Source of the DNA: Candidatus Hodarchaeota archaeon
GTDB lineage: Archaea > Asgardarchaeota > Lokiarchaeia > Sigyniarchaeales > SOKP01
Assembly: GCA_048887225.1 (NCBI GenBank)
Contig: JBHLJY010000007.1
Coordinates: 62,021 to 126,020, forward strand
Direction: 5' to 3'
DNA length: 64,000 bases
Below, one piece after another: positions 1-64,000 of the stretch (its first letter is position 1; each line of letters starts with the position of its first letter). The translations under genes were made by a program, and so were the position numbers. The notes below the pieces were generated by a model, which was given only the letters and a program-made list of their open reading frames with translations, did not search any database and was not told the DNA's origin.

Positions 1-23
1 TGCTATAATTTTATTTTTCAAAA

Positions 24-941
24 CTATTCTCTCGTCGTGACTATAGTTTTGCCGTCCAAATCAATTACAATAGTGTGTTCTTCTTGAGCTACAGGAGCTC
101 CAGTTCTTTCCACTAAAATTGGATAATGATCAAGTATTTTTTTTCTTAGAAATGAATCTATTATTCTATTAATTTTAGTTTTAGGGATGAGATTATGATT
201 TTCGAGGAAACGAGGTGAGAATGGAAGATGTTTACAGTATTTCTCAATATTATTCATAAATCCTTGTTCTTCGTAAGGTATATTTTTCTTAATTTTTTTA
301 ACAAATCGATAAATGTAAGAGCGTTGTCCATTGTCAACTCTTCCTACTCCAGAAGTTGCGAATGGTTCACACGCATAGGCATCGCCAGGCTTTAAAACTT
401 GATTATGAATTTTTTCTTTGTAATTTGGGATAAATGGTCCTGCGTGTAAAATGTATTGCTTTAATTCATGACCCCCTAAATTTACAATTGGTCTTAAACC
501 ATGAGCGATAATTCTATTTGCAATAGCTTCACCCATTTCATATAATTTGATACCCGGCTTAAAAATCTCAATCGCAGCTTCAAGACCTTCTTTTGCTGCA
601 TCGACATAATTTTGAAGTTCAGGGTCATTATCAATATTAATTGTAAAAGCCGAATCCGCTATATACCCATTAAAGTGAGCCCCAATATCGATTTTTAATA
701 AACCATTCTCGGGAACGACCGTATTATCATCTATAGGAGGGCTATAGTGAGCAGCAATTTCATTTAAAGAGATATTTATGGGAAAAGCCAATTCACATCC
801 ATTATTTAATATCTTAGCCTCACATCTATTGGCAATTTCTAAAAATGAGGCACCTGATTTTGCAATTTCACGAGCTAGCTTTTTAGCAGCGATTACAGCT
901 TTTCCAGCTTTTATATAATCTTGGAGATAATCTTCACTCAT
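24..941 (-). CDS. map: Methionine aminopeptidase, type II
   Basis: AFPINIS..AAHYSP, KIDIGAHFNGYIADSA, GGH and EPF motifs of archaeal MetAP2. Confidence 0.95.
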   Translation of the reverse strand: MSEDYLQDYIKAGKAVIAAKKLAREIAKSGASFLEIANRCEAKILNNGCELAFPINISLNEIAAHYSPPIDDNTVVPENGLLKIDIGAHFNGYIADSAFTINIDNDPELQNYVDAAKEGLEAAIEIFKPGIKLYEMGEAIANRIIAHGLRPIVNLGGHELKQYILHAGPFIPNYKEKIHNQVLKPGDAYACEPFATSGVGRVDNGQRSYIYRFVKKIKKNIPYEEQGFMNNIEKYCKHLPFSPRFLENHNLIPKTKINRIIDSFLRKKILDHYPILVERTGAPVAQEEHTIVIDLDGKTIVTTRE

Positions 942-973
942 TTTTGAATAAATATTAAAGTAATTAAAATGGA

Positions 974-2305
974 TTAAGGAGTTAATCTATCTGGAGTTCG
1001 CGGATACATCACGCTTTCTCTGATATCTTCCAATCCACACAAAAATGTGACCCATCTTGCTATACCAAGACCAAAACCAGCGTGAGGTGGCATACCAAAA
1101 TCAAATGTTCGAAGATGCGACTCAAATGAAGCAGAATTTAGCCCCTTTGCTTCAAGCGTCGCAGTTAATTGTGCTTTATTATGAACCCTTGTCCCACCTG
1201 ACGTTAATTCTAACCATCCCATTTGTAGATCGAATGATTCACTATATTTTGGGTCTTTTGATGGCATAATGTAAAATGGTTTAATTGACATGGGCCAATG
1301 AGTGATGTAATAATATCCTGTTAATTCTTCTCCTAATTTTCGATAAGCTTCTGTCGAAATATCCTCACCCCATTCAATTTCTATTCTAAATTTAGTATTT
1401 ATTAATTCCAAAATCTCGTCGTAAGTATATCGAGGGAAAGGAATTTCTGGTACTGTTGTCTTGTTTTCCATTTTTAAAAACTTTAACGCATCCATTTTAT
1501 TCTTTCTAATATCTTTGATAACATTATGAATTAATTCTTCTAAAATCTTGAGGATATCACTCATATCTGCAAAGGCCATTTCGATATCTAGGACAAAAAT
1601 CTCACATAAATGCCTTTTTGTACGACTCTTCTCAGCTCTGAAACATGGGCTAATTTCAAAAACACGTTCATATACACCACTTAATTGTTCTTTATATAAT
1701 TGGGCTGACTGTGTTAAAAAGGCTTCTCTCTCAAAATACATAATCGGAAATAATTCAGTCCCTCCTTCTGTTGCTGATCCGATAATTTTCGGTGTTGTCA
1801 TTTCTGTAAAATCGTTTGCAAATAGAAATTTTCGAATAGCTCTTAGTAATTCTCCTCTTATTTCAAAAATTGCCTGATTTCTTAGAGATCTCAAATCTAA
1901 AGCTCTATTATTTAGTCTAAGATCCAATTCTGAAAGAGTCTCTCCAGTCATATCTATTGGTAGCTTTTCTGGAGTTTTATTAAGAATTTTTATCTCAATG
2001 GGAATAATTTCAATACGACCAGGAGCTTTATCAAAAGCTTTTACTTTTCCTTTTACCATAATACAATATTGATACCCTAATTTAGCTTTTTCAAAAACTT
2101 CGTTGGAAACGATACCTTTTTTTAAGGTTATTTGTCGCTCGCCATATTTGTCTTGAAGGTTTATAAACTTTAAACCTCCAAGATCTCTATAATTGCGAAC
2201 CCAGCCGCCAAGTATCACTTCTTGATCAACTAATTCAGGAGTAACATCTTTTGTATAATGTGTTTTTCTCCATTCACCAATTTCATCTAGCATATTTTGT
2301 GGCAA
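974..2305 (-). CDS. aspS: Aspartyl-tRNA synthetase (archaeal type, probably non-discriminating)
   Basis: OB-fold GWV..RDLGG, motif 2 FRAEKS, motif 3 GMPPHAGFGLG, C-terminal YPR..RLTP; TTG start. Confidence 0.95.
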   Translation of the reverse strand: MPQNMLDEIGEWRKTHYTKDVTPELVDQEVILGGWVRNYRDLGGLKFINLQDKYGERQITLKKGIVSNEVFEKAKLGYQYCIMVKGKVKAFDKAPGRIEIIPIEIKILNKTPEKLPIDMTGETLSELDLRLNNRALDLRSLRNQAIFEIRGELLRAIRKFLFANDFTEMTTPKIIGSATEGGTELFPIMYFEREAFLTQSAQLYKEQLSGVYERVFEISPCFRAEKSRTKRHLCEIFVLDIEMAFADMSDILKILEELIHNVIKDIRKNKMDALKFLKMENKTTVPEIPFPRYTYDEILELINTKFRIEIEWGEDISTEAYRKLGEELTGYYYITHWPMSIKPFYIMPSKDPKYSESFDLQMGWLELTSGGTRVHNKAQLTATLEAKGLNSASFESHLRTFDFGMPPHAGFGLGIARWVTFLCGLEDIRESVMYPRTPDRLTP

Positions 2306-2380
2306 ACAATAATTTTTTTTAAAAATTAAAATTTGAAATGTAGAATAACAATAAAATTTTTTGTCTTCTTATTCTAAATT

Positions 2381-3892
2381 ATGGTAAATTTAAATTGGAA
2401 AGGGAAACCTGAAAATAAAAGAATTTCGTCAGAAAATCAAAAAGAGTTTCCTTTTCAAATTATAGAAATTCATCACCTCATTCAACAACAGATAGTAAAT
2501 AGAAAATTTAATAAAAGTTGGGAAAATCTCTTGATCTGGGGTGATAATCTTCCTATTATGTCGCATTTATTAAAAGATTTTAAAGGAAAAATAAATCTCA
2601 TTTATATTGATCCCCCTTTTTATACAGGAGGGGATTTTAATTATAAAATTCAAATAGGAGAGAAAGAGATTTCTAAAAAATCGAAACATTGGATAAGAAT
2701 AAAAGCGTATAGTGATTGTTGGAAAAACGGCCTCGAGTCTTATCTTAATTTCATTTACGAAAGATTACTTTTAATGAAAGAATTATTAGCACATAATGGT
2801 TCAATTTACATTCATTTAGACTGGCACGTATCTCATTACGTTAAAATTATGCTTGATGAGATATTTGGAATTGAAAATTTTAGAAATGAAATCATTTGGG
2901 CGTATCCTGCAGCATCTGTACAAACAAGAAGATTTTTTATGCGATCATTTGATATCTTACTATTTTATTCAAAATCAGATGATTATATTTTCAACGACGA
3001 TCCAAATATCTATATGGAGTATTCTGATCGCGTTAAAATGGCATTAAAAGAAGATAATAAAGGGATTTATTATTATCGTGGTGGTAGTCACAATGGCAAA
3101 AAATTATCACGAAAAGTATACATTAAAAATCAAGGAATTTTTCCAAGAGATGTATGGAATGATATTCCTTATGTGAGAGCCAATACTTTAGAATATCAAG
3201 GTTTTTCAACTCAAAAACCAGAACGCCTTTTAAAACGGATTATTTTAGCATCTACTAATGAGAATAATTTAGTAGCAGATTTTTTTTGTGGATCTGGAAC
3301 GACTTTAACTGTTGCGGAGAAGCTAGGAAGGCGATGGATCGGCTCTGATTTAAGTCAACAAGCAATTCATATGACCAGAAAAAGACTGCTCGATATCCAT
3401 AATAGCAACGATATTTATAAATGGAACGAGAACTTTAATAAAAAGCCTCAATATTTTAAAATTTTAAAGTTAATAGAAATTGTTGATGAGCCAATTATTC
3501 CAATTGATTTTTTAACAGAAAACGCCAAAGAAATAGATTTTTTAAAAATGGCGGGAAATATCACATTTAATATTAAAATTAAAAAAAAAGAAAAAAAGAT
3601 ATTAATAGTATTATGTAATTACACTATTCCTTTTATAAATTTCATCTCTGAAAATGTTAAACAATTTATATCATCATTCTCAGATTGGATCGATTATTGG
3701 TCAATAGATTTTAATTTTCAAGATAATAGTTTTAATAATATGTGGGCCTCTTATAGAACTCCAAAAAAAAGAAGACTGTCTCTTATCGCGTCATTTAATT
3801 ATAAAAAACCTGGAGATTATCAAATATTAGTAAAAGTTATTGACATTTTTGGAATAGAAACAATTCAAAGTTATACTGTAAAAATTATTTAA
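2381..3892 (+). CDS. Site-specific amino-DNA methyltransferase, beta class (Mod-like), no cognate nuclease nearby
   Basis: Catalytic IYIDPPF precedes TQKPERLL and SAM-binding DFFCGSGTT. Confidence 0.9.
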   Translation: MVNLNWKGKPENKRISSENQKEFPFQIIEIHHLIQQQIVNRKFNKSWENLLIWGDNLPIMSHLLKDFKGKINLIYIDPPFYTGGDFNYKIQIGEKEISKKSKHWIRIKAYSDCWKNGLESYLNFIYERLLLMKELLAHNGSIYIHLDWHVSHYVKIMLDEIFGIENFRNEIIWAYPAASVQTRRFFMRSFDILLFYSKSDDYIFNDDPNIYMEYSDRVKMALKEDNKGIYYYRGGSHNGKKLSRKVYIKNQGIFPRDVWNDIPYVRANTLEYQGFSTQKPERLLKRIILASTNENNLVADFFCGSGTTLTVAEKLGRRWIGSDLSQQAIHMTRKRLLDIHNSNDIYKWNENFNKKPQYFKILKLIEIVDEPIIPIDFLTENAKEIDFLKMAGNITFNIKIKKKEKKILIVLCNYTIPFINFISENVKQFISSFSDWIDYWSIDFNFQDNSFNNMWASYRTPKKRRLSLIASFNYKKPGDYQILVKVIDIFGIETIQSYTVKII

Positions 3893-3896
3893 TTAT

Positions 3897-5255
3897 TTAT
3901 TTCATTAATTCTCTAAGAAGCATTGTAGCATAGGATCCTTTTGGGAGTGAAAATTCAATTTTTATTTTTTTTTTACCTGGAAAAAGATCATCATCGTTTA
4001 GTTCAACGATATTTAATCCAGTAGGTTTGGCAATCATAGCTCTAAATGAACCTTTAAATCCAAACTCATATAATAAATCGCTTTTGTAAATGTTCTTATC
4101 AATATGTTCTTCTTTAATGATTACTTCAAAAAGATTTTTCATAAGGAGAAAGTGATCTAAATTAGTGTTATATCCTACAATAGGAACAACTATCGTAGCC
4201 CTATTGACTTTTATTGCTTCGTCCAAATATTCATCATAAAGCCCCCCAAGCCTACCATATATATATTTTATTTGAGTAACATTTCCATTATCATCATCTA
4301 AAATACTAATAGTATCTCCTTTAACCGGTTTTAAGGGTATTCCCATTTTGACTCGTAGAGAAATCATTTTATTAAAAATGTAAGATTGAAACGAGCTAAT
4401 TAATAAATTTTTTAAGTCTGGAGGGATTGCATTAAAGCAACCTTTATAATCTCCAGGAAAGTCTATTAAATGTTTAATCATAGACCTTTCATAAGAGAGG
4501 CTTTTTGGAAAGGTTTCATAAATCTTTTCAAGGTCAATATTATTCTTTACATTACTACGAATAGACTGCAATTGAGGACTTTCGGAAGAGTATTTCACTG
4601 AAACAAACTCATCGAACGCTTTTTCAAAATTTCCTTCTAACAAATACCTTCCTATTTTATGAGAATTAGGTCTATACTTTCCGAATCTTTGAAGTCCAAA
4701 ATAATTTGGGAATCCTTGCTTTTCTAAAAGTTCAATTAAATAATCAATATTTTTCTCTAAATTCTCTTTATTATCAATATTTCTTATTACTATTGTAAAA
4801 TTATTACCCCAATTAACTCCTAATTTTACTGGCTTTTTGGTTGGTTCAATACATCTAAAAAACAAATCCCTTATCTTTAATCTTTTTAATTGTTCAATAA
4901 AATTTCCTCTAATAGAAAGCTTTTGAACGCTAATTGAACATTTATCTTTTAATCCAGAATAATATACAAAATTCGGTGAGATCTTTAAAGCTTGACTAAT
5001 TTCATTTATAGCTTCAAAAGTGTCTTTATTAATCTTAATCAAATTAAATGTGGTATATTTATCTTTTGAATCTTCTAAAAAAGGTGTATAGGTGAAATCG
5101 TCTTTAATTTCGAGGATTTTCCCTTTAGTGGTTATTTCTTTTACTATAAAATCTTTATAAGTGTTTTTGTATACGCCACCAATGCCACCTATTTCTGCTG
5201 TGCTGTATATCTCAATTCCTACAAATTTTTCAACATCCGTGTTGTTATTCTTTAT
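3897..5255 (-). CDS. truD: tRNA pseudouridine(13) synthase TruD/Pus7; extends about 70 codons upstream of the ORF-track start
   Basis: [22 protein letters not shown] and [10 protein letters not shown] motifs; frame stays open upstream through [12 protein letters not shown] to ATA/ATT codons at 5253-5261. Confidence 0.92.
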
Positions 5256-5608
5256 AATAATTGCAAATCTCCCGTTATTTTATCAATTTCAGTTGATAAA
5301 GCAGGACCTATCCCCAAAGCAGTCATAGTACCAGGATCTAATTGAGTTAAACCTGCATCCTTAACAAGAAAACATGGAATTCTATTTTTAAGTACCTTCT
5401 TATATATTTCATTAATTTCTTCCATACTACTAACCTTTAATATAACTTTTTTTTGTCCTGAATTTTTCCATTTTTTCCATTCTTTTTTAGTTTTTACTCT
5501 TGCTAAATCGGAGGCAGAAACACTAGCATGACATGCTTGAGCACATTTCTTCCCAGCACTCATCTTTAAATCTATTCTAATTAAAATAACTTGTTTAAAT
5601 TTATACAT
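5252..5608 (-). CDS. pth2: Peptidyl-tRNA hydrolase Pth2
   Basis: [44 protein letters not shown]. Confidence 0.95.
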
Positions 5609-5649
5609 AGACGAATACCAAGGTTATTCTTAGGAAATTATTTTATCGA

Positions 5650-6165
5650 TTATAAGTATTCAATCCTTGTAGTATTTCCAGTCAATTCATAAATTAATTC
5701 TTCAAGCTCGTTACTGGTGAATAGTATATTATTTTTGTCCGATTTACGAATTACAGCTTTGAATTCTATATCCCCAGTAGCAAGGAAAATTTCATTTAAA
5801 GAAACTAGTTTGCTTGGAGCAATTAAACTTTCAACCACGGGTCTAGGTTTGTTAGTCTTCTCGATTAAAATTATCTTGTCGATCTTATATGATTCTCTTA
5901 TCCATTCCATTAATTCTTTAGTAAATTTTAATTTATCTTTATATCCGACTTCAAGGATGACGACATCCTCATAATCTATTGCCTTATAAAAAGATACCTC
6001 TTTTAAGAAGCCAAATTGTTCGTGATCATTTTCCTCCAGCTCAACCAAATCTTTTGCTAAATCTAATTCGAATTCTGTCAATTTTCCTGTATCTAATCTT
6101 TTTTGACAGCTATTACATAAAAATCCTGAATTAACGCAAGTAAGACAGGCTGGAAGAACTTTCAT
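5650..6165 (-). CDS. NusA-like KH-domain protein with N-terminal Zn-binding motif
   Basis: CxxC...LCxxC N-terminus, about 170 aa, housekeeping context beside rpl38e and pth2. Confidence 0.6.
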   Translation of the reverse strand: MKVLPACLTCVNSGFLCNSCQKRLDTGKLTEFELDLAKDLVELEENDHEQFGFLKEVSFYKAIDYEDVVILEVGYKDKLKFTKELMEWIRESYKIDKIILIEKTNKPRPVVESLIAPSKLVSLNEIFLATGDIEFKAVIRKSDKNNILFTSNELEELIYELTGNTTRIEYL

Positions 6166-6190
6166 TACCTAATTGAATACTTATTTTTTT

Positions 6191-6385
6191 TTATAATTCA
6201 ATTATATCGCAACTAATTTGCTTAATTAGTCGTTCAGCTGAGCTTGGGTCAGTTTTGAATGTATAAAGTATTTTTTTTGTGCGAAGTTTCAATTTAACTA
6301 CATCTTTTATTCGTTTTACCCGACAGTGGAAAGCGTTCTCAGCTAACTCAAGGAATTTTTCTTCGTCAAATATTTCTCTTGGCAA
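6191..6385 (-). CDS. rpl38e: Ribosomal protein eL38
   Basis: MPREI...FLELA...RVKR..VKLKLRT..LYT signature; TTG start. Confidence 0.85.
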   Translation of the reverse strand: MPREIFDEEKFLELAENAFHCRVKRIKDVVKLKLRTKKILYTFKTDPSSAERLIKQISCDIIEL

Positions 6386-6589
6386 ACCTAATTACACTAT
6401 AACAAAATCAATTATTTATTAAATCAATTATTTATTTTCTATACTTAATAAAATTTTAATTTTTTTATTACATAAAACAACCATCTAGCCATAAAACTTA
6501 TTTGAAATCTCTTTTTTTACAAATCATTCATATTTATTTATTATCAAGACAATTTTAGTGGAAAAAAAAGAAATATAAATTGATTTAAT

Positions 6590-6754
6590 ATGAGCCCGCT
6601 TGACGATCCAGTGAAGAGAAAAATAGCACAATACCATCTTTTATTAAAGAGTGTCTGCCGCAGATGCGGTGCTCTTAACCCACCAAGAGCTACTAAATGC
6701 CGACGTTGTCACGGTAAAGATTTACGTGAGAAAAAAAAAGATTTGCAAAAGTAA
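6590..6754 (+). CDS. rpl40e: Ribosomal protein eL40 (absent from the ORF track)
   Basis: Manual translation [54 protein letters not shown] (54 aa) with [16 protein letters not shown] motif. Confidence 0.93.
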
Positions 6755-6859
6755 CTCTTAATTTTCGTTTTAAAGATAAAATTTTCGTAAACTTTTTTAA
6801 TTTTATGACTTAGAGATCTATATAAAGAACTTAAATTATAAAAATAGAGTGAAATAAGT

Positions 6860-8548
6860 ATGGCACAATTAGGCGGACAACCTATATTATTATTGAAGGA
6901 AGGCACTGAAAGAACTCGTGGGAAGGATGCTATGACGAATAATATCGCAGCAGCAAAAGCTATAGCAGAGGCAGTAAGAACATCATTAGGGCCTAAAGGT
7001 ATGGATAAAATGTTGGTAGATCAATTTGGTGATGTCGTAATCACTAATGATGGAGCTACAATCTTAAAAGAGATTGATGTACAACATCCAGCGGCTAAAA
7101 TGATGGTAGAGGTGGCAAAAACTCAAGATAGTGAAGTCGGAGATGGGACAACAACCTCTGTAGTTCTGGCAGGGGAATTATTAAAGAGAGCAGAAAAGCT
7201 CATTTTGCAAAAAATCCATCCAACCGTAATAACAGAAGGATTTCGAAAAGCTGCTGAAAAATCTATTGAGATTCTTGATAAAATGTCAATAAAAAGCGGT
7301 ATAGACGACGAAACGCAACTTAAAAACGCTGCAATGACCTGTATGTCTAGCAAAATTGTATCCGAATCAAGGGAACAATTAGCAGCAATTTGTATGGAAG
7401 CGATTAAATCAATTGCTGAAAAGGATGATAACGGAAATTGGGTAGCGGATATTGATAAGGTTCAAATTCAGAAAAAAGAAGGCGAGTCAATGGATGACAC
7501 ACGCCTCATTAAAGGTATCATTTTGGATAAAGAAGTAGTAAGCCCAAGCATGCCTAAATCTGTAAAAGATGCTAAAATCCTTTTACTACAAAGTGCTATT
7601 GAGATTGAGAAGACGGAATTTGATAGTAAGCTTCAAATAACCTCTCCAGAACAAATTCAGCAATTCTTAGACGAAGAGGAAAAAATGCTTCGAACTATGG
7701 TTGAAAAAATTATTAATTCTGGTGCGAATGTTGTTATTTGTCAGAAAGGAATAGATGATATGGCACAACATTTTCTATCTAAAGCTGGAATTATGGCAGT
7801 AAGACGGGTAAAAAAATCTGACCTTGAGAAACTGTCAAAAGCAACTGGTGGAATGATTTTTACGAATTTTGATGATGCAACAGGAGATAAACTTGGATGG
7901 GCAGGATTGGTGGAAGAACGAAAAATTATGAAAGATAGTTGGATTTTTATTGAAGAATGTAAGGATCCTAAATCCGTAGTAATTTTAATCAGAGGAGGTA
8001 CCGAACTTATAGTAGACGAAGTTGATAGGGCTATTCACGATGCATTATGCGTAATTCGGGATGTCGTAGAAGATCAAAAAATTGTAGGCGGGGGAGGTGC
8101 TCCAGAACTAGAAACAGCAATTCAATTAAGAAAATTTGCATCAACTTTAGGTGGGCGGGAACAATTGGCTGTTGAAGTATTTGCTGATAGTCTTGACATT
8201 GTACCAAAAACCTTAGCTGAAAACGCAGGGCTAGATCAAATCGAAATACTAATGAAATTGAGAGCAACTCATCAGCAAGGAAATAAATTTGCTGGTCACG
8301 ATTTAGATACTGGTGAAATCATTAAAGACATGATGGAAGTTGGAGTTGTTGAGCCTACAGCTGTTAAAGTACAAGCAATTAAAAGCTCAGTTGAGGCTGC
8401 ATCAATGATATTAAGTATTGATGATGTAATCGCAGGAGCCAAGAGTGCAATGCCCCCAATGCCTCCAGGAGGAGGAATGCCTCCAGGCATGGGAGGTATG
8501 GGAGGTATGCCTCCAGGTATGGGTGGGATGCCTCCAGACATGATGTAA
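6860..8548 (+). CDS. ths: Thermosome (group II chaperonin) subunit with GGM/Pro-rich tail
   Basis: [30 protein letters not shown] motifs. Confidence 0.97.
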
Positions 8549-8550
8549 GA

Positions 8551-8590
8551 ATTTTTATTTTTTTTTCTATTATTTTTATTTCTTTATTGA
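8551..8590 (+). terminator. Oligo-T archaeal terminator after the thermosome gene
   Basis: Long T tracts directly after the stop codon. Confidence 0.5.
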
Positions 8591-8705
8591 TACTACATTG
8601 GCTACTTTAAAATTTATTTTTCCTTTCTAATAGATTTGTTTTCAATTTCTTTTTCTTTTTCATTATAAATTAAACTTTTAATTGGATTGTATCATTGTGA
8701 GTATT

Positions 8706-9509
8706 ATGAAATTTATTGATTTATCTATACCTATTATAAATCCAGATGAGATGATTTTTGATCCTCCAGCAACTCAACCTCACATCGATTATAGCGATCA
8801 CGATATGGGAGCAGAGCAAATGATGGGTTTATTTATGAAAATTAACCCAAAAGAACATTTACCTAATGGAAAAGGATGGGCTACAGAATTAATTCAACTA
8901 AGTACTCACAGTGGTACACACATGGATGCACCTTGGCATTTTTCATCTATTCAAGATAAGGAAATTGGACAAAAGGTGGCGAAGACCATTGATGAGTTCC
9001 CTTTGGAATGGGGTATTGGACCTCTTATAGTAATAGATTGCACTGATTATGAAGATGGATATGTATTGAAACCAGTAGATATTGATAAAAAATTAGATAA
9101 TATTAATCATAAATTAAAAGAGGGAGATATTATGTGTGTCCATACTAATGCTTCAAAATATGCTGGCACCAAGGAATATACGAGCCGAGGGGCTGGGATT
9201 GGAAGAGAAGCAACGCTTCATATAATTAGACAAGGTGTTCATGTCGTAGGAACTGATGCCTGGAGCTGGGATGCCCCTTTTATGTATACTTCAAATAAAT
9301 GGAAGAAAATGGTAAGAGCTAAAGCACCAGATCCCTCTATCATCTGGGAAGGACATTTTGCTGGTATAGAGCTTGGTTATTTTCAGATGGAAAAAATGGT
9401 AAATTTAGATAAAGTACCACCCGTTGGGGCAACAATTTATTGCTTTCCAATAAAGATTGCTCGAGCGAGTGCTGGTTGGGTTCGAGCAGTAGCAACTGTT
9501 CTAGACTAA
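8706..9509 (+). CDS. Cyclase / kynurenine formamidase-like metal-dependent hydrolase
   Basis: HSGTHMDAPWH, GTDAWSWD, MEKM.NL, FPIKI..ASAG.VRA. Confidence 0.88.
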   Translation: MKFIDLSIPIINPDEMIFDPPATQPHIDYSDHDMGAEQMMGLFMKINPKEHLPNGKGWATELIQLSTHSGTHMDAPWHFSSIQDKEIGQKVAKTIDEFPLEWGIGPLIVIDCTDYEDGYVLKPVDIDKKLDNINHKLKEGDIMCVHTNASKYAGTKEYTSRGAGIGREATLHIIRQGVHVVGTDAWSWDAPFMYTSNKWKKMVRAKAPDPSIIWEGHFAGIELGYFQMEKMVNLDKVPPVGATIYCFPIKIARASAGWVRAVATVLD

Positions 9510-9579
9510 TCTTTGTAAAATAATTGAGCTTAAGAATTAATATTTATTTAAAACATATGTACTTTAATATATTGGATTC

Positions 9580-10683
9580 TTGATTATGACGAACAATAAA
9601 AAAATTGGTATAATTGTTGATAACGATTTTGCTTCCATGAATAATCCTCCTTATCCTCATCCTATGTTTGTTTCCTATGAGAATCCTAATCGAATTAAAT
9701 TTATAATTAATTATTTCGATAAAATACATCTTTTTGAAGATGAAAGAATAATTAAACTGTCTCCTATGTTAATAAACGAAGAGATTATTGAATTAGGTCA
9801 TTCAAGATATTATATTGATTCTATTAAGCGACTTTCAAATTACGGAGGCGGACTGTTAGGGGATGAAATCTTCATTACAAATGATACGTTTTATTTAGCG
9901 AAAAAAGCTATCGGTGGAGCTATAAGTGCCGTTGAAAATGTAATTAAGCAAGAAGTAAATCAATCATTTGCTCTTATTAGACCTCCTGGGCACCATGCTT
10001 TACGAGAAATGAGTTCTGGACTTAGTATTTTTAATAATATTGCGAGTACAGTTCTTTACTTGAGAAAGATTTTAAAATATGAGAAAAAAATTGCTATAAT
10101 AGATATAGACGATCACTTTGGAGATGGAATTGTTCAATATTTTTATAATGATCCGAGTGTACTCTATTTTTCTGTCCATGAGTTTGATTTTGTAGAGGGA
10201 GAATTAGGATTTCCTGATGAATTAGGCAAAGGTGAAGGACTTGGTAAAAGTATCAATTTTCCGATTCCAGTCGGTCTAAGTGATGGAGAATTCTTGGAAT
10301 TTATGGACATTCTTGAACCTATTTTAAAAGAATATCAACCAGACCTTATCCTAATCGCTGCTGGATTTGATATGTATTTCGCTGATCCAGTTGGAAATTG
10401 CAATTTAACTAGCATATCTTATTTCAGATTCGCCGAAAAAATTTTAAAAATAGCAGAAAAAGTCTGTAAAGGCAAATTATCGTTCATATTAGAAGGAGGA
10501 TATGATTTAATAGGGTTGCCTTACTGCGTTCACTCTGTTATAAAAGCTCTATTAAATGAAAAATATGAACGCCCATTATTTGAAAATTTGGATTTCCAAT
10601 ATGAAACTAAAATGGATGAATTAATTAAAATTAAAAATTCCTTAAAGGAATTATTGAAAAATTATTGGAATTCAATAGAATAA
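9580..10683 (+). CDS. Histone deacetylase family (class II-like) deacetylase
   Basis: RPPGHHA, FNNIA, DIDDHFGDG, AAGFD..DP, LEGGY. Confidence 0.92.
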   Translation: MIMTNNKKIGIIVDNDFASMNNPPYPHPMFVSYENPNRIKFIINYFDKIHLFEDERIIKLSPMLINEEIIELGHSRYYIDSIKRLSNYGGGLLGDEIFITNDTFYLAKKAIGGAISAVENVIKQEVNQSFALIRPPGHHALREMSSGLSIFNNIASTVLYLRKILKYEKKIAIIDIDDHFGDGIVQYFYNDPSVLYFSVHEFDFVEGELGFPDELGKGEGLGKSINFPIPVGLSDGEFLEFMDILEPILKEYQPDLILIAAGFDMYFADPVGNCNLTSISYFRFAEKILKIAEKVCKGKLSFILEGGYDLIGLPYCVHSVIKALLNEKYERPLFENLDFQYETKMDELIKIKNSLKELLKNYWNSIE

Positions 10684-10703
10684 TAAAAAAAATTTTTAAT
10701 TTT

Positions 10704-11105
10704 TTATAAAAGGCTAGTTAATTTTAATGCGTAAGATTGTACAGCAAATAATGCATCTCTTGGTCCTACTTGAGGATTTATATAACAGATTAAGGCGCCA
10801 TTACCTCCGATAGGAACAGGAGCAATAATAATATGTCCCTGACCGGTAATATTTGTCCCAATTTTTCTCTCTTCCGTGTTTTCCACGACCATGTATTTAA
10901 TTCCTTGTATTGTTATACTTGTAATGCCTTTTTGACCTAGATCGGGATTATTTTGGATTAATTCATTAATAGGACCTAAATCATTTGAAATATCCCAATT
11001 TTCGGTCTGTGTAACGAGTGAACCATCCAGACCGATTATAGCAACGCCATGAACATTTTGTTCCTCATCTAACAGATCGTTAATTAAACTCTCTATTGTT
11101 GACAT
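10704..11105 (-). CDS. Asgard (Loki-type) profilin
   Basis: HGVAIIG.DG..TQTENW, GITSITIQGIKYM.VENTEERKIGTNITG.GH, GPRD match the characterised Loki profilins as I recall them. Confidence 0.9.
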   Translation of the reverse strand: MSTIESLINDLLDEEQNVHGVAIIGLDGSLVTQTENWDISNDLGPINELIQNNPDLGQKGITSITIQGIKYMVVENTEERKIGTNITGQGHIIIAPVPIGGNGALICYINPQVGPRDALFAVQSYALKLTSLL

Positions 11106-11205
11106 TTTTTACAAAACATTTTATTATAATCTTATTATATGTAATACAACTAAAATTTATATTTAAATACTTTTCATATAAAGTGGTGACAAAATTATTT
11201 TTAGA

Positions 11206-11745
11206 TTGATGAAGAAAGCTGTAAAAATGACACTTCGGGAGAAAAAAATGTTTGTCGTTTTTATGCTTATATATACAATATTAATTTTTTTAACAAGTTT
11301 TTTTATTCAGATAGCAACAACTCCTAATGGTGGTGGCGGAGAACTTACAACTTTTTTTATAATAATTTTCTTTTCTACATCGCTAGTTCTTTCTCTTTTA
11401 TATGCATGGATAATTGTTGCCAGAAATAGAAGAACATTTGCAACATTAAAGTGTATAGGTTGGACCAATGGAAATATTAATAGGTTAGTTACAGGAATTA
11501 TTTTATATACGACTCTTATGGGTTTTATCATTGTAATAGAAGTGTTATTTCATTATGCGGCTATAGTTACATACCTGCAATCAGCAAATATATCAGCAAA
11601 CATACCTGCAATATTAATTAGCTTAGTTCCAGTTGCTTTAACATTTGTAGTTTTTTTAGTTGTTCAATTAGTCGCAATTCTTTTAGCAAATAGGAAAGTT
11701 TTAAAGGTAAGACCAATGTTAGCACTAAAAAGGGTAGGTGAATAA
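11206..11745 (+). CDS. Short FtsX/MacB-like ABC permease
   Basis: Four TM segments, RRTFATLKCIGW and P..AL motifs, overlaps the ABC ATPase gene. Confidence 0.8.
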   Translation: MMKKAVKMTLREKKMFVVFMLIYTILIFLTSFFIQIATTPNGGGGELTTFFIIIFFSTSLVLSLLYAWIIVARNRRTFATLKCIGWTNGNINRLVTGIILYTTLMGFIIVIEVLFHYAAIVTYLQSANISANIPAILISLVPVALTFVVFLVVQLVAILLANRKVLKVRPMLALKRVGE

Positions 11746-12433
11746 AAAGATGCCAGTAGTTAAAGACGTTATAATTGATGCTATTGATGTAAATAAAGAA
11801 TATAGACGAGCTGGGGCAATAATAAGAGCGTTAGTAGATATTAATCTTACAATTAAATCGGGTGAATTTGTTATAATTCAAGGACCAACTGGATGCGGAA
11901 AGTCAACATTACTTAATGTGTTATCAGGTTTGGATTTACCAGACTCAGGTAAAATAATTTTTGATGGTGAAAATATAGCAAGGGCTACGGAAACACGCTT
12001 AGCTAAAATTAGACGTCAAAAAGTTGGTATGGTTTTTCAAGACTTCAATCTAATTAAAACTCTGACAGCAATGGAAAATGTCGAATCAATGTTATGGCCT
12101 ACAGTATTAAGTAATAAGGAGATCGAAAATAGAGGTATTGTAGCTCTACGAGATGTAAATATGCTTGAAAGAAAAGACCATTTCCCTGTTGAAATGAGTG
12201 GAGGCGAAAAACAACGGGTAGCAATTGCAAGAGCAATAGTGGGGAAACCGAGAGTCGTCTTCGCTGACGAGCCCTCGGGTAATTTAGATCCTGATTCAGA
12301 AAATCAAATTATGGAACTTTTAAAAAATATAAATCGCGATTATGAAACAACAATTCTATGTGTTTCACATCGAGATTCCGTAGCTAAACATGGTGATAGA
12401 ATAGTTAAAATGGATAACGGAAAAATTATTTAA
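11738..12433 (+). CDS. LolD/MacB-type ABC ATPase
   Basis: GPTGCGKST, MSGGEKQRVAIARA, FADEPSGNLD. Confidence 0.95.
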   Translation: MNKKMPVVKDVIIDAIDVNKEYRRAGAIIRALVDINLTIKSGEFVIIQGPTGCGKSTLLNVLSGLDLPDSGKIIFDGENIARATETRLAKIRRQKVGMVFQDFNLIKTLTAMENVESMLWPTVLSNKEIENRGIVALRDVNMLERKDHFPVEMSGGEKQRVAIARAIVGKPRVVFADEPSGNLDPDSENQIMELLKNINRDYETTILCVSHRDSVAKHGDRIVKMDNGKII

Positions 12434-12609
12434 GTTAAATATTAAAAATTTCTTTTAATTTTTTTTGAGTTTTTGTCGTTTTGATAATTATTGGACTAAA
12501 GATCATTTTAATACTAGTAATTTTGATTTAATCAAGATAAATATAAATATCTTAAGAATATAAAAATATTATAAAATTAAATAATAAGATAAATAAAGAG
12601 GTTTTAAAT

Positions 12610-13248
12610 ATCGGATTTTTACGGATTTTTGGATCGGGCATCGTTGGAATGATATTAATGATTCCAATAGCTTATATTTGTTTTGTTTCATTTGATACGC
12701 TAAGCTTAATTACTGGCGGTTTAATTCAAAATATACTTGGGTTGGTAAGTGGTTATGGAGAAATTGTTATGTTTATTTTCGGTGCGTTCTTAGGAGTAGG
12801 TTTAGTTTGTATATTTCCGATTCATTGGGCTCTTATAAATCATCCTGATAATATATTGTTATTATTAGCACTTGTACTTCCTTGGATTATTACTTGCTCT
12901 ATAGCTTCGTTTTTGTTTGCTCATAGTCCCCGAGGAGGTATACATACGAGTTTAGCTATTGGACTTGGCTATTTCATTCTGATGACGATTCCTTACCTTC
13001 TATTCTCGTTTTTTTTAAGTCAAGCTGGTCTTGCAGGAGTTAGTATAATTGATGGTATCACAATAGGATTAACTGGGATGCCATGGGTACTTTCAGCTCT
13101 TACTGCTACAATGGAAGGAGCTGGCATTGGAGCAGTTTTTGGAGCGCTTGTTGGTAGTTTTAAATATAAACCAGAAGGAAAAGAAAAAAAGAAGTCAAAA
13201 AAATCTAAAAAAGAGTTAGAATCCATAGTGGAGCCCACTTTTGATTAA
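12610..13248 (+). CDS. Hypothetical multi-pass membrane protein; probable ATC start at 12610 (ORF track gives 12649)
   Basis: Hydrophobic helices and Lys-rich tail; GAGGT at 12598-12602 followed by in-frame ATC-GGA-TTT (I/M-GFLRIFGSGIVG). Confidence 0.75.
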   Translation: MGFLRIFGSGIVGMILMIPIAYICFVSFDTLSLITGGLIQNILGLVSGYGEIVMFIFGAFLGVGLVCIFPIHWALINHPDNILLLLALVLPWIITCSIASFLFAHSPRGGIHTSLAIGLGYFILMTIPYLLFSFFLSQAGLAGVSIIDGITIGLTGMPWVLSALTATMEGAGIGAVFGALVGSFKYKPEGKEKKKSKKSKKELESIVEPTFD

Positions 13249-13463
13249 TAATTTAGTATAACTGCTACAACCAAATTTATTGATGAATATTACACCAATT
13301 ATGGAGAAAAACTAATTCTAGGAAATGACTTCTTACTAATTGTGGAGCTAAAAGAAAGTAATTTGTTTATCTTAAGAAAAGTTATTAAATTTTTAAATTT
13401 TAAAAATAAATATATTTTATATAAGAAAAATAGGTATAAAAATTAAGTTAGAGATGGCATATT

Positions 13464-14489
13464 ATGCCTAAGGAAATTAGAGGTATTATCGTAAGTCGAT
13501 TAGTTGTTTTAATATCTATAATAGTGCTTCCAATAATTATATTTTTGATTTTTATTTTTGCGGATTTTAAACTTTGGTTTTCTGACAATCTGGCTTTAAA
13601 TTTTTGGATAATAAAAATTCTCTGTCCTTTAATATTTAGCATATCATGGATTTTTTTTTTAATTCTATTTTCAACAAGATTTTCAATAGCTATTGAATCT
13701 ATGGATAAAACCGTTGCGGTTGTTCCTATTAGATTGAAACTATTTTTTGGAGCAAATGCGCTCTTTATTCTTTTTATATTTGTGTTTCCAATAATCACAC
13801 CAATAATATCTGTTTTAAGTTTCTGCAGTATAGCTTGGAGGTTAACTTTTAGAAAGGAAGCATGGGAGGAACAAAAAACTCCCATGTTCACAAAGATTTT
13901 AATGGTAATTTTTTCAGTACTGCCAATCATTTGTTCAATAATCATATTACCACAATATTTAATTTTAGCACTCTTCTTATGGGAGGATTTATGGGTTCCT
14001 CTATTGCCTTATCTTTTTAAAATTTCATACGCAATATATACAGCATTGGCAATTGGTTCATTATTTTTCTTGATTGCAAATAGAGGTATTAGTGAATATG
14101 AACAAATCTTTGCTGAGCCTAAATCAGAAGCAACAATTTGGTATATTAGAATTCTTGAACTATTTTTATTTATTTTCTTTTTGTTTTTAGAAGGATTTTT
14201 TACTGGATTTCAAAGATTTGAAATCATTGATTTATTCTATTATAGCGGTTTTTTCATTGGAATCATCGTAGCTTTTATTAATTTTATTAACGGTAAAAGG
14301 AAAGACGTTAGTTTTAAAAGTTATTTTTTCGGGTATCTTTTAGCAGGAGTTTTTATGGGAGCAAATCTGCTTATATTTAATGCCGAATTATCATTTTGGA
14401 TTCAAATGTGGAGTTTGATAATTTCTGCTGTTTTATTCATTTTTATCTTCTTTTTTACGTTTATACGAGTAGAAGAATCTGAATTTTAG
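13464..14489 (+). CDS. Hypothetical polytopic membrane protein
   Basis: 341-aa ORF with about 9-10 hydrophobic segments. Confidence 0.75.
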   Translation: MPKEIRGIIVSRLVVLISIIVLPIIIFLIFIFADFKLWFSDNLALNFWIIKILCPLIFSISWIFFLILFSTRFSIAIESMDKTVAVVPIRLKLFFGANALFILFIFVFPIITPIISVLSFCSIAWRLTFRKEAWEEQKTPMFTKILMVIFSVLPIICSIIILPQYLILALFLWEDLWVPLLPYLFKISYAIYTALAIGSLFFLIANRGISEYEQIFAEPKSEATIWYIRILELFLFIFFLFLEGFFTGFQRFEIIDLFYYSGFFIGIIVAFINFINGKRKDVSFKSYFFGYLLAGVFMGANLLIFNAELSFWIQMWSLIISAVLFIFIFFFTFIRVEESEF

Positions 14490-14799
14490 TACTAATAATT
14501 AATAATTCTTTTTTTTTAAGCTTTTATCTTTCTAATCAATAATTAGAAAGATTTATTTTTTATATTTAGAAGAGAGAGGTGACCACTTTAACTATGGTAA
14601 ATTTTTTCTTTAAAATATAATTTAAGTGAAAAATTGAGATTTATATTAATAATTGAACTATATATAGTTAAGCTATTAACTATAATTCAAAGAATTTAAA
14701 GATTCTACTGCAATCGAACAATAATTATTATATAGTTGATTTAAAATTATAAATTTAAGAATATTTATTTTTTAAAACTTGTTTATAAGAAAAGATGTG

Positions 14800-16986
14800 A
14801 TGAAAGAAATGAATTTTAAGGCTTTAATGATTATTGCATTTTTCGTTGTTTCGATGATTTCAATTCCAACAATGGTTTTTGGACAAGAAGATGAAGACTC
14901 TGATGAAGAAGATCAGGCTGGTAATTTTAAGGATTTCCGTGGAGGTTTTGGTGGAATTTTTAGCGAGAACATGGGTTATGGTGGAGATTTAATTGGGAGA
15001 TTGTTTGAAATTCTTCTTCTCGACGGAGTAGATCTTGAAGATGATGAAGAAGGAGATGGAATTTATGTATTATCTGCCAGTGATACAGAAACTTATACGG
15101 GCGAATATGATTTTGCAAAGGAAGGAGATACTGAGGAGATCCATTATTTACCATTTGTAGACTATTTAAGTCATAACGAAACCTTCGGGACACAAAAATG
15201 GCATTCTCCTGACGGAATAAATGATTATAATGAAACTCATATAGACGGATTTGCCTATTGCAGAATTGAAAAATCGGGAGGATTCGATTATGATTTACTC
15301 GTTGGTGCTGCTCTCACTCTTATTATCTGGGACTATGATGGATCCTTTATTGAGGCTGCTCAAAAAGTGCTTTCTTGGGCAGAAAAATTCGATGAAGATG
15401 AGGATGATCCAGAAGTAATTGCTGAGGGAATTGAAGTATTGACATGGCTCTTAGTTCATATAAATGATATTTTTACTGGTGATGAATTATTTGTATTTAA
15501 TCCAATTGTTTGGCAACAATTAGATATAACACCTTGGAATAGCAGTTTAGGGAAACCATCCGATTTCAATATTACTAAAACTTGGTATGATACTGGTGAT
15601 GATAATGAAATTGATGGTGATGACATAAAAATCAAAGATAAAACTTATCCTCCTATTGATGGTCAGGATATTTTAGATGATTGGTTAGCTAATGCAACTG
15701 GTCCATTAAGAGATAGTTACATGCAGTGGTTATTGAATGATACTATTCCTGCTGAGGATGTGATAGAAACTATCTGGACTCAATTTTCATTTGATATTGC
15801 TCAATTATGGATGAAAGAGTTCTACATTGAAATAGATATGAGCAAAGTAGATGAAATTAACGACGATGATGATGTTGAGGAAGTTTTTGGTGGATGTGAA
15901 ATCGAATTTTTTCTCTTCACACATCATTTAGCTGGCGTTTTTCTATATAATGATGATAATGAGGATGAAAAAATTACGGTTGCATATGATTATCTCAGAA
16001 ACGAATCCGCAGATTTAGGGCCTGATGGGAAGCATCCAATAATATATACGAATGGAACAGCAGCAATGATACCCACCTCTAACGAAGTTACCCATCAATT
16101 AATATTAGGAACTGTCGGGGGGTTTAGTTTTGATGAACCAGATGTTAAGGATGATACTGTAAAATGGGGATTAAGCTTGAGCAATGCAAATGTTTCGGCT
16201 GTACCAGTGGGTGTCGATCTAAATTCTTATCTTAATGCACCTCAGGAACAACTTGATACAATATTTTTTGGTTTAGAATTTGAAACCGATATGGAAGATC
16301 CTGATGATGAAGGTGAAATAGAAGCAGAAGGAAAATTAAAACTAGATACTTACTGGGCTGAATGGAATGATGGGAATGGCCCTAATAACCAAGATGTCGA
16401 GCAATATGCATTAGATATGGCAATCATCTATGTATCAACCGTTTTACACTTTGAACTAGACATGGATAAGGATGATGAACCTGATGATCCTGATGATGAG
16501 TATTTGGATGAACAAGATTACTCCTCAACAACACATACTTTAAAAGTTGGAGATTATATTGAAGAAGATGCTGAGGATAAGCTTGATTTTGTCGACATTG
16601 CTGGTCCATATTATTCTCTTATCAATAGTAGTGGGAGTAATATTATTGATCAAGCAACTACAAGTATTATCCCTGTTGCATTATGGGAAGGAGAACACGT
16701 TTCGCATGGTAAATATGCAGGTGAAGAAGAAACACCCGAGGATGAAAATTCTAGTGATATTGATACTGTAATAAATGCTAAATGGAGTATCGTTCTCTAT
16801 GCTGTTTGTTATCCTGGCTTTAATGGTACAGGTATGGGTATCTTGCATGACCCTATTTTCAATGTTTACATGGTTTTTACACCTGAAACTGCTGGTTTCT
16901 GGGCTTTAATTCTTTTAATAGCTGGCATCGGATTGGCAGGAGTAGCAACGATTTTAATTAAAAGAAGAAAGGATAGGAAATTCTAA
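14800..16986 (+). CDS. Large acidic surface protein with signal peptide and C-terminal TM anchor
   Basis: N-terminal hydrophobic leader, very D/E-rich body, several NxS/T sequons, C-terminal TM followed by KRRKDRKF. Confidence 0.8.
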   Translation: MKEMNFKALMIIAFFVVSMISIPTMVFGQEDEDSDEEDQAGNFKDFRGGFGGIFSENMGYGGDLIGRLFEILLLDGVDLEDDEEGDGIYVLSASDTETYTGEYDFAKEGDTEEIHYLPFVDYLSHNETFGTQKWHSPDGINDYNETHIDGFAYCRIEKSGGFDYDLLVGAALTLIIWDYDGSFIEAAQKVLSWAEKFDEDEDDPEVIAEGIEVLTWLLVHINDIFTGDELFVFNPIVWQQLDITPWNSSLGKPSDFNITKTWYDTGDDNEIDGDDIKIKDKTYPPIDGQDILDDWLANATGPLRDSYMQWLLNDTIPAEDVIETIWTQFSFDIAQLWMKEFYIEIDMSKVDEINDDDDVEEVFGGCEIEFFLFTHHLAGVFLYNDDNEDEKITVAYDYLRNESADLGPDGKHPIIYTNGTAAMIPTSNEVTHQLILGTVGGFSFDEPDVKDDTVKWGLSLSNANVSAVPVGVDLNSYLNAPQEQLDTIFFGLEFETDMEDPDDEGEIEAEGKLKLDTYWAEWNDGNGPNNQDVEQYALDMAIIYVSTVLHFELDMDKDDEPDDPDDEYLDEQDYSSTTHTLKVGDYIEEDAEDKLDFVDIAGPYYSLINSSGSNIIDQATTSIIPVALWEGEHVSHGKYAGEEETPEDENSSDIDTVINAKWSIVLYAVCYPGFNGTGMGILHDPIFNVYMVFTPETAGFWALILLIAGIGLAGVATILIKRRKDRKF

Positions 16987-17257
16987 ATCTAATACAATAT
17001 TTTTTTAAATTTTTTTTTAATTTTAATTTTTAACTTAAGAATTCTACTCTATTATTAATTATATTGTTTTTTAATGTAAATAAAAACCTATTTTCAAGAG
17101 ATTTATCATTAGGAACAATTTTAAGTGTTTTACAACAAAGACTTGCGATATATATTTAAATTTTATAAAATATTTATACAAAAAATACTTAAATTTTTGA
17201 TAATAAAAGACTTTTTTTAAAGAACTTAGAAATAATTATTGAAGAGGTTTCTCAAAT

Positions 17258-19048
17258 ATGAGTCCAATTAAAATGGACGATACTTATCAAGTAAATGAGA
17301 ACAAGCGATGGTTTCAAAAATGGTGGCCAGAAAATGTGCCGAAAAATGTAACTTTTAAAGAAATGACAATGAATGATATGTTAGACGAACAAGTAGAAAA
17401 ATATAGGCGCGATAATTTTATCTATTTTTTAGAAACTTGGATGACCTATGGAGAATTTCATCAATATGTTTTAGCATTGGCTACGGCTCTGGCTAATTTA
17501 GGTGTTAAAAAAGGTGATGTTGTTGCATTTCATTTACCAAATTGCTTCCAATATATTATTAGTTATTTTGCCACAACAAGAATAGGTGCTATTTCTTCTG
17601 GTATAAATCCTACATATCAACCTTTGGAAATTCTTCATCAATTAGACATTATTAAACCTAAAGTTTTAATCGTGTTAGATGCATTGTACGAAAATTACAT
17701 CATGCCAATAATAGCCAAATCAAGAATAGAAAAACTAATTTACACTAATGTTGCGGATATGGCGCATGGATTAGGGATTAAAAGAGCTCTCGGAAAACTT
17801 TTAAAAAAGATACCTAAAGGAAAAGTAGATCGCCCTGGGGCAATTAACTTTATGGATCTCTTAGATACTATACCAAACGTTCCTAAAGTGGATATAGACG
17901 TTAAAACTCATCCTGTAACTTACATAATGACGGGAGGGACGACTGGATTACCAAAAGCAGCAGTAATAACGCATTTTAATGCTGTATCGAACGCTAAACA
18001 ATGCATGTATTGGTTAGGAGGAGAAAAACCTGGTATTGGAAGTGTAGGGATACTGCCTTTATTCCACAGCTTTGCTCATACTGTAATTATGAATGCCTCT
18101 ATTGCGTTTGGAGGTTGGATCATGCTATTTCCAAGACCACCAACAGTAGAAGATTTATGCAAACTTATAGAAGAGATTCCTTGTCCAGAAGGTTTAGTGT
18201 ATGCGGGAGCAGAAATTTTATTCAAAAATTTAGCAGAATTTAGAGCCATTAAAAAGTATCCAAAAGTTATGGGAAAATTAATATTATGCGTATCTGGGGC
18301 AGGACCACTACACAGACCAGTTCGAGATGCGTTTATCAAAAATACTGGAGGAAATATTGTTGAAGGGTATGGATTGACCGAGACATCGCCCGTTGTGAGT
18401 GCAGGAAATCTGTTCAGTGAGAGCCCAATTGGCGTAATCGGTATGCCTGTCCCAGGAACTAAATGGGGTATCTGGCCCATAGAGGACTTTTCTAAAGGTC
18501 CAATTTGCTTAGGCAACCCAGACGATACAAATTTCAGTGAGGAGCACTCAGGTGAGATATGTGTTTATGGTCCACAAGTAATGTTAGAATACTTAAACGA
18601 GCCCAAAGAAACTGCTAAAACCATCAAAGAATATAAGGGGCAACTATGGCTTTTAACTGGAGATATCGGATTTATGAATGAAGATGGGACAATCGAAATT
18701 AGAGACCGAAAGAAACAACTTATTAAATATAAAGGTTATTCTGTGTATCCCAAAGAAGTAGAGGAGCTTCTAATGAAGCATCCAGAAATTTCTGAGGCTG
18801 CTGTAGCTGGTCTACCGCATGAAGAATTTGGAGAGGCTGTAAAAGCTTGGGTTGAAGTTATTTCAGGCTCTATGTTAACCCCTGATGATATTAAAGCTTG
18901 GGCTGAACAGAACATGACACATTATAAAAGGCCACTTTACATCGAAATACTTGAAGAGGTTCCTAAAAATTTGATAGGAAAAGTTCAAAGAAGGATTTTA
19001 CAAATTAATGACCCTCTTTGGAGAGCAAAGTATGGAGATACTCAGTAA
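17258..19048 (+). CDS. Long-chain fatty acid-CoA ligase (ANL family)
   Basis: MTGGTTGLPK, EGYGLTETSP, TGDIG, DRKK..IKYKGY.VYP.EVE, PKN..GK. Confidence 0.93.
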   Translation: MSPIKMDDTYQVNENKRWFQKWWPENVPKNVTFKEMTMNDMLDEQVEKYRRDNFIYFLETWMTYGEFHQYVLALATALANLGVKKGDVVAFHLPNCFQYIISYFATTRIGAISSGINPTYQPLEILHQLDIIKPKVLIVLDALYENYIMPIIAKSRIEKLIYTNVADMAHGLGIKRALGKLLKKIPKGKVDRPGAINFMDLLDTIPNVPKVDIDVKTHPVTYIMTGGTTGLPKAAVITHFNAVSNAKQCMYWLGGEKPGIGSVGILPLFHSFAHTVIMNASIAFGGWIMLFPRPPTVEDLCKLIEEIPCPEGLVYAGAEILFKNLAEFRAIKKYPKVMGKLILCVSGAGPLHRPVRDAFIKNTGGNIVEGYGLTETSPVVSAGNLFSESPIGVIGMPVPGTKWGIWPIEDFSKGPICLGNPDDTNFSEEHSGEICVYGPQVMLEYLNEPKETAKTIKEYKGQLWLLTGDIGFMNEDGTIEIRDRKKQLIKYKGYSVYPKEVEELLMKHPEISEAAVAGLPHEEFGEAVKAWVEVISGSMLTPDDIKAWAEQNMTHYKRPLYIEILEEVPKNLIGKVQRRILQINDPLWRAKYGDTQ

Positions 19049-19124
19049 AGTTGTATTATAATTATTATTTTATTCAAGTTTTATATTTTCTTTATTTCAT
19101 AAGAGTTAAATCAATTATTAAAAA

Positions 19125-19649
19125 TTAGTAAAAACCTGAATCTTCCATCATTAATCTAGTTAATGCTTCGAAAGTTGTTTCTACATTCTCCCCTGTTTTC
19201 GCACTGCATTCTATAAATGCAGCAACATCCCTTGATTTGGCCATTTTTATACCCTCTTCACCTGTTACTTCTCGCTCGACAGCAAGATCGGCTTTCCCAC
19301 CGACTACAATTATTGGAAATAATTTATTCATTTCTTTTTGAATTACAAGCAACCAATCGTCAATATGAGCTAAAGATGAATAATTTGTTATGTCGTACAT
19401 AAAAATTCCTCCGGCTGCGCCTCTGACATAAGTTGGTAATATAAATCTAAATCTTTCTTCTCCACCAAAATCCCAAATTTGCAATTTAATTTTTTTATCA
19501 TCAATTTCTAGACTCTTTACTTCAAATTCTACTCCAATAGTCATTCTGGAATCGGATTTAAAAAGATTAGTCATGTATCTCTGAGTTAATGTGGTTTTTC
19601 CAGTACCTGCATCACCAAAGATGACTATTTTATAAGTCGCGTCGTACAT
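19125..19649 (-). CDS. Rab-like small GTPase
   Basis: GDAGTGKT, TIGVEF, IKLQIWDFGGEERF, GGKAD, CSAK. Confidence 0.93.
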   Translation of the reverse strand: MYDATYKIVIFGDAGTGKTTLTQRYMTNLFKSDSRMTIGVEFEVKSLEIDDKKIKLQIWDFGGEERFRFILPTYVRGAAGGIFMYDITNYSSLAHIDDWLLVIQKEMNKLFPIIVVGGKADLAVEREVTGEEGIKMAKSRDVAAFIECSAKTGENVETTFEALTRLMMEDSGFY

Positions 19650-19861
19650 CTTGAATATAGGATTTTTTTTCTTAGCTCAATAGATAGATTTTTCAATAAT
19701 TTATAAATTCCTCAAACTTATAAATAATTTTATATTATTTAGACGTTTTTGAATTTAAATTTAATTCAATCAATACATATAAAATATGTAAAAAACTGAT
19801 AAAATTTAACAAATTTTCATTATTATTGAACTTTGAATAAATTATTGTTTAATTAACTTCT

Positions 19862-21580
19862 ATGAAAGTAATTAATAAAAATACTATTGCGAAATATCTA
19901 AATAATTACATATCTGACTATTCAATAGAGGATCTCGAAAGTTTTATTGAAATTCCACCAGCAGGAATTAATTTTTCATATGCTTTCCCAGCTTTTCCAT
20001 TAGTTAAATATAAAAAAAAGGATCCTACGTTTATAGCTAAGAATTTGGAGAAGAAATTTATCTTACCGGATTTTCTAGATAAAATTGAGGCAAATGGACC
20101 ATATTTGAATTTTAGAGTTAACGCAAAATTAGTTTTAGAGAATATTTTTAAACTTCAAAATGATTATGGAAAGATTAAAGAAGTTATTAAAAAAAGCGAA
20201 TTAAATCCTCAAAAAATTATTATAGAGTATCCATCACCTAATACAAATAAACCGCTTCATTTAGGCCACATACGAAACATGCTAATAGGGAATGCCCTTT
20301 CAAATCTTCTAAAATATAAAGGTCATAATGTATTCAAAGTTAATTTAAACAATGACCGAGGCATTCATATCTGTAAAAGTATTCTCGCGTATAAGAAATG
20401 GGGAAATAATCAGGAACCTATAGATAAAAAAACAGACCATTTTGTTGGCGATTTTTATGTCAAATATAATCTAATGGAACAAAAAAATAAAAAGCTAATC
20501 AATGAAGCAAAAGAACTTTTAAAATTATGGGAACAAGAAGATTCCGAAACAAGAGCAATGTGGAAAAAATTAAATTCATGGGCCTTGAAGGGTTTCAAAG
20601 AAACTTACGCTAAATTCGATATTTCATTTGATAAAGAATATTACGAATCAGATTTCTATTTGAAAGGAAAATATAAGGTTATTGAGGGCTTAAATAAGGG
20701 TATTTTTGAAAAAAGAGATGATGGAGCTATATTTGCTAAATTAAAAGATAAATTTGATCTTCCAGATAAAATTTTACTTAGAAGTGATGAAACCTCAATT
20801 TACATAACTCAAGAGATTTACTTAGCTTCCTTGAAAAAACAAGATTTTGATTATGATAAATCAATTTATATCGTTGGAAATGAACAAGACCTTTATTTTA
20901 AACAATTTTTTGCAGTTTTAGACATGATGGGCTTTAAAGAGGAGATGTATCATTTATCTTACGGAATGATTAGTCTACCTGAAGGAAAAATGAAAAGTAG
21001 AGAAGGAACTGTTGTTGACGCTGACGATATTGTTGAGGAAATGGAAAATCTGGCTTTCGAGGAGGTTAATAAAAGATATCCAGAACTTTCAAATGAAGAA
21101 AAATCGCATCGAGCGAAAATTATTGGAATGGCAGCTTTGAAATTTTTTATATTAAAATATAATCCAAAGTCAGATTTTATATTCAATCCAAAAGAAAGCA
21201 TTTCGTTTGAGGGAGAAACAGGACCCTATATTCAATATTGTTTTGCGAGAATTCAATCAATAATTAATAAATCAAAAGAAAACATTAGTTTAGATATAAA
21301 CTTTGAATTATTGAATCATGAAAAGGAAATAAATTTAATAAAGCAATTAAATTATTTTCCAGAAATATTAGATTCTACAATCAATACATATGGAATACAT
21401 CTAATACCTCAATATCTTTTAACTTTAGGTCAAATATTTAATTCTTTTTATGGCGAATGTCAAGTTATTTCAGAAAATAAGGAATTAGAAAAAGCAAGAT
21501 TATTATTAATAAAATGCGTTCAGATTATAATAAAAATTGGCTTAAATATTTTAGGTATTGATATATTAAACGAGATGTGA
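19862..21580 (+). CDS. argS: Arginyl-tRNA synthetase
   Basis: EYPSPNTNKPLHLGH.RN, KMKSREG, GETGPYIQY..AR, C-terminal EM. Confidence 0.96.
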   Translation: MKVINKNTIAKYLNNYISDYSIEDLESFIEIPPAGINFSYAFPAFPLVKYKKKDPTFIAKNLEKKFILPDFLDKIEANGPYLNFRVNAKLVLENIFKLQNDYGKIKEVIKKSELNPQKIIIEYPSPNTNKPLHLGHIRNMLIGNALSNLLKYKGHNVFKVNLNNDRGIHICKSILAYKKWGNNQEPIDKKTDHFVGDFYVKYNLMEQKNKKLINEAKELLKLWEQEDSETRAMWKKLNSWALKGFKETYAKFDISFDKEYYESDFYLKGKYKVIEGLNKGIFEKRDDGAIFAKLKDKFDLPDKILLRSDETSIYITQEIYLASLKKQDFDYDKSIYIVGNEQDLYFKQFFAVLDMMGFKEEMYHLSYGMISLPEGKMKSREGTVVDADDIVEEMENLAFEEVNKRYPELSNEEKSHRAKIIGMAALKFFILKYNPKSDFIFNPKESISFEGETGPYIQYCFARIQSIINKSKENISLDINFELLNHEKEINLIKQLNYFPEILDSTINTYGIHLIPQYLLTLGQIFNSFYGECQVISENKELEKARLLLIKCVQIIIKIGLNILGIDILNEM

Positions 21581-21612
21581 AAATTAAATAATTAAAGAGA
21601 TTAATTTCTATC

Positions 21613-22521
21613 ATGAAATTTTTTGATTTTGGAGAAGTCATCGATTCTAATACTGAATTCGTAATATTTGGCATCCCTTGGGATTATTTATCGTCTAATA
21701 AAGCACCTAACTCAGCAATGGCACCAAATAAAATACGTGAAATTACAGAAAATTTGGCACTTACTACTGAAATGGGTTTTAAGATACCTAATTTAAAAGT
21801 GGTAGATTTTGGAAATATAAACATTATATCGACGAATGTTAATAAAAATCTAAAGGAGATCAAAAACTTCGTTAAGAAAATTTATAAACAAAAGAAAAAT
21901 GTTATTCTCGTAATGATTGGAGGAGACCATTTTTGCACTTTTCCTGTTATAAAAGCTATTGGTAATAATTTTAATAATAGAAGTGAATTTGGTGTAATTA
22001 TATTTGATTCTCATATGGATTTCTACGAACAATGGGATAAAAATATTTATTCACATGCCACAATCTCTCATAGAATTTACGATTTAGATTACATAAATAA
22101 TAAAAATCTCATAATTGTGGGAACGAGAGACATTGATATTCCAGAGTTAACCATAGCAAATAAGGAGAATATTGTACATCTTGATGCTTATATGTTAATT
22201 GATGATGGTTTAGAAAAATTTATAGAACGCATCGTCGACTTTTTTAAACAATCAAATATCAATTACATTTATGTTTCGATCGATATAGACGTATTAGATC
22301 CTTCTATTGCACCAGGCACAGGTTACGCTATCCCTGGAGGATTGTCTTATCGAGAAATGTGGCAAATTCTAAAAGAATTAGCAAAACAATTTAATATTGT
22401 AGGATTTGATTTAGTAGAACTCGCACCAAATTTAGATCTCTCCAATAATATGACCTGTAATTTAGCTGCCAAGTTAGTAATTGAATTAATATCTTTCATC
22501 GCGAATAATAAAAAAATTTAA
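21613..22521 (+). CDS. speB: Agmatinase / ureohydrolase family
   Basis: GGDH, DSHMD, SHAT, SIDIDVLDP..APGTG, DLVELAP. Confidence 0.88.
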   Translation: MKFFDFGEVIDSNTEFVIFGIPWDYLSSNKAPNSAMAPNKIREITENLALTTEMGFKIPNLKVVDFGNINIISTNVNKNLKEIKNFVKKIYKQKKNVILVMIGGDHFCTFPVIKAIGNNFNNRSEFGVIIFDSHMDFYEQWDKNIYSHATISHRIYDLDYINNKNLIIVGTRDIDIPELTIANKENIVHLDAYMLIDDGLEKFIERIVDFFKQSNINYIYVSIDIDVLDPSIAPGTGYAIPGGLSYREMWQILKELAKQFNIVGFDLVELAPNLDLSNNMTCNLAAKLVIELISFIANNKKI

Positions 22522-22530
22522 TTGATTTAA

Positions 22531-23481
22531 ATGCCCGTTGAAGATTTTAAAGAAAAATTGAAGAATGTAAAACAGCTTAAAATATCGGAAAATACAAAAA
22601 TTGATGAATTAATTAAATCTTTTAAAGATACGGGATTTAACGCCAAACGTTTAGCTTTAGCATGTAAAATTTATAAAGAAATGGTTGATGATAAAGATTG
22701 CGTTAAATTTTTTGGATTAGCAGGCGCCCTAGTACCTGCAGGAATGCGAGGAATCATACATGATTTTATTAAGGAAGGTTTTATTAATGTATTTGTTACA
22801 ACGGGCGCAACCTTAACGCACGATATTGCTGAAACTCTAGGTTATCATCATCTTCAAGGAGATGTTAATATTAGTGAGATTGATGATTCAAATTTGCGTG
22901 AAATAGAGATAAATAGAATTTACGACGTTTTTCTGCCTAATAATGTTTATGAAGGGATTGAAAATTTTATTTCGCAATTAAAAATTCCCGATAACAATAT
23001 GTCTGTTAGTGCATTTTTAAAATATTTAGGAGAGCAAATATACGATAATACAAATTCAATTTTAAAGATCTGTGCGGAGAAGAACGTGCCTATATTTTGT
23101 CCAGCTTTTACAGACTCAGGACTAGCGCTACAATTGGGATTTCATAATCAAACATTGAATCTTAACCATTTTAAAGACATGCTCGAAATGGTTAATTTAG
23201 CTTGGGAAGCAAAGAAAGCTGGTGTATGTATTGTTGGAGGTGGAGTGCCTAAAAATTTTATTATGCAATCGCTTCAATTTTGTCCAAACGCAGCTTCTTA
23301 TGCTATTCAAATAACTATGGATCGACCGGAAACTGGCGGCCTTAGTGGTGCTACATTGCAAGAAGCAATTTCATGGGGAAAAGTAAGCAAGAAAGCTAAA
23401 TATTCTACAGTTATTTCAGACGCAACAATTGTGCTACCCTTAATCTTTTGGTATCTAAAAACATTAAAAAAAGCTCATTAG
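22531..23481 (+). CDS. dys: Deoxyhypusine synthase
   Basis: GFNA..L, TTGA.L.HD, GGGVPKN, GGLSGA..EAISWGK, DATIVLP. Confidence 0.93.
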   Translation: MPVEDFKEKLKNVKQLKISENTKIDELIKSFKDTGFNAKRLALACKIYKEMVDDKDCVKFFGLAGALVPAGMRGIIHDFIKEGFINVFVTTGATLTHDIAETLGYHHLQGDVNISEIDDSNLREIEINRIYDVFLPNNVYEGIENFISQLKIPDNNMSVSAFLKYLGEQIYDNTNSILKICAEKNVPIFCPAFTDSGLALQLGFHNQTLNLNHFKDMLEMVNLAWEAKKAGVCIVGGGVPKNFIMQSLQFCPNAASYAIQITMDRPETGGLSGATLQEAISWGKVSKKAKYSTVISDATIVLPLIFWYLKTLKKAH

Positions 23482-23515
23482 ATATATATATTACTCAAAA
23501 TAAGAAAAGGTTTAA

Positions 23516-23980
23516 TTAATAAAAAGTACCTTTTAATTTTTGTTCGATTGTTTTTGTATCTGAACCAAATATTTCATCAAGATTTCTCCTAAAATTTTTA
23601 AATTGAGATATTTCAGACAAATTTTTTCCATCGTATTTTGCTTTAAATTGACCTATCACTTTCTTTAATGAAGGTTGAACAATTTTGTGAATAGCTTTAT
23701 CTATTTTTTTCTCTTTATCTAATATAGCGTAAGAAATTATACTTTCTGGATCTGGACTGTCAGAAGGTTTGATTTGGTCATCAATAAAAGCGATAATATA
23801 CTTTTTCATTTCAAAATATTCCACTAGATCTGTTGAAAATGAGATTTCAGCGAAATCTTTGAGTGCCATTAATAAACTAGCACGAAGATCAGCATCGATT
23901 TGTTCTACTGAAGTTTTATGATAGCTCGCATTTGCTAAAGTAAATCCTCTGAATAATATTCCAGCTTCGCGAATGACCAT
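23516..23980 (-). CDS. Longin/roadblock-like small protein
   Basis: beta-beta-helix (DL.ASLL.AL..F)-beta-beta-beta-helix pattern ending F..F. Confidence 0.5.
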   Translation of the reverse strand: MVIREAGILFRGFTLANASYHKTSVEQIDADLRASLLMALKDFAEISFSTDLVEYFEMKKYIIAFIDDQIKPSDSPDPESIISYAILDKEKKIDKAIHKIVQPSLKKVIGQFKAKYDGKNLSEISQFKNFRRNLDEIFGSDTKTIEQKLKGTFY

Positions 23981-24133
23981 TTTAAAATTATAATTTCTAT
24001 ATTTTTGGAAAGAAATTATATTATATATTATTATATATAGCTTGATAATAAATTTAATTGGTTCTAAAAGAATTTCTTTTTATATGAATTATAAAATAGA
24101 TAATTAGAAAAAATTCAATTTTTATATCATCAG

Positions 24134-24763
24134 ATGAAAAATAAGAACCAAATAAATCCTTATGATATTTGTACGTGGCGTCCTATATCTGAGTGTAATA
24201 ATTGCACGCTAAAAGGTTATCTAAAATGTCATTTTAAAAAAAAAAATTTGTTAAATTTTATAGGATTATTTCTATTATTCGCCATACCCGCTTTTGCTGG
24301 AGTAATTATTGCAGATTATGGATGGTATCTTTTAGGATGGATTGCGTTTTGGATATTTTTTTTTGAGTTCTGGGAAATTCGAATCCTGTGCAGTCATTGC
24401 CCGTTTTATGCAGAAAAAGGAAGATTTATTCATTGTTTTGGTAATTACAAAAGTTTAAAAGTATGGAAATATCACCCTGAACCCATCAGCCGTAGCGAGA
24501 AGATACAGCTTTTAATAGGATTTCTAATCTTTTTTGGATACCCGTACATCTTTATGATACTTGGGAAGCAATATGTCTTTATAATACTTACTTCGATTGG
24601 GTTAATTATCTTTCTTGGAGTTTTAATTAAACGAAGATGTGCTAAATGTATTAATTTTTCTTGTATTTTTAATCGAGTTCCCAAAGAAGTCGTTGATGAA
24701 TTTCTCAATAAAAATCCGATAATGAAAGAAGCTTGGGAAAAAGCAGGTTATCGATTGAGTTGA
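24134..24763 (+). CDS. Cys-rich four-TM membrane protein
   Basis: Three Cys clusters (CxxC; CSHCPFY; CAKCINFSC) alternating with TM pairs. Confidence 0.7.
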   Translation: MKNKNQINPYDICTWRPISECNNCTLKGYLKCHFKKKNLLNFIGLFLLFAIPAFAGVIIADYGWYLLGWIAFWIFFFEFWEIRILCSHCPFYAEKGRFIHCFGNYKSLKVWKYHPEPISRSEKIQLLIGFLIFFGYPYIFMILGKQYVFIILTSIGLIIFLGVLIKRRCAKCINFSCIFNRVPKEVVDEFLNKNPIMKEAWEKAGYRLS

Positions 24764-24904
24764 TTGTCTAAATATTTCCCATATAATTTCATCAATTAAG
24801 AGGCTGTAAATTAGAATAAATTATCTCAGAAAATTAAATGTTTATATAAGATTAGGGGCAATTTTAATATATTAAGTCTTTAAATTACAAATGAGGTATA
24901 TACA

Positions 24905-25168
24905 ATGGCGAGAGATTTTACAGTTGCAGATGTATTAGGAATAATAGCTATAATAGTAGCTATAATAGGATTAATCTTTGAACCTTTAATACTAGGCGTT
25001 GTTGCTATAATCTTAGCGTTAATAGGATTGTATCTAGTTAGAGGTTCTGATAGAAAAAACATTTTTTGCATAATAGGATTAATTCTCGGTATAATTTCTG
25101 TGATTTATGGCATAATTATACTTATTATGCGTTTAACGCATGTACCTCCAGGTCAAGCAAAAAAATAA
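24905..25168 (+). CDS. Small membrane protein ending in HVPPGQAKK
   Basis: GAGGT RBS before ATG, three hydrophobic segments, T-tract after the stop. Confidence 0.7.
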   Translation: MARDFTVADVLGIIAIIVAIIGLIFEPLILGVVAIILALIGLYLVRGSDRKNIFCIIGLILGIISVIYGIIILIMRLTHVPPGQAKK

Positions 25169-25308
25169 ATTCTTTTTTTTTTTCTTATTTTAAATCAAAA
25201 TTATCATTAAAATATCTTAATTTTCCAATGGAAACCAACCAAGAAATCGAAGAGTTTTTAAATGAACTCGATCGAGAGAAAGTAAAGAAACAGAAATAAG
25301 ATGTTGAA

Positions 25309-26493
25309 ATGATCGATAAAAAAAAAATTAAATCTTGTGCAGAGAATATAACAAAATGTGTCAATATTAAGGAAGGTGAATGTGTCTATATTAAGGGTGG
25401 TGTTTATTGCCAAGAACTTCTAGAAGAGGTTGCTTTAGAAGTTTTAAGAAAGGGAGGTCTTCCTCATATAAGTTCAACCACAGATTATTTTTCAGAAATG
25501 ATTTATAGTGAAGAGCAGATAAAAATAGAGACATTGGAAAAGACTCCAATTCACATTCTAAAACTTATTGAACATCTCGATGTTTATATCGTTATTGAAC
25601 CTTTCGAGGATCCTTCATTACGAAATAAATTTCCCAGAGACAAATTATTTGCATCATCAAAAGCATCAGCACCAATAAAGGATATTTTATATGGAAGTAA
25701 AAAGGAGTACGCTCCCGGAAAAAAATGGTGTTACGCAGGTTTTCCGTCTAAAAAAGCAGCAGAATTTTATAATATCAATTATGACTTATATGAAAAATTT
25801 ATTGTTGATGGAATGAGTGTTCCTATTGAAGATTTAATGAAGATTACCAGAAATTTAGGAAAAAACTTTGAAAATGCAAAAAATGTTCATATTAAAGATG
25901 AATTAGGAACTGATTGCTGGGTTTCAATTGAAAATCGCAGGATTAATTATGATGCGGGTATGTTAACGGATGAAATGATTGCTGTAGGAGATTTAGGTGG
26001 AAATCTGCCCGCGGGAGAAATCTTTATTGCTCCAAATGAAAATTTGGGCGAAGGTAAGCTTTTTTGTCCATTAACGATTGATAGATATAGTAATAAGATC
26101 TTGAAAAATGTAGAATTATATTTTAAAGATGGAGTACTACAAGTTGATAAGGTTTTAGCTGATAATGATTTGAAAGATTTAATATCAAGCTTTAAAGAGT
26201 GTGAGGAAATTGATAAAACCAAAGATCTTGCTGAAATAAGAACATATAATGTAGCAGAGCTCGGAATTGGGTGTAATCCGAAGATAACTCAAGCAATTGG
26301 TTATATCCTAACCGATGAAAAAATTACAGGTAGCGTTCATATAGCCTTTGGATCAAATAAAATGTATGGTGGTACATCCATATCTCAAATGCATTGGGAT
26401 TTTGTAACAGCACCTAAAGCGAATATTACAATTGAATATAAAAATGGGGCAAAAAGAATTATAATGGAAGAGGGTAACTTAATCGAAGAGTAA
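25309..26493 (+). CDS. M29 (AmpS/AmpT-like) aminopeptidase
   Basis: NLPAGEIF.AP, AELGIG.NP, DEK..GSVHIAFG, HWD. Confidence 0.92.
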   Translation: MIDKKKIKSCAENITKCVNIKEGECVYIKGGVYCQELLEEVALEVLRKGGLPHISSTTDYFSEMIYSEEQIKIETLEKTPIHILKLIEHLDVYIVIEPFEDPSLRNKFPRDKLFASSKASAPIKDILYGSKKEYAPGKKWCYAGFPSKKAAEFYNINYDLYEKFIVDGMSVPIEDLMKITRNLGKNFENAKNVHIKDELGTDCWVSIENRRINYDAGMLTDEMIAVGDLGGNLPAGEIFIAPNENLGEGKLFCPLTIDRYSNKILKNVELYFKDGVLQVDKVLADNDLKDLISSFKECEEIDKTKDLAEIRTYNVAELGIGCNPKITQAIGYILTDEKITGSVHIAFGSNKMYGGTSISQMHWDFVTAPKANITIEYKNGAKRIIMEEGNLIEE

Positions 26494-26537
26494 ATTCATA
26501 TTTCTTTATATTATTAATTAAAAAACTACTTTCCGTT

Positions 26538-27023
26538 TTATAAAGAGTAATTTTCCAAAAATTGTACAATTTCTTCTAGCACTAATTTTTTAAATGTTAT
26601 TCTGTCTGCTTTAAAGTTATGTTTTTTAACCATTGTTTCTTTCATTGTTGAATAACTAATATACACTAAACCAACAGGTTTTTCTGGACTCCCTCCTTTT
26701 GGGCCAGCAATGCCCGTAATTCCAATACCTATATCACATGGTTTCGACATTATTCTAACGTTATAAGCCATTTGTATTGCTACTTCTTCTGATACAGCAC
26801 CATATTCTTCAATATATTTAGGATTTATTTTTAGGATATCAATTTTAGCTTGATTTCCATAAGAAACGATTCCTCTTTCAAAAGTTTTTGATGCTCCCGA
26901 TATGCTTGTAAACATATGTGATACATACCCTCCAGTACAAGATTCAGCAATAGCAATCCAAATATTATTCTCAGAAAATTTATGGATAATTTTTTTAATT
27001 CTTTCATTAAGATCTTGGGACAT
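26538..27023 (-). CDS. pncC: Nicotinamide-mononucleotide deamidase (CinA C-terminal / PncC)
   Basis: AESCTGG, GAS..F, Y.N.AK, GAVS, ITGIAGP.GG..KPVG. Confidence 0.92.
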   Translation of the reverse strand: MSQDLNERIKKIIHKFSENNIWIAIAESCTGGYVSHMFTSISGASKTFERGIVSYGNQAKIDILKINPKYIEEYGAVSEEVAIQMAYNVRIMSKPCDIGIGITGIAGPKGGSPEKPVGLVYISYSTMKETMVKKHNFKADRITFKKLVLEEIVQFLENYSL

Positions 27024-27170
27024 TATTCTCAAATTAAATGTATAAACTTTTTTAATATCAATTTTTTATAAAACTACAACTAATAAAAATTAATAAACAC
27101 TAGAAATAACATAATTCTGAATTTAAAAATTAATAATTATAATCGGAAAAAAATTTAACAGAGTGATTGA

Positions 27171-27704
27171 ATGAGTCAAAATGAGAACGCATTTGTATTC
27201 AAAATAACTGTAATTGGAGATGGAGCTGTAGGAAAAACTTCTTTAATTAAGAAATACACCCAAGGTTCATTTCAAAAAGATTATATTAAAACTTTAGGAG
27301 CACAGTTTTCTAAATATGACGAGGAAATAGATGGCGATAATGTCAAATTATTTTTTTGGGATATTGCCGGTCAGGCGGAATTTATGTTTATGCGCCCTAC
27401 TTTTTATAAAGGGTCAAAAGCAGCTATCATTGTATTTTCTCACGCCCCTGGAGAAGAAGAAAGTTATGAACACGTTGTTCAGTGGCATGATGATATCAAA
27501 AATTTCTGTGGAGATTTACCTATAGTATTATTTGGAAATAAACTTGATTTAGTTAACGAGAAGAATTTAGATGATAAAAAAGTACAAGATTTAATAAAAG
27601 ACCGAAATTTCCTTGGATATTATAAAACTAGTGCAAAAACTGGTAGTGGAGTGTATAAAGCTTTTCAAGCAATAATAAGGGAATTATATAATAAATATAA
27701 ATAA
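27171..27704 (+). CDS. Rab-like small GTPase
   Basis: GDGAVGKT, TLG, WDIAGQ, GNKLD, TSAK. Confidence 0.93.
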   Translation: MSQNENAFVFKITVIGDGAVGKTSLIKKYTQGSFQKDYIKTLGAQFSKYDEEIDGDNVKLFFWDIAGQAEFMFMRPTFYKGSKAAIIVFSHAPGEEESYEHVVQWHDDIKNFCGDLPIVLFGNKLDLVNEKNLDDKKVQDLIKDRNFLGYYKTSAKTGSGVYKAFQAIIRELYNKYK

Positions 27705-27734
27705 AGGCGCCTAATACCTATTTTGACGATATAG

Positions 27735-28028
27735 ATGTATACTGACCAAGAATATCCTAAGATCCTATTTTTTTCATCTAATCATTGCGCACCTTGTAAA
27801 CCTGTTGAAGAAATAATAAAAAGAATTAATATTTCAATGTTCGGAAAAAAATTATATATAGAAAAAATTGATATTGAAGAGAGTGCAAACAGAAATGTCA
27901 TACAAAAACACCGAATAACGACAATACCCACAATAATTATTGCAGACAGAAGACTCACCAAAAACATTCAAGAGGAAGAAATTATTGATGCTATTCTCTA
28001 CGGCTTCATTTCGTCAGTTAAAATATGA
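27735..28028 (+). CDS. Thioredoxin/glutaredoxin-like protein
   Basis: CAPC motif and cis-Pro motif IPT. Confidence 0.85.
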   Translation: MYTDQEYPKILFFSSNHCAPCKPVEEIIKRINISMFGKKLYIEKIDIEESANRNVIQKHRITTIPTIIIADRRLTKNIQEEEIIDAILYGFISSVKI

Positions 28029-28080
28029 ATAAAATCAAAAAAAGTAAAATGAATATTAAATATAAAATAATTTACAAAAA

Positions 28081-28569
28081 GTGAAAAATATGGACCGCCA
28101 ATTATTATCAAAAATATTGTCACAAATGAAAAAACATCTCAAAGAAAAGAAGGAAATAGGGGATATGAAAGTTGGAGCTTTACTAGCTTTGGGACACCAA
28201 TTAGAAGCTATATTTTATTATTTAGGCCACGAATTAGGAACTATTCTAAGTGTTAAACGAGTTAAAGATGTAAAACATATTCCCGAAGCGTTAAAAAAAA
28301 TAATTTCGGAATATAATATTGGAGATATTACAATTACGGAAAGTAAAGAAGAAATAGTTTCATTAAAATTGAAAGGGCACTCTTCTAGTAAAGATTTAAT
28401 TGGAAAAGGTATAAAAGCAGAAGGAAATTTTTGTTCTTTTGAAGCAGGGATGCTAGCTGGGATTGTCGAACGAATGAGTAATATCCACTGCTTTGCTCAA
28501 GAGTTAAATTGTAGTTTACAATCCGGAGAAGGTGCATGCGAATTCATGATAGTATTTCAGAAAGATTAA
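28081..28569 (+). CDS. V4R-domain protein
   Basis: FY.LG..LG, C.FEAG.LAG, E..C....G...CEF signature. Confidence 0.88.
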   Translation: MKNMDRQLLSKILSQMKKHLKEKKEIGDMKVGALLALGHQLEAIFYYLGHELGTILSVKRVKDVKHIPEALKKIISEYNIGDITITESKEEIVSLKLKGHSSSKDLIGKGIKAEGNFCSFEAGMLAGIVERMSNIHCFAQELNCSLQSGEGACEFMIVFQKD

Positions 28570-28661
28570 TTATTTTTAATCTCTCAAATATCATAAAATT
28601 ATTAATAATCGCGCGAATATTATAACGATATATAGAAAGTAAATTATCTTATTGATCGAAA

Positions 28662-29192
28662 ATGACTGAAAGAAATTATGTTGTTAAAATTTGTTTGTTA
28701 GGGGAAGCAAATGTGGGAAAAACTTCATTGGTGTATAGATTTATTGAAAATAAATTCAGAGACAACTATAAAAGTACTCTGGGAGTTAATCTTTTAAAGA
28801 AAGATCTCGATATTGATAATTACACGGGAGTTTCGGCTCAAATATGGGATCTTGGAGGGCAAGAATCTTTTAAAAGTCTAAGGAAATTATATTTAGAGGG
28901 AGCCAATGGTGCTCTTATAGTTTACGATACAACAAAAAGAAAGACCTTTGATAGCCTCAGCGATTGGGTTCAAAGCTTTCGAGAATCAAGGGGAGATCAA
29001 CCGTTATTATTAATAGGAAATAAAATTGATTTAAAAAATAAGATAAAAATCGACGAAAAAGAAGCTAAAGAATATGCGGAAAAAAATCAAATGGCGTTCC
29101 TTCTAACATCGGCAAAAACTGGTAATAACGTTGAAACAGCATTTAAAGAATTAATAAAGACTATCCTCGATAAAGCTATGTCGAATAAATAA
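28662..29192 (+). CDS. Rab-like small GTPase
   Basis: GEANVGKT, STLGV, WDLGGQ, GNKID, TSAK. Confidence 0.93.
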   Translation: MTERNYVVKICLLGEANVGKTSLVYRFIENKFRDNYKSTLGVNLLKKDLDIDNYTGVSAQIWDLGGQESFKSLRKLYLEGANGALIVYDTTKRKTFDSLSDWVQSFRESRGDQPLLLIGNKIDLKNKIKIDEKEAKEYAEKNQMAFLLTSAKTGNNVETAFKELIKTILDKAMSNK

Positions 29193-29403
29193 CTAGTAAA
29201 TCATTTTATTTCATATTTCCATTTTTAACAAATAAAAAAAATATGTTTAAAAATACTCTTCAAATTTGATGTTTTAAGGTTTATTTATTTTTAAAACAAT
29301 TCCTTTATAAAGGATACTTTACTTTATAAAAAATATAAAAAAAAAACCCATACTTTTTTCTTAATAAAACTCAATTTATCAAATATCTGCTTTAGATGTA
29401 ATA

Positions 29404-30054
29404 ATGTCAGAGGAAGAAGAAGAGGAAGAGGGCGAAGAAGAGGAAGAGAAGTATGATTATGAAACTGACTTAGATTATAAAATAGAGAATGTTGTAGCAA
29501 CTGTAAGCGTTGAGATTACTGAAAAGATCGACCTTAACCAAATTGCCCGAAAACATGCAGAAGTAGAATATAATCCAGAGAGATTTCCAGGATTAGTGAT
29601 GAGAATCGAAAAGCCACGTGCAACTATTCTTATTTTCTCTACTGGAAAAATGGTAGTTACCGGATTAAGAAGAGCAGCTGAGGCTCAAAGAGTTGTAGAA
29701 AAAGTAGTAAAAAATATTAGAAAAGCTGGAATTAAATTAGCTAATCCTGAAATTACAATTCAAAATATTGTCGCTTCTGGAGATCTTCATACAAACATTG
29801 ACTTAAATATGGCAGCGATTGTTATGGAATATGCAATGTACGAGCCTGAAGTATTCCCTGGTTTAATTTATCGGATGCAAGATCCTAAAACAGTATTTTT
29901 AATTTTTAGTACTGGGCGCATTGTGTGCACAGGTGCTAAACAAAAAGAAATTGTTAGGGACGCCGTTTTAAAATTAAACCAACAAGTCCGTGAACTGGGC
30001 GTTGCTAAAAAAGATATTGCCGAATCTGAATATCAAGATATAACTTTTATCTAA
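29404..30054 (+). CDS. tbp: TATA-binding protein with acidic N-terminal extension
   Basis: Two TBP repeats: IENVVA..YNPERFPGL..LIFSTGKMVVTG and IQNIVA..YEPEVFPGL..LIFSTGRIVCTG. Confidence 0.97.
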   Translation: MSEEEEEEEGEEEEEKYDYETDLDYKIENVVATVSVEITEKIDLNQIARKHAEVEYNPERFPGLVMRIEKPRATILIFSTGKMVVTGLRRAAEAQRVVEKVVKNIRKAGIKLANPEITIQNIVASGDLHTNIDLNMAAIVMEYAMYEPEVFPGLIYRMQDPKTVFLIFSTGRIVCTGAKQKEIVRDAVLKLNQQVRELGVAKKDIAESEYQDITFI

Positions 30055-30088
30055 TTTTTTATTTTTTCCCCTTATTTTTACAATATTT

Positions 30089-30370
30089 CTATAAAGAACC
30101 GCAAAATTTACGTTTAATAACATTTTGAAATTCTTTAAGAACCCTCTTATTGACTATTCCATCACCATTGTTATTATAAAGAAGCACTATTTCTCCTGAA
30201 CTTAAATCTTTAAATCCCGCAACTTCAAAATGATTATGACTATTAGCGCAAGAAATATATACCGAATCTTTTTGATTGTCGAAATTTAACTCTGAATCAC
30301 ATGTAGGACAATGATTTAGTTCAATTGATTGAATACTCCGCAATAATTTGTTCATTTCATCGCAGTACAT
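30089..30370 (-). CDS. Small hypothetical Zn-ribbon protein
   Basis: CPTC...C..S.H motif. Confidence 0.55.
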   Translation of the reverse strand: MYCDEMNKLLRSIQSIELNHCPTCDSELNFDNQKDSVYISCANSHNHFEVAGFKDLSSGEIVLLYNNNGDGIVNKRVLKEFQNVIKRKFCGSL

Positions 30371-30435
30371 AACAGGAAAAATTACTAAATCGTTAAAGAA
30401 AGAAAGTATTATTTGAATAATACTAAATTCAAATT

Positions 30436-30708
30436 TTAAAAGGAATAGTCAAAGTTTTTAAATTTATTTTGAGGCTCTTTAATTTCGTAATCAACTTTAT
30501 CAACATGTGCATATTTTGGACCTTTTTTAGAAAACTCAAGTAATTCAAGCAATTTTTCACGGGGTCCTTCTGCTTCAATATATACACTACCATCTGGCAT
30601 ATTTTTAACGTAACCAGTTAAACCTAATTTTCTAGCAACTTTTCGAGTCGTATAACGAAAAAAAACTCCTTGAACTAGTCCATAAACGTTAATAATAATT
30701 CGCTTCAT
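30436..30708 (-). CDS. acyP: Acylphosphatase
   Basis: G.VQGVFFR, GYVKN..DGSV, GP..A.V. Confidence 0.95.
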   Translation of the reverse strand: MKRIIINVYGLVQGVFFRYTTRKVARKLGLTGYVKNMPDGSVYIEAEGPREKLLELLEFSKKGPKYAHVDKVDYEIKEPQNKFKNFDYSF

Positions 30709-30733
30709 TTCAAATAATTAATTTCTTATTTAA

Positions 30734-31867
30734 TTATTTACTCACTAGCTTTTTCATAATATTAATATATTCATCTAAATCTTCTTTTAATATTTCAGGA
30801 TGAATATCCAGAGCAAAAACCTCCTCTGTTACTTTTTCTACGACTGGTAGATTAATCTTTGAATATTCAATATCTTTTCCATAAAAGGGACAAGACCATG
30901 GACAACCCTTAGGATATGCTATTTTTTCTTGAAATAATTTAGTCTGATATAATGGAATGGGATATAGTACTTTGCTCTGAGGAAATTTTTCTATGAAATG
31001 TTGTTTGTTTAATCCAATTATATTAGGTTGAATTCTTCCAATCCAATAATTAAAGGCGGGTTCACAATATTCTGGAACATAAGGAGGATCAATTCCATTG
31101 ATATCATTTACTTTATCTGTTAAATATTGTGCATTTTTATTTCGCGCCTTTACGTAATCATCTAACTTCCTTAATTGAACTCTTCCGATTGCTCCTTGAA
31201 TTTCAGTCATTCTATAATTCCAACCTAAACGATTATAAACATACCAAGAAGGTTCACCATGATGCCTGATTAATCTACATAACTCAGCTAATTTGTCATT
31301 ATTGGTGGTGATCATTCCCCCTTCTCCCGTAGTCATATTTTTAGAAGGATAAAAACTAAAAGCACTAAAATTTCCTAATGATCCTACTTTTTTGCCTTTA
31401 TATTTTGCTCCATGTGCTTGACATGCATCTTCAATAATATACAAATTATTCTCTTTAGCAATTTCCAAAAGAGGGTCCATATCAGCTGTTAATCCAGCTA
31501 AATGTACAGGAATTATTGCCTTGGTTTTATTTGTTATCCGTTTACTTATTGAATCTGGATCTAAGGTATAGGTTTTGTTGTCTATATCAGCAAATATAGG
31601 AATTGCGTTATTTTGCAAAATTGAGCTTGCCGTAGCTATAAAAGTAAAAGGAGGAACAATTATTTCATCACCAGGTCCAATTCCCAATGCTGCAATAGCA
31701 ATATGGAGGGCCGCAGTTCCAGAATTAACTCCAATAGCATGTTTTACACCAATATAATTTGCAAATTCTTTTTCAAAATTTTTTACGACATTTCCAGCTA
31801 ATAAGGTTAGCATCTGAGATTCAATTACCTTAATAACTTCTTTTTTTTCTTCCTCAGTAAGATTCAT
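30734..31867 (-). CDS. DegT/DnrJ/EryC1/StrS PLP-dependent sugar aminotransferase
   Basis: SGTAAL, FTFIAT, IEDACQAHG, SFYPSKNMTTGEGG. Confidence 0.93.
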   Translation of the reverse strand: MNLTEEEKKEVIKVIESQMLTLLAGNVVKNFEKEFANYIGVKHAIGVNSGTAALHIAIAALGIGPGDEIIVPPFTFIATASSILQNNAIPIFADIDNKTYTLDPDSISKRITNKTKAIIPVHLAGLTADMDPLLEIAKENNLYIIEDACQAHGAKYKGKKVGSLGNFSAFSFYPSKNMTTGEGGMITTNNDKLAELCRLIRHHGEPSWYVYNRLGWNYRMTEIQGAIGRVQLRKLDDYVKARNKNAQYLTDKVNDINGIDPPYVPEYCEPAFNYWIGRIQPNIIGLNKQHFIEKFPQSKVLYPIPLYQTKLFQEKIAYPKGCPWSCPFYGKDIEYSKINLPVVEKVTEEVFALDIHPEILKEDLDEYINIMKKLVSK

Positions 31868-31979
31868 TTTAGCCTCTTAAATCTTTATTTTTTTAAGATT
31901 TGATTATAGCACATATAAATAAAAAAAAGAATAGCCATCTTAAGAATGTGCTTATTAAAAAATAGAAAGGAAAGGCTTT

Positions 31980-32615
31980 TTAGTATAATATAAAATATGT
32001 GTTATTTGTACTATTGTAAGCAACTATTTTATCTTTAAGAAGACTTTTTATAACGCTCTCTAACCAACGCTCACTAGTTTTTACTTGTTTTTTAATATCG
32101 TTATAACTTAGTTGATCATTCGTAGCTAATAAGAATAAGATTCTGCTTTTAATAGTTAATTGGTTTGAACTTAGTACTCTATCAATTCTTTTTTCTAAAT
32201 CATAGAGTCTCATCTTCAAATCTGCGACCTCATTACTTAATTTAGCAATGACCTCATCTCTAGTTCTAAAGACATTTAAACTGAATTTAAATCTCCTTTC
32301 TAATTGTTCCTTTAAATCCTCTTCATTTTCATATTTATCAAGATCTTTGTTGAATTCTTCAAGAACGATTAGATAATCGTTGCCTTCATCAAATTTGTCT
32401 AATACAAGAACAATCACTATTTCTTTTTTGGAATTATAAAAGGAAACTGAATTCCATTCTTTCTCTTCCGTTATGATATACGATTCCGTAAAATTATGAG
32501 AAATTTGAATTTGTTGTACTACGCTATCAGGAATATTGAGATCCCCTGGAAACTTCAAATAAATTGTTCCACCAATTACCTCATCCCACTTTATTAGGAA
32601 GATTCCTTTAGGTAT
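31980..32615 (-). CDS. Longin/uDENN-like N-terminal domain plus coiled coil plus wHTH; probable ATA start at 32615
   Basis: Frame open upstream of the track start (PKGIFLIKWDEVIGGTIYLKFP), GGTGA RBS 6 nt before ATA, C-terminal helix-turn-helix-wing pattern. Confidence 0.65.
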   Translation of the reverse strand: MPKGIFLIKWDEVIGGTIYLKFPGDLNIPDSVVQQIQISHNFTESYIITEEKEWNSVSFYNSKKEIVIVLVLDKFDEGNDYLIVLEEFNKDLDKYENEEDLKEQLERRFKFSLNVFRTRDEVIAKLSNEVADLKMRLYDLEKRIDRVLSSNQLTIKSRILFLLATNDQLSYNDIKKQVKTSERWLESVIKSLLKDKIVAYNSTNNTYFILY

Positions 32616-32795
32616 TATCTTTCACCAATAAATTTAATATATAATTTTAAAAATAAACTTTTATGACTTAATAATAATCGTATTGTATTTTCTTTATATT
32701 TTTATTTGAAATTTTTTAAGAAAAATAGTTCATTAAGTAAGATTATCTAAAAAAATATATATGACAAATTCGATTTCTTAAATAGAGGATTCTTT

Positions 32796-33065
32796 ATGTC
32801 TGTTTATTACGTCTATATCTTAGAAACAGTAACTAATAACGGTAAAAAAGGCTATTATACTGGATATACTAATGATTTATTTAGAAGATGGAATCAACAT
32901 CGAAATGGGACTGGGGCTAAATATTGTCGAGGTAAAAAAAAAGTTGAATTAAAGTATTTTGAAACCTATACAAATAGAAAAGAAGCTATGAGACGTGAAT
33001 TAGAAATTAAGTCTTTTTCAAGGCAAAAGAAATCAGAATTAATTAAGAACTTCATTTATAGCTGA
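32796..33065 (+). CDS. GIY-YIG nuclease (UPF0213-like)
   Basis: YYVYIL...YTGYT.DL.RR..QH..G.GAKY, A.RRE..IK. Confidence 0.9.
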   Translation: MSVYYVYILETVTNNGKKGYYTGYTNDLFRRWNQHRNGTGAKYCRGKKKVELKYFETYTNRKEAMRRELEIKSFSRQKKSELIKNFIYS

Positions 33066-33073
33066 TTTAATCG

Positions 33074-33874
33074 TTGGAAAAAGATAACTTTTTGATTTGT
33101 TTAGCTGGGTTACCAGCATCGGGTAAATCTAATTTTGCTAATAAGTTGAGAGAATTATTAGAGAAAAGATTTAATAATTTGAAGGTAAAAATTATAGATC
33201 CAGATAAGATTAGGGAGAATATAGTTCCAGGTGAATTTGATTATAATAAAGAACAAATAGTTCGAAACAAAAACTTAGAATCTGTAAAAAAGGAACTGGA
33301 TTCAGGTTTCATCGTTATTAACGATGATTTAAATTATTACACCAGTATGAGACACGATTTGAAAGAAATTGCTGAAAATTTGGGTCTGAAATATTTCATA
33401 ATTCATATATCGACACCACTTGAAATTTGCATAAAATGGAATGAAGAGAGAGGTAAACCAATTCCAAACAGCGTGATTCTTAATATAAGTCAAAAATTTG
33501 ACGAATTTGGTAAATATAATTGGGATATTCCTATAGCAAATTACGATCTCTCTAAATTGAAAGATTTAAATCAATCAATTGAAAAATTGATTAATACCTT
33601 TATTCAAAACTTAAAACTCTTGAAAATTAGAACAGAAAAAAAAGAAATTGTTCAGCAAAGTTTAAGTCTGGATAATGAAAAATTAGATAGAATAACGAGA
33701 AAGATAGTTGGAGATTTATTAAGAACTCCTAAATATCGCTCTTTAAAGAATAAAATTATAAAATATCGAAAAATGTATGTGAAAAAGAGAGCAAATACAG
33801 TTTTAAGTGAATCTGATATTATAAAAACTTTTAAGCAATATTTAGAGAAGAGTTTAAACATTAAAATTTCCTAA
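33074..33874 (+). CDS. pstK: O-phosphoseryl-tRNA(Sec) kinase (PSTK/Kti12 family)
   Basis: GLPASGKS, D.IRE, DD.NYY.SMR, N..R...IP, KFD..G.Y.WD. Confidence 0.8.
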   Translation: MEKDNFLICLAGLPASGKSNFANKLRELLEKRFNNLKVKIIDPDKIRENIVPGEFDYNKEQIVRNKNLESVKKELDSGFIVINDDLNYYTSMRHDLKEIAENLGLKYFIIHISTPLEICIKWNEERGKPIPNSVILNISQKFDEFGKYNWDIPIANYDLSKLKDLNQSIEKLINTFIQNLKLLKIRTEKKEIVQQSLSLDNEKLDRITRKIVGDLLRTPKYRSLKNKIIKYRKMYVKKRANTVLSESDIIKTFKQYLEKSLNIKIS

Positions 33875-33995
33875 GAATTCTTTGAGTAGAATGTTATTAA
33901 AAATAAAGAAAAAGAAAATAAACCATTAATTCCTTTAAATACTTGGATTAAAATATTTTATATATTAGTACATCAAATTTCAATCAAAATCGAAA

Positions 33996-36272
33996 ATGAC
34001 ACAAGAAAAAAAGGCAATAAAATTAAGAATAGAAAGATTAGAAAAAAATCGTAGCGGGCGCAGTTTATGTTATGTGGACCAAGATGCTATCAACCAGTTA
34101 GGTTTATCTACAGGTGATATAATTGAAATTAGAGGTAAAAAAAAGACCACAGGAATAGTTGTGGCCAGTGTAGCTGATAAAGGTAAAGGTATTATTAGGA
34201 TAGATGGGATTCAAAGGCTAAACGCAGGTGCCACTATCGGAGAGTATGTTACCATACAATTAGCAGAAGTTTTTGCTGCAGAAGAGATCGTTTTGACTCC
34301 CACGAGACCAAATATTGATATGAAAAGACAAGCTGAAGCAATAAAGGGTAAATTGATTGATAAACCTGTGGTAATCGGAGATATTGTTGATGTATTAGGA
34401 GCATTCGTGCAAAGGGATGATCCTGATAATCCTATGGCCGAAATCATGAAAATGTTTCCTTTTTTCAAAGGTGGAGGAAGGCGTCCTACATTAGGAACTT
34501 TAAGGCTTATTGTAGAAAATACTAGACCTTCGGGTAAAGTAGTTCGAATTACGCGTAATAGCAAAATAAAAGTAAACAAACGGGTTGCTGTATTAAATGT
34601 CTCAGGAGAAATTGTAACCTACGATGATGTAGGGGGTTTAAGTGATGAAATTCAGAGGATAAGAGAGATGGTCGAATTGCCTTTAAAGCATCCAGAACTT
34701 TTTCACAGGCTAAATATTGATCCTCCTAAGGGAGTTCTTTTCTATGGACCATCTGGAACGGGAAAAACTTTATTAGCTAAAGCTGTATCTCAAGAATCAA
34801 ACGCTTATTTCATAACCATCAACGGTCCAGAAATTATGAGTAAATTTTATGGGGCAAGCGAAGGGAGACTTCGAGATATTTTTACAGAAGCTGAAGATAA
34901 TGCTCCATCAATAATTTTTATAGATGAAATTGATTCTATCGCGCCAAAAAGACAAGATGTCACTGGAGAAGTTGAAAGGCGTGTTGTTTCTCAGCTGCTT
35001 TCTTTACTGGATGGACTAAGAGCGAGAGGAGAAGTAATTTGCGTTGGAGCTACTAATAGAATAAATTCACTTGATCAAGCATTAAGACGACCAGGTAGAT
35101 TTGACCGTGAAATTGAATTTGGGGTACCTAATGTGAAAGGTAGAAAAGAGATATTTCAAATCCACACTAGGGGTATGCCTATTGAGCCAGATGTAGACCT
35201 TGACCATTATTCAGAAATAACTCATGGTTTTGTAGGCGCTGATATTATGGCAATAAGTAGAGAAGCAGCTATGCTTTCATTAAGAAGGATTTTGCCTAAA
35301 ATAAATTTAGATGAGCCCATACCTAGTGAAATAATTCAAGAATTAAAAATTAAAGACGAAGATTTTGTGCAAGCTATCAATATGATAGAGCCATCAGCAA
35401 TGCGGGAAGTTATGATTGAGATCCCTAACGTGCTTTGGGAAGATATTGGGGGGTTAACGGAGATAAAACAGGAGTTGAAAGAAGCTGTTGAATGGCCATT
35501 AATGTATCCAAAATTATTCAAGAAAGCGGGGATACGCCCTCTCAATGGAATATTATTATTTGGTCCACCAGGGTGCGGAAAAACATTATTAGCAAAAGCA
35601 GTTGCAACAGAAACTAAATCTAATTTTATTACTGTAAAAGGACCTGAAATTTTTTCTAAATGGGTAGGAGAAAGCGAAAGATCTGTAAGAGAAATCTTTA
35701 GAAAAGCTCGACAGGCAGCACCTTCTATAGTTTATTTCGATGAAATTGATGCAATTAGTTCTGATAGAGGTGAATATCAAGGAACACATATTTATGATTC
35801 GATAGTCAATCAAATTCTTGTTGAAATGGATGGTATCGAAAATAGAAAAGGGATTGTGGTTATAGCAAGTACGAATAGACCTGATTTAGTAGATCCAGCG
35901 TTATTAAGGCCGGGAAGGTTTGATAGATTATTATTTGTGACTGCACCTGATTATGATGCAAGGATTAAAATCTTAAAAGTTCATACTAAAAATATGCCAT
36001 TAACTAAAGATATTTCCTTGAAAAAAATTGCTCAAATTACTGAGGGTTATAGCGGAGCCGATTTAGAAAATTTATGCCGTGAGGCGGGGATGAATGCTAT
36101 TAGAGAAAAAATGACAGATTTAGAAAAAATCGAATGGAAACATTTTGAAAAAGCAATGGAAAAAATTAAATCGACATTATCTAAAGAAGTTGTTGAAAGG
36201 CACGAACAGTTGGCTAAACAAATAACTGAATCTCGTAATATAAGAGATACATCCGCAGATCTTTATAAATAA
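33996..36272 (+). CDS. cdc48: Cdc48/VCP(p97)-like double AAA ATPase
   Basis: N domain plus two AAA modules (GPSGTGKT / IFIDEID and GPPGCGKT / YFDEID), RPGRFDR twice. Confidence 0.97.
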
Positions 36273-36416
36273 ATTGAATTTAAATTATGTATTAATAATA
36301 ATTCTTCATTTTTTTAACACTTTTGAAGGTTTATTTTAAAATCTTCACCATAGAAAATGTTTATATAAAACATCATCAAAGTTAGAGTAATTAAAAAAAT
36401 TTTAGAGTTACTTTCT

Positions 36417-37616
36417 GTGAGTGAAGTAAAGATTGATTGGGAAGGTCACGTAAAAAAATATCAAGCCGCTATGGAAGAACTTAACCTTGATTTCTGCGTT
36501 TTGACTCGTATTAAATCCATTACTTACCTTTCTGGTTGTTTCGTTCCATGGAAAAGTGTAATTTTCCTACCCAAGGAGGGGGTGGGTGAGCCAATATTAT
36601 TCACTGTACTTTTAGATGTAGAACGAATCAAGGCCGAGGGGAAGATTGAAACCCAGGGCTGGGGGCCAATGAAAGGTTTTTATTGGGAGAAAAAAATACA
36701 ATCTGCTGCCAAAAAATCCGGTCTATTCAAACCAAAAGGAACTCCACCTCGAATTGGTGTTGAACTCGGGTTAGATATTTGTGTTACGGGACAAATGCTT
36801 TCTTATTCAGAGGCAGAACTTCTTAGAAAAGTATTCCCTGGATGTGAATTGATTGATTTTAACGATAAAACAGAGCGGATTCAATTAATTAAAGAACCTG
36901 AAGAAATAGCTATGCTACGTAAAGCAAGTGAAATAACAGATATAGGTCAAAAGGCCGTGAAAAAAGCTTTGAGTGAACGACCATCTGGGAAAGTTTTCAC
37001 AGAAAATGAAATTGCTGGTATTGGTACATTAGCGATGAGGAAAGCTGGAAGTAATTACGAATGGACTTTCACTGGAAATCAAGAGATTGGATCAGGATAT
37101 AGAGCAAGTTGGACATTTAATGGATGTACACCTGCTACAAATAAGCAAGTTAAAGAAGGTGAGTCATTATTAGTAGACTTACACAGTGAAATTGGCTGCT
37201 ATCTCGGTGATCTTAGTCATAATTATGTTCTTGGAAAGTGTCATCCTGGATTAAAGACCTTTAACAATATATACGAACAATTATGTTATACTCTCATAGA
37301 TAATATGGTTGTTGGTAATACTTTTGAGGAATGTTATAATGAAGTGCGAAAAGTGGCCGATAAAGCAGGATTTGGGAATGATTTATTTTTCGGGCTAGGG
37401 CATGGAATAGGTTGTATAGGAAACGAATCATGGCCAGTTGTAGTACCTGGGAAAGAATGGGGACCCATGGTGTTTGAAGAGAATATGGTAGAAATTGCTG
37501 CAGTCGTTTTTAATAAACCAGGGCTAGGAGGATTGAGGTTAGAATCACCAACATTTTTAACGAATAAGGGTGCTGAAGTCCTCCCGAAGACGCCATTTGA
37601 AGTAGATTACATATAA
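36417..37616 (+). CDS. M24 family (Xaa-Pro peptidase/creatinase-like) hydrolase
   Basis: IK.PEEI..LRKA..ITD, D..........D, GHGIG, GGLRLES. Confidence 0.82.
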   Translation: MSEVKIDWEGHVKKYQAAMEELNLDFCVLTRIKSITYLSGCFVPWKSVIFLPKEGVGEPILFTVLLDVERIKAEGKIETQGWGPMKGFYWEKKIQSAAKKSGLFKPKGTPPRIGVELGLDICVTGQMLSYSEAELLRKVFPGCELIDFNDKTERIQLIKEPEEIAMLRKASEITDIGQKAVKKALSERPSGKVFTENEIAGIGTLAMRKAGSNYEWTFTGNQEIGSGYRASWTFNGCTPATNKQVKEGESLLVDLHSEIGCYLGDLSHNYVLGKCHPGLKTFNNIYEQLCYTLIDNMVVGNTFEECYNEVRKVADKAGFGNDLFFGLGHGIGCIGNESWPVVVPGKEWGPMVFEENMVEIAAVVFNKPGLGGLRLESPTFLTNKGAEVLPKTPFEVDYI

Positions 37617-37634
37617 ATTTCTTTTTTATATTAA

Positions 37635-38798
37635 CTATAATTCTTTCACAAAACTTTCGATTCTATCCATAGCTTCCCTAAGTTTGCCAACATCAATTGC
37701 ATAAGAAATTCTTAACTTATCAGCTGAGAAAGAACCAAAAATATCTCCTGGAACGATTGCTACTCCTTTTTCCTTAATAATTTTTCTTGAAAACTCTTGA
37801 CTGCCTATTTGAAAGTTTTTTATAGAGGGCATAATATAAAATGCACCACGAGGTTTAAGAACATCAAAACCAATCTCTTTTAATCTATTATATGCTAAAA
37901 GCCGTCTTTCGTCGAATCTCTTTAAAATCTCATCGAAAAAGCTAATATCCATTTTTAATGCTTCTACAAAACCATATTGAGCAGCGTGATTTGTACCCGC
38001 AATTGTATATTGGAGGTATTTTTCCATTAGATCAATAATTTCTTTATTAGCTGCAACATATCCCAGCCTAAAACCCGTAGCGGAGTACAGTTTACTCATT
38101 GCGTTAAGTGTCACTGTTCTCTCAAACATATCATTAAGTGATGCCGGACTAATATGCACCAAATCCTCGTAAATATAATTCTCATATACCTCATCGCTTA
38201 TCAAATATAAATCGTGTTCAAGTACCATCTCAACGATCTCTTCTAATTCTCTTTTTTCTAACACATAACCAGTTGGATTATTCGGCGAATTAATAAGGAT
38301 TGCCTTGGTTTTATTAGAAATTGATGCTTTCATTTCCTCGATATTTAGACTAAAGTCTGAATTACGCTCAATTTCAACAACTTTTACACCAAAAAAAGAA
38401 CTGCAATAGAAATACGACACGAAATTAGGTGATGAAAGAATTAACTCGTCACCGGGATTAAATATCGATGCAAACGTAAGAGTAATGGCGTTTGAGCCCC
38501 CATTACATAAGATAATATTTTCTTTCCAATTTATTTTAATATTATTATTTTTTTCTAACTTCTTTTCAAGCAGTTCTAATAGCTTTGGAATTCCTCTCGT
38601 TGGAGCATACATCGTGATGTTTTTTTTTAGCGCTTCAATATTACCTTGTATTGCTGGCTGAGGTGTGGGAAAATCAGGTTGACCAATACCAAGGCTAATA
38701 ACATCAGAGCGCCCAGCCGCAAGATCAAATAGTTCCCTAATCTTGGATTTTGGAGCTGCAATTACTCTTTGAGATAGGTCTTTCATAATATATATCAC
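37635..38798 (-). CDS. Class I/II PLP aminotransferase (AspAT-like)
   Basis: GQPDF.TP, NSPNNPTG, SDEVY, SK.YSATGFRLG, RISY. Confidence 0.93.
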   Translation of the reverse strand: MIYIMKDLSQRVIAAPKSKIRELFDLAAGRSDVISLGIGQPDFPTPQPAIQGNIEALKKNITMYAPTRGIPKLLELLEKKLEKNNNIKINWKENIILCNGGSNAITLTFASIFNPGDELILSSPNFVSYFYCSSFFGVKVVEIERNSDFSLNIEEMKASISNKTKAILINSPNNPTGYVLEKRELEEIVEMVLEHDLYLISDEVYENYIYEDLVHISPASLNDMFERTVTLNAMSKLYSATGFRLGYVAANKEIIDLMEKYLQYTIAGTNHAAQYGFVEALKMDISFFDEILKRFDERRLLAYNRLKEIGFDVLKPRGAFYIMPSIKNFQIGSQEFSRKIIKEKGVAIVPGDIFGSFSADKLRISYAIDVGKLREAMDRIESFVKEL

Positions 38799-38878
38799 TG
38801 ACTTAATTATTTTTAAATAATTTTGTCTTTAAAGAATAAATATATAAAAAGAGTTATTAGTCAAATTACAAAATTTAA

Positions 38879-39427
38879 CTAAGCCTTTTTACCCAATTTG
38901 TTTAAAATATTATGGACCAGATTTTCAAAAGCCTTTTCTACATTCTCGCCATATTTTGCGGAAGTTTCTATGAAATCACTCGCATTAATTTCGCTCCCAA
39001 AACTACTACCCTCCTCTGTTGACACTACTCGCTGTTCCGATAAATCAGTCTTGTTTCCAATTAAAATATAAGTCCCTTCTTTTTTAACATATTTATTGAA
39101 ATCCCGCAACCATTTAGAATTAATTGTCTCAAAAGTAGCACGTCTAGTTATGTCATAAACTAATAACGCTCCAACGCATCCTTGGAAATACATTGAGCGA
39201 ATTACATTATATTTTTCTTGTCCAGCAAGGTCCCACATTATAAGGCGAACATTAGCATTAATTTTTTCCAAATGCATATCCTTTCTAATTATGTTCGCCC
39301 CAAGCGTAGGTTTATAATCTTCCTGAAACGAATGTTCTATATACTGGTTAATTAGAGATGTTTTACCTACAGCTGCATCTCCCAAAACCACTATTTTGAA
39401 CACGAATTCTTTAACTTCTTCCGACAT
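38879..39427 (-). CDS. Rab-like small GTPase
   Basis: GDAAVGKT, PTLGA, WDLAGQEKY, GNKTD, TSAK. Confidence 0.93.
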   Translation of the reverse strand: MSEEVKEFVFKIVVLGDAAVGKTSLINQYIEHSFQEDYKPTLGANIIRKDMHLEKINANVRLIMWDLAGQEKYNVIRSMYFQGCVGALLVYDITRRATFETINSKWLRDFNKYVKKEGTYILIGNKTDLSEQRVVSTEEGSSFGSEINASDFIETSAKYGENVEKAFENLVHNILNKLGKKA

Positions 39428-39475
39428 TTTTAATATCTCTATCCTTGTAATTATTATATTTTTTTTATTCTTTAT

Positions 39476-40033
39476 TTATTTTTTCCATATTAATTTCAAA
39501 ATATATGGTTTATGAGTAAGATCTGGTATCTTTTCATCTTCATTTGTATAAATAACTCTTCTATTGTCTGGTATCGCTTTTTTTAAAGAAGTGACGAGAA
39601 AACCAGTGAATAAATTGCATGGAACTCCAACCTCACTGCAAAAAATACAATTTTGAATTTCAACTGTAACAGAATTTTTTCCTTGATCTATTATTCGAAC
39701 GGCCCAATTTGTTTTAATTAATACGTTAATTTCTTGAATTATTTCTTCAAAAGGTTTTCCCCAGGGAAAAAGATAAAAAGCAAATTTTTTACCGACTTCA
39801 TATTGAAGTCTGTAACATCCGTATAACAATAATTCTTGAGCTTTGATGATTTTCTTAAAAGATAAAAAATCTATCGTATCGTTTGGATCTACATTTTTGT
39901 TATCTTTTATCTTTAACATATCAGCTTCTCTTAACACAGATTTCATTCCATCGTAATCAAGAATATCTAAATAAGCTTGCAATAGAGCCGTAACAACCTT
40001 GTTTTTTACTTCCTCTTTATATTCGCCTACTAT
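39476..40033 (-). CDS. V4R-like protein; probable ATA start at 40033
   Basis: E.GKKF, V.I.NC.FC.....PC.LF.GFL pattern; frame open upstream to an ATA 6 nt after GGTGA. Confidence 0.65.
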   Translation of the reverse strand: MVGEYKEEVKNKVVTALLQAYLDILDYDGMKSVLREADMLKIKDNKNVDPNDTIDFLSFKKIIKAQELLLYGCYRLQYEVGKKFAFYLFPWGKPFEEIIQEINVLIKTNWAVRIIDQGKNSVTVEIQNCIFCSEVGVPCNLFTGFLVTSLKKAIPDNRRVIYTNEDEKIPDLTHKPYILKLIWKK

Positions 40034-40081
40034 TAAAGTTCACCAATTATTAATATTGCAATCAACAAAATTTAATCCCAT

Positions 40082-40618
40082 TTAAATTTTCACTCCATAA
40101 TTACTTAAAATGTTATAGGCTAAATTTAAAAACGCTTTTTCAACGTTTTTTCCAGTTTTGGCACTTGTTTCTATGAATTCAATTGCTTTAATTCGCTCCG
40201 CCATGTTATGAGCATCATCTTTAAAAACATATCTTTGCTCTTCTAAATCGGCTTTGTTTCCAATTAAAATATATGATCCCTCTTTTTCGACATGGTTTTT
40301 ATAATCTGTAAGCCACTTATACTCAACATTTTCAAAGGAAGAATATCTAGTAATATCGTAAACTAATAACGCTCCTGCGCATCCTTCATAATATGCACCC
40401 CTAGTTTTTTCATATTGTTCTTGTCCAGCAATATCCCAGAGAATTAAACGAGCATTGGAATTAATTTGCTCTAATTTGATGGTTTTCATGATTAAATTCA
40501 CGCCCATAGTTGCTTTGTAATCTTCTTTAAACCTTTCCTCTACAAATTGGTTTACTAATGATGTTTTCCCAACTCCAGTGTCTCCTAATACTGCAAGTTT
40601 TAATACGTAGTCTGACAT
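40082..40618 (-). CDS. Rab-like small GTPase
   Basis: GDTGVGKT, TMGV, WDIAGQ, GNKAD, TSAK. Confidence 0.93.
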   Translation of the reverse strand: MSDYVLKLAVLGDTGVGKTSLVNQFVEERFKEDYKATMGVNLIMKTIKLEQINSNARLILWDIAGQEQYEKTRGAYYEGCAGALLVYDITRYSSFENVEYKWLTDYKNHVEKEGSYILIGNKADLEEQRYVFKDDAHNMAERIKAIEFIETSAKTGKNVEKAFLNLAYNILSNYGVKI

Positions 40619-40640
40619 TTTATCTTCCTTTTTTCTTTAT

Positions 40641-41069
40641 TTAAAGATCTAAAAGAGATAATCCAAATTGTGGATCAACAGCACGATTTAATTTTTGACC
40701 AATTTCATAAATATAAACTTCTCCAGTAATGGAAACGATTGATGGTGTACTTAAATGACCCCCAATAATATTATAATCCTCTCTACCAACTGATACATGG
40801 ATATGTATTATTGGTTCTCCATCCTTATAAGAAATATTTCCCATGCAAGAAATTAATTCAACATTTTCTTCAAAAGTTTTAAAATTATATTTTTTTTCCT
40901 TAATATTAAAATATCCGATTGTGAATTTTTTAAAAGCTCCAATAACGTTGATTAATCCGGCTTTAATATTATATTTTTTAACAATTTCTTTTATAGCATC
41001 AATTAAATCCTCATCAGCCATTACTCTCGCAACAATAACCCTACCGATATTTGTTTCGATACTTTTCAT
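40641..41069 (-). CDS. PPC/DUF296 domain protein
   Basis: EL.SC.GNI, HIHVS, GGHL motifs. Confidence 0.9.
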   Translation of the reverse strand: MKSIETNIGRVIVARVMADEDLIDAIKEIVKKYNIKAGLINVIGAFKKFTIGYFNIKEKKYNFKTFEENVELISCMGNISYKDGEPIIHIHVSVGREDYNIIGGHLSTPSIVSITGEVYIYEIGQKLNRAVDPQFGLSLLDL

Positions 41070-41306
41070 TTTTTTAGAAAGATCTATCAGATTTTTTAGC
41101 GTTTATATTCAAGGAATACTTAAAATTACTATAAAATTCTTTAAATCCAATGTTTTTTATATTTTTTTTATAATTTTACTTTTATTTATAGATTTGGTTT
41201 TTTATAATGACATGAATTGTTATTACTATTTTTTTCTAAGAGTAAAAAATTAATTATTCTGATTTTTATATAATTTAACAATCAATGAATTTGTAATATT
41301 TTAATT

Positions 41307-42203
41307 ATGAGCGAAAAGGTCACGATTTCTGGCGTTGAATTGAAGTTAACCGAGCCTGCTGAAGTTGATATGGCGTGGGTTGGTAATGAAGATATAATTA
41401 ATGAATTAAAAGCGGCATGGATGGTTGTTGATGAGAAAGAGGATCTCCCACTAAATCCTAGAATATTAGGAAAACCTGGAGTGGGAAAAACAACGCTTGC
41501 ATATGCTACTGGTAAATTGTTAAATAAGTATGTTTATATATTTCAGTGTACAATGGACACCAGACCAGAGGATCTTTTAATTAGCCCGGTTATTTCCTCT
41601 GATAATAAAATTGCTTATGTTGCTAGTTCGTTAGTGTCTGCTATGATTAAAGGAGGTGTATGTCTTTTGGACGAAGGGAATCGTATGAGCGAGAAAAGCT
41701 GGGCCTCTTTAGCTCCATTGATGGACAAGCGACGTTACGTGGACTCGATAATAGCAGGTATAAGAATTTATGCTCATCCCGATTTTCGCTTATGTGTTAC
41801 TATGAATAGCGACAGTAGCACCTATGAAGTCCCAGAATATATTCAATCTCGTCTACAACCTAAAGTTTATATCGATTTTCCCAATAGAGTTGACGAATTA
41901 AAAATTTTAAAATATAATTTACCGTTTGCTTCAGATAAAATTTTGGAATATTGTGTAGATTTTCTCCAGAATGCACATATTCACGATGAGCCATTTACGG
42001 TAAGAGAAGGCATAAATATTGTAAGGTATTACGTTAAAACTCGGTCTTTAAACGGAAAAGATAAAATTACTTTAAATAAAAAAGAATTCAAAAGTTCTAT
42101 TGCACACATTTTAGAAGAAAGTTCGAAAAGATATTGTCCCGATGAATATGAGGAATTTTTAGAAAAGCAAAAAGAAGAATTTTCAGATCGTCTCCTATTT
42201 TAA
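41307..42203 (+). CDS. MoxR/CbbQ-like AAA+ ATPase
   Basis: GKPGVGKT, CLLDEGNR, HPDFRL.VTMN, SR arginine finger. Confidence 0.88.
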   Translation: MSEKVTISGVELKLTEPAEVDMAWVGNEDIINELKAAWMVVDEKEDLPLNPRILGKPGVGKTTLAYATGKLLNKYVYIFQCTMDTRPEDLLISPVISSDNKIAYVASSLVSAMIKGGVCLLDEGNRMSEKSWASLAPLMDKRRYVDSIIAGIRIYAHPDFRLCVTMNSDSSTYEVPEYIQSRLQPKVYIDFPNRVDELKILKYNLPFASDKILEYCVDFLQNAHIHDEPFTVREGINIVRYYVKTRSLNGKDKITLNKKEFKSSIAHILEESSKRYCPDEYEEFLEKQKEEFSDRLLF

Positions 42204-42300
42204 ATAAATTTTTAATATTTTATAATCATTGGACTAAAAAAGATTTAAAAATTAAATTACAAAATATAACACAACTAAAAATAAGACGTGATAATAAGAA

Positions 42301-43053
42301 ATGTCGAATGAAAATGTAAATAGGGAATTGTCGAATTTTGGGAGAAGAATGAAAATATTAGCGATAATGACGCTTGTAGGTTTCATATTGGGCATAGTAG
42401 GATGGTTTATAAATGTAACAATTATTAGTATTATAATAAGTATAATTATTATAATCTATTTCCTATTATTGCTAGGGAATATTAAGAGAGCTGGTAGAAC
42501 ACTTAATAATAAAGATTTACTATCATTTTCTCCTAGATTTTTATGGGGGACTATTATAAGATTCATTGGGAACCAATTATTTGGAATTGGAATTTTATTC
42601 ATATTGATACTTATATATGGTGGAGAACCTCTCGCAACAGTGATCCCTTTTATAATAACGGCACTTATAGGTGTAGCCCTTATAATCATAGGATCGATAT
42701 TAAGATTTATGGCATGGGGAGGTTTAGCTACTTTTTTTGAAACAAATTATCAACTATTTCCCCCAAATATCAGTGGTAATGGAAAAACGGGAGCTAAAAT
42801 GTGTAAAATTGCAACTATTCTTGACATGACAATATTTCTTTCATCTATTGGAGATATTTTAAGGATAATAGGATATTTCAAATTGGCTTCCTTAAAAGAT
42901 TTAATAGGAGCTCCAGTTCAGCCAGTACCTCAGCCTTTAGCGCCAATGCCTACTCCTGTAGAAGCTCCATCAGCGAATTTTTGTCCAGAATGTGGAAGTG
43001 CTATTACTCAAGGAGCAAGATTTTGTCCAAGTTGTGGAAGTGAAATACTTTAA
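42301..43053 (+). CDS. Membrane protein with Pro-rich linker and C-terminal double Zn-ribbon
   Basis: TM helices followed by FCPECG...FCPSCG. Confidence 0.8.
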   Translation: MSNENVNRELSNFGRRMKILAIMTLVGFILGIVGWFINVTIISIIISIIIIIYFLLLLGNIKRAGRTLNNKDLLSFSPRFLWGTIIRFIGNQLFGIGILFILILIYGGEPLATVIPFIITALIGVALIIIGSILRFMAWGGLATFFETNYQLFPPNISGNGKTGAKMCKIATILDMTIFLSSIGDILRIIGYFKLASLKDLIGAPVQPVPQPLAPMPTPVEAPSANFCPECGSAITQGARFCPSCGSEIL

Positions 43054-43171
43054 TCTTTTTTTTTTATTTTAATTTTAATTTAAACATTTTTATTATTGTA
43101 ATAACTCTAAAACATGATAACTTAATCTTTGAGCTTAGAAATATAATATAAACCTATAGGAACAATTCTGA

Positions 43172-45166
43172 ATGAATAAAACTCCATATCTTAAGTATAA
43201 AAACATTTACGTCATTCCATCTTTTCATTCGAGAATAGAATTTTCTAAATTAGTTCGTACAGCATATTTTTTGGTATTTCCAGATGTAATCGCAGTTGAA
43301 TTACCAGACAATATAAGAAACGAAGTAATAGAAGGAATAGAAAGATTACCGTTTTTATCTTTAATTGCGTACACAGATACACTCAGTCCAAAAAAAATGA
43401 ATTTTGTACCTATTGATCCAGGAGATTCAATTATAGAAGGGATAAAGATCGGATTAGAATTTGGTGTTCCAATTGAGTTTATTGATTTATCTATAACAGA
43501 TTATTTGCCAACCAGCTTTAGACTACCAGATGATCATTCTTTAAATGAAATAGGACTGCCCTTATTTTACCAAAAAATTTCAAAATATTTTAGAAAAGAA
43601 TTTATGACCAAAAAAATAGAATTAAGAGATAAATTAAGTTTAGAGGATTATTTAAAAAACCAAGAAAATCGAGAGCAAAAATATGACTTTTTAGAGAAGG
43701 ATGTACTTCGCGAGAGATATATGGCATCGCATCTTTTAAAAATGATGCCTTTATATCATAGAATCTTGTTTATTGTAGGTATGGCTCATTGGGAAAATAT
43801 TAAATATTATTTAGAGAATCCCGAAAAAATTCAGGATGTAGAATTAGATTTAATCCCTTATAAATTTGTTAAAATCTATAATGTGAAAAATAAGGACGCT
43901 CGATTCCTTTTAAGAGAATTACCTTATAATACCTACAAATGGTTAAAATTCAAAGAAAAATATTCAAAGGAAGTCTTAGAAGAACTTGAATCTCCAAATG
44001 AATTATATACGATTCTTGAATCTTATAATAAAATTGATCATATTAGAAAGATATTTTTAAAAGCGAAATATGATTACGAGGAAGAATTTAAAGAATTTGT
44101 TGATCTTCACAAATTAAAAACATTGTTTCAATATTCAAGGAATTTATCATTAGCAGAACAAAGATTATTGCCTAACCTTGCACATTTATTAATTTCTTCT
44201 AAAAATATCGTTGATGACGATTACGCTTGGAAAGTATTAAAAAAAGCAACTAAATATCCTTATGATGATGAAAGCAATAAATATGAAACGATGAAATTAA
44301 GCTTAGAAGGGGGATACGATCCTAGTGGACGATATATAAAATTGAGAAGACGCCATCCTTATGACTATGGTAAAGAGCGAGAGGTTCCTCTAAACAAACG
44401 ACCTGAAGAAGAATATGAAGGACAATGGAGAGATGAATGGGAAGAAGGTAAATGGAATACCGTTTCGTGGCCTCCAGAGGATATAATTGAGGAGGATTAT
44501 TTCGCTTATATTCGTAAGAGAGCGCTTAAGAACCTTAAAAATCAGCGAATTAAAATAGAAGAATTCAAATCGAGTCTAATGGATGGCATCGCAATTAAAG
44601 AAACAATTAGAAATTGGGCTTTTAAGAAAAAAATTTATGTGCGAAACGAACAACAAATTCAAGGAAAAATTGATACTCTTGTTGTCATTTTCGATCAGGA
44701 TGATGAAGATGTGGAGAAATACCCTTATAGATTAACCTGGTGGGCGGAACATGATAGAGAAAGCGATATGGCCTTCTACTCAACACTTCCAGGAGACTAT
44801 TTAATTGGACCAGGAATCTCTCATGTAGAGATAGGAGGGATTTTATCTATTTTTCCTCCTCCGAGATTAAAAGAGGTCTTTAGATCGTATATGGATTATG
44901 AGTATCGCGATACTCTTAATAAAGCTGAAAGGCTTTTGAAGGCAGCCATCCTATATTCGAAAGAAAGATATATAATATATGTTGGGGAAGAAACACCAAG
45001 GAAATACTTCTATTCTATGGCAGGAGTTAAAAATAGAGAAATTTTATATATCCCATTAGATTATTTTAGTCAAGAATCACTCAAAACCATTAAACATATT
45101 CATATACTTGCCGGAAAAGACAAAAGGAAAATTGCTCATAACTATATCTTTTTAGACACACATTAA
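43172..45166 (+). CDS. Conserved hypothetical protein with TraB/TIKI-like N-terminal domain
   Basis: H, IAVELP, RE.YMA..L and VG.AH motifs. Confidence 0.55.
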   Translation: MNKTPYLKYKNIYVIPSFHSRIEFSKLVRTAYFLVFPDVIAVELPDNIRNEVIEGIERLPFLSLIAYTDTLSPKKMNFVPIDPGDSIIEGIKIGLEFGVPIEFIDLSITDYLPTSFRLPDDHSLNEIGLPLFYQKISKYFRKEFMTKKIELRDKLSLEDYLKNQENREQKYDFLEKDVLRERYMASHLLKMMPLYHRILFIVGMAHWENIKYYLENPEKIQDVELDLIPYKFVKIYNVKNKDARFLLRELPYNTYKWLKFKEKYSKEVLEELESPNELYTILESYNKIDHIRKIFLKAKYDYEEEFKEFVDLHKLKTLFQYSRNLSLAEQRLLPNLAHLLISSKNIVDDDYAWKVLKKATKYPYDDESNKYETMKLSLEGGYDPSGRYIKLRRRHPYDYGKEREVPLNKRPEEEYEGQWRDEWEEGKWNTVSWPPEDIIEEDYFAYIRKRALKNLKNQRIKIEEFKSSLMDGIAIKETIRNWAFKKKIYVRNEQQIQGKIDTLVVIFDQDDEDVEKYPYRLTWWAEHDRESDMAFYSTLPGDYLIGPGISHVEIGGILSIFPPPRLKEVFRSYMDYEYRDTLNKAERLLKAAILYSKERYIIYVGEETPRKYFYSMAGVKNREILYIPLDYFSQESLKTIKHIHILAGKDKRKIAHNYIFLDTH

Positions 45167-45232
45167 ACAGACTAAAAACAGTCTTTTTTCAAAAGAAAAA
45201 ATATAGTTGATAAAAAATTTAAAAAAATAAAA

Positions 45233-46939
45233 TTACTTTTCAATAGACTCTACATATTCTGAAATTTTCTCAGTTATTATTTCTGGTTTCTCGGCTTCGG
45301 CACCCTTTTTCACATGAGCAAGTTCCAAGCGCTCCCTATGCAAGGTATTCATAGCACAAAAGGGCACTTCCAAAACTTTGGTTGGGTCATCTGGGTCAAT
45401 TATTCCATAGTGTACAAGACAGGACTTTATCCTATTAAGGTCAAAATTATAAGCGTCTTGAAAATGCATTGCACTAACAAGCATATTGCCAGTAAGTAAA
45501 AAGTTGCCAGCTGTTCTCATGTTTGGAGCAATTACTAGTTTGCCTAATGATTGAAAAAATTTGCTATCTAACACTTTTTTAATTTTTACATATTTAAACA
45601 TACCAGCAAAGAAATAGGCCTTCATCATTTGCCTATAGCCAATATTGGTCATATCATCGATAAATTTTCCAACTGTAGCTGCAAGGCTACCATAATCCGC
45701 TAAATTAATGTTTCCTAAAAGACCGGTAGGTTTTGGCACTTCCCTCGATTGGACCATGTCGTAGACTTTGTTAGACCATCTAAGTAATCCTTCTACATCT
45801 ACATAATGTTCAATGGGTTCCCACTCATTATTTTTGTTTATGATCCCTATAGTGGCAAAACCACAGTCGTGATGGCTTGTAGTTGACCAATTCGGAGCAT
45901 CATCAAACCATGCTAATAATCCCGTGAATTTGGCAGTTGTTGCGAGAGGATAAAATTTTGTAATCATATTATTTGTTGCTTTATTAATATCTACTTTTAG
46001 GTCGGAAGTTGTGTATCTTAAATCCATTAATTCTTCGAAACTTATACGACCACATAGAGAAACTGGTTGGAAAACCACACCCCCACATATGTCTTTATAT
46101 TCTTTGGCAAATTCCATAATTGGGCCAACTTGACTGTCGTTTACACCTTTAGCTATAACAGGGACTAACATAAGAGTAATTCCGCCTACTTTTCGAATAT
46201 TATCAACAGCTCTCTTTTTGATGGGCCAAAGATTAACTCCTCTTACTTTTTTCCAAACCTCAGGAGCGTCGGTTGCATCAAACTGTAAATATATAGTATC
46301 GAGTCCAGCATCTTTCATTTCTTGAAGATATTCAATTGATTTAGCAATTCTTATCCCATTTGTTGAGACCATAATATCAAGAAATCCCATCTCTTTACCT
46401 ACTCGAATCATTTCTGGGAGATCGTCTCGAAGCGTTGGTTCTCCGCCAGCAAATTGAAGCAAAACTGCTGGAGTTGGTTTCATAGATCTAAAATGTTCCA
46501 TAATTTGTATGATATCGTCGAAACTAGGCTCAACAACATAACCTTTCGCACTCGCATTCGCGAAACAGATAGGGCATGCCAGATTACACCTATTAGTGAT
46601 ATCTATTAAACATATACAAGGAGCACTTAGATGATTCTTACAAATGCCACAATCATAGGGACATCCTTTCGCATCTTCCCTAATTCCTGAAGATACTTCA
46701 CAAGGTTTCGTTGAAATTTTATCGCCTTTTGTCGAACCGATTTCTTCTGTAAATTTCATGCTCCACTTGTAATCGTCAGCATTGATGGAGATTTTATCCT
46801 TGAACTCGCCATGATCTTCACAAGTTTTTCGAAGCATTACATAATTATTTGTAGGATCTACATAAAATTGCGCTGGTATTTGCGTTAAGCATTCTGGGCA
46901 CAAAGACATAGTTTCCCGTACAATCTCATACTCTGTCAT
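45233..46939 (-). CDS. tes: Tetraether lipid synthase Tes / GDGT-MAS (MJ0619-like radical SAM enzyme)
   Basis: SLCPEC..KTC..HG rubredoxin-like start, CPYDCG.C..H, TNRCNL.CPICFANA, QFAGGEPT, YLQFD, MHFQDAYNFD, PFC..N. Confidence 0.9.
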   Translation of the reverse strand: MTEYEIVRETMSLCPECLTQIPAQFYVDPTNNYVMLRKTCEDHGEFKDKISINADDYKWSMKFTEEIGSTKGDKISTKPCEVSSGIREDAKGCPYDCGICKNHLSAPCICLIDITNRCNLACPICFANASAKGYVVEPSFDDIIQIMEHFRSMKPTPAVLLQFAGGEPTLRDDLPEMIRVGKEMGFLDIMVSTNGIRIAKSIEYLQEMKDAGLDTIYLQFDATDAPEVWKKVRGVNLWPIKKRAVDNIRKVGGITLMLVPVIAKGVNDSQVGPIMEFAKEYKDICGGVVFQPVSLCGRISFEELMDLRYTTSDLKVDINKATNNMITKFYPLATTAKFTGLLAWFDDAPNWSTTSHHDCGFATIGIINKNNEWEPIEHYVDVEGLLRWSNKVYDMVQSREVPKPTGLLGNINLADYGSLAATVGKFIDDMTNIGYRQMMKAYFFAGMFKYVKIKKVLDSKFFQSLGKLVIAPNMRTAGNFLLTGNMLVSAMHFQDAYNFDLNRIKSCLVHYGIIDPDDPTKVLEVPFCAMNTLHRERLELAHVKKGAEAEKPEIITEKISEYVESIEK

Positions 46940-47162
46940 AAAAATCAAATTTTCATTTATTAACTATTTATTTTGTATAAATAATTATTTGATTAAATAA
47001 AATAACTTGTTATAAAAATGTTTTAAGAGTAAAAATAATCTTAAGAATATTATTTTTAAATATCCATTTAAGGAATCATCATACGAAATTATTACATAGA
47101 GAAATCCCTAAACTCTTTTTTTATTTATTATTTAATCTTGATCAAGATATTAAAGAAAAAGA

Positions 47163-47281
47163 GACTCCTGCCAGCCAGACCTAAAGAGAAGGTCAGAAAT
47201 TAAATAGGGGGAGGAGGGCAAAATCATAGCGTACTAAAATACGCTAACCAAAAGACAAAAATCCAGGGTGCGGCAGGAGTC
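47163..47281 (-). ncRNA. Candidate structured small RNA (119 nt), family not recognised; MITE is the alternative
   Basis: Perfect 10-bp terminal stem GACTCCTGCC/GGCAGGAGTC, two internal hairpins, GC-rich within an AT-rich spacer, TATATAAA upstream and T-rich tract downstream on the minus strand. Confidence 0.55.
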
Positions 47282-47513
47282 ATTTTTTTAAAGTTTTTAT
47301 ATAGGTTAGATTTTACTAATTGTATTTTGAGTTGTAAATGAAATTTAAATTTTTATCTTAAGATAATATATACTTTCCATTATATAAAATAATTATAATA
47401 AAAATTTAACAGTAATATTTAAATTAATAGAGTGGTATTTTACAAAATTGTTAAATGCTTCTTTGGCTATTTGCTGATTGGAAAATTAAAATAATATAAT
47501 TATATAGGCTTTT

Positions 47514-47909
47514 ATGGTAGACAAGAAAGAGGAAAAAGAAAAAAGCCCCTTAGGAAGGATTGAGCCCGAATTTAAATTCGATGTTGGCACAGTTGTATTC
47601 TTTTTTATTGGATCAATTATTTCTTGGTTGAATATGTTATTGATTTTTGCGTTCATGGAAGTTTGGGCTTTTTTATCTATTATTCTTATTTCAAGCATTC
47701 CAGGAATAATTGTTGCTTATAAAAACAGGTATTGGGGTTATGGATTTATGTTTGGATATTCTATGGCAGGAATTCCATTTATGATTTTTGTTGATTTGTT
47801 TATAGGAGGCTATGTTTTTGCAACAGCATTATTTATTTTTATAATCATGTGGCTGGTGTTTTGGAAAACGTGGAGATCTCTTTCGGCAATTAAAAAAGAA
47901 AGCGAATAA
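47514..47909 (+). CDS. Small hypothetical membrane protein
   Basis: About four TM segments with charged termini. Confidence 0.7.
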   Translation: MVDKKEEKEKSPLGRIEPEFKFDVGTVVFFFIGSIISWLNMLLIFAFMEVWAFLSIILISSIPGIIVAYKNRYWGYGFMFGYSMAGIPFMIFVDLFIGGYVFATALFIFIIMWLVFWKTWRSLSAIKKESE

Positions 47910-47924
47910 AATTGAGTACTAAAT

Positions 47925-48134
47925 TTATAAGAAGATCAGTTTCTTGCATTTCACGCATTTTTTTCCTTCTTCCTTTGCTTTTTTCGCACACTCTAAACAA
48001 TATTTTGTTTTACAAGCTGTGCATTGATAAATATCTCCTTTCAAATCTCCTTTATGGAATAGACAAAAATTCTCTCCAATTTTCTCGTATTTAGGAGGTA
48101 ATACTGGAGGAGGGGGTATTTCTTTATTACTCAT
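47925..48134 (-). CDS. Stand-alone RING-like Zn-finger protein with N-terminal polyproline
   Basis: C-x2-H-x10-C-x2-C-x4-C-x2-C-x10-C-x2-C; PPPPVLPP. Confidence 0.7.
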   Translation of the reverse strand: MSNKEIPPPPVLPPKYEKIGENFCLFHKGDLKGDIYQCTACKTKYCLECAKKAKEEGKKCVKCKKLIFL

Positions 48135-48155
48135 AATTACCAAATTTAATTATTT

Positions 48156-48632
48156 CTAACCTTTTTTATTATAAATTGGAATATCTTCGATATCGACTTC
48201 AATCACCTTCATGATTGCCTTGAATTTTTCTTTAATAGACAGAATTTTAGTAGCGTCTAAATCTTCTGCAATAATATAAGTCTCATAAAAACACTTTTCC
48301 ATTTCGTAGCAGAGACCGGTTGTATGTAAAATATCTTTACTTAAATCTAGTTCTCTTAACACGCTAGATATCCCTTTCACTAGATCTGGTGAAAATTCAG
48401 TTAATTTTATTAGAACTTTTTTAATATTACTTGTTTTCGTAGGAAAACAGCTTGTTTTAACCACATCTTCTCGAGAAATGAAAATCAATAAATAATAAGG
48501 AGTTTCTGAAATTTCTTTTAAAACTTCTTTAGGAAAAATAGAATTCCTTAATTGGTCTCTATTTATTATCAAACCTAAAGAAATTCTATTCTTTTCTTTG
48601 CTTTTATCGCTTTCAATTCCCATATTAATCAA
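48156..48632 (-). CDS. Hypothetical protein, C-terminal ACT-like fold possible
   Basis: ILHTTGLC....C.YE pattern, beta-alpha-beta repeat. Confidence 0.5.
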   Translation of the reverse strand: MINMGIESDKSKEKNRISLGLIINRDQLRNSIFPKEVLKEISETPYYLLIFISREDVVKTSCFPTKTSNIKKVLIKLTEFSPDLVKGISSVLRELDLSKDILHTTGLCYEMEKCFYETYIIAEDLDATKILSIKEKFKAIMKVIEVDIEDIPIYNKKG

Positions 48633-48849
48633 TACTTATTATAATGTATTAAACAAATTTGTTGAATAAAATATTTAATTTTTATAATTTTTTAATTGTT
48701 ACTTATTTTTTTATTGAAGAAAAAAACATCATATCACCGAGATAACGTATGTATTTTTTATAAAAACTGTTTTTTTTTCTTTTAAAGAAAGAGATTTTAC
48801 AAAGAAAAGCTAAAAAAATAACTATATTAATATCTAAGATCGATAGATT

Positions 48850-49353
48850 ATGTCTTTAAGATGGAAAAACGATTATATGGAAAACTTTGGATTTAAACAT
48901 AAACAATTAGAATTCAACGATAATAGATTTCACGCGATTTATTTCGTAGATAGTGTGACAGGTGCTTTACTTTTAAGTAATAGATATTCAGATAACTCTC
49001 CCGGAATATCTAAAAATTACGACGATTTAATTGGCAGTTTTTTGAACGCAATAAACATGTTTATTAGAGAAATTAAAAGCAATAAAGACGAAGAAATTCA
49101 AGAAATAAATTTTAAAAAAACGCGAATCATTTATGAGAAGAGAGGGCGATTAATTTGTATCGCAATTTCTAAAAAAACCAATCTCCAAACTGAAAGACAG
49201 ATCATTCACGAAATTATGAAAGATTTTTATTATAGATTTGAACATGAGATAAATGAATTCAAAGGTTTCATTGAACCTAAAATTTTAGATTATAAAACCC
49301 GATTAAAATACCTAAATTTGAACTCCTTAGTCTCGTTCAATAAAAATATTTAA
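48850..49353 (+). CDS. Longin-like domain protein
   Basis: AIYFVD..TG.LL....Y, DLI.SFL.AI..F..EI, IQEI.F....I.Y. Confidence 0.65.
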   Translation: MSLRWKNDYMENFGFKHKQLEFNDNRFHAIYFVDSVTGALLLSNRYSDNSPGISKNYDDLIGSFLNAINMFIREIKSNKDEEIQEINFKKTRIIYEKRGRLICIAISKKTNLQTERQIIHEIMKDFYYRFEHEINEFKGFIEPKILDYKTRLKYLNLNSLVSFNKNI

Positions 49354-49362
49354 AAAAAAGCG

Positions 49363-50691
49363 TTAACTCTTTCTGTGTTTTTTTAGTTGATCTAACCATT
49401 TTTCTAAGTCAGTTTTAGTTGTTTCGCGTTCATCTGGTTCACGTCCGATTTTTTTTTGTTCAATTTTTTCAATCTCGGATTCGAGTTTTTCACCTATTGC
49501 TTTTACATCAGCTTTCAAACTTTGCCGTTTTTCGTCCAATTCACGTTGTTTATCTATTCTAAAGGCTTTTTCCCCAACTGAATGAGTTATAGCTTTAGCT
49601 GAAGTTTCCATATCAGGTTTTAACTCTTTAAGTTCAGTGTCCCTCTCTCTTTTTTTGTCAATCATGAATGCTTTTTCACTGACAGACTTACTTATGGCTT
49701 CAGCAGTGCTCTCTATTCTTGGTTTCAATTCTTTAAGTTGAATATCTTTTTCTCTTTTCTTTTCAATCATGTGAGCTTTTTCTTCGATTGATTTACTTAT
49801 TGCTTTGGCAGATTTTTCCATGTCCGGTTTTAATACTTTGCGTAGAGTATCTCGTTCTTTTTGTTTCTCGATCATAAAGGCTTTTTCGCCGATAATTTTG
49901 TTAATCGCCTCGGCAGATTTCTCAATTTCAGGTTTTAATTTCTTAAGTTGAATACTTTTTTCCCTCTGTTTTTCGATCATAAAAGCTTTTTCTCCGACAG
50001 ATTTTCTAATTGCTTCAGCGGTACTTACTATTCTGGGCTTCAATTCTTTAAGTTGAATGTCTTTGTCTCTTTTCTTTTCAATCATATAAGCTTTTTCTTC
50101 GATTGATTTACTTATTGCTTCGGCAGATTTTTCCATGTCCGATTTTAATTCCTTGCGTTGAGCATTTCTCTCTTTCTTCTTTTCAATCATAAAGGCTTTT
50201 TTGTCGACAGATTTGCTAATTGCTTCCATTGATTTTGCTATGTTTGGTTTCAAACCTTTAAGTTGAGCGTCTCTTTCCCTCTGTTTTTCGATCATAAAAG
50301 CTTTTTCGCTGACAGATTTACTTATAGCCTCAGCGGTGCTTTCTATTCTGGGTTTCAATTCTTTAAGTTGAATTTCTTTTTCTCTTTTTTTGTCGATCAT
50401 ATATGCTTTTTCTCCAATTGATTTGCTGATTATCTCGGCAGATTTTTCAATGTCTGGTTTTATTCCTATACGTTGAAGATCCTTTTCTCTTTTTTTATCA
50501 ATCATAAAAGCTTTTTCGCCAATAGATTTTTCTATTTGTGTTTTACTTTCTTCGAAAGATTTCTTTCTTCGTTCTTCAGTTTTTTTTAAATATTTTTCTC
50601 TCTCCTCCTTTTCTTGTTTGAATAGATCTTCAATAATTTTTTTCTGTTTTTTGACGTCTTCTGGATCTAATGGTTTTTCATTTTCTTCCAT
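49363..50691 (-). CDS. Charged alpha-helical tandem-repeat protein (10 x 35 aa)
   Basis: Consensus SI.EKAFMIEKKRE.D.QLK.LKP.IE.SAEAISK repeated ten times. Confidence 0.85.
   Translation of the reverse strand: MEENEKPLDPEDVKKQKKIIEDLFKQEKEEREKYLKKTEERRKKSFEESKTQIEKSIGEKAFMIDKKREKDLQRIGIKPDIEKSAEIISKSIGEKAYMIDKKREKEIQLKELKPRIESTAEAISKSVSEKAFMIEKQRERDAQLKGLKPNIAKSMEAISKSVDKKAFMIEKKKERNAQRKELKSDMEKSAEAISKSIEEKAYMIEKKRDKDIQLKELKPRIVSTAEAIRKSVGEKAFMIEKQREKSIQLKKLKPEIEKSAEAINKIIGEKAFMIEKQKERDTLRKVLKPDMEKSAKAISKSIEEKAHMIEKKREKDIQLKELKPRIESTAEAISKSVSEKAFMIDKKRERDTELKELKPDMETSAKAITHSVGEKAFRIDKQRELDEKRQSLKADVKAIGEKLESEIEKIEQKKIGREPDERETTKTDLEKWLDQLKKHRKS
49477..50526 (-). repeat. Coding tandem repeat, 105-bp unit x10, with 315-bp higher-order period
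   Basis: Units 2/5/8, 1/4/7 and 3/6/9 are mutually most similar. Confidence 0.9.
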
Positions 50692-50817
50692 AAAATTCAC
50701 TCTTATAAAAAAAGAAGGTCCTTAGTTATAATTATAAGACCTTGATTATTATAATTTTCTTATTGAAAATTAATTTTATAAAAAAATTAAAATGAACCAA
50801 TATTGCTTTCAAAACTC

Positions 50818-51570
50818 TTATTTATTTATTGGAAGAGGTTCAAATGATTCATCTATAGAATCCATTAAACTCAAAACAGTAAGTCGCATTGCCAGCATTT
50901 CTTCAACTTCTTTCATTAATTTCTTATACGATTCTGACTCCTTTGATAAATTATACTCACCAACCAGTTGATCATAAGTTTCTTTTAACTGTAATTTTAA
51001 AGTGTCTTGACTATCTAAGCTAAGTTCTTGAATTTCAAGCCAATTATCAATCTCTTTCTTTATTTTAATTTCATTTTCATCGTTTAAGATATAAGAAACC
51101 TCTATTTCCTCATAATCCTTAATTTTGCTGAGATAGTCTTCATCTGAATACATTGGTTTAAGTAATAATCCGAGATTAATAATTAAAGGCTGAAGCTGTA
51201 ATTTCTCTAAGGAACGGGAAAGAAAATTAAGGATTTCTTCTTTTTGTGATAGATTAGAATAGGTAATATATTCCTGAACAAATCTCATAAGTGAATTTTT
51301 TATTAATAACTCGTCGTAGTCTTCTAAATTTTCAGCCTTTATTTCTAAAGTTTTTTTTATACAAATAAAAACAGAATTCATAAAGGGTTTTATTTCTTTA
51401 AACATAGCAAAATTAGTTATAAAATTAAATGTTTTACCTAAGACTTTTGATTTTATATCCTCCGATTCCGATTTAAAAGTATAGTTTACAACTTCCTCCA
51501 GATCAAATCTATCATCAGGAATTGATAAAAAGCTTTTTATCTCGGAATATAAAGATCTAAGTTCAGTCAC
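50818..51570 (-). CDS. Hypothetical helical protein
   Basis: 250-aa ORF, no motif recognised. Confidence 0.65.
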   Translation of the reverse strand: MTELRSLYSEIKSFLSIPDDRFDLEEVVNYTFKSESEDIKSKVLGKTFNFITNFAMFKEIKPFMNSVFICIKKTLEIKAENLEDYDELLIKNSLMRFVQEYITYSNLSQKEEILNFLSRSLEKLQLQPLIINLGLLLKPMYSDEDYLSKIKDYEEIEVSYILNDENEIKIKKEIDNWLEIQELSLDSQDTLKLQLKETYDQLVGEYNLSKESESYKKLMKEVEEMLAMRLTVLSLMDSIDESFEPLPINK

Positions 51571-51667
51571 TACAATTAAAGTAATAGTGTATGCTTTTTT
51601 ATAATTTTTTTTATAAAATCTCTATGAATTCATTTTAAAAATTGATTTTAAAAACTTTTTTATTTTA

Positions 51668-53005
51668 TTACAAAGGCATTAATGCTTTACTACCATGTTT
51701 TTTAGCGGCTTCAAGGAGAGCCATTGCCTCTTGAATTGGAATTGACTCTGGAACTAAATCAAATACGTTCATACCCGATAATTTTAGCGTAGCATTAACA
51801 GTTTCAGCTAGATTATTGCAATCCCCAGTAAAAAAAATCTTTTTTTTACCAAATTCTTTTTTCATTTTTTCACCAATTTCATCGATAGCGCAATAACCTG
51901 CCACGAGACCTTTTTTATATCCTTCAGCTTTTAATTGATCTACAAGATCTTCGTCAAATCCTTTCCCCATTATAAGAAACCACCCACCTTTAAATTTTTC
52001 GGGATAATCATAAGCAAGCAACTGTAAAATAGTTAATGGATTGTTCTGACAACCTTCCCTACATATTAGTTCCTTCCCTTTTACGATTTTAACGTCTTCT
52101 GGAAATTCTTGTAATAGATCCCAATCATATTTTTCTTTGAACTCTTCCAAATCTTTCCCTATTACTTTGATTTTACTTAAATCTCCTTCACCTAATCCTC
52201 GCTCGTGGGCTATTTTCAAATGAGGAATTTCGTCTATAGTTAAACCAAAAGCTCTTCCACCAATGACATCAACAGCTAACGTGTCTCTTCCTCCGATTAA
52301 TATGTTAAATTGTTTAACGAGTCGATCTTCCCAGGCAGTCGGAGGATAATGCCCGTGAGTGGTCCCTTCAATTCCATCGATAATTGTTATATCCGGTTTA
52401 ATGTATTCATACACATCAATCAATTTTGAATGCAAATTATAGTTGTGATCTTTACCCCGGTCTTCATGTTGGGGATATCCCCATTGATTCTTTATGCCAA
52501 GTGTAACTCCTGCCATTGAATGAGTTTTAAGTTTTGGCAAGTTGATATAAGTTATCGAATCTCTATTTTCCATAATTTTAACAATTGTCATAGGTAATCT
52601 AAAAGTCTTTAAATTGTATCCTTTAGGATCGTCTTTTGAAGATGGTTTTCCCTTGAACTCGAAGGTTTTAGTATCTTCCTCGTCTAAATATATGATTTTT
52701 GCTCCTGCCTTTTTACAAACTTCCTTGTAACCTGTAATTGCGAAGACAATCCGCGTCATGTTTGATTGAGTGCTATTTTCCATAACATAAACTTTTGCAC
52801 CAAGATTATTTAGGTATTTTATAACAGCCTCTAAAACTTCTGGAGAGGTATAAGCATGTTTCTTAAAATCTATACCATTTACTTTAATGTAGACTTCTTT
52901 TGAGCTTTTCAGGATGGGTTCTCCAGATTTCTCAATATTGGAAAACATTTGACCTACAGCAGGTTTAATCCCTTGTTTGGTATCAACTAAATATACTTCT
53001 GTCAT
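51668..53005 (-). CDS. DUF362 family (Fe-S-associated) protein
   Basis: IKVN...T.PEV, NLPKLKTH...VTLGIKN.WG, IIDGI, D.LAVD; GGTGA RBS before ATG at 53005. Confidence 0.85.
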   Translation of the reverse strand: MTEVYLVDTKQGIKPAVGQMFSNIEKSGEPILKSSKEVYIKVNGIDFKKHAYTSPEVLEAVIKYLNNLGAKVYVMENSTQSNMTRIVFAITGYKEVCKKAGAKIIYLDEEDTKTFEFKGKPSSKDDPKGYNLKTFRLPMTIVKIMENRDSITYINLPKLKTHSMAGVTLGIKNQWGYPQHEDRGKDHNYNLHSKLIDVYEYIKPDITIIDGIEGTTHGHYPPTAWEDRLVKQFNILIGGRDTLAVDVIGGRAFGLTIDEIPHLKIAHERGLGEGDLSKIKVIGKDLEEFKEKYDWDLLQEFPEDVKIVKGKELICREGCQNNPLTILQLLAYDYPEKFKGGWFLIMGKGFDEDLVDQLKAEGYKKGLVAGYCAIDEIGEKMKKEFGKKKIFFTGDCNNLAETVNATLKLSGMNVFDLVPESIPIQEAMALLEAAKKHGSKALMPL

Positions 53006-53125
53006 TATTATAGTCACCTTAATTTCATCTAATGCAATATAATAAAAAATATTATCAATAATTCAAGGAACCTTTTTTATTTTATTAGAATTAGAATTAA
53101 ATTAAAGAAATAAAATGTGTAAATT

Positions 53126-53896
53126 ATGCCATTTTTCGAATATAATGGAAAAAAGATATTTTATCAATTTAGTGAAAAAGAAAAAGAGAGAACTATTATT
53201 TTTATTCACGGTTCAGGAGAAAACTCACACATATGGAAAAAGCAACTTAATGACCTAAATCTTAATTATAACCTAATAGCGATTGATTTGCCTTCTCACG
53301 CTGAATCAGGTGAGTTTTTAAAATTATCCCTCGATTTATATGTAGATGTCGTTAAAAAGCTTGTTGATTTTTTAAATCTTAATAAAATTATTTTATGCGG
53401 GCATTCGTTAGGAGGAGCAATAGCCTTAGAATATTTTTTTAAGAACCCTAAGGAGGTTTTTGCTTTAATCTTATGCGGAACAGGCGCTAGATTAAGGGTA
53501 AGTCCTATGATCCTTAATACTTTGAAAAATAATTACCAAGAATTTTTAGATTCCATATCTATGGGCTTTTATCGAAAAACACCAGGGGACATCATAAATG
53601 ATTTTAAAAATGAATTATCCAAAACAAAACCAGAAGTTGTTTATCGCGACTTTAAAATTTGTGATAATTTTGATGTTATGGATAAATTAAGTTCGATTAA
53701 TGTCCCTTGTTTATTAGTTTGTGGAAATAAAGATATATTAACACCAATAAAATACTCACAATATTTTAAAGATAAAATAAAAAATTCAAAATTAGTTATC
53801 ATTAAAAATGCTGGACATATGGTTATGATTGAGAAGCCTAACGAGTTAAATCAGGCAATACAAGAATTTATTGAAAATTATTTGGATAAGAATTAA
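53126..53896 (+). CDS. Alpha/beta hydrolase
   Basis: FIHGSG, GHSLGG nucleophile elbow, G..D, AGH. Confidence 0.92.
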   Translation: MPFFEYNGKKIFYQFSEKEKERTIIFIHGSGENSHIWKKQLNDLNLNYNLIAIDLPSHAESGEFLKLSLDLYVDVVKKLVDFLNLNKIILCGHSLGGAIALEYFFKNPKEVFALILCGTGARLRVSPMILNTLKNNYQEFLDSISMGFYRKTPGDIINDFKNELSKTKPEVVYRDFKICDNFDVMDKLSSINVPCLLVCGNKDILTPIKYSQYFKDKIKNSKLVIIKNAGHMVMIEKPNELNQAIQEFIENYLDKN

Positions 53897-53935
53897 ATAT
53901 CTTAATTTTTTATTTCAGAATATATTTTATTTAAA
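53728..53935 (+). repeat. 208-bp direct repeat, copy 1 (3' end of the hydrolase gene plus downstream T-rich tract)
   Basis: Matches 55182-55389 with 4 mismatches. Confidence 0.95.
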
Positions 53936-54036
53936 TTTTTTATTATCTGCAATTACACTATGATTTCACTTTTTTTAAGACCCAATTATCAATTATGATC
54001 AAACTGCCTCCCGCATCGTTCCTTCCAATTGGCTTT

Positions 54037-54996
54037 TCACCAGCTTGGCGGAGTGCGTCCACAGATAAGGCTCCCAGGGATTCCCGCCCAGAGTGGTGGC
54101 CCCCATCCACGTCGCCGATGCACCCGCTCAGCCACGGCTAGGGCAATCTTCAGGTGCCCTTGCTCGTTCGGGTGGCAGTTTAGCCCCTCAAAATCCTCTT
54201 TAGGATCGAGTAGGTGGTAGATGTCGATGACCGATACCCCTCGAGGCCATGTATGGTTTATGAGTGAGAGTGTGTAGGATAGCAGCCTGGAATGGACTGC
54301 TGGCCAGCCCTTCCCGGGCCTAGGGATGGGCGTCAGTATTAGAATCCGCCGAGCACCATCTCCTCGTAGTCGGTCTATGAGCCGCGTCATATTCTTGATA
54401 TAATCTTCAGTTTTTATCGGTCTAGGCTCAAAATAGCCCGTAGCGTCATTTCCGCCCAGCTCAACCACCACGGTGCGGCAAGGCAGGTGTTCCTCGGCCA
54501 GCAATTCATAGGCGCCACCGAAGGGGGGAGGCCAGAATCCGCTCGGGAATGTGCTTGATGGGTCGGGGATGGGCGGATTTACCCAGTCGCGGGATGTCGT
54601 ACCGCCGTAGCCCGCGTTAATTACCTCGAAGTGGCTCCCGAGCAGGCATTGGAGAGCGATAACATAGGGAATGCCACCGCCGGAAACCATACCTGCAGTG
54701 ACGGAATCGCCTATGCAGAGGATACGAGTGGGATTCCCCCTCCAAGCCTTCACATCGCCTCCCGCATCAGATTCGCTGTACACGTCAGGCAGTGCTTTTC
54801 GATGCAGCAGCTGTTTAGCAATGTATTCATCTCGTGAGCTTAAAGGATTTTTATTGACAGTATCTTCTTTAGTCTGTGTGGTTGCTACTGTATCTGGTTC
54901 AGTTTGAATATTAGTGTTCAAGGCATTATTGCTTGAAAAAAAGGCGCCTAAAAACGTTACAGATATGAATAAAACCAGTATTGATTTTTTTTTCAT
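54037..54996 (-). CDS. Secreted SGNH/GDSL hydrolase; AT-rich leader fused to a GC-rich catalytic body
   Basis: Blocks IGDSVT, NAGYGG, LGGND, GLNCHPNEQGH; signal peptide MKKKSILVLF... Confidence 0.88.
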   Translation of the reverse strand: MKKKSILVLFISVTFLGAFFSSNNALNTNIQTEPDTVATTQTKEDTVNKNPLSSRDEYIAKQLLHRKALPDVYSESDAGGDVKAWRGNPTRILCIGDSVTAGMVSGGGIPYVIALQCLLGSHFEVINAGYGGTTSRDWVNPPIPDPSSTFPSGFWPPPFGGAYELLAEEHLPCRTVVVELGGNDATGYFEPRPIKTEDYIKNMTRLIDRLRGDGARRILILTPIPRPGKGWPAVHSRLLSYTLSLINHTWPRGVSVIDIYHLLDPKEDFEGLNCHPNEQGHLKIALAVAERVHRRRGWGPPLWAGIPGSLICGRTPPSW

Positions 54997-55050
54997 TTTA
55001 AATTTCACTAAAAATTTTTTTTATTAAGTAAAAATGATCGCTTTTCAACT

Positions 55051-55078
55051 TTTTAATCTAAAAAATTCTAGATTAAAA
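55051..55078. promoter_or_regulatory. Perfect 10-8-10 inverted repeat upstream of the SGNH gene
   Basis: TTTTAATCTA-AAAAATTC-TAGATTAAAA. Confidence 0.5.
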
Positions 55079-55181
55079 TATAATTTAAAATATGTTGAGA
55101 TTACTATTTAAAAGGATCTTGTAAATTTTTGAAGTAATAAATTTTCCAAATTTAATTTTAATGAGATTTTTTAACCAATTT

Positions 55182-55389
55182 TAAAGATATATTAACACCA
55201 ATAAAATACTCGCAATATTTTAAAGATAAAATAAAAAATTCAAAATTAGTTATCATTAAAAATGCTGGACATATGGTTATGATTGAGAAGCCTAACGAGT
55301 TAAATCAGGCAATACAAGAATTTATTGAAATTTATTTGGATAAGAATTAAAAATCTTAATTTTTTCTTTCAGAATATATTTTATTTAAA
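55182..55389 (+). repeat. 208-bp direct repeat, copy 2 (orphan hydrolase 3' fragment)
   Basis: Encodes only DILTP...EIYLDKN* with no upstream gene body. Confidence 0.95.
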
Positions 55390-55390
55390 G

Positions 55391-55434
55391 TATCTATTTA
55401 GTTCAAGATATAAGATAGAAATAAAAAAAAAAAA
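55391..55434. repeat. Cassette-boundary repeat A (core plus A-tract only)
   Basis: TATCTATTTAGTTCAAGATATAAGA at 55391-55415, then TAGAAAT and poly-A. Confidence 0.9.
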
Positions 55435-55451
55435 TTAAAATTAAAATTTAT

Positions 55452-55823
55452 TCAGAGCTTCTTATAGTTGATTAGAAATTCAATAAAAAGAAGTGCAAAA
55501 ATTAAATCTCCAGTACCTATCATTACATAGCTAATATCAAGAATGCCTAATAAAAAATATACCATATAATATAGAAATACAAGAATCTTTCCAATAACAC
55601 CTAATACTATTAAAGCATGGTTATTGTCGATATTTAAACCAACAACGCCATAACCAATGCCAAAGAGAATGACTGCCCATAGAAATGCCTGATAGTACAA
55701 TAACCCTAATATTGAGAGACCAGGACTAATGAAAAAAGACATTATGAGAATAGGGACAGCAAGAGCTAAATTCCAAATAGACCCAATGATTAACATATAT
55801 TTATAATATGCTTTTTTTTCCAT
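55452..55823 (-). CDS. Small four-TM membrane protein (cassette 1)
   Basis: GAGG RBS before ATG 55823; hydrophobic helices with GK and D...LF motifs. Confidence 0.75.
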   Translation of the reverse strand: MEKKAYYKYMLIIGSIWNLALAVPILIMSFFISPGLSILGLLYYQAFLWAVILFGIGYGVVGLNIDNNHALIVLGVIGKILVFLYYMVYFLLGILDISYVMIGTGDLIFALLFIEFLINYKKL

Positions 55824-55837
55824 ATTAAAATCCTCAT

Positions 55838-55985
55838 TTAGATAATTCACCCATAAATTTATGGATTAAGTAAAAAATTGAGAAATAAGTATTTAAAGAT
55901 TTAACTTTTGTAATGGGCGATTTAGATACAAACTCAAGAAAGTATCTATTTAATTCAAGATATAAGATAGAAATATAAAAAAAAA
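55838..55985. repeat. Cassette-boundary repeat B (full module)
   Basis: TTCACCC leader, TATTTAAA at 55890-55897, GGCGATTTAGA, core at 55943-55967 (1 mismatch), A-tract. Confidence 0.92.
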
Positions 55986-56008
55986 TTGAATTAAGATTAT
56001 TTTTATCT

Positions 56009-56686
56009 CTATTCTAATTTCATGCCAATATACCCTTGGGTTATTTCGCAAATTAAAAATATATAGAACATAATTTTTTGCATTGTTGCTTGGATCATCA
56101 AGCCTTCAGATGTACTTATATCAATGCCAGCAAATAGTAGTATTACATATACACCAAAAACAATTGCATAGACTAATAAAATATAAGCATATTTATTTGG
56201 AATTTGTTTATTTAGAAATTCAGCAATTAAATACGCAATTATAGCAAAAAGTCCAGATATACCAGAGATAAGAACAAGCATCAAGTGTTCATAAGAATAG
56301 AGATCCCAAGGCGTAAGAGCAACTGCGATCAAAAGGATCCCTGTAAAAATTCCTATGATTGAACCGATGAGAGAGAGAGCCTTTTCTTTCGTGGTTTCCT
56401 TAAAAAATTTAGGGAAGGCTAGCAAAAAAGAAATTAGTGATGTAGCCAAAATACAGAATGTTATAGTGAAAATCACATATGAAATTGTATTAGACTTGCC
56501 CGAATGTGCCCTAGTTCGCCCTAAATCACTGAAAAAATTATGCCAGAACGAATAACCTGAAGCATTAGGATTAATTATTGTTCCTCCTGCATAGAAAAAC
56601 ATTGCAATGGTAGTAAGAATGATGTATTGGACACAACCAATCATGAGAAAAATAAAAGCGAATTCTCTCCAATTTTTAATATTCAT
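56009..56686 (-). CDS. DUF998-like membrane protein (cassette 2)
   Basis: GYSF..NF.SDLG motif, six TM segments, conserved H and QK. Confidence 0.7.
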   Translation of the reverse strand: MNIKNWREFAFIFLMIGCVQYIILTTIAMFFYAGGTIINPNASGYSFWHNFFSDLGRTRAHSGKSNTISYVIFTITFCILATSLISFLLAFPKFFKETTKEKALSLIGSIIGIFTGILLIAVALTPWDLYSYEHLMLVLISGISGLFAIIAYLIAEFLNKQIPNKYAYILLVYAIVFGVYVILLFAGIDISTSEGLMIQATMQKIMFYIFLICEITQGYIGMKLE

Positions 56687-56736
56687 TCAAATTATCATCT
56701 CTTAATTTTTTTATTTATTTTTTAATTGGATTCAAA

Positions 56737-56886
56737 TTAGATATTTCACACATAGATTTATAGATAATTTAAAATATTGACAAATAAGTATTTAAAGATT
56801 TAACTTCTTTGTAATAGGCGATTTAGAAAGAAACTCAAGAAATTATCTATTTAGTTCAAGATATAAGATAGAAATGAAAAAAAAAA
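56737..56886. repeat. Cassette-boundary repeat C (full module)
   Basis: TTCACAC leader, TATTTAAA at 56789-56796, core at 56844-56868, A-tract. Confidence 0.92.
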
Positions 56887-56924
56887 TTTGATAAGGATTC
56901 TTATCAAAATGTAAGTATAATTCT

Positions 56925-57722
56925 TTACAATTTTTTCACTTTTTCGGCGATTGCTTTCTTAATTAGTTCATATGCGGAAGGGTGGTGGAAGGGTATTGGG
57001 CCCGTTCTCATCTTTTTTTCATCAATAAACAAAGCATCTGCCATACCCCATTCTAAGAATATATCTCTATCAGATGTATTAATTTCGCGAAATATCACCA
57101 TATCTCCAAACTCTGAGGCCGCTTTTTTTGCAATTTCAAATATTCTGTTTTGAGCTGGACACCATCCATTAATTAATGTGGTAACAACCACCTTTCCAGG
57201 TATAGTTTCAGGTGTTTTTTTTTGGTTTATCCATTTTGGGGGGATTGCGTCATCATAAAATGGCTTCCAAAGGAGTGCTTGAATCTCTTGTTTATCTACT
57301 ATGGAATATCCATGTTTTTCAAACCAAGATCCCATCATCCAGAAGTTTGTAGTTAAACCCCATGCCACCATACCTTTAGCTCCTTTACTTTTCACATCAG
57401 CTTCCGCAGCCTCAAGTAAAGCAGTGCCTAAACCTTTCCCTGTAAAATTTCCTCTTCCCTCTTGATAATTATGAATCCAAATACAAGGTATAAAATATAA
57501 GTCATTTCCTTCCGCAACGGAATATTCTATAGGAATATATTGTATCATACCTCCAATTTCTCCATTGTCATCAACAGCAAGTTTTACTCCGAGACCTTTA
57601 TTCTTCATGTTGTTATACCAAATTTCTTTATGGTTTCCTGCCTCTTTCATCATTTCTGACCAATCTTCAAGGCATACGAAATATAATTTCTTAAGTTCAT
57701 CCGTTAAATCGATAACTTTCAT
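56925..57722 (-). CDS. GNAT acetyltransferase with C-terminal YoaP/thioredoxin-like domain (cassette 3)
   Basis: GMIQYIP.E, I.CIW, GKGLG..LL acetyl-CoA motif, WF.K.GY, GWCP. Confidence 0.85.
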   Translation of the reverse strand: MKVIDLTDELKKLYFVCLEDWSEMMKEAGNHKEIWYNNMKNKGLGVKLAVDDNGEIGGMIQYIPIEYSVAEGNDLYFIPCIWIHNYQEGRGNFTGKGLGTALLEAAEADVKSKGAKGMVAWGLTTNFWMMGSWFEKHGYSIVDKQEIQALLWKPFYDDAIPPKWINQKKTPETIPGKVVVTTLINGWCPAQNRIFEIAKKAASEFGDMVIFREINTSDRDIFLEWGMADALFIDEKKMRTGPIPFHHPSAYELIKKAIAEKVKKL

Positions 57723-57758
57723 TATTTATTATAAAATTTTTTGAATTTCTATTTTTTA

Positions 57759-57888
57759 TTAGATCTTTCACCCATAAATTTGGATTAAGTAAAAAATTGA
57801 CAAAAAAGTATTTAAATGTTTAACATTTTTGTAATAGGCGATTTAGAAACAAAATCAAGAAATTATCTATTTAGTTCAAGATATAAGA
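57759..57888. repeat. Cassette-boundary repeat D (leader, promoter and core; no A-tract)
   Basis: TTCACCC leader, TATTTAAA at 57809-57816, core at 57864-57888; homology ends at ...TATAAGA. Confidence 0.92.
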
Positions 57889-58016
57889 CTCTATTTCTTG
57901 TGATCCCTCTCATAAGAACATCATTCCATTTAGAAGAAACTTACTCAGAAATTTGTCGGCGTTGTATGATTTTAATAATTGCTGGTTTTTTATACCAAAA
58001 TTGAAAAAATATAGTA

Positions 58017-58235
58017 ATGACAGCAATAGAGGAAAATATCGATATAAGAGATATTGATTCTGAATTCTTTAGTGCTTGGAGTATTTACTCTGATAAGGAA
58101 GAAGAACTGTTTAAAAGACCTACAAAAACCAAACATTATCTCAAAAGGCTTGATCTAATGCTCAAAAATCGTTTTATCTTGGCAAAACTTTTGTCGAAAA
58201 AAAATTTTAATATGAGAAAAATGTATCCATTATGA
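58017..58235 (+). other. Small ORF or gene remnant
   Basis: 72-aa ORF in frame with upstream ORF 57816-58004 across a single TGA; no motif recognised. Confidence 0.3.
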
Positions 58236-58273
58236 ATTAACAAACTTGAATAGGTCTTTCATATTATATAAAG

Positions 58274-59029
58274 ATGAGAACTATGGATTATTGGAAATAT
58301 TACGATGTTACGCACAAGGAGCATCTCGTGTGCAATCCTGTGAGCATCGAAAAATTAAACGAGCTTATCACCCTCTTGGAGTTAAAATCATGTTCAAAAG
58401 TGTTAGAAATCGCCACCGGTAAAGGAGAGTTTCTGATTCTGCTCGTCGAAAAGTATAATGTATCCGCAATAGGCGTTGATATCTCGCCCTACCATCTCGG
58501 TGATGCTAAAAGAAAAGCGAAAGAGCGTGTCCCGAATGCCGATTTAACACTAATTGAAATGGACGGTGCCAATTATAAGCCCGATACACCAGAGAGCTTT
58601 GACCTCACATGTTGTTTAGGTGCCAGTTGGATTTATAACGGACATGAGGGTACACTTAAGTATTTGATGAGCCAAACAAAGCGCAACGGACTCGTCGTTG
58701 TGGGAGAACCATTTTGGATCAGCAAGCCACCAAAAGAGTATTTCGATCTCTCGGAAATAAAATATGAGATGTTCAGCAATCACGCTGGGAACGTGCAAAT
58801 TGGAGAGAATCTCGGTCTAAAACTGCTCTACACTTTCGTGAGCACCCATGATGAGTGGGATAGATATCTCGGGCTCCAGTGGTATGCAATGGACAAGTAT
58901 GCTCAAGCACATCTGGAAGATCCCGACCTTCCCGAGTTTTTAATCAAATTAAATAAAGAGAAAAACCTATATCTGAAGTGGGAGCGGGAGGCAATTGGGT
59001 GGGCTATTTATGTGTTTAGAAAGACGTAA
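58274..59029 (+). CDS. Class I SAM-dependent methyltransferase (YjhP-like), GC-richer than the host
   Basis: VLEIATGKG, GVDIS, C.GASWI, VGEPFW. Confidence 0.88.
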   Translation: MRTMDYWKYYDVTHKEHLVCNPVSIEKLNELITLLELKSCSKVLEIATGKGEFLILLVEKYNVSAIGVDISPYHLGDAKRKAKERVPNADLTLIEMDGANYKPDTPESFDLTCCLGASWIYNGHEGTLKYLMSQTKRNGLVVVGEPFWISKPPKEYFDLSEIKYEMFSNHAGNVQIGENLGLKLLYTFVSTHDEWDRYLGLQWYAMDKYAQAHLEDPDLPEFLIKLNKEKNLYLKWEREAIGWAIYVFRKT

Positions 59030-59047
59030 ATATAAAAAGAAAAAAAA

Positions 59048-59458
59048 ATTACTCGCTTTGGCGATACTTACGGTTATGAATTCATATCACTCCGATGCCC
59101 TGAATGTGGGGGTTCTCTCGATAATATGGACAAGACACAAGAATTCGTAAAATGTCAATACTGTGGAGATATGTTAGAAAAAAAAGCATTTAATGTTCAA
59201 AATAGAAAAGAAGCTGTAAAAAAGTATAGAAAATTAGAAACAATAAAAACTATAAAAAGAACTAATTCTCCCGCTTTTTCTACATTTGAATATTTATACA
59301 CAGAGGTATTTGGATTTCAAAGTCGTAAAGAATATGAAGCAAAATACAAGGATTATAATAACGGATCTTTTTTCTTTGAAAGAGCTCTTAAAGGATATTT
59401 CGAGAAATTATTCAATGGAGTATCATTAGAAGATATAATCGCATTATACAAATCTTAG
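59048..59458 (+). CDS. Zn-ribbon protein; the ribbon begins upstream of the ATG (ATT start or 5'-truncated gene)
   Basis: In-frame CPECGG at 59096-59113 pairs with CQYCG after ATG 59126; upstream stop at 59033. Confidence 0.55.
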   Translation: MTRFGDTYGYEFISLRCPECGGSLDNMDKTQEFVKCQYCGDMLEKKAFNVQNRKEAVKKYRKLETIKTIKRTNSPAFSTFEYLYTEVFGFQSRKEYEAKYKDYNNGSFFFERALKGYFEKLFNGVSLEDIIALYKS

Positions 59459-59538
59459 ATGTGAGTTAATGCATTAAGTTTTATAGTTATAAAGAGTTAA
59501 TTTGATTAATCCTAATATAAAATAACAAATGAAATTTT

Positions 59539-60336
59539 TTGCGCAATTACACTTACGGTCCATTCCAATCCCGAAGATTAAAACTCTCGCTTGGAGTCGA
59601 TGTTTTATCAAAAATTAAGATATGTACATATAATTGCGTATATTGCGAATTAGGAATTACTAGTAAAGATCAATTGATTTCTCCAGAACATAGAATAAGT
59701 AAAAAACCTACAATCAATTTTCGAAAAGAACTGTTTTCTGTATTAAAATACGTACCTCATTTAAATTCAATTACGTTTGGGTATAATGGTGAGCCCACCC
59801 TTAATGAAAATCTGTTAGATTTTCTTAAAATAGCCTCAAATGTAAGAGAACAAATGAAATGGACCAATGAAAAACCGAAACTGACCTTATTTACAAATTC
59901 CAGCACTCTATATTCACAGGAAATCAGTGATAGGGTTAAGCATTTTGAATTAGTTTTAGCGAAATTAGATGTTGCGACTGAGGAAGATTTTAAAAGAACA
60001 AATTGTCCACATAAAGACACTCCTACCCTCAAGACCATAATCAATTCTATTATAGATTTAAGAAAAGAAATGCCTATAGATCATAAATTAGCATTACAAT
60101 GTCTTATTTATAATTCTTATAGAAAAGATTTCATACCAAATAATAATCCAGAAAATATTACTAAATTAGCTTATGCGATTGAAAAAATTAAACCAGATTT
60201 TGTACAAATATATTCCGTCGCAAGGATTCCAGCTCAATATTATGTCTTTGCGATAGATGAAGATAGAAAAAAAGAGATCATGGAAAAATTTAAGAAAATA
60301 ATAAATGATGATAATGTTGAAATTAACTACTTTTAA
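59539..60336 (+). CDS. Radical SAM protein (COG0731-like)
   Basis: YGP..SRRL..SLG.D, CTYNCVYC.LG, GEPTL, TNSS, KLD. Confidence 0.88.
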   Translation: MRNYTYGPFQSRRLKLSLGVDVLSKIKICTYNCVYCELGITSKDQLISPEHRISKKPTINFRKELFSVLKYVPHLNSITFGYNGEPTLNENLLDFLKIASNVREQMKWTNEKPKLTLFTNSSTLYSQEISDRVKHFELVLAKLDVATEEDFKRTNCPHKDTPTLKTIINSIIDLRKEMPIDHKLALQCLIYNSYRKDFIPNNNPENITKLAYAIEKIKPDFVQIYSVARIPAQYYVFAIDEDRKKEIMEKFKKIINDDNVEINYF

Positions 60337-60355
60337 AAAAGGAAATAAAATATTG

Positions 60356-61441
60356 TTAATTTATTTCTAATCCAAAATCCGGTAATGGTTTTTCAAAAAC
60401 CCAATGGATTTCTTTGGGTAAATCATGATAATCTAATTTTGCTAAAATATCCGAAAAATCTCGGCTATTGTAGGTATTCCAGAATAATATGGTTTTGTCT
60501 TTTACGGATTTTTTATTCTTTCGGACAAATCCTAATAATGCTGCGAATGTTTTTCCTGTGTAAGTTGGTTCAAGTTTAATACCCTCTTTTTCTTTAATGA
60601 GTTTAATAGCATTGATTCCTTCTCGAGTTGGTAGACCATATTCACCTCCAAAATAATCCTCATCAAAATATAAATGGTCTAATAACACCTTAGGCATAGT
60701 TTTATTATGTTCCGATAATAATTTCCAGGTTTTTTTTGTCAATCTACGCACTCTATTTGAACTGCTATAAGCAGAGAAAGAAACCTGTACTGTGTGGATT
60801 TTTGTTTTTAATTCAGCAATTTTAACTCCTAATAATAAGCCTGCTGCAGTTCCAGAGGATCCACTTGCAACAAATAGATAATCTGGTTCTGGTATATCGC
60901 CATTATTAACTTGATTTTTTAATTCAAGTGCCGCATTTACAAACCCTAGAGTTCCTAGAGGCGTGCTACCACCCGGAACCATAGGATAAACATCAGGATC
61001 TCTCGGCATTTTATTATATTCATCAGTATAGAAAATCTCATTTTTAAAATACAAGTCAAGCAATAAGTTATTTCTCACGAGAGTTGTGATTGGTTGATCA
61101 ATCAATACTGCCATTGGTTTCATGTTTAATTGACTACAAAATATTGCGTTTGCAACACAGTGATTGGAACCAAGACCGCCTGCTGTCATTACTTTTTTAT
61201 ATCCCATATCCCTAGCTTCTGCAAGAATAAATTCAAGTTTTCGGACTTTATTACCTCCGTAGAGAGGGGAAGAGAGGTTGTCACACTTCACCCAAAGCGA
61301 ATTAATACCCAGTTTTTTTTCTATAGTAGTAAGTTTTTTGACAGGCGTTCTTAAGGGAGCAAGCTTTATCCAAGGGATATTAGATTCTAGATCTGGGTAT
61401 TTTTCGAATAAAAGTGGTTTTTTTCGGTTTTCCGGCATCAA
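60356..61441 (-). CDS. D-cysteine desulfhydrase / ACC deaminase family PLP enzyme
   Basis: K.D.L....GGNKVRKLEF, GSNH, GGS..LG..G, GSSGT.AG, LEP.YTGK. Confidence 0.92.
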   Translation of the reverse strand: MMPENRKKPLLFEKYPDLESNIPWIKLAPLRTPVKKLTTIEKKLGINSLWVKCDNLSSPLYGGNKVRKLEFILAEARDMGYKKVMTAGGLGSNHCVANAIFCSQLNMKPMAVLIDQPITTLVRNNLLLDLYFKNEIFYTDEYNKMPRDPDVYPMVPGGSTPLGTLGFVNAALELKNQVNNGDIPEPDYLFVASGSSGTAAGLLLGVKIAELKTKIHTVQVSFSAYSSSNRVRRLTKKTWKLLSEHNKTMPKVLLDHLYFDEDYFGGEYGLPTREGINAIKLIKEKEGIKLEPTYTGKTFAALLGFVRKNKKSVKDKTILFWNTYNSRDFSDILAKLDYHDLPKEIHWVFEKPLPDFGLEIN

Positions 61442-61489
61442 TTAATTACACTAAATCGTTTAAGCTTTAACTTATATTAGATTCTTTAA

Positions 61490-63313
61490 TCATTTTAAAT
61501 TTTTTACTATAATTTTTGCAGTTTTTTTACCCACAATCAGAACTAATTCATCAAACGAAGCTTTCTTTACACCCTCAACGCTTCCAAAATGTTTTAATAA
61601 CTTATTTCTCGTAGCAGGTCCAATTCCCTTAATATTATCTAAAATAGAACTCCTCATCCTCTTTGCTCTCTGTTTTTTATGCAATTTTACAGCAAATCTA
61701 TGAGCTTCATCTCTTACTCTTTGAAATAACTTCAAAACAGGAGAGTTTTTAGGTAAAACTATTGGCTTTTTCTCTCCTGACACGTAAATTTCTTCAAGTT
61801 TTTTTGCTAAACCAATCGTAGGGATGTTCTGTACTCCTAAATTTTCTAAAATGCTAACTGCCGCATTTAATTGACCTTTGCCCCCATCAACTAATATTAA
61901 ATCAGGTAATTCCCAACCTCTCTCCAAAACTTTAGTATATCTCCTTTCAATAACTTCTTTCATCATCGCAACATCGTCAGGCGTTGATTTAGAACGAATT
62001 TTAAAATAGCGATAATTCTTATTATATGGGTTTCCTTCAAGAAAGTAGACCAATGAACCAGTAGCATAGGTTCCCTCAATGTTGGAAATATCAAATCCTT
62101 CAATGATTCTTGGTATATTTGGTAGTTTTAAAATTTCTTTTGCTAATTCTAACGTTTTTTTAACTTGGTCCTCTTCTTTCTGTTTAATTTTTTCCATTTC
62201 TATTTGTTGATTGACCATAACTTTCGCGTTCTTTGTCGCAATGCTCATTAACGCAATCTCATAATCTGAAGGGGTTCTAATTTGGAGATTACCTTTAGTT
62301 TCTTTTAAAATTTCATTTAAAACATTAACTCCACTATATAATTCTGGAATTACAATATTATCAGGTAGATTAAATTTAATATCTTGATAATATTGTTCTA
62401 AAAAGGAAGAAAGTATTTCTTCTTCTAGGATTACTTTATTTCTTAAATCTAATTTAAATGAGCTTTTATTTGTAATTTTTCCTTCACGAATGTGAATAAT
62501 TACTGAAGCAGCATAGTTTTTTTCATTAAAATAACCAATAATATCTTTGTTTTCTTCGTGATCTAACAAAACATGTTGACTAGCAGTTGAGTGCTCTATG
62601 GCTTCGAGCTTATCTCTCCAATGAGCAGCTATCTCAAAATTCTGTGCTTTAGCAGCTTTTTCCATTTTCTTTTTAATTTGGTACATTAATTCTTCAGTTT
62701 CACCTTTTAAAAAAAGTTCAATTTTTTTTACATTTTCTAAATATTCTTCTTTATTTATGGCATCAATACATGGACCAGGACAAAGTTTTAACTGATAATA
62801 TAAGCATGGCCTATCTTTTTTTCTCACTTTTTTATTACATGAACAATATGGAAATATTTTCCTTAGATCCCTTAAGATTCTTCTAATTTCTTTTTTATCT
62901 GTAAAAGGACCTAAAAAAAGATTTTCTTGCGAATACCATTGTGGATTTCTAAGTATTCGAATCCGTGGGAATTCTTCCGAATAGAAAATTGCTACCCATG
63001 GATATGATTTAGAATCTCGCATAATAACATTATAACGAGGTTGATGCGTTTTTATTTGAATATTTTCCAGTATTGAAGCTTCTTTTTCATTATCAGTAAC
63101 GATAAATTCAATCGATTTTATTCTTTTTACTAAATCTCTAATTTTTTCTTCATAATACGGATCAATATAGCTTGATTTTACAAAATATTGAGAAACTCTT
63201 TTTTTAAGACTGCGAGCTTTACCTATATATATAATATCTTCATTTACATCTTTAAAAAAATAAACACCTGGTTCATTTGGCAAACTTTTTCTCTGTAATT
63301 CTAAGTCAGGCAT
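61490..63313 (-). CDS. uvrC: Excinuclease ABC subunit C
   Basis: GVY..IYIGKA GIY-YIG domain, Cys cluster, UVR domain, EGFDISN, DGGKGQ, RDEAHRFA, HhH GIG. Confidence 0.97.
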   Translation of the reverse strand: MPDLELQRKSLPNEPGVYFFKDVNEDIIYIGKARSLKKRVSQYFVKSSYIDPYYEEKIRDLVKRIKSIEFIVTDNEKEASILENIQIKTHQPRYNVIMRDSKSYPWVAIFYSEEFPRIRILRNPQWYSQENLFLGPFTDKKEIRRILRDLRKIFPYCSCNKKVRKKDRPCLYYQLKLCPGPCIDAINKEEYLENVKKIELFLKGETEELMYQIKKKMEKAAKAQNFEIAAHWRDKLEAIEHSTASQHVLLDHEENKDIIGYFNEKNYAASVIIHIREGKITNKSSFKLDLRNKVILEEEILSSFLEQYYQDIKFNLPDNIVIPELYSGVNVLNEILKETKGNLQIRTPSDYEIALMSIATKNAKVMVNQQIEMEKIKQKEEDQVKKTLELAKEILKLPNIPRIIEGFDISNIEGTYATGSLVYFLEGNPYNKNYRYFKIRSKSTPDDVAMMKEVIERRYTKVLERGWELPDLILVDGGKGQLNAAVSILENLGVQNIPTIGLAKKLEEIYVSGEKKPIVLPKNSPVLKLFQRVRDEAHRFAVKLHKKQRAKRMRSSILDNIKGIGPATRNKLLKHFGSVEGVKKASFDELVLIVGKKTAKIIVKNLK

Positions 63314-63376
63314 ATTTCTTAGGTAGTCTTAATAGGCATCTCTATTTTGAATATCTCTAATATACTTTTATTGTAA

Positions 63377-63399
63377 TAGATATATCTCTATTATATCTA
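63377..63399. promoter_or_regulatory. 8-7-8 inverted repeat just upstream of the recombinase TATA box (att/dif-like site or operator)
   Basis: TAGATATA-TCTCTAT-TATATCTA; TTTAAATA at 63404-63411. Confidence 0.45.
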
Positions 63400-63433
63400 A
63401 GAGTTTAAATATTTTGTAACTATATATTTTGTT

Positions 63434-64000
63434 ATGAGCTATAATGATGCAATTGATAAATATATTAATGAGGAATTAACACATTTAAAAAACAATAGTA
63501 AAACTGTTAGAAAGTCATATTTGAAAAACTTCTTTTTGAATATTGATTATAAAACAGATTTCAATGAACAAGATGTTATTAATTTTTTTAATTCTGATTA
63601 TTTCATGTCAAAATCGGTTCCAACTAAAAATTTTTTCAAAATAACTCTAAAATCTTTTACTAAATGGAAAGGAATTAAGATTTCAAGTAATTTATTTAAG
63701 AAATGTAAAGAAATTAATAGAGTTATGAAAAAATCCGATTTATTAACTAAAGGAGAAATTAAATTAATTTTAAAAAATCTAAACAGGCCTATTGAAAAAG
63801 CAATTTTTATGTTATTACTTGAATCAAGATGCAGAAAGGCGGAATTAATTGAACTCAAGATCGGAGATATTGCATTTTATGATTCTTATGCTATGGTTTA
63901 TATTAGAAAATCAAAAACATCTCAGAGGAATATTCCTATTGTAGAATCAATTCCTTATTTAATGCGATATTTAGAAGATCATCCATTTAGAGAAGAACCA
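63434..64000 (+). CDS. Tyrosine recombinase/integrase, runs off the window end (absent from the ORF track)
   Basis: Manual translation is open for the whole span: MSYNDAIDKYI...LLTKGEI...AIFMLLLESRCRKAELIELKIGDI...KSKTSQRNIP...YLEDHP (Box I Arg and catalytic Lys). Confidence 0.88.
   Translation, partial: MSYNDAIDKYINEELTHLKNNSKTVRKSYLKNFFLNIDYKTDFNEQDVINFFNSDYFMSKSVPTKNFFKITLKSFTKWKGIKISSNLFKKCKEINRVMKKSDLLTKGEIKLILKNLNRPIEKAIFMLLLESRCRKAELIELKIGDIAFYDSYAMVYIRKSKTSQRNIPIVESIPYLMRYLEDHPFREEP

Follow-up and report, generated by a model that had tools for sequence, protein, structure and literature searches.

Arrays of single-gene cassettes bounded by a short recombination-type site in the genome of an Asgard archaeon

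Three unrelated accessory genes, each equipped with a near-identical predicted promoter and terminator, lie in a row in the genome of a Candidatus Hodarchaeota archaeon, within the 64,000-nt stretch of DNA analysed here (the window). With modest confidence, we read the array as part of a cassette system built on a simple recombinase site, integron-like in function but not an integron, the cassettes of which would be self-expressed. Arrays of this type look like an undescribed way of collecting genes, in which an integron-like function would be obtained from unrelated parts.

The array and its modules

A 25-nt core had been noted four times in the window. Positions and spacings (552, 901 and 1020 nt) were borne out: the copies at 55391, 56844 and 57864 are exact, the one at 55943 has one mismatch (G to A), and all are on the + strand. 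Four copies against 0 expected (100 dinucleotide-preserving shuffles yielded no match) argue against chance, and favour recombination at the site. Each interval holds, as anticipated, one minus-strand gene, and the three ORFs are unrelated; no similarity was detected among them (BLASTP, nothing at E<=1e-3).

The gene identities first proposed hold in part. The four-transmembrane assignment of the cassette 1 protein agrees with its hydrophobic segments, and no Pfam family was found for it. The cassette 2 protein has a DUF998 match, but a weak one (24.7 bits, cut-off 30); it is a divergent paralogue (<=45% identity) of native genes on contigs C33 and C15, its top match in genus-mates being 53%. 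The cassette 3 protein is a GNAT enzyme (Acetyltransf_1), but the YoaP-type C-terminal domain assigned to it has no Pfam match. This protein is an additional paralogue: identity is 69% with the native copy on C36, and 64-66% with those of genus-mates.

Module alignments confirm the order proposed for the internal modules. Read on the minus strand, a T-tract is followed by CATTTCTA, the core, ATTTCTTGA..TCTAAATCGCC, TTTAAATA, and a leader featuring CCATAAATTTATGG GTGAAATATCTAA. Half modules are found at the array ends, again as noted at first. Copy 1 has the terminator side and the core, and is then joined to a duplicated hydrolase 3' end; copy 4 has the core and the promoter side, and is preceded by a different 71-nt block (block C in Table 1). 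The latter recurs at C4:110947-111017 and C4:113248-113318, and the order C-site-P is found every time. Residues 56855-57795 of the window are reproduced at 100% identity by an independent Logan contig (L160, 941 nt), which ends inside the core on one side and inside the promoter block on the other. Strain variants of the locus were sought by exact protein look-up: the GNAT protein retrieved only this contig, identical to the window, and the hydrolase protein was not on record.

Cassettes have in front a conserved TTTAAATA box, itself preceded by an A-rich element, and behind a T8-12 tract. At the level of predicted signals the cassettes are therefore self-expressing, as originally suggested, each having its own TATA-type promoter block and oligo-T block. 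We infer that blocks P and A act as promoter and terminator, the role of A in termination following from the oligo-T rule for archaeal RNA polymerase. A unit would be made by a P block of about 110 nt placed 3' of a site, and an oligo-T block of about 30 nt placed 5' of the next; because such portable blocks would accompany each unit, every captured gene is proposed to be transcribed alone. The leader palindrome was considered as an RNA hairpin and discarded, as its variants break pairing and compensatory changes are missing. Rfam found no known RNA family at E<=1 in the interval 52000-60000.

The second copy of the hydrolase 3' end abuts site 1 and, together with the first, brackets an inserted GDSL/SGNH esterase gene. 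About 850 nt of this gene have 58% GC, the first 200 nt or so being AT-rich; it has an AT-rich upstream region of its own (55009-55181), with neither site nor P block.

Table 1. Features of the array and of its distal flank (window coordinates)
Feature	Position	Strand	Remarks
GDSL/SGNH esterase gene	54037..55008	-	between the two hydrolase 3'-end copies
Hydrolase 3' end, second copy, plus 41 nt downstream	55182..55390	+	97% identical to 53728-53937
Site 1, distal array end	55389..55416	-	28-bp T1 site ATCTTATATCT-TGAACT-AAATAGATACT; terminator block upstream, duplicated hydrolase 3' end downstream, no promoter block
Block A, predicted terminator side of cassette 1	55416..55447	-	T12 tract, then ATTTCTA
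Cassette 1 gene	55452..55850	-	small membrane protein, 123-132 aa by start codon; ~4 hydrophobic segments
Block P, predicted promoter/leader of cassette 1	55832..55940	-	TATA-like TTTAAATA at 55890-55897, minus strand
Site 2, internal, T1	55941..55968	-	one core mismatch; AGATAC right-arm variant common to sites 1 and 2
Block A, predicted terminator side of cassette 2	55968..55999	-	
Cassette 2 gene	56009..56686	-	225 aa, 5 hydrophobic segments, weak DUF998 match
Block P, predicted promoter/leader of cassette 2	56726..56841	-	TATA at 56789-56796
Site 3, internal, T1	56842..56869	-	identical to consensus
Block A, predicted terminator side of cassette 3	56869..56900	-	
Cassette 3 gene	56925..57722	-	265-aa GNAT acetyltransferase with C-terminal extension
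Block P, predicted promoter/leader of cassette 3	57753..57861	-	TATA at 57809-57816
Site 4, proximal array end, T1	57862..57889	-	outermost left-arm base G, specific to flank class C
Block C	57890..57960	-	71-nt non-coding, upstream of first site

The site in the genome and in related strains

The core is the centre of a partly palindromic 28-bp site, made by two 11-bp arms and an asymmetric 6-bp spacer, TGAACT in type 1 (T1) sites. The best symmetric register over 41 sites is 11-6-11. Symmetric arm positions are 7.1 of 11 in T1 sites, and up to 21 of 22 in sites carrying a second spacer (T2); arm-spacer junctions read TCT-TGAACT-AAA in T1, TCT-TAGAAC-AGA in T2. The genome holds about 41 T1 and about 17 T2 sites. 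T1 cores are 37-43, against 0 in the reversed control, a result in line with recombination at the site; searches for 28-mers of both spacer types (<=6 mismatches) returned 60 matches, about 58 of which credible, against 1 in the reversed control. Sites are mostly co-oriented, form at least six arrays in addition to solo sites, and bound about twenty other single genes elsewhere in the genome. The original description of one array thus applies to this locus, not to the system as a whole. Outside the window, three paralogous small-protein families account for many of the cassettes.

The expansion is lineage-specific, as 37 copies were counted in this genome (G000), versus 0-3 per genome in 60 members of its family. 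The few sites of the sister species lie in variable DNA too, and no conserved single-copy ancestral site was found by synteny. Records of genus-mates are labelled inconsistently (Thorarchaeota, Promethearchaeota).

The DNA flanking T1 sites has been sorted into classes A, B, C or unique (u) at the left, and P, Q or unique at the right. Left and right classes occur in nearly all combinations: A-P (9 sites), A-Q (2), A-u (3), B-P (5), B-Q (3), B-u (5), C-P (3), u-P (7), u-Q (2), u-u (2). At sites with a unique flank the outer arm is degenerate on that side, and inner arms and spacer (TATCT TGAACT AAATA) are kept; such an appearance would be expected of hybrids with secondary sites. In an nhmmer model of A-core-P, in which the core spans positions 33-57, 16 of 37 credible local alignments start at positions 32-37, and 8 end at positions 58-61. 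These 24 alignment ends at the core edges favour recombination at the site. Flank assortment and alignment ends agree with the view of the core as a genome-wide junction joining different flanks.

Related strains carry other cassettes at the same flanks, and homology breaks at the core edge or a few bases from it. Metagenome contig L122 matches C6:96112-96451 with 98% identity, and its homology with C6 stops some 7 nt short of the core; L117 matches C23:58-407, also with 98% identity, and homology with C23 ceases exactly at the core edge. Past the break, both run into cassettes absent from this genome at that point. In L114, a 90% identical copy of a C6 cassette stands alone, with a T1 site on one side and a T2-like site on the other, and its genomic surroundings are different.

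The comparison of the hydrolase-to-radical SAM locus, envisaged from the start, identified the array as a lineage-specific insertion. The two genes are separated by 5.6 kb in this genome; the hydrolase gene is directly followed by the radical SAM gene in G009, G006 (sister species) and one allele of G002 (C49), and the three cassette genes are absent from the orthologous locus in relatives. A pre-existing secondary site was looked for at the ancestral hydrolase/radical SAM junction and none is visible; neither a circular junction nor an empty-site allele of the window locus was seen. Both results weigh against recombination at the site.

At three array edges, the added gene comes with a second, 97-99% identical copy of flanking DNA (217 nt in the window, 134 nt in C4, about 80 nt in C2/C23). 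These duplicated flanks point to homology-driven integration, against recombination at the site; a second route of gene gain, by duplication of the 3' end of the flanking gene, operates at the array edge.

Modules resemble each other more closely than do the genes they carry, as recombination at the site would have it. Their identity is 83-93% over 130-165 nt, while that of paralogous cargo proteins is 24-58%, except in one closely related trio (72-85%), and many cargo genes are unrelated. In 13 of 19 cases the nearest relative of a promoter block resides on another contig; blocks do not cluster by array, and local tandem duplication therefore does not explain them. The closest relative of the cassette 2 block P (92%) precedes an unrelated gene in contig C2. 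Promoter-block similarity is decoupled from the downstream gene, which argues against simple site exchange, and the notion of a cassette as a promoter-gene-terminator circle is therefore too simple: gene conversion, a second junction at the leader end, or something similar must also act besides site exchange. Of the gene capture first envisaged, lineage-specific insertion, variable cassettes and a genome-wide junction have stood, and the simple circle has not.

Flank assortment, alignment ends, metagenome break-points and sister-species loci point to recombination at the site. The four repeats in the window would be copies of a simple 28-bp recombination site, all pointing the same way and set between units of one gene each. 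Strands would be exchanged in or next to the spacer by a tyrosine recombinase whose gene lies elsewhere in the genome (XerA or an unlinked integrase), which would allow units to be cut out, inserted or exchanged, both between arrays (at least six) and between strains, presumably through circular intermediates. Whether the site is a capture platform, at which a chromosomal tyrosine recombinase acting in trans assembles single genes, each with a standard promoter and terminator, into several chromosomal arrays and exchanges them within the population, is evenly balanced in our judgement.

Other explanations for the arrays

According to the main rival explanation, the 165-nt A-core-P module is a dispersed intergenic repeat, and arrays are generated and reshuffled by homologous recombination, gene conversion and Campbell-type integration, via shared flanks, of DNA coming from related strains; the core would be conserved as a protein-binding or functional part of the module, not as a cross-over site. 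The length and identity of the modules suffice for such exchanges, yet homology ends cluster a few bases from the 25-nt core in the 24 alignments mentioned above, and are not spread module-wide. Many junctions (A-u, B-u, u-P, u-Q, B-Q, C-P; 25 T1 sites) have only the core in common, which is short for homologous recombination, and 17 of 41 T1 sites (about 40%) lack the promoter block. Genome-wide gene conversion does predict promoter blocks decoupled from both gene and array. The flank duplicates bracketing an added gene at three edges, as the lack of a dedicated recombinase linked to any examined array, also fit this explanation; the geometry of a recombinase site, featured in two spacer versions with the same arms, does not. 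Overall, we consider it rather unlikely.

A regulon operator is an improbable alternative. The palindrome would bind a dimeric transcription factor, and arrays would be old tandem duplications of co-regulated genes. Such duplications are hard to reconcile with paralogues mostly 24-58% identical next to modules 83-93% identical and nearly absent in sister species, or with three window genes mutually unrelated and absent from the locus in relatives. The location of the site, about 45 nt upstream of the conserved TATA box, would suit an operator, and a second palindrome, CCATAAATTTATGG, is found at the predicted transcription start; however, the 17 T1 sites mentioned above are not followed by a promoter block (site 1, for example, points to the 3' end of a convergent gene), and strain-level break-points fall at the site or a few bases from it. 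About two thirds of the P-driven genes belong to the three paralogous small-protein families, and one encodes an HTH protein, as might be expected for a regulon.

Slightly less credible still is a MITE-like mobile promoter, with A-core-P transposing as a unit into the intergenic spaces of pre-existing clusters. A short non-coding repeat present in about 40 copies in one lineage, inside which several contigs end, recalls a MITE. The module, however, has neither terminal inverted repeats nor target-site duplications, its ends differ (oligo-T block versus leader), and half modules are found at array ends. At the orthologous locus, relatives lack the genes found between copies, and genes and modules therefore arrived together. 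No credible Y1 HUH or TnpB match was found (two families searched), and homologues of the integrase located near the array border mobile-element-like regions, not cassette arrays.

An assembly artefact (collapsed repeats or chimeric joins in a genome assembled from a metagenome) might be suspected from contigs breaking at the repeat (C1:202, C6:54, C26:52, C28:26865, C30:21449) and from a 58% GC block within a 30% GC contig, but is very improbable, as independent assemblies from other samples contain multi-site arrays (three sites in L117, two each in L122 and L123), L160 reproduces the GNAT cassette and both flanks at 100% identity, and the GC-rich block is in frame within an ORF whose 5' end has native composition.

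Candidate enzymes and known systems

Phage_integrase matches in the genome are only three, and none adjoins an examined array; the lack of a recombinase gene beside any of the examined arrays weighs against recombination at the site. Searches of the genome revealed neither a serine recombinase nor a Y1 HUH transposase, nor any credible TnpB. A XerA homologue resides on another contig (C25:18135-19061), and matches the NF040815 model (recomb_XerA_Arch) with 238.8 bits (cut-off 220). The score identifies it as a genuine XerA, the only housekeeping candidate found for an activity at the site. The same protein falls below the cut-offs of the NCBIfam integron-integrase models (106.6 bits versus 265, 59.8 versus 435), and the other two recombinases do not match these models. 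The hallmark of archaeal dif sites is TAA-N6-8-TTA (PMC11840125). The comparison was made with the Thermococcus kodakarensis dif, GATATAA-N6-TTATATG, in full TTTTGATATAA TGTACC TTATATGACAA (PMC11840125). T1 and T2 sites lack TAA-N6-8-TTA, and their arms are opposite in polarity to those of the T. kodakarensis site, as the arm-spacer junctions leave the common TATATC motif turned the wrong way relative to the spacer; this makes XerA no obvious match for these sites.

The nearest recombinase in the window (63434-64000), a tyrosine recombinase truncated where the contig ends, is 5.5 kb off and resembles integrases of mobile elements; within a set of 10 genomes of the genus it was found in this one only, a suggestive distribution. 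Its full-length homologues (49-56% identical) border mobile-element-like gene blocks, and housekeeping genes, including uvrC, separate it from the array. It was therefore rejected as the array integrase and assigned to a separate element. The palindrome preceding it (63377-63399) was considered as a candidate chromosomal dif; it is single-copy here, but not conserved in genus-mates (<=3 mismatches). A viral or plasmid vector was sought in two IMG/VR scans with site cores, which gave only chance matches with unrelated flanks.

Integrons carry the intI gene beside attI at the array head, IntI being a tyrosine recombinase with an IntI-specific insertion. The attC site is an imperfect hairpin of about 57-141 nt with R''/L''/L'/R' boxes (RYYYAAC ... 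GTTRRRY), and cassettes are promoterless, and expressed from a common Pc. Sedentary chromosomal integrons feature species-specific attC repeats (Vibrio VCR type). Like integrons and CALINs, the arrays described here are rows of co-oriented, mostly single-gene cassettes set between repeated recombination-type elements; repeats are far more alike than cargo and lineage-specific, and the accessory cargo varies in content between strains. As in integrase-less CALINs, a local integrase is missing from the arrays examined. In contrast to integrons, the site is a 28-bp, duplex-type 11-6-11 element rather than a 57-141-nt hairpin, there is no IntI, cassettes have their own predicted promoter and terminator in place of a common Pc, and many dispersed arrays replace one platform. 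Folding and motif checks confirmed the misfit between module and attC: A-core-P strands showed no folding advantage over shuffles (z = +0.43 and +1.13), and the only candidate boxes, CTTGAAC and GTTCAAG, break the RYYYAAC/GTTRRRY consensus. Archaeal integrons have been reported (Ghaly et al. 2022; PMC9668308); arrays such as these are described neither in that paper nor in the Asgard mobile-element literature searched.

The dif (pdif) modules of Acinetobacter plasmids are moved by XerC/XerD (PMC6449649, PMC7399989, PMC11705084). Similarly, accessory genes here lie between 28-bp 11-6-11 sites, modules occur in various contexts, and the recombinase would be encoded elsewhere in the genome. Unlike the alternating inverted sites of plasmid pdif modules, the sites here are direct and chromosomal; they are co-oriented within each array, including all four in the window, with none of the inverted orientation typical of pdif. 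The arms do not resemble characterised archaeal dif (everted polarity, no TAA-N6-TTA), and modules carry standard promoter and terminator blocks, as predicted from their sequences. Integrative elements exploiting Xer (IMEX) and archaeal XerA/dif are also known (PMC2958812, PMC5357621, PMC11840125). As in IMEX, the site is simple, its spacer is 6 bp long, a tyrosine recombinase of the host could work in trans, and single cassettes lie between two non-identical sites (T1 and T2); unlike IMEX/dif, about 58 copies are found rather than one, and the units inserted are single genes, not phages or islands. Matus-Garcia et al. (2012) reportedly described putative mobile promoters, highly similar upstream regions found before unrelated genes. 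The promoter-leader block of about 110 nt, 83-93% identical before unrelated genes, is like these, but comes together with a recombination-type site and with a terminator block, in arrays which differ in content between strains.

The idea is directly testable in vitro, because the site is short and candidate enzymes are few. If these are true recombination sites, they would constitute a second, independent way of arraying gene cassettes, found in the archaeal group closest to eukaryotes and, unlike integrons, relying on cassettes which carry their own expression signals. They would also offer a concrete route to two reported traits of Asgard genomes, high turnover of accessory genes and expansion of paralogues. 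Promoter block, gene and terminator block have clearly separate histories, which would sharpen the question of how cassettes are born, and the flank duplications at array edges may be snapshots of capture.

Anatomy of the array

The 25-mer TATCTATTTAGTTCAAGATATAAGA occurs four times in the window, each time on the plus strand, while no match was found in 100 shuffles of the sequence. The intervals between neighbouring core copies, three in all, each host one minus-strand ORF. The three encoded proteins share no similarity with one another, as originally noted for these unrelated genes. The GNAT assignment of the third protein was supported, but the YoaP domain also ascribed to it was not detected.

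The internal core copies have about 165 nt in common and, read on the minus strand, feature the order A-core-P. Block A (~30 nt) lies at the putative terminator side and is made by an oligo-T tract (T8-12) followed by CATTTCTA. Block P (~110 nt) is the putative promoter/leader block, and includes ATTTCTTGA..TCTAAATCGCC, an A-rich stretch, TTTAAATA and, ~25 nt on, CCATAAATTTATGG GTGAAATATCTAA. The first copy consists of A and core only, the fourth of core and P; before the latter stands a distinct block of 71 nt (C). Core copies, single-gene intervals and terminal half modules had all been accurately described, and the feature is real and non-random.

Coordinates of sites, arrays, genes and duplicated segments. 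Positions without a contig name refer to the window; C numbers denote contigs of the genome under study
Feature	Position	Strand	Remarks
Core copy 1	55391	plus	exact
Core copy 2	55943	plus	one mismatch
Core copy 3	56844	plus	exact
Core copy 4	57864	plus	exact
Block C	57890-57960
Cassette 1 ORF	55452-55850	minus	small protein, ~4 hydrophobic segments, no Pfam match
Cassette 2 ORF	56009-56686	minus	5 hydrophobic segments; weak DUF998 match, below cut-off
Cassette 3 ORF	56925-57722	minus	GNAT acetyltransferase
Hydrolase to radical SAM interval	53900-59547		5.6 kb
Duplicated hydrolase 3' end	53728-53944; 55182-55398		217 nt, 97% identity
GDSL/SGNH esterase gene	54037-55008	minus
SAM methyltransferase gene	58274-59029	opposite to cassettes
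Radical SAM gene start	59539-59560
Recombinase fragment	63434-64000		cut off by contig end
Palindrome upstream of recombinase	region 63377-64000		single-copy
Array	within C7:62021-126020		the window
Array	C2:90.7-96.4 kb
Array	C2:103-112.4 kb
Array	C4:110.9-113.2 kb
Array	C6:94.7-105.6 kb
Array	C28:16.8-26.9 kb
Array	C10:7.4-16.1 kb
Head-to-head junction	C6:94713-94810
Duplicated MFS gene 3' end	C4:110203-110336; 111020-111153		134 nt
Duplicated flank	C2:94596-94676; C23:58-140
HTH cargo gene	C1:342075-342719		contig L153:2075-2719

Sites, flanks and cargo in the genome

The genome (3.27 Mb in 49 contigs) hosts 37-43 core copies, versus none for the reversed control. The centre of symmetry falls between TGA and ACT, and the best register is given by two 11-bp arms separated by a 6-bp spacer (T1, ATCTTATATCT-TGAACT-AAATAGATAAT). 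A second version of the site, T2, shares these arms but has TAGAAC as its spacer (ATCTTATATCT-TAGAAC-AGATATATGAT); ~17 copies reside in the genome, none in the window. T1 and T2 account together for 60 matches (up to 6 mismatches), ~58 of which are credible, versus 1 control match. Sites are co-oriented and clustered into arrays; a few are solo, and a site forms the end of several contigs. In one C6 junction a T1 site retaining 18 nt of P is found head-to-head with an inverted half site and block B, an arrangement that resembles the outcome of an inversion, or of a nested event, involving oppositely oriented sites. Sixty other genomes of the same family contain 0-3 core copies each. Searched in one genome per species (~186,000 species), the exact 20-mer was found in six contigs only: genus-mates account for two, and unrelated bacteria, presumably by chance, for the other four. 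The records of these two genus-mates carry the labels Thorarchaeota and Promethearchaeota. A GC content of 30% would be in line with a Loki-type Asgard archaeon.

Read in transcription orientation, flanks have been sorted into classes A, B, C or unique at the left, and P, Q or unique at the right. Class B measures 40 nt, includes a T-tract of its own and ends in CTTAGAGA; class Q corresponds to TCAATCTAAG.... Nearly all left and right combinations are present, which speaks for the site as a junction. In a profile of A-core-P, where the core spans positions 33-57, 16 local alignments begin at 32-37 and 8 end at 58-61. Next to a unique flank the adjoining arm is degenerate in its outer half, while its inner bases and the spacer are still conserved, as recombination products with secondary sites would look. 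B-T1-Q forms an extended imperfect palindrome, which folds better than shuffles (z = -2.7); A-T1-P folds no better (z = +0.4).

About 21 genes are putatively P-driven. They encode a 108-aa family (7-8 copies), membrane families of 131 aa (5 copies) and 130 aa (2 copies), and singletons, including an amine-oxidase-type flavoprotein, a SAM methyltransferase and an HTH protein. Truncated P blocks precede iron alcohol dehydrogenase and class IV aminotransferase genes. The HTH protein (214 aa, two HTH domains, the shared P block in front of its gene) is a candidate regulator of the conserved palindrome CCATAAATTTATGG, located at the predicted transcription start of P blocks.

Cargo paralogues are 24-58% identical at the protein level, one closely related trio excepted, and non-coding modules 83-93% at the DNA level. 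The window GNAT shares 69% identity with a further copy on C36 and 64-66% with genus-mate copies, the DUF998-like protein at most 53% with any genus-mate copy; both genes are extra divergent members of native families. The nearest relative of a promoter block lies on another contig in 13 of 19 cases, and often fronts an unrelated gene; the block before the DUF998-like gene is 92% identical to that before a 131-aa family gene on C2. Identity of P blocks is 0.78 within and 0.80 between contigs, with no clustering by array. Promoter block, gene and terminator block thus differ in history. Local tandem duplication is excluded, and site exchange cannot by itself explain the full pattern.

The locus in relatives and the duplicated flanks

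In two sister species (G006, G009) and in one allele of a third (G002, contig C49) the radical SAM gene begins ~10-20 nt after the alpha/beta-hydrolase gene. A different 155-aa gene separates the two in the other G002 allele (contig C20), and ~8 kb of other genes in G001. Given these differences, the window array is an insertion specific to the lineage, at a variable spot. The two versions of the locus in G002, the nearest sister-species MAG, with (C20, L104) and without (C49, L106) the 155-aa gene, which is GNAT-like, reflect either strain heterogeneity of the bin or duplication. The radical SAM gene starts with TTG (MRNYTYGPF) in the genome under study and in the C20 allele, with ATG (MPREYTYGPF) in insertion-free relatives (L102, L103, L106), so its first codons were replaced in the insertion event. 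The methyltransferase gene in the same insertion measures ~43% GC, versus ~27% around, is not associated with any site, and was probably acquired as well.

In marine-sediment contigs of four JGI samples these modules recur, with the cassettes in other orders. L122 matches C6:96112-96451 at 98% identity until ~7 nt before a site, and continues with a cassette absent from the genome under study. In L117 an identity of 98% to C23:58-407 extends precisely to the site edge, where an array follows; the same 80-nt flank (99% identical to L117) is site-joined on C2, next to a different cassette. In L114 the C6:102797-103138 cassette recurs at 90% identity; there it forms a single unit, bounded by a T1 and a T2-like site, and its context is unrelated.

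Copies of a segment comprising the hydrolase 3' end and 41 nt bracket the GDSL/SGNH gene at the array edge. This gene is a composition chimera: ~850 nt are 58% GC, and the initial ~200 nt, which code for a signal-like N-terminus, share the AT-richness of the host. The nearest homologues, 50-59% identical in the catalytic part only, reside on contigs of 59% GC, with portal, terminase and capsid genes as neighbours, and the source of the domain is probably a tailed virus or the host of that virus. A flank duplication with a new gene marks C4 too, and likewise C2/C23; in both, short array-flanking DNA, 97-99% identical, lies beside a site or cassette. Flank duplications may be a recurring footprint of unit addition or creation, and their association with a new gene suggests that DNA from diverged strains was integrated through homology. 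They are the main support for the principal alternative, that portable promoter-terminator modules are shuffled by homologous recombination, which we consider rather unlikely.

Candidate enzymes and known systems

Three tyrosine recombinases are encoded by the genome: a genuine XerA on C25 (NF040815, 238.8 bits versus a cut-off of 220), a 341-aa integrase on C24, and the fragment at the window end. The latter has no counterpart in nine genus-mates; full-length homologues of it (361-371 aa) are located at the borders of mobile-element-like blocks of small unknown genes. The palindrome TAGATATA-TCTCTAT-TATATCTA directly upstream matches the T. kodakarensis dif in arm polarity, and may represent either an att site or the chromosomal dif, in the latter case occupied by an integrated element. 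Searches of the genome yielded neither a serine recombinase nor a Y1 HUH transposase, nor any credible TnpB. The T1/T2 geometry is compatible with Xer-type enzymes. The T. kodakarensis dif is TTTTGATATAA TGTACC TTATATGACAA, with the conserved hallmark TAA-N6-8-TTA (PMC11840125); relative to this one archaeal dif, the T1/T2 arm sequence does not fit, its TATATC motif having the reverse polarity with respect to the spacer. XerA is no more than a candidate for the enzyme acting at these sites.

The dif modules are similar in site type, but orientation, replicon type and arm sequence all differ, so the sites are not dif modules as defined. The predicted likeness to an integron gene-capture array holds at the level of the array, which resembles an integron or CALIN array, above all chromosomal integrons with species-specific repeats. 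It does not extend to an integron proper: there is neither IntI nor attC, and cassettes are not promoterless, having putative promoters of their own. In the literature searched, we found such arrays described neither in the papers on Asgard mobile elements nor in the archaeal integron paper or the archaeal recombinase review. We are inclined to regard the feature as a recombination-site-bounded array of self-expressing cassettes, whose mechanism and enzyme we infer.
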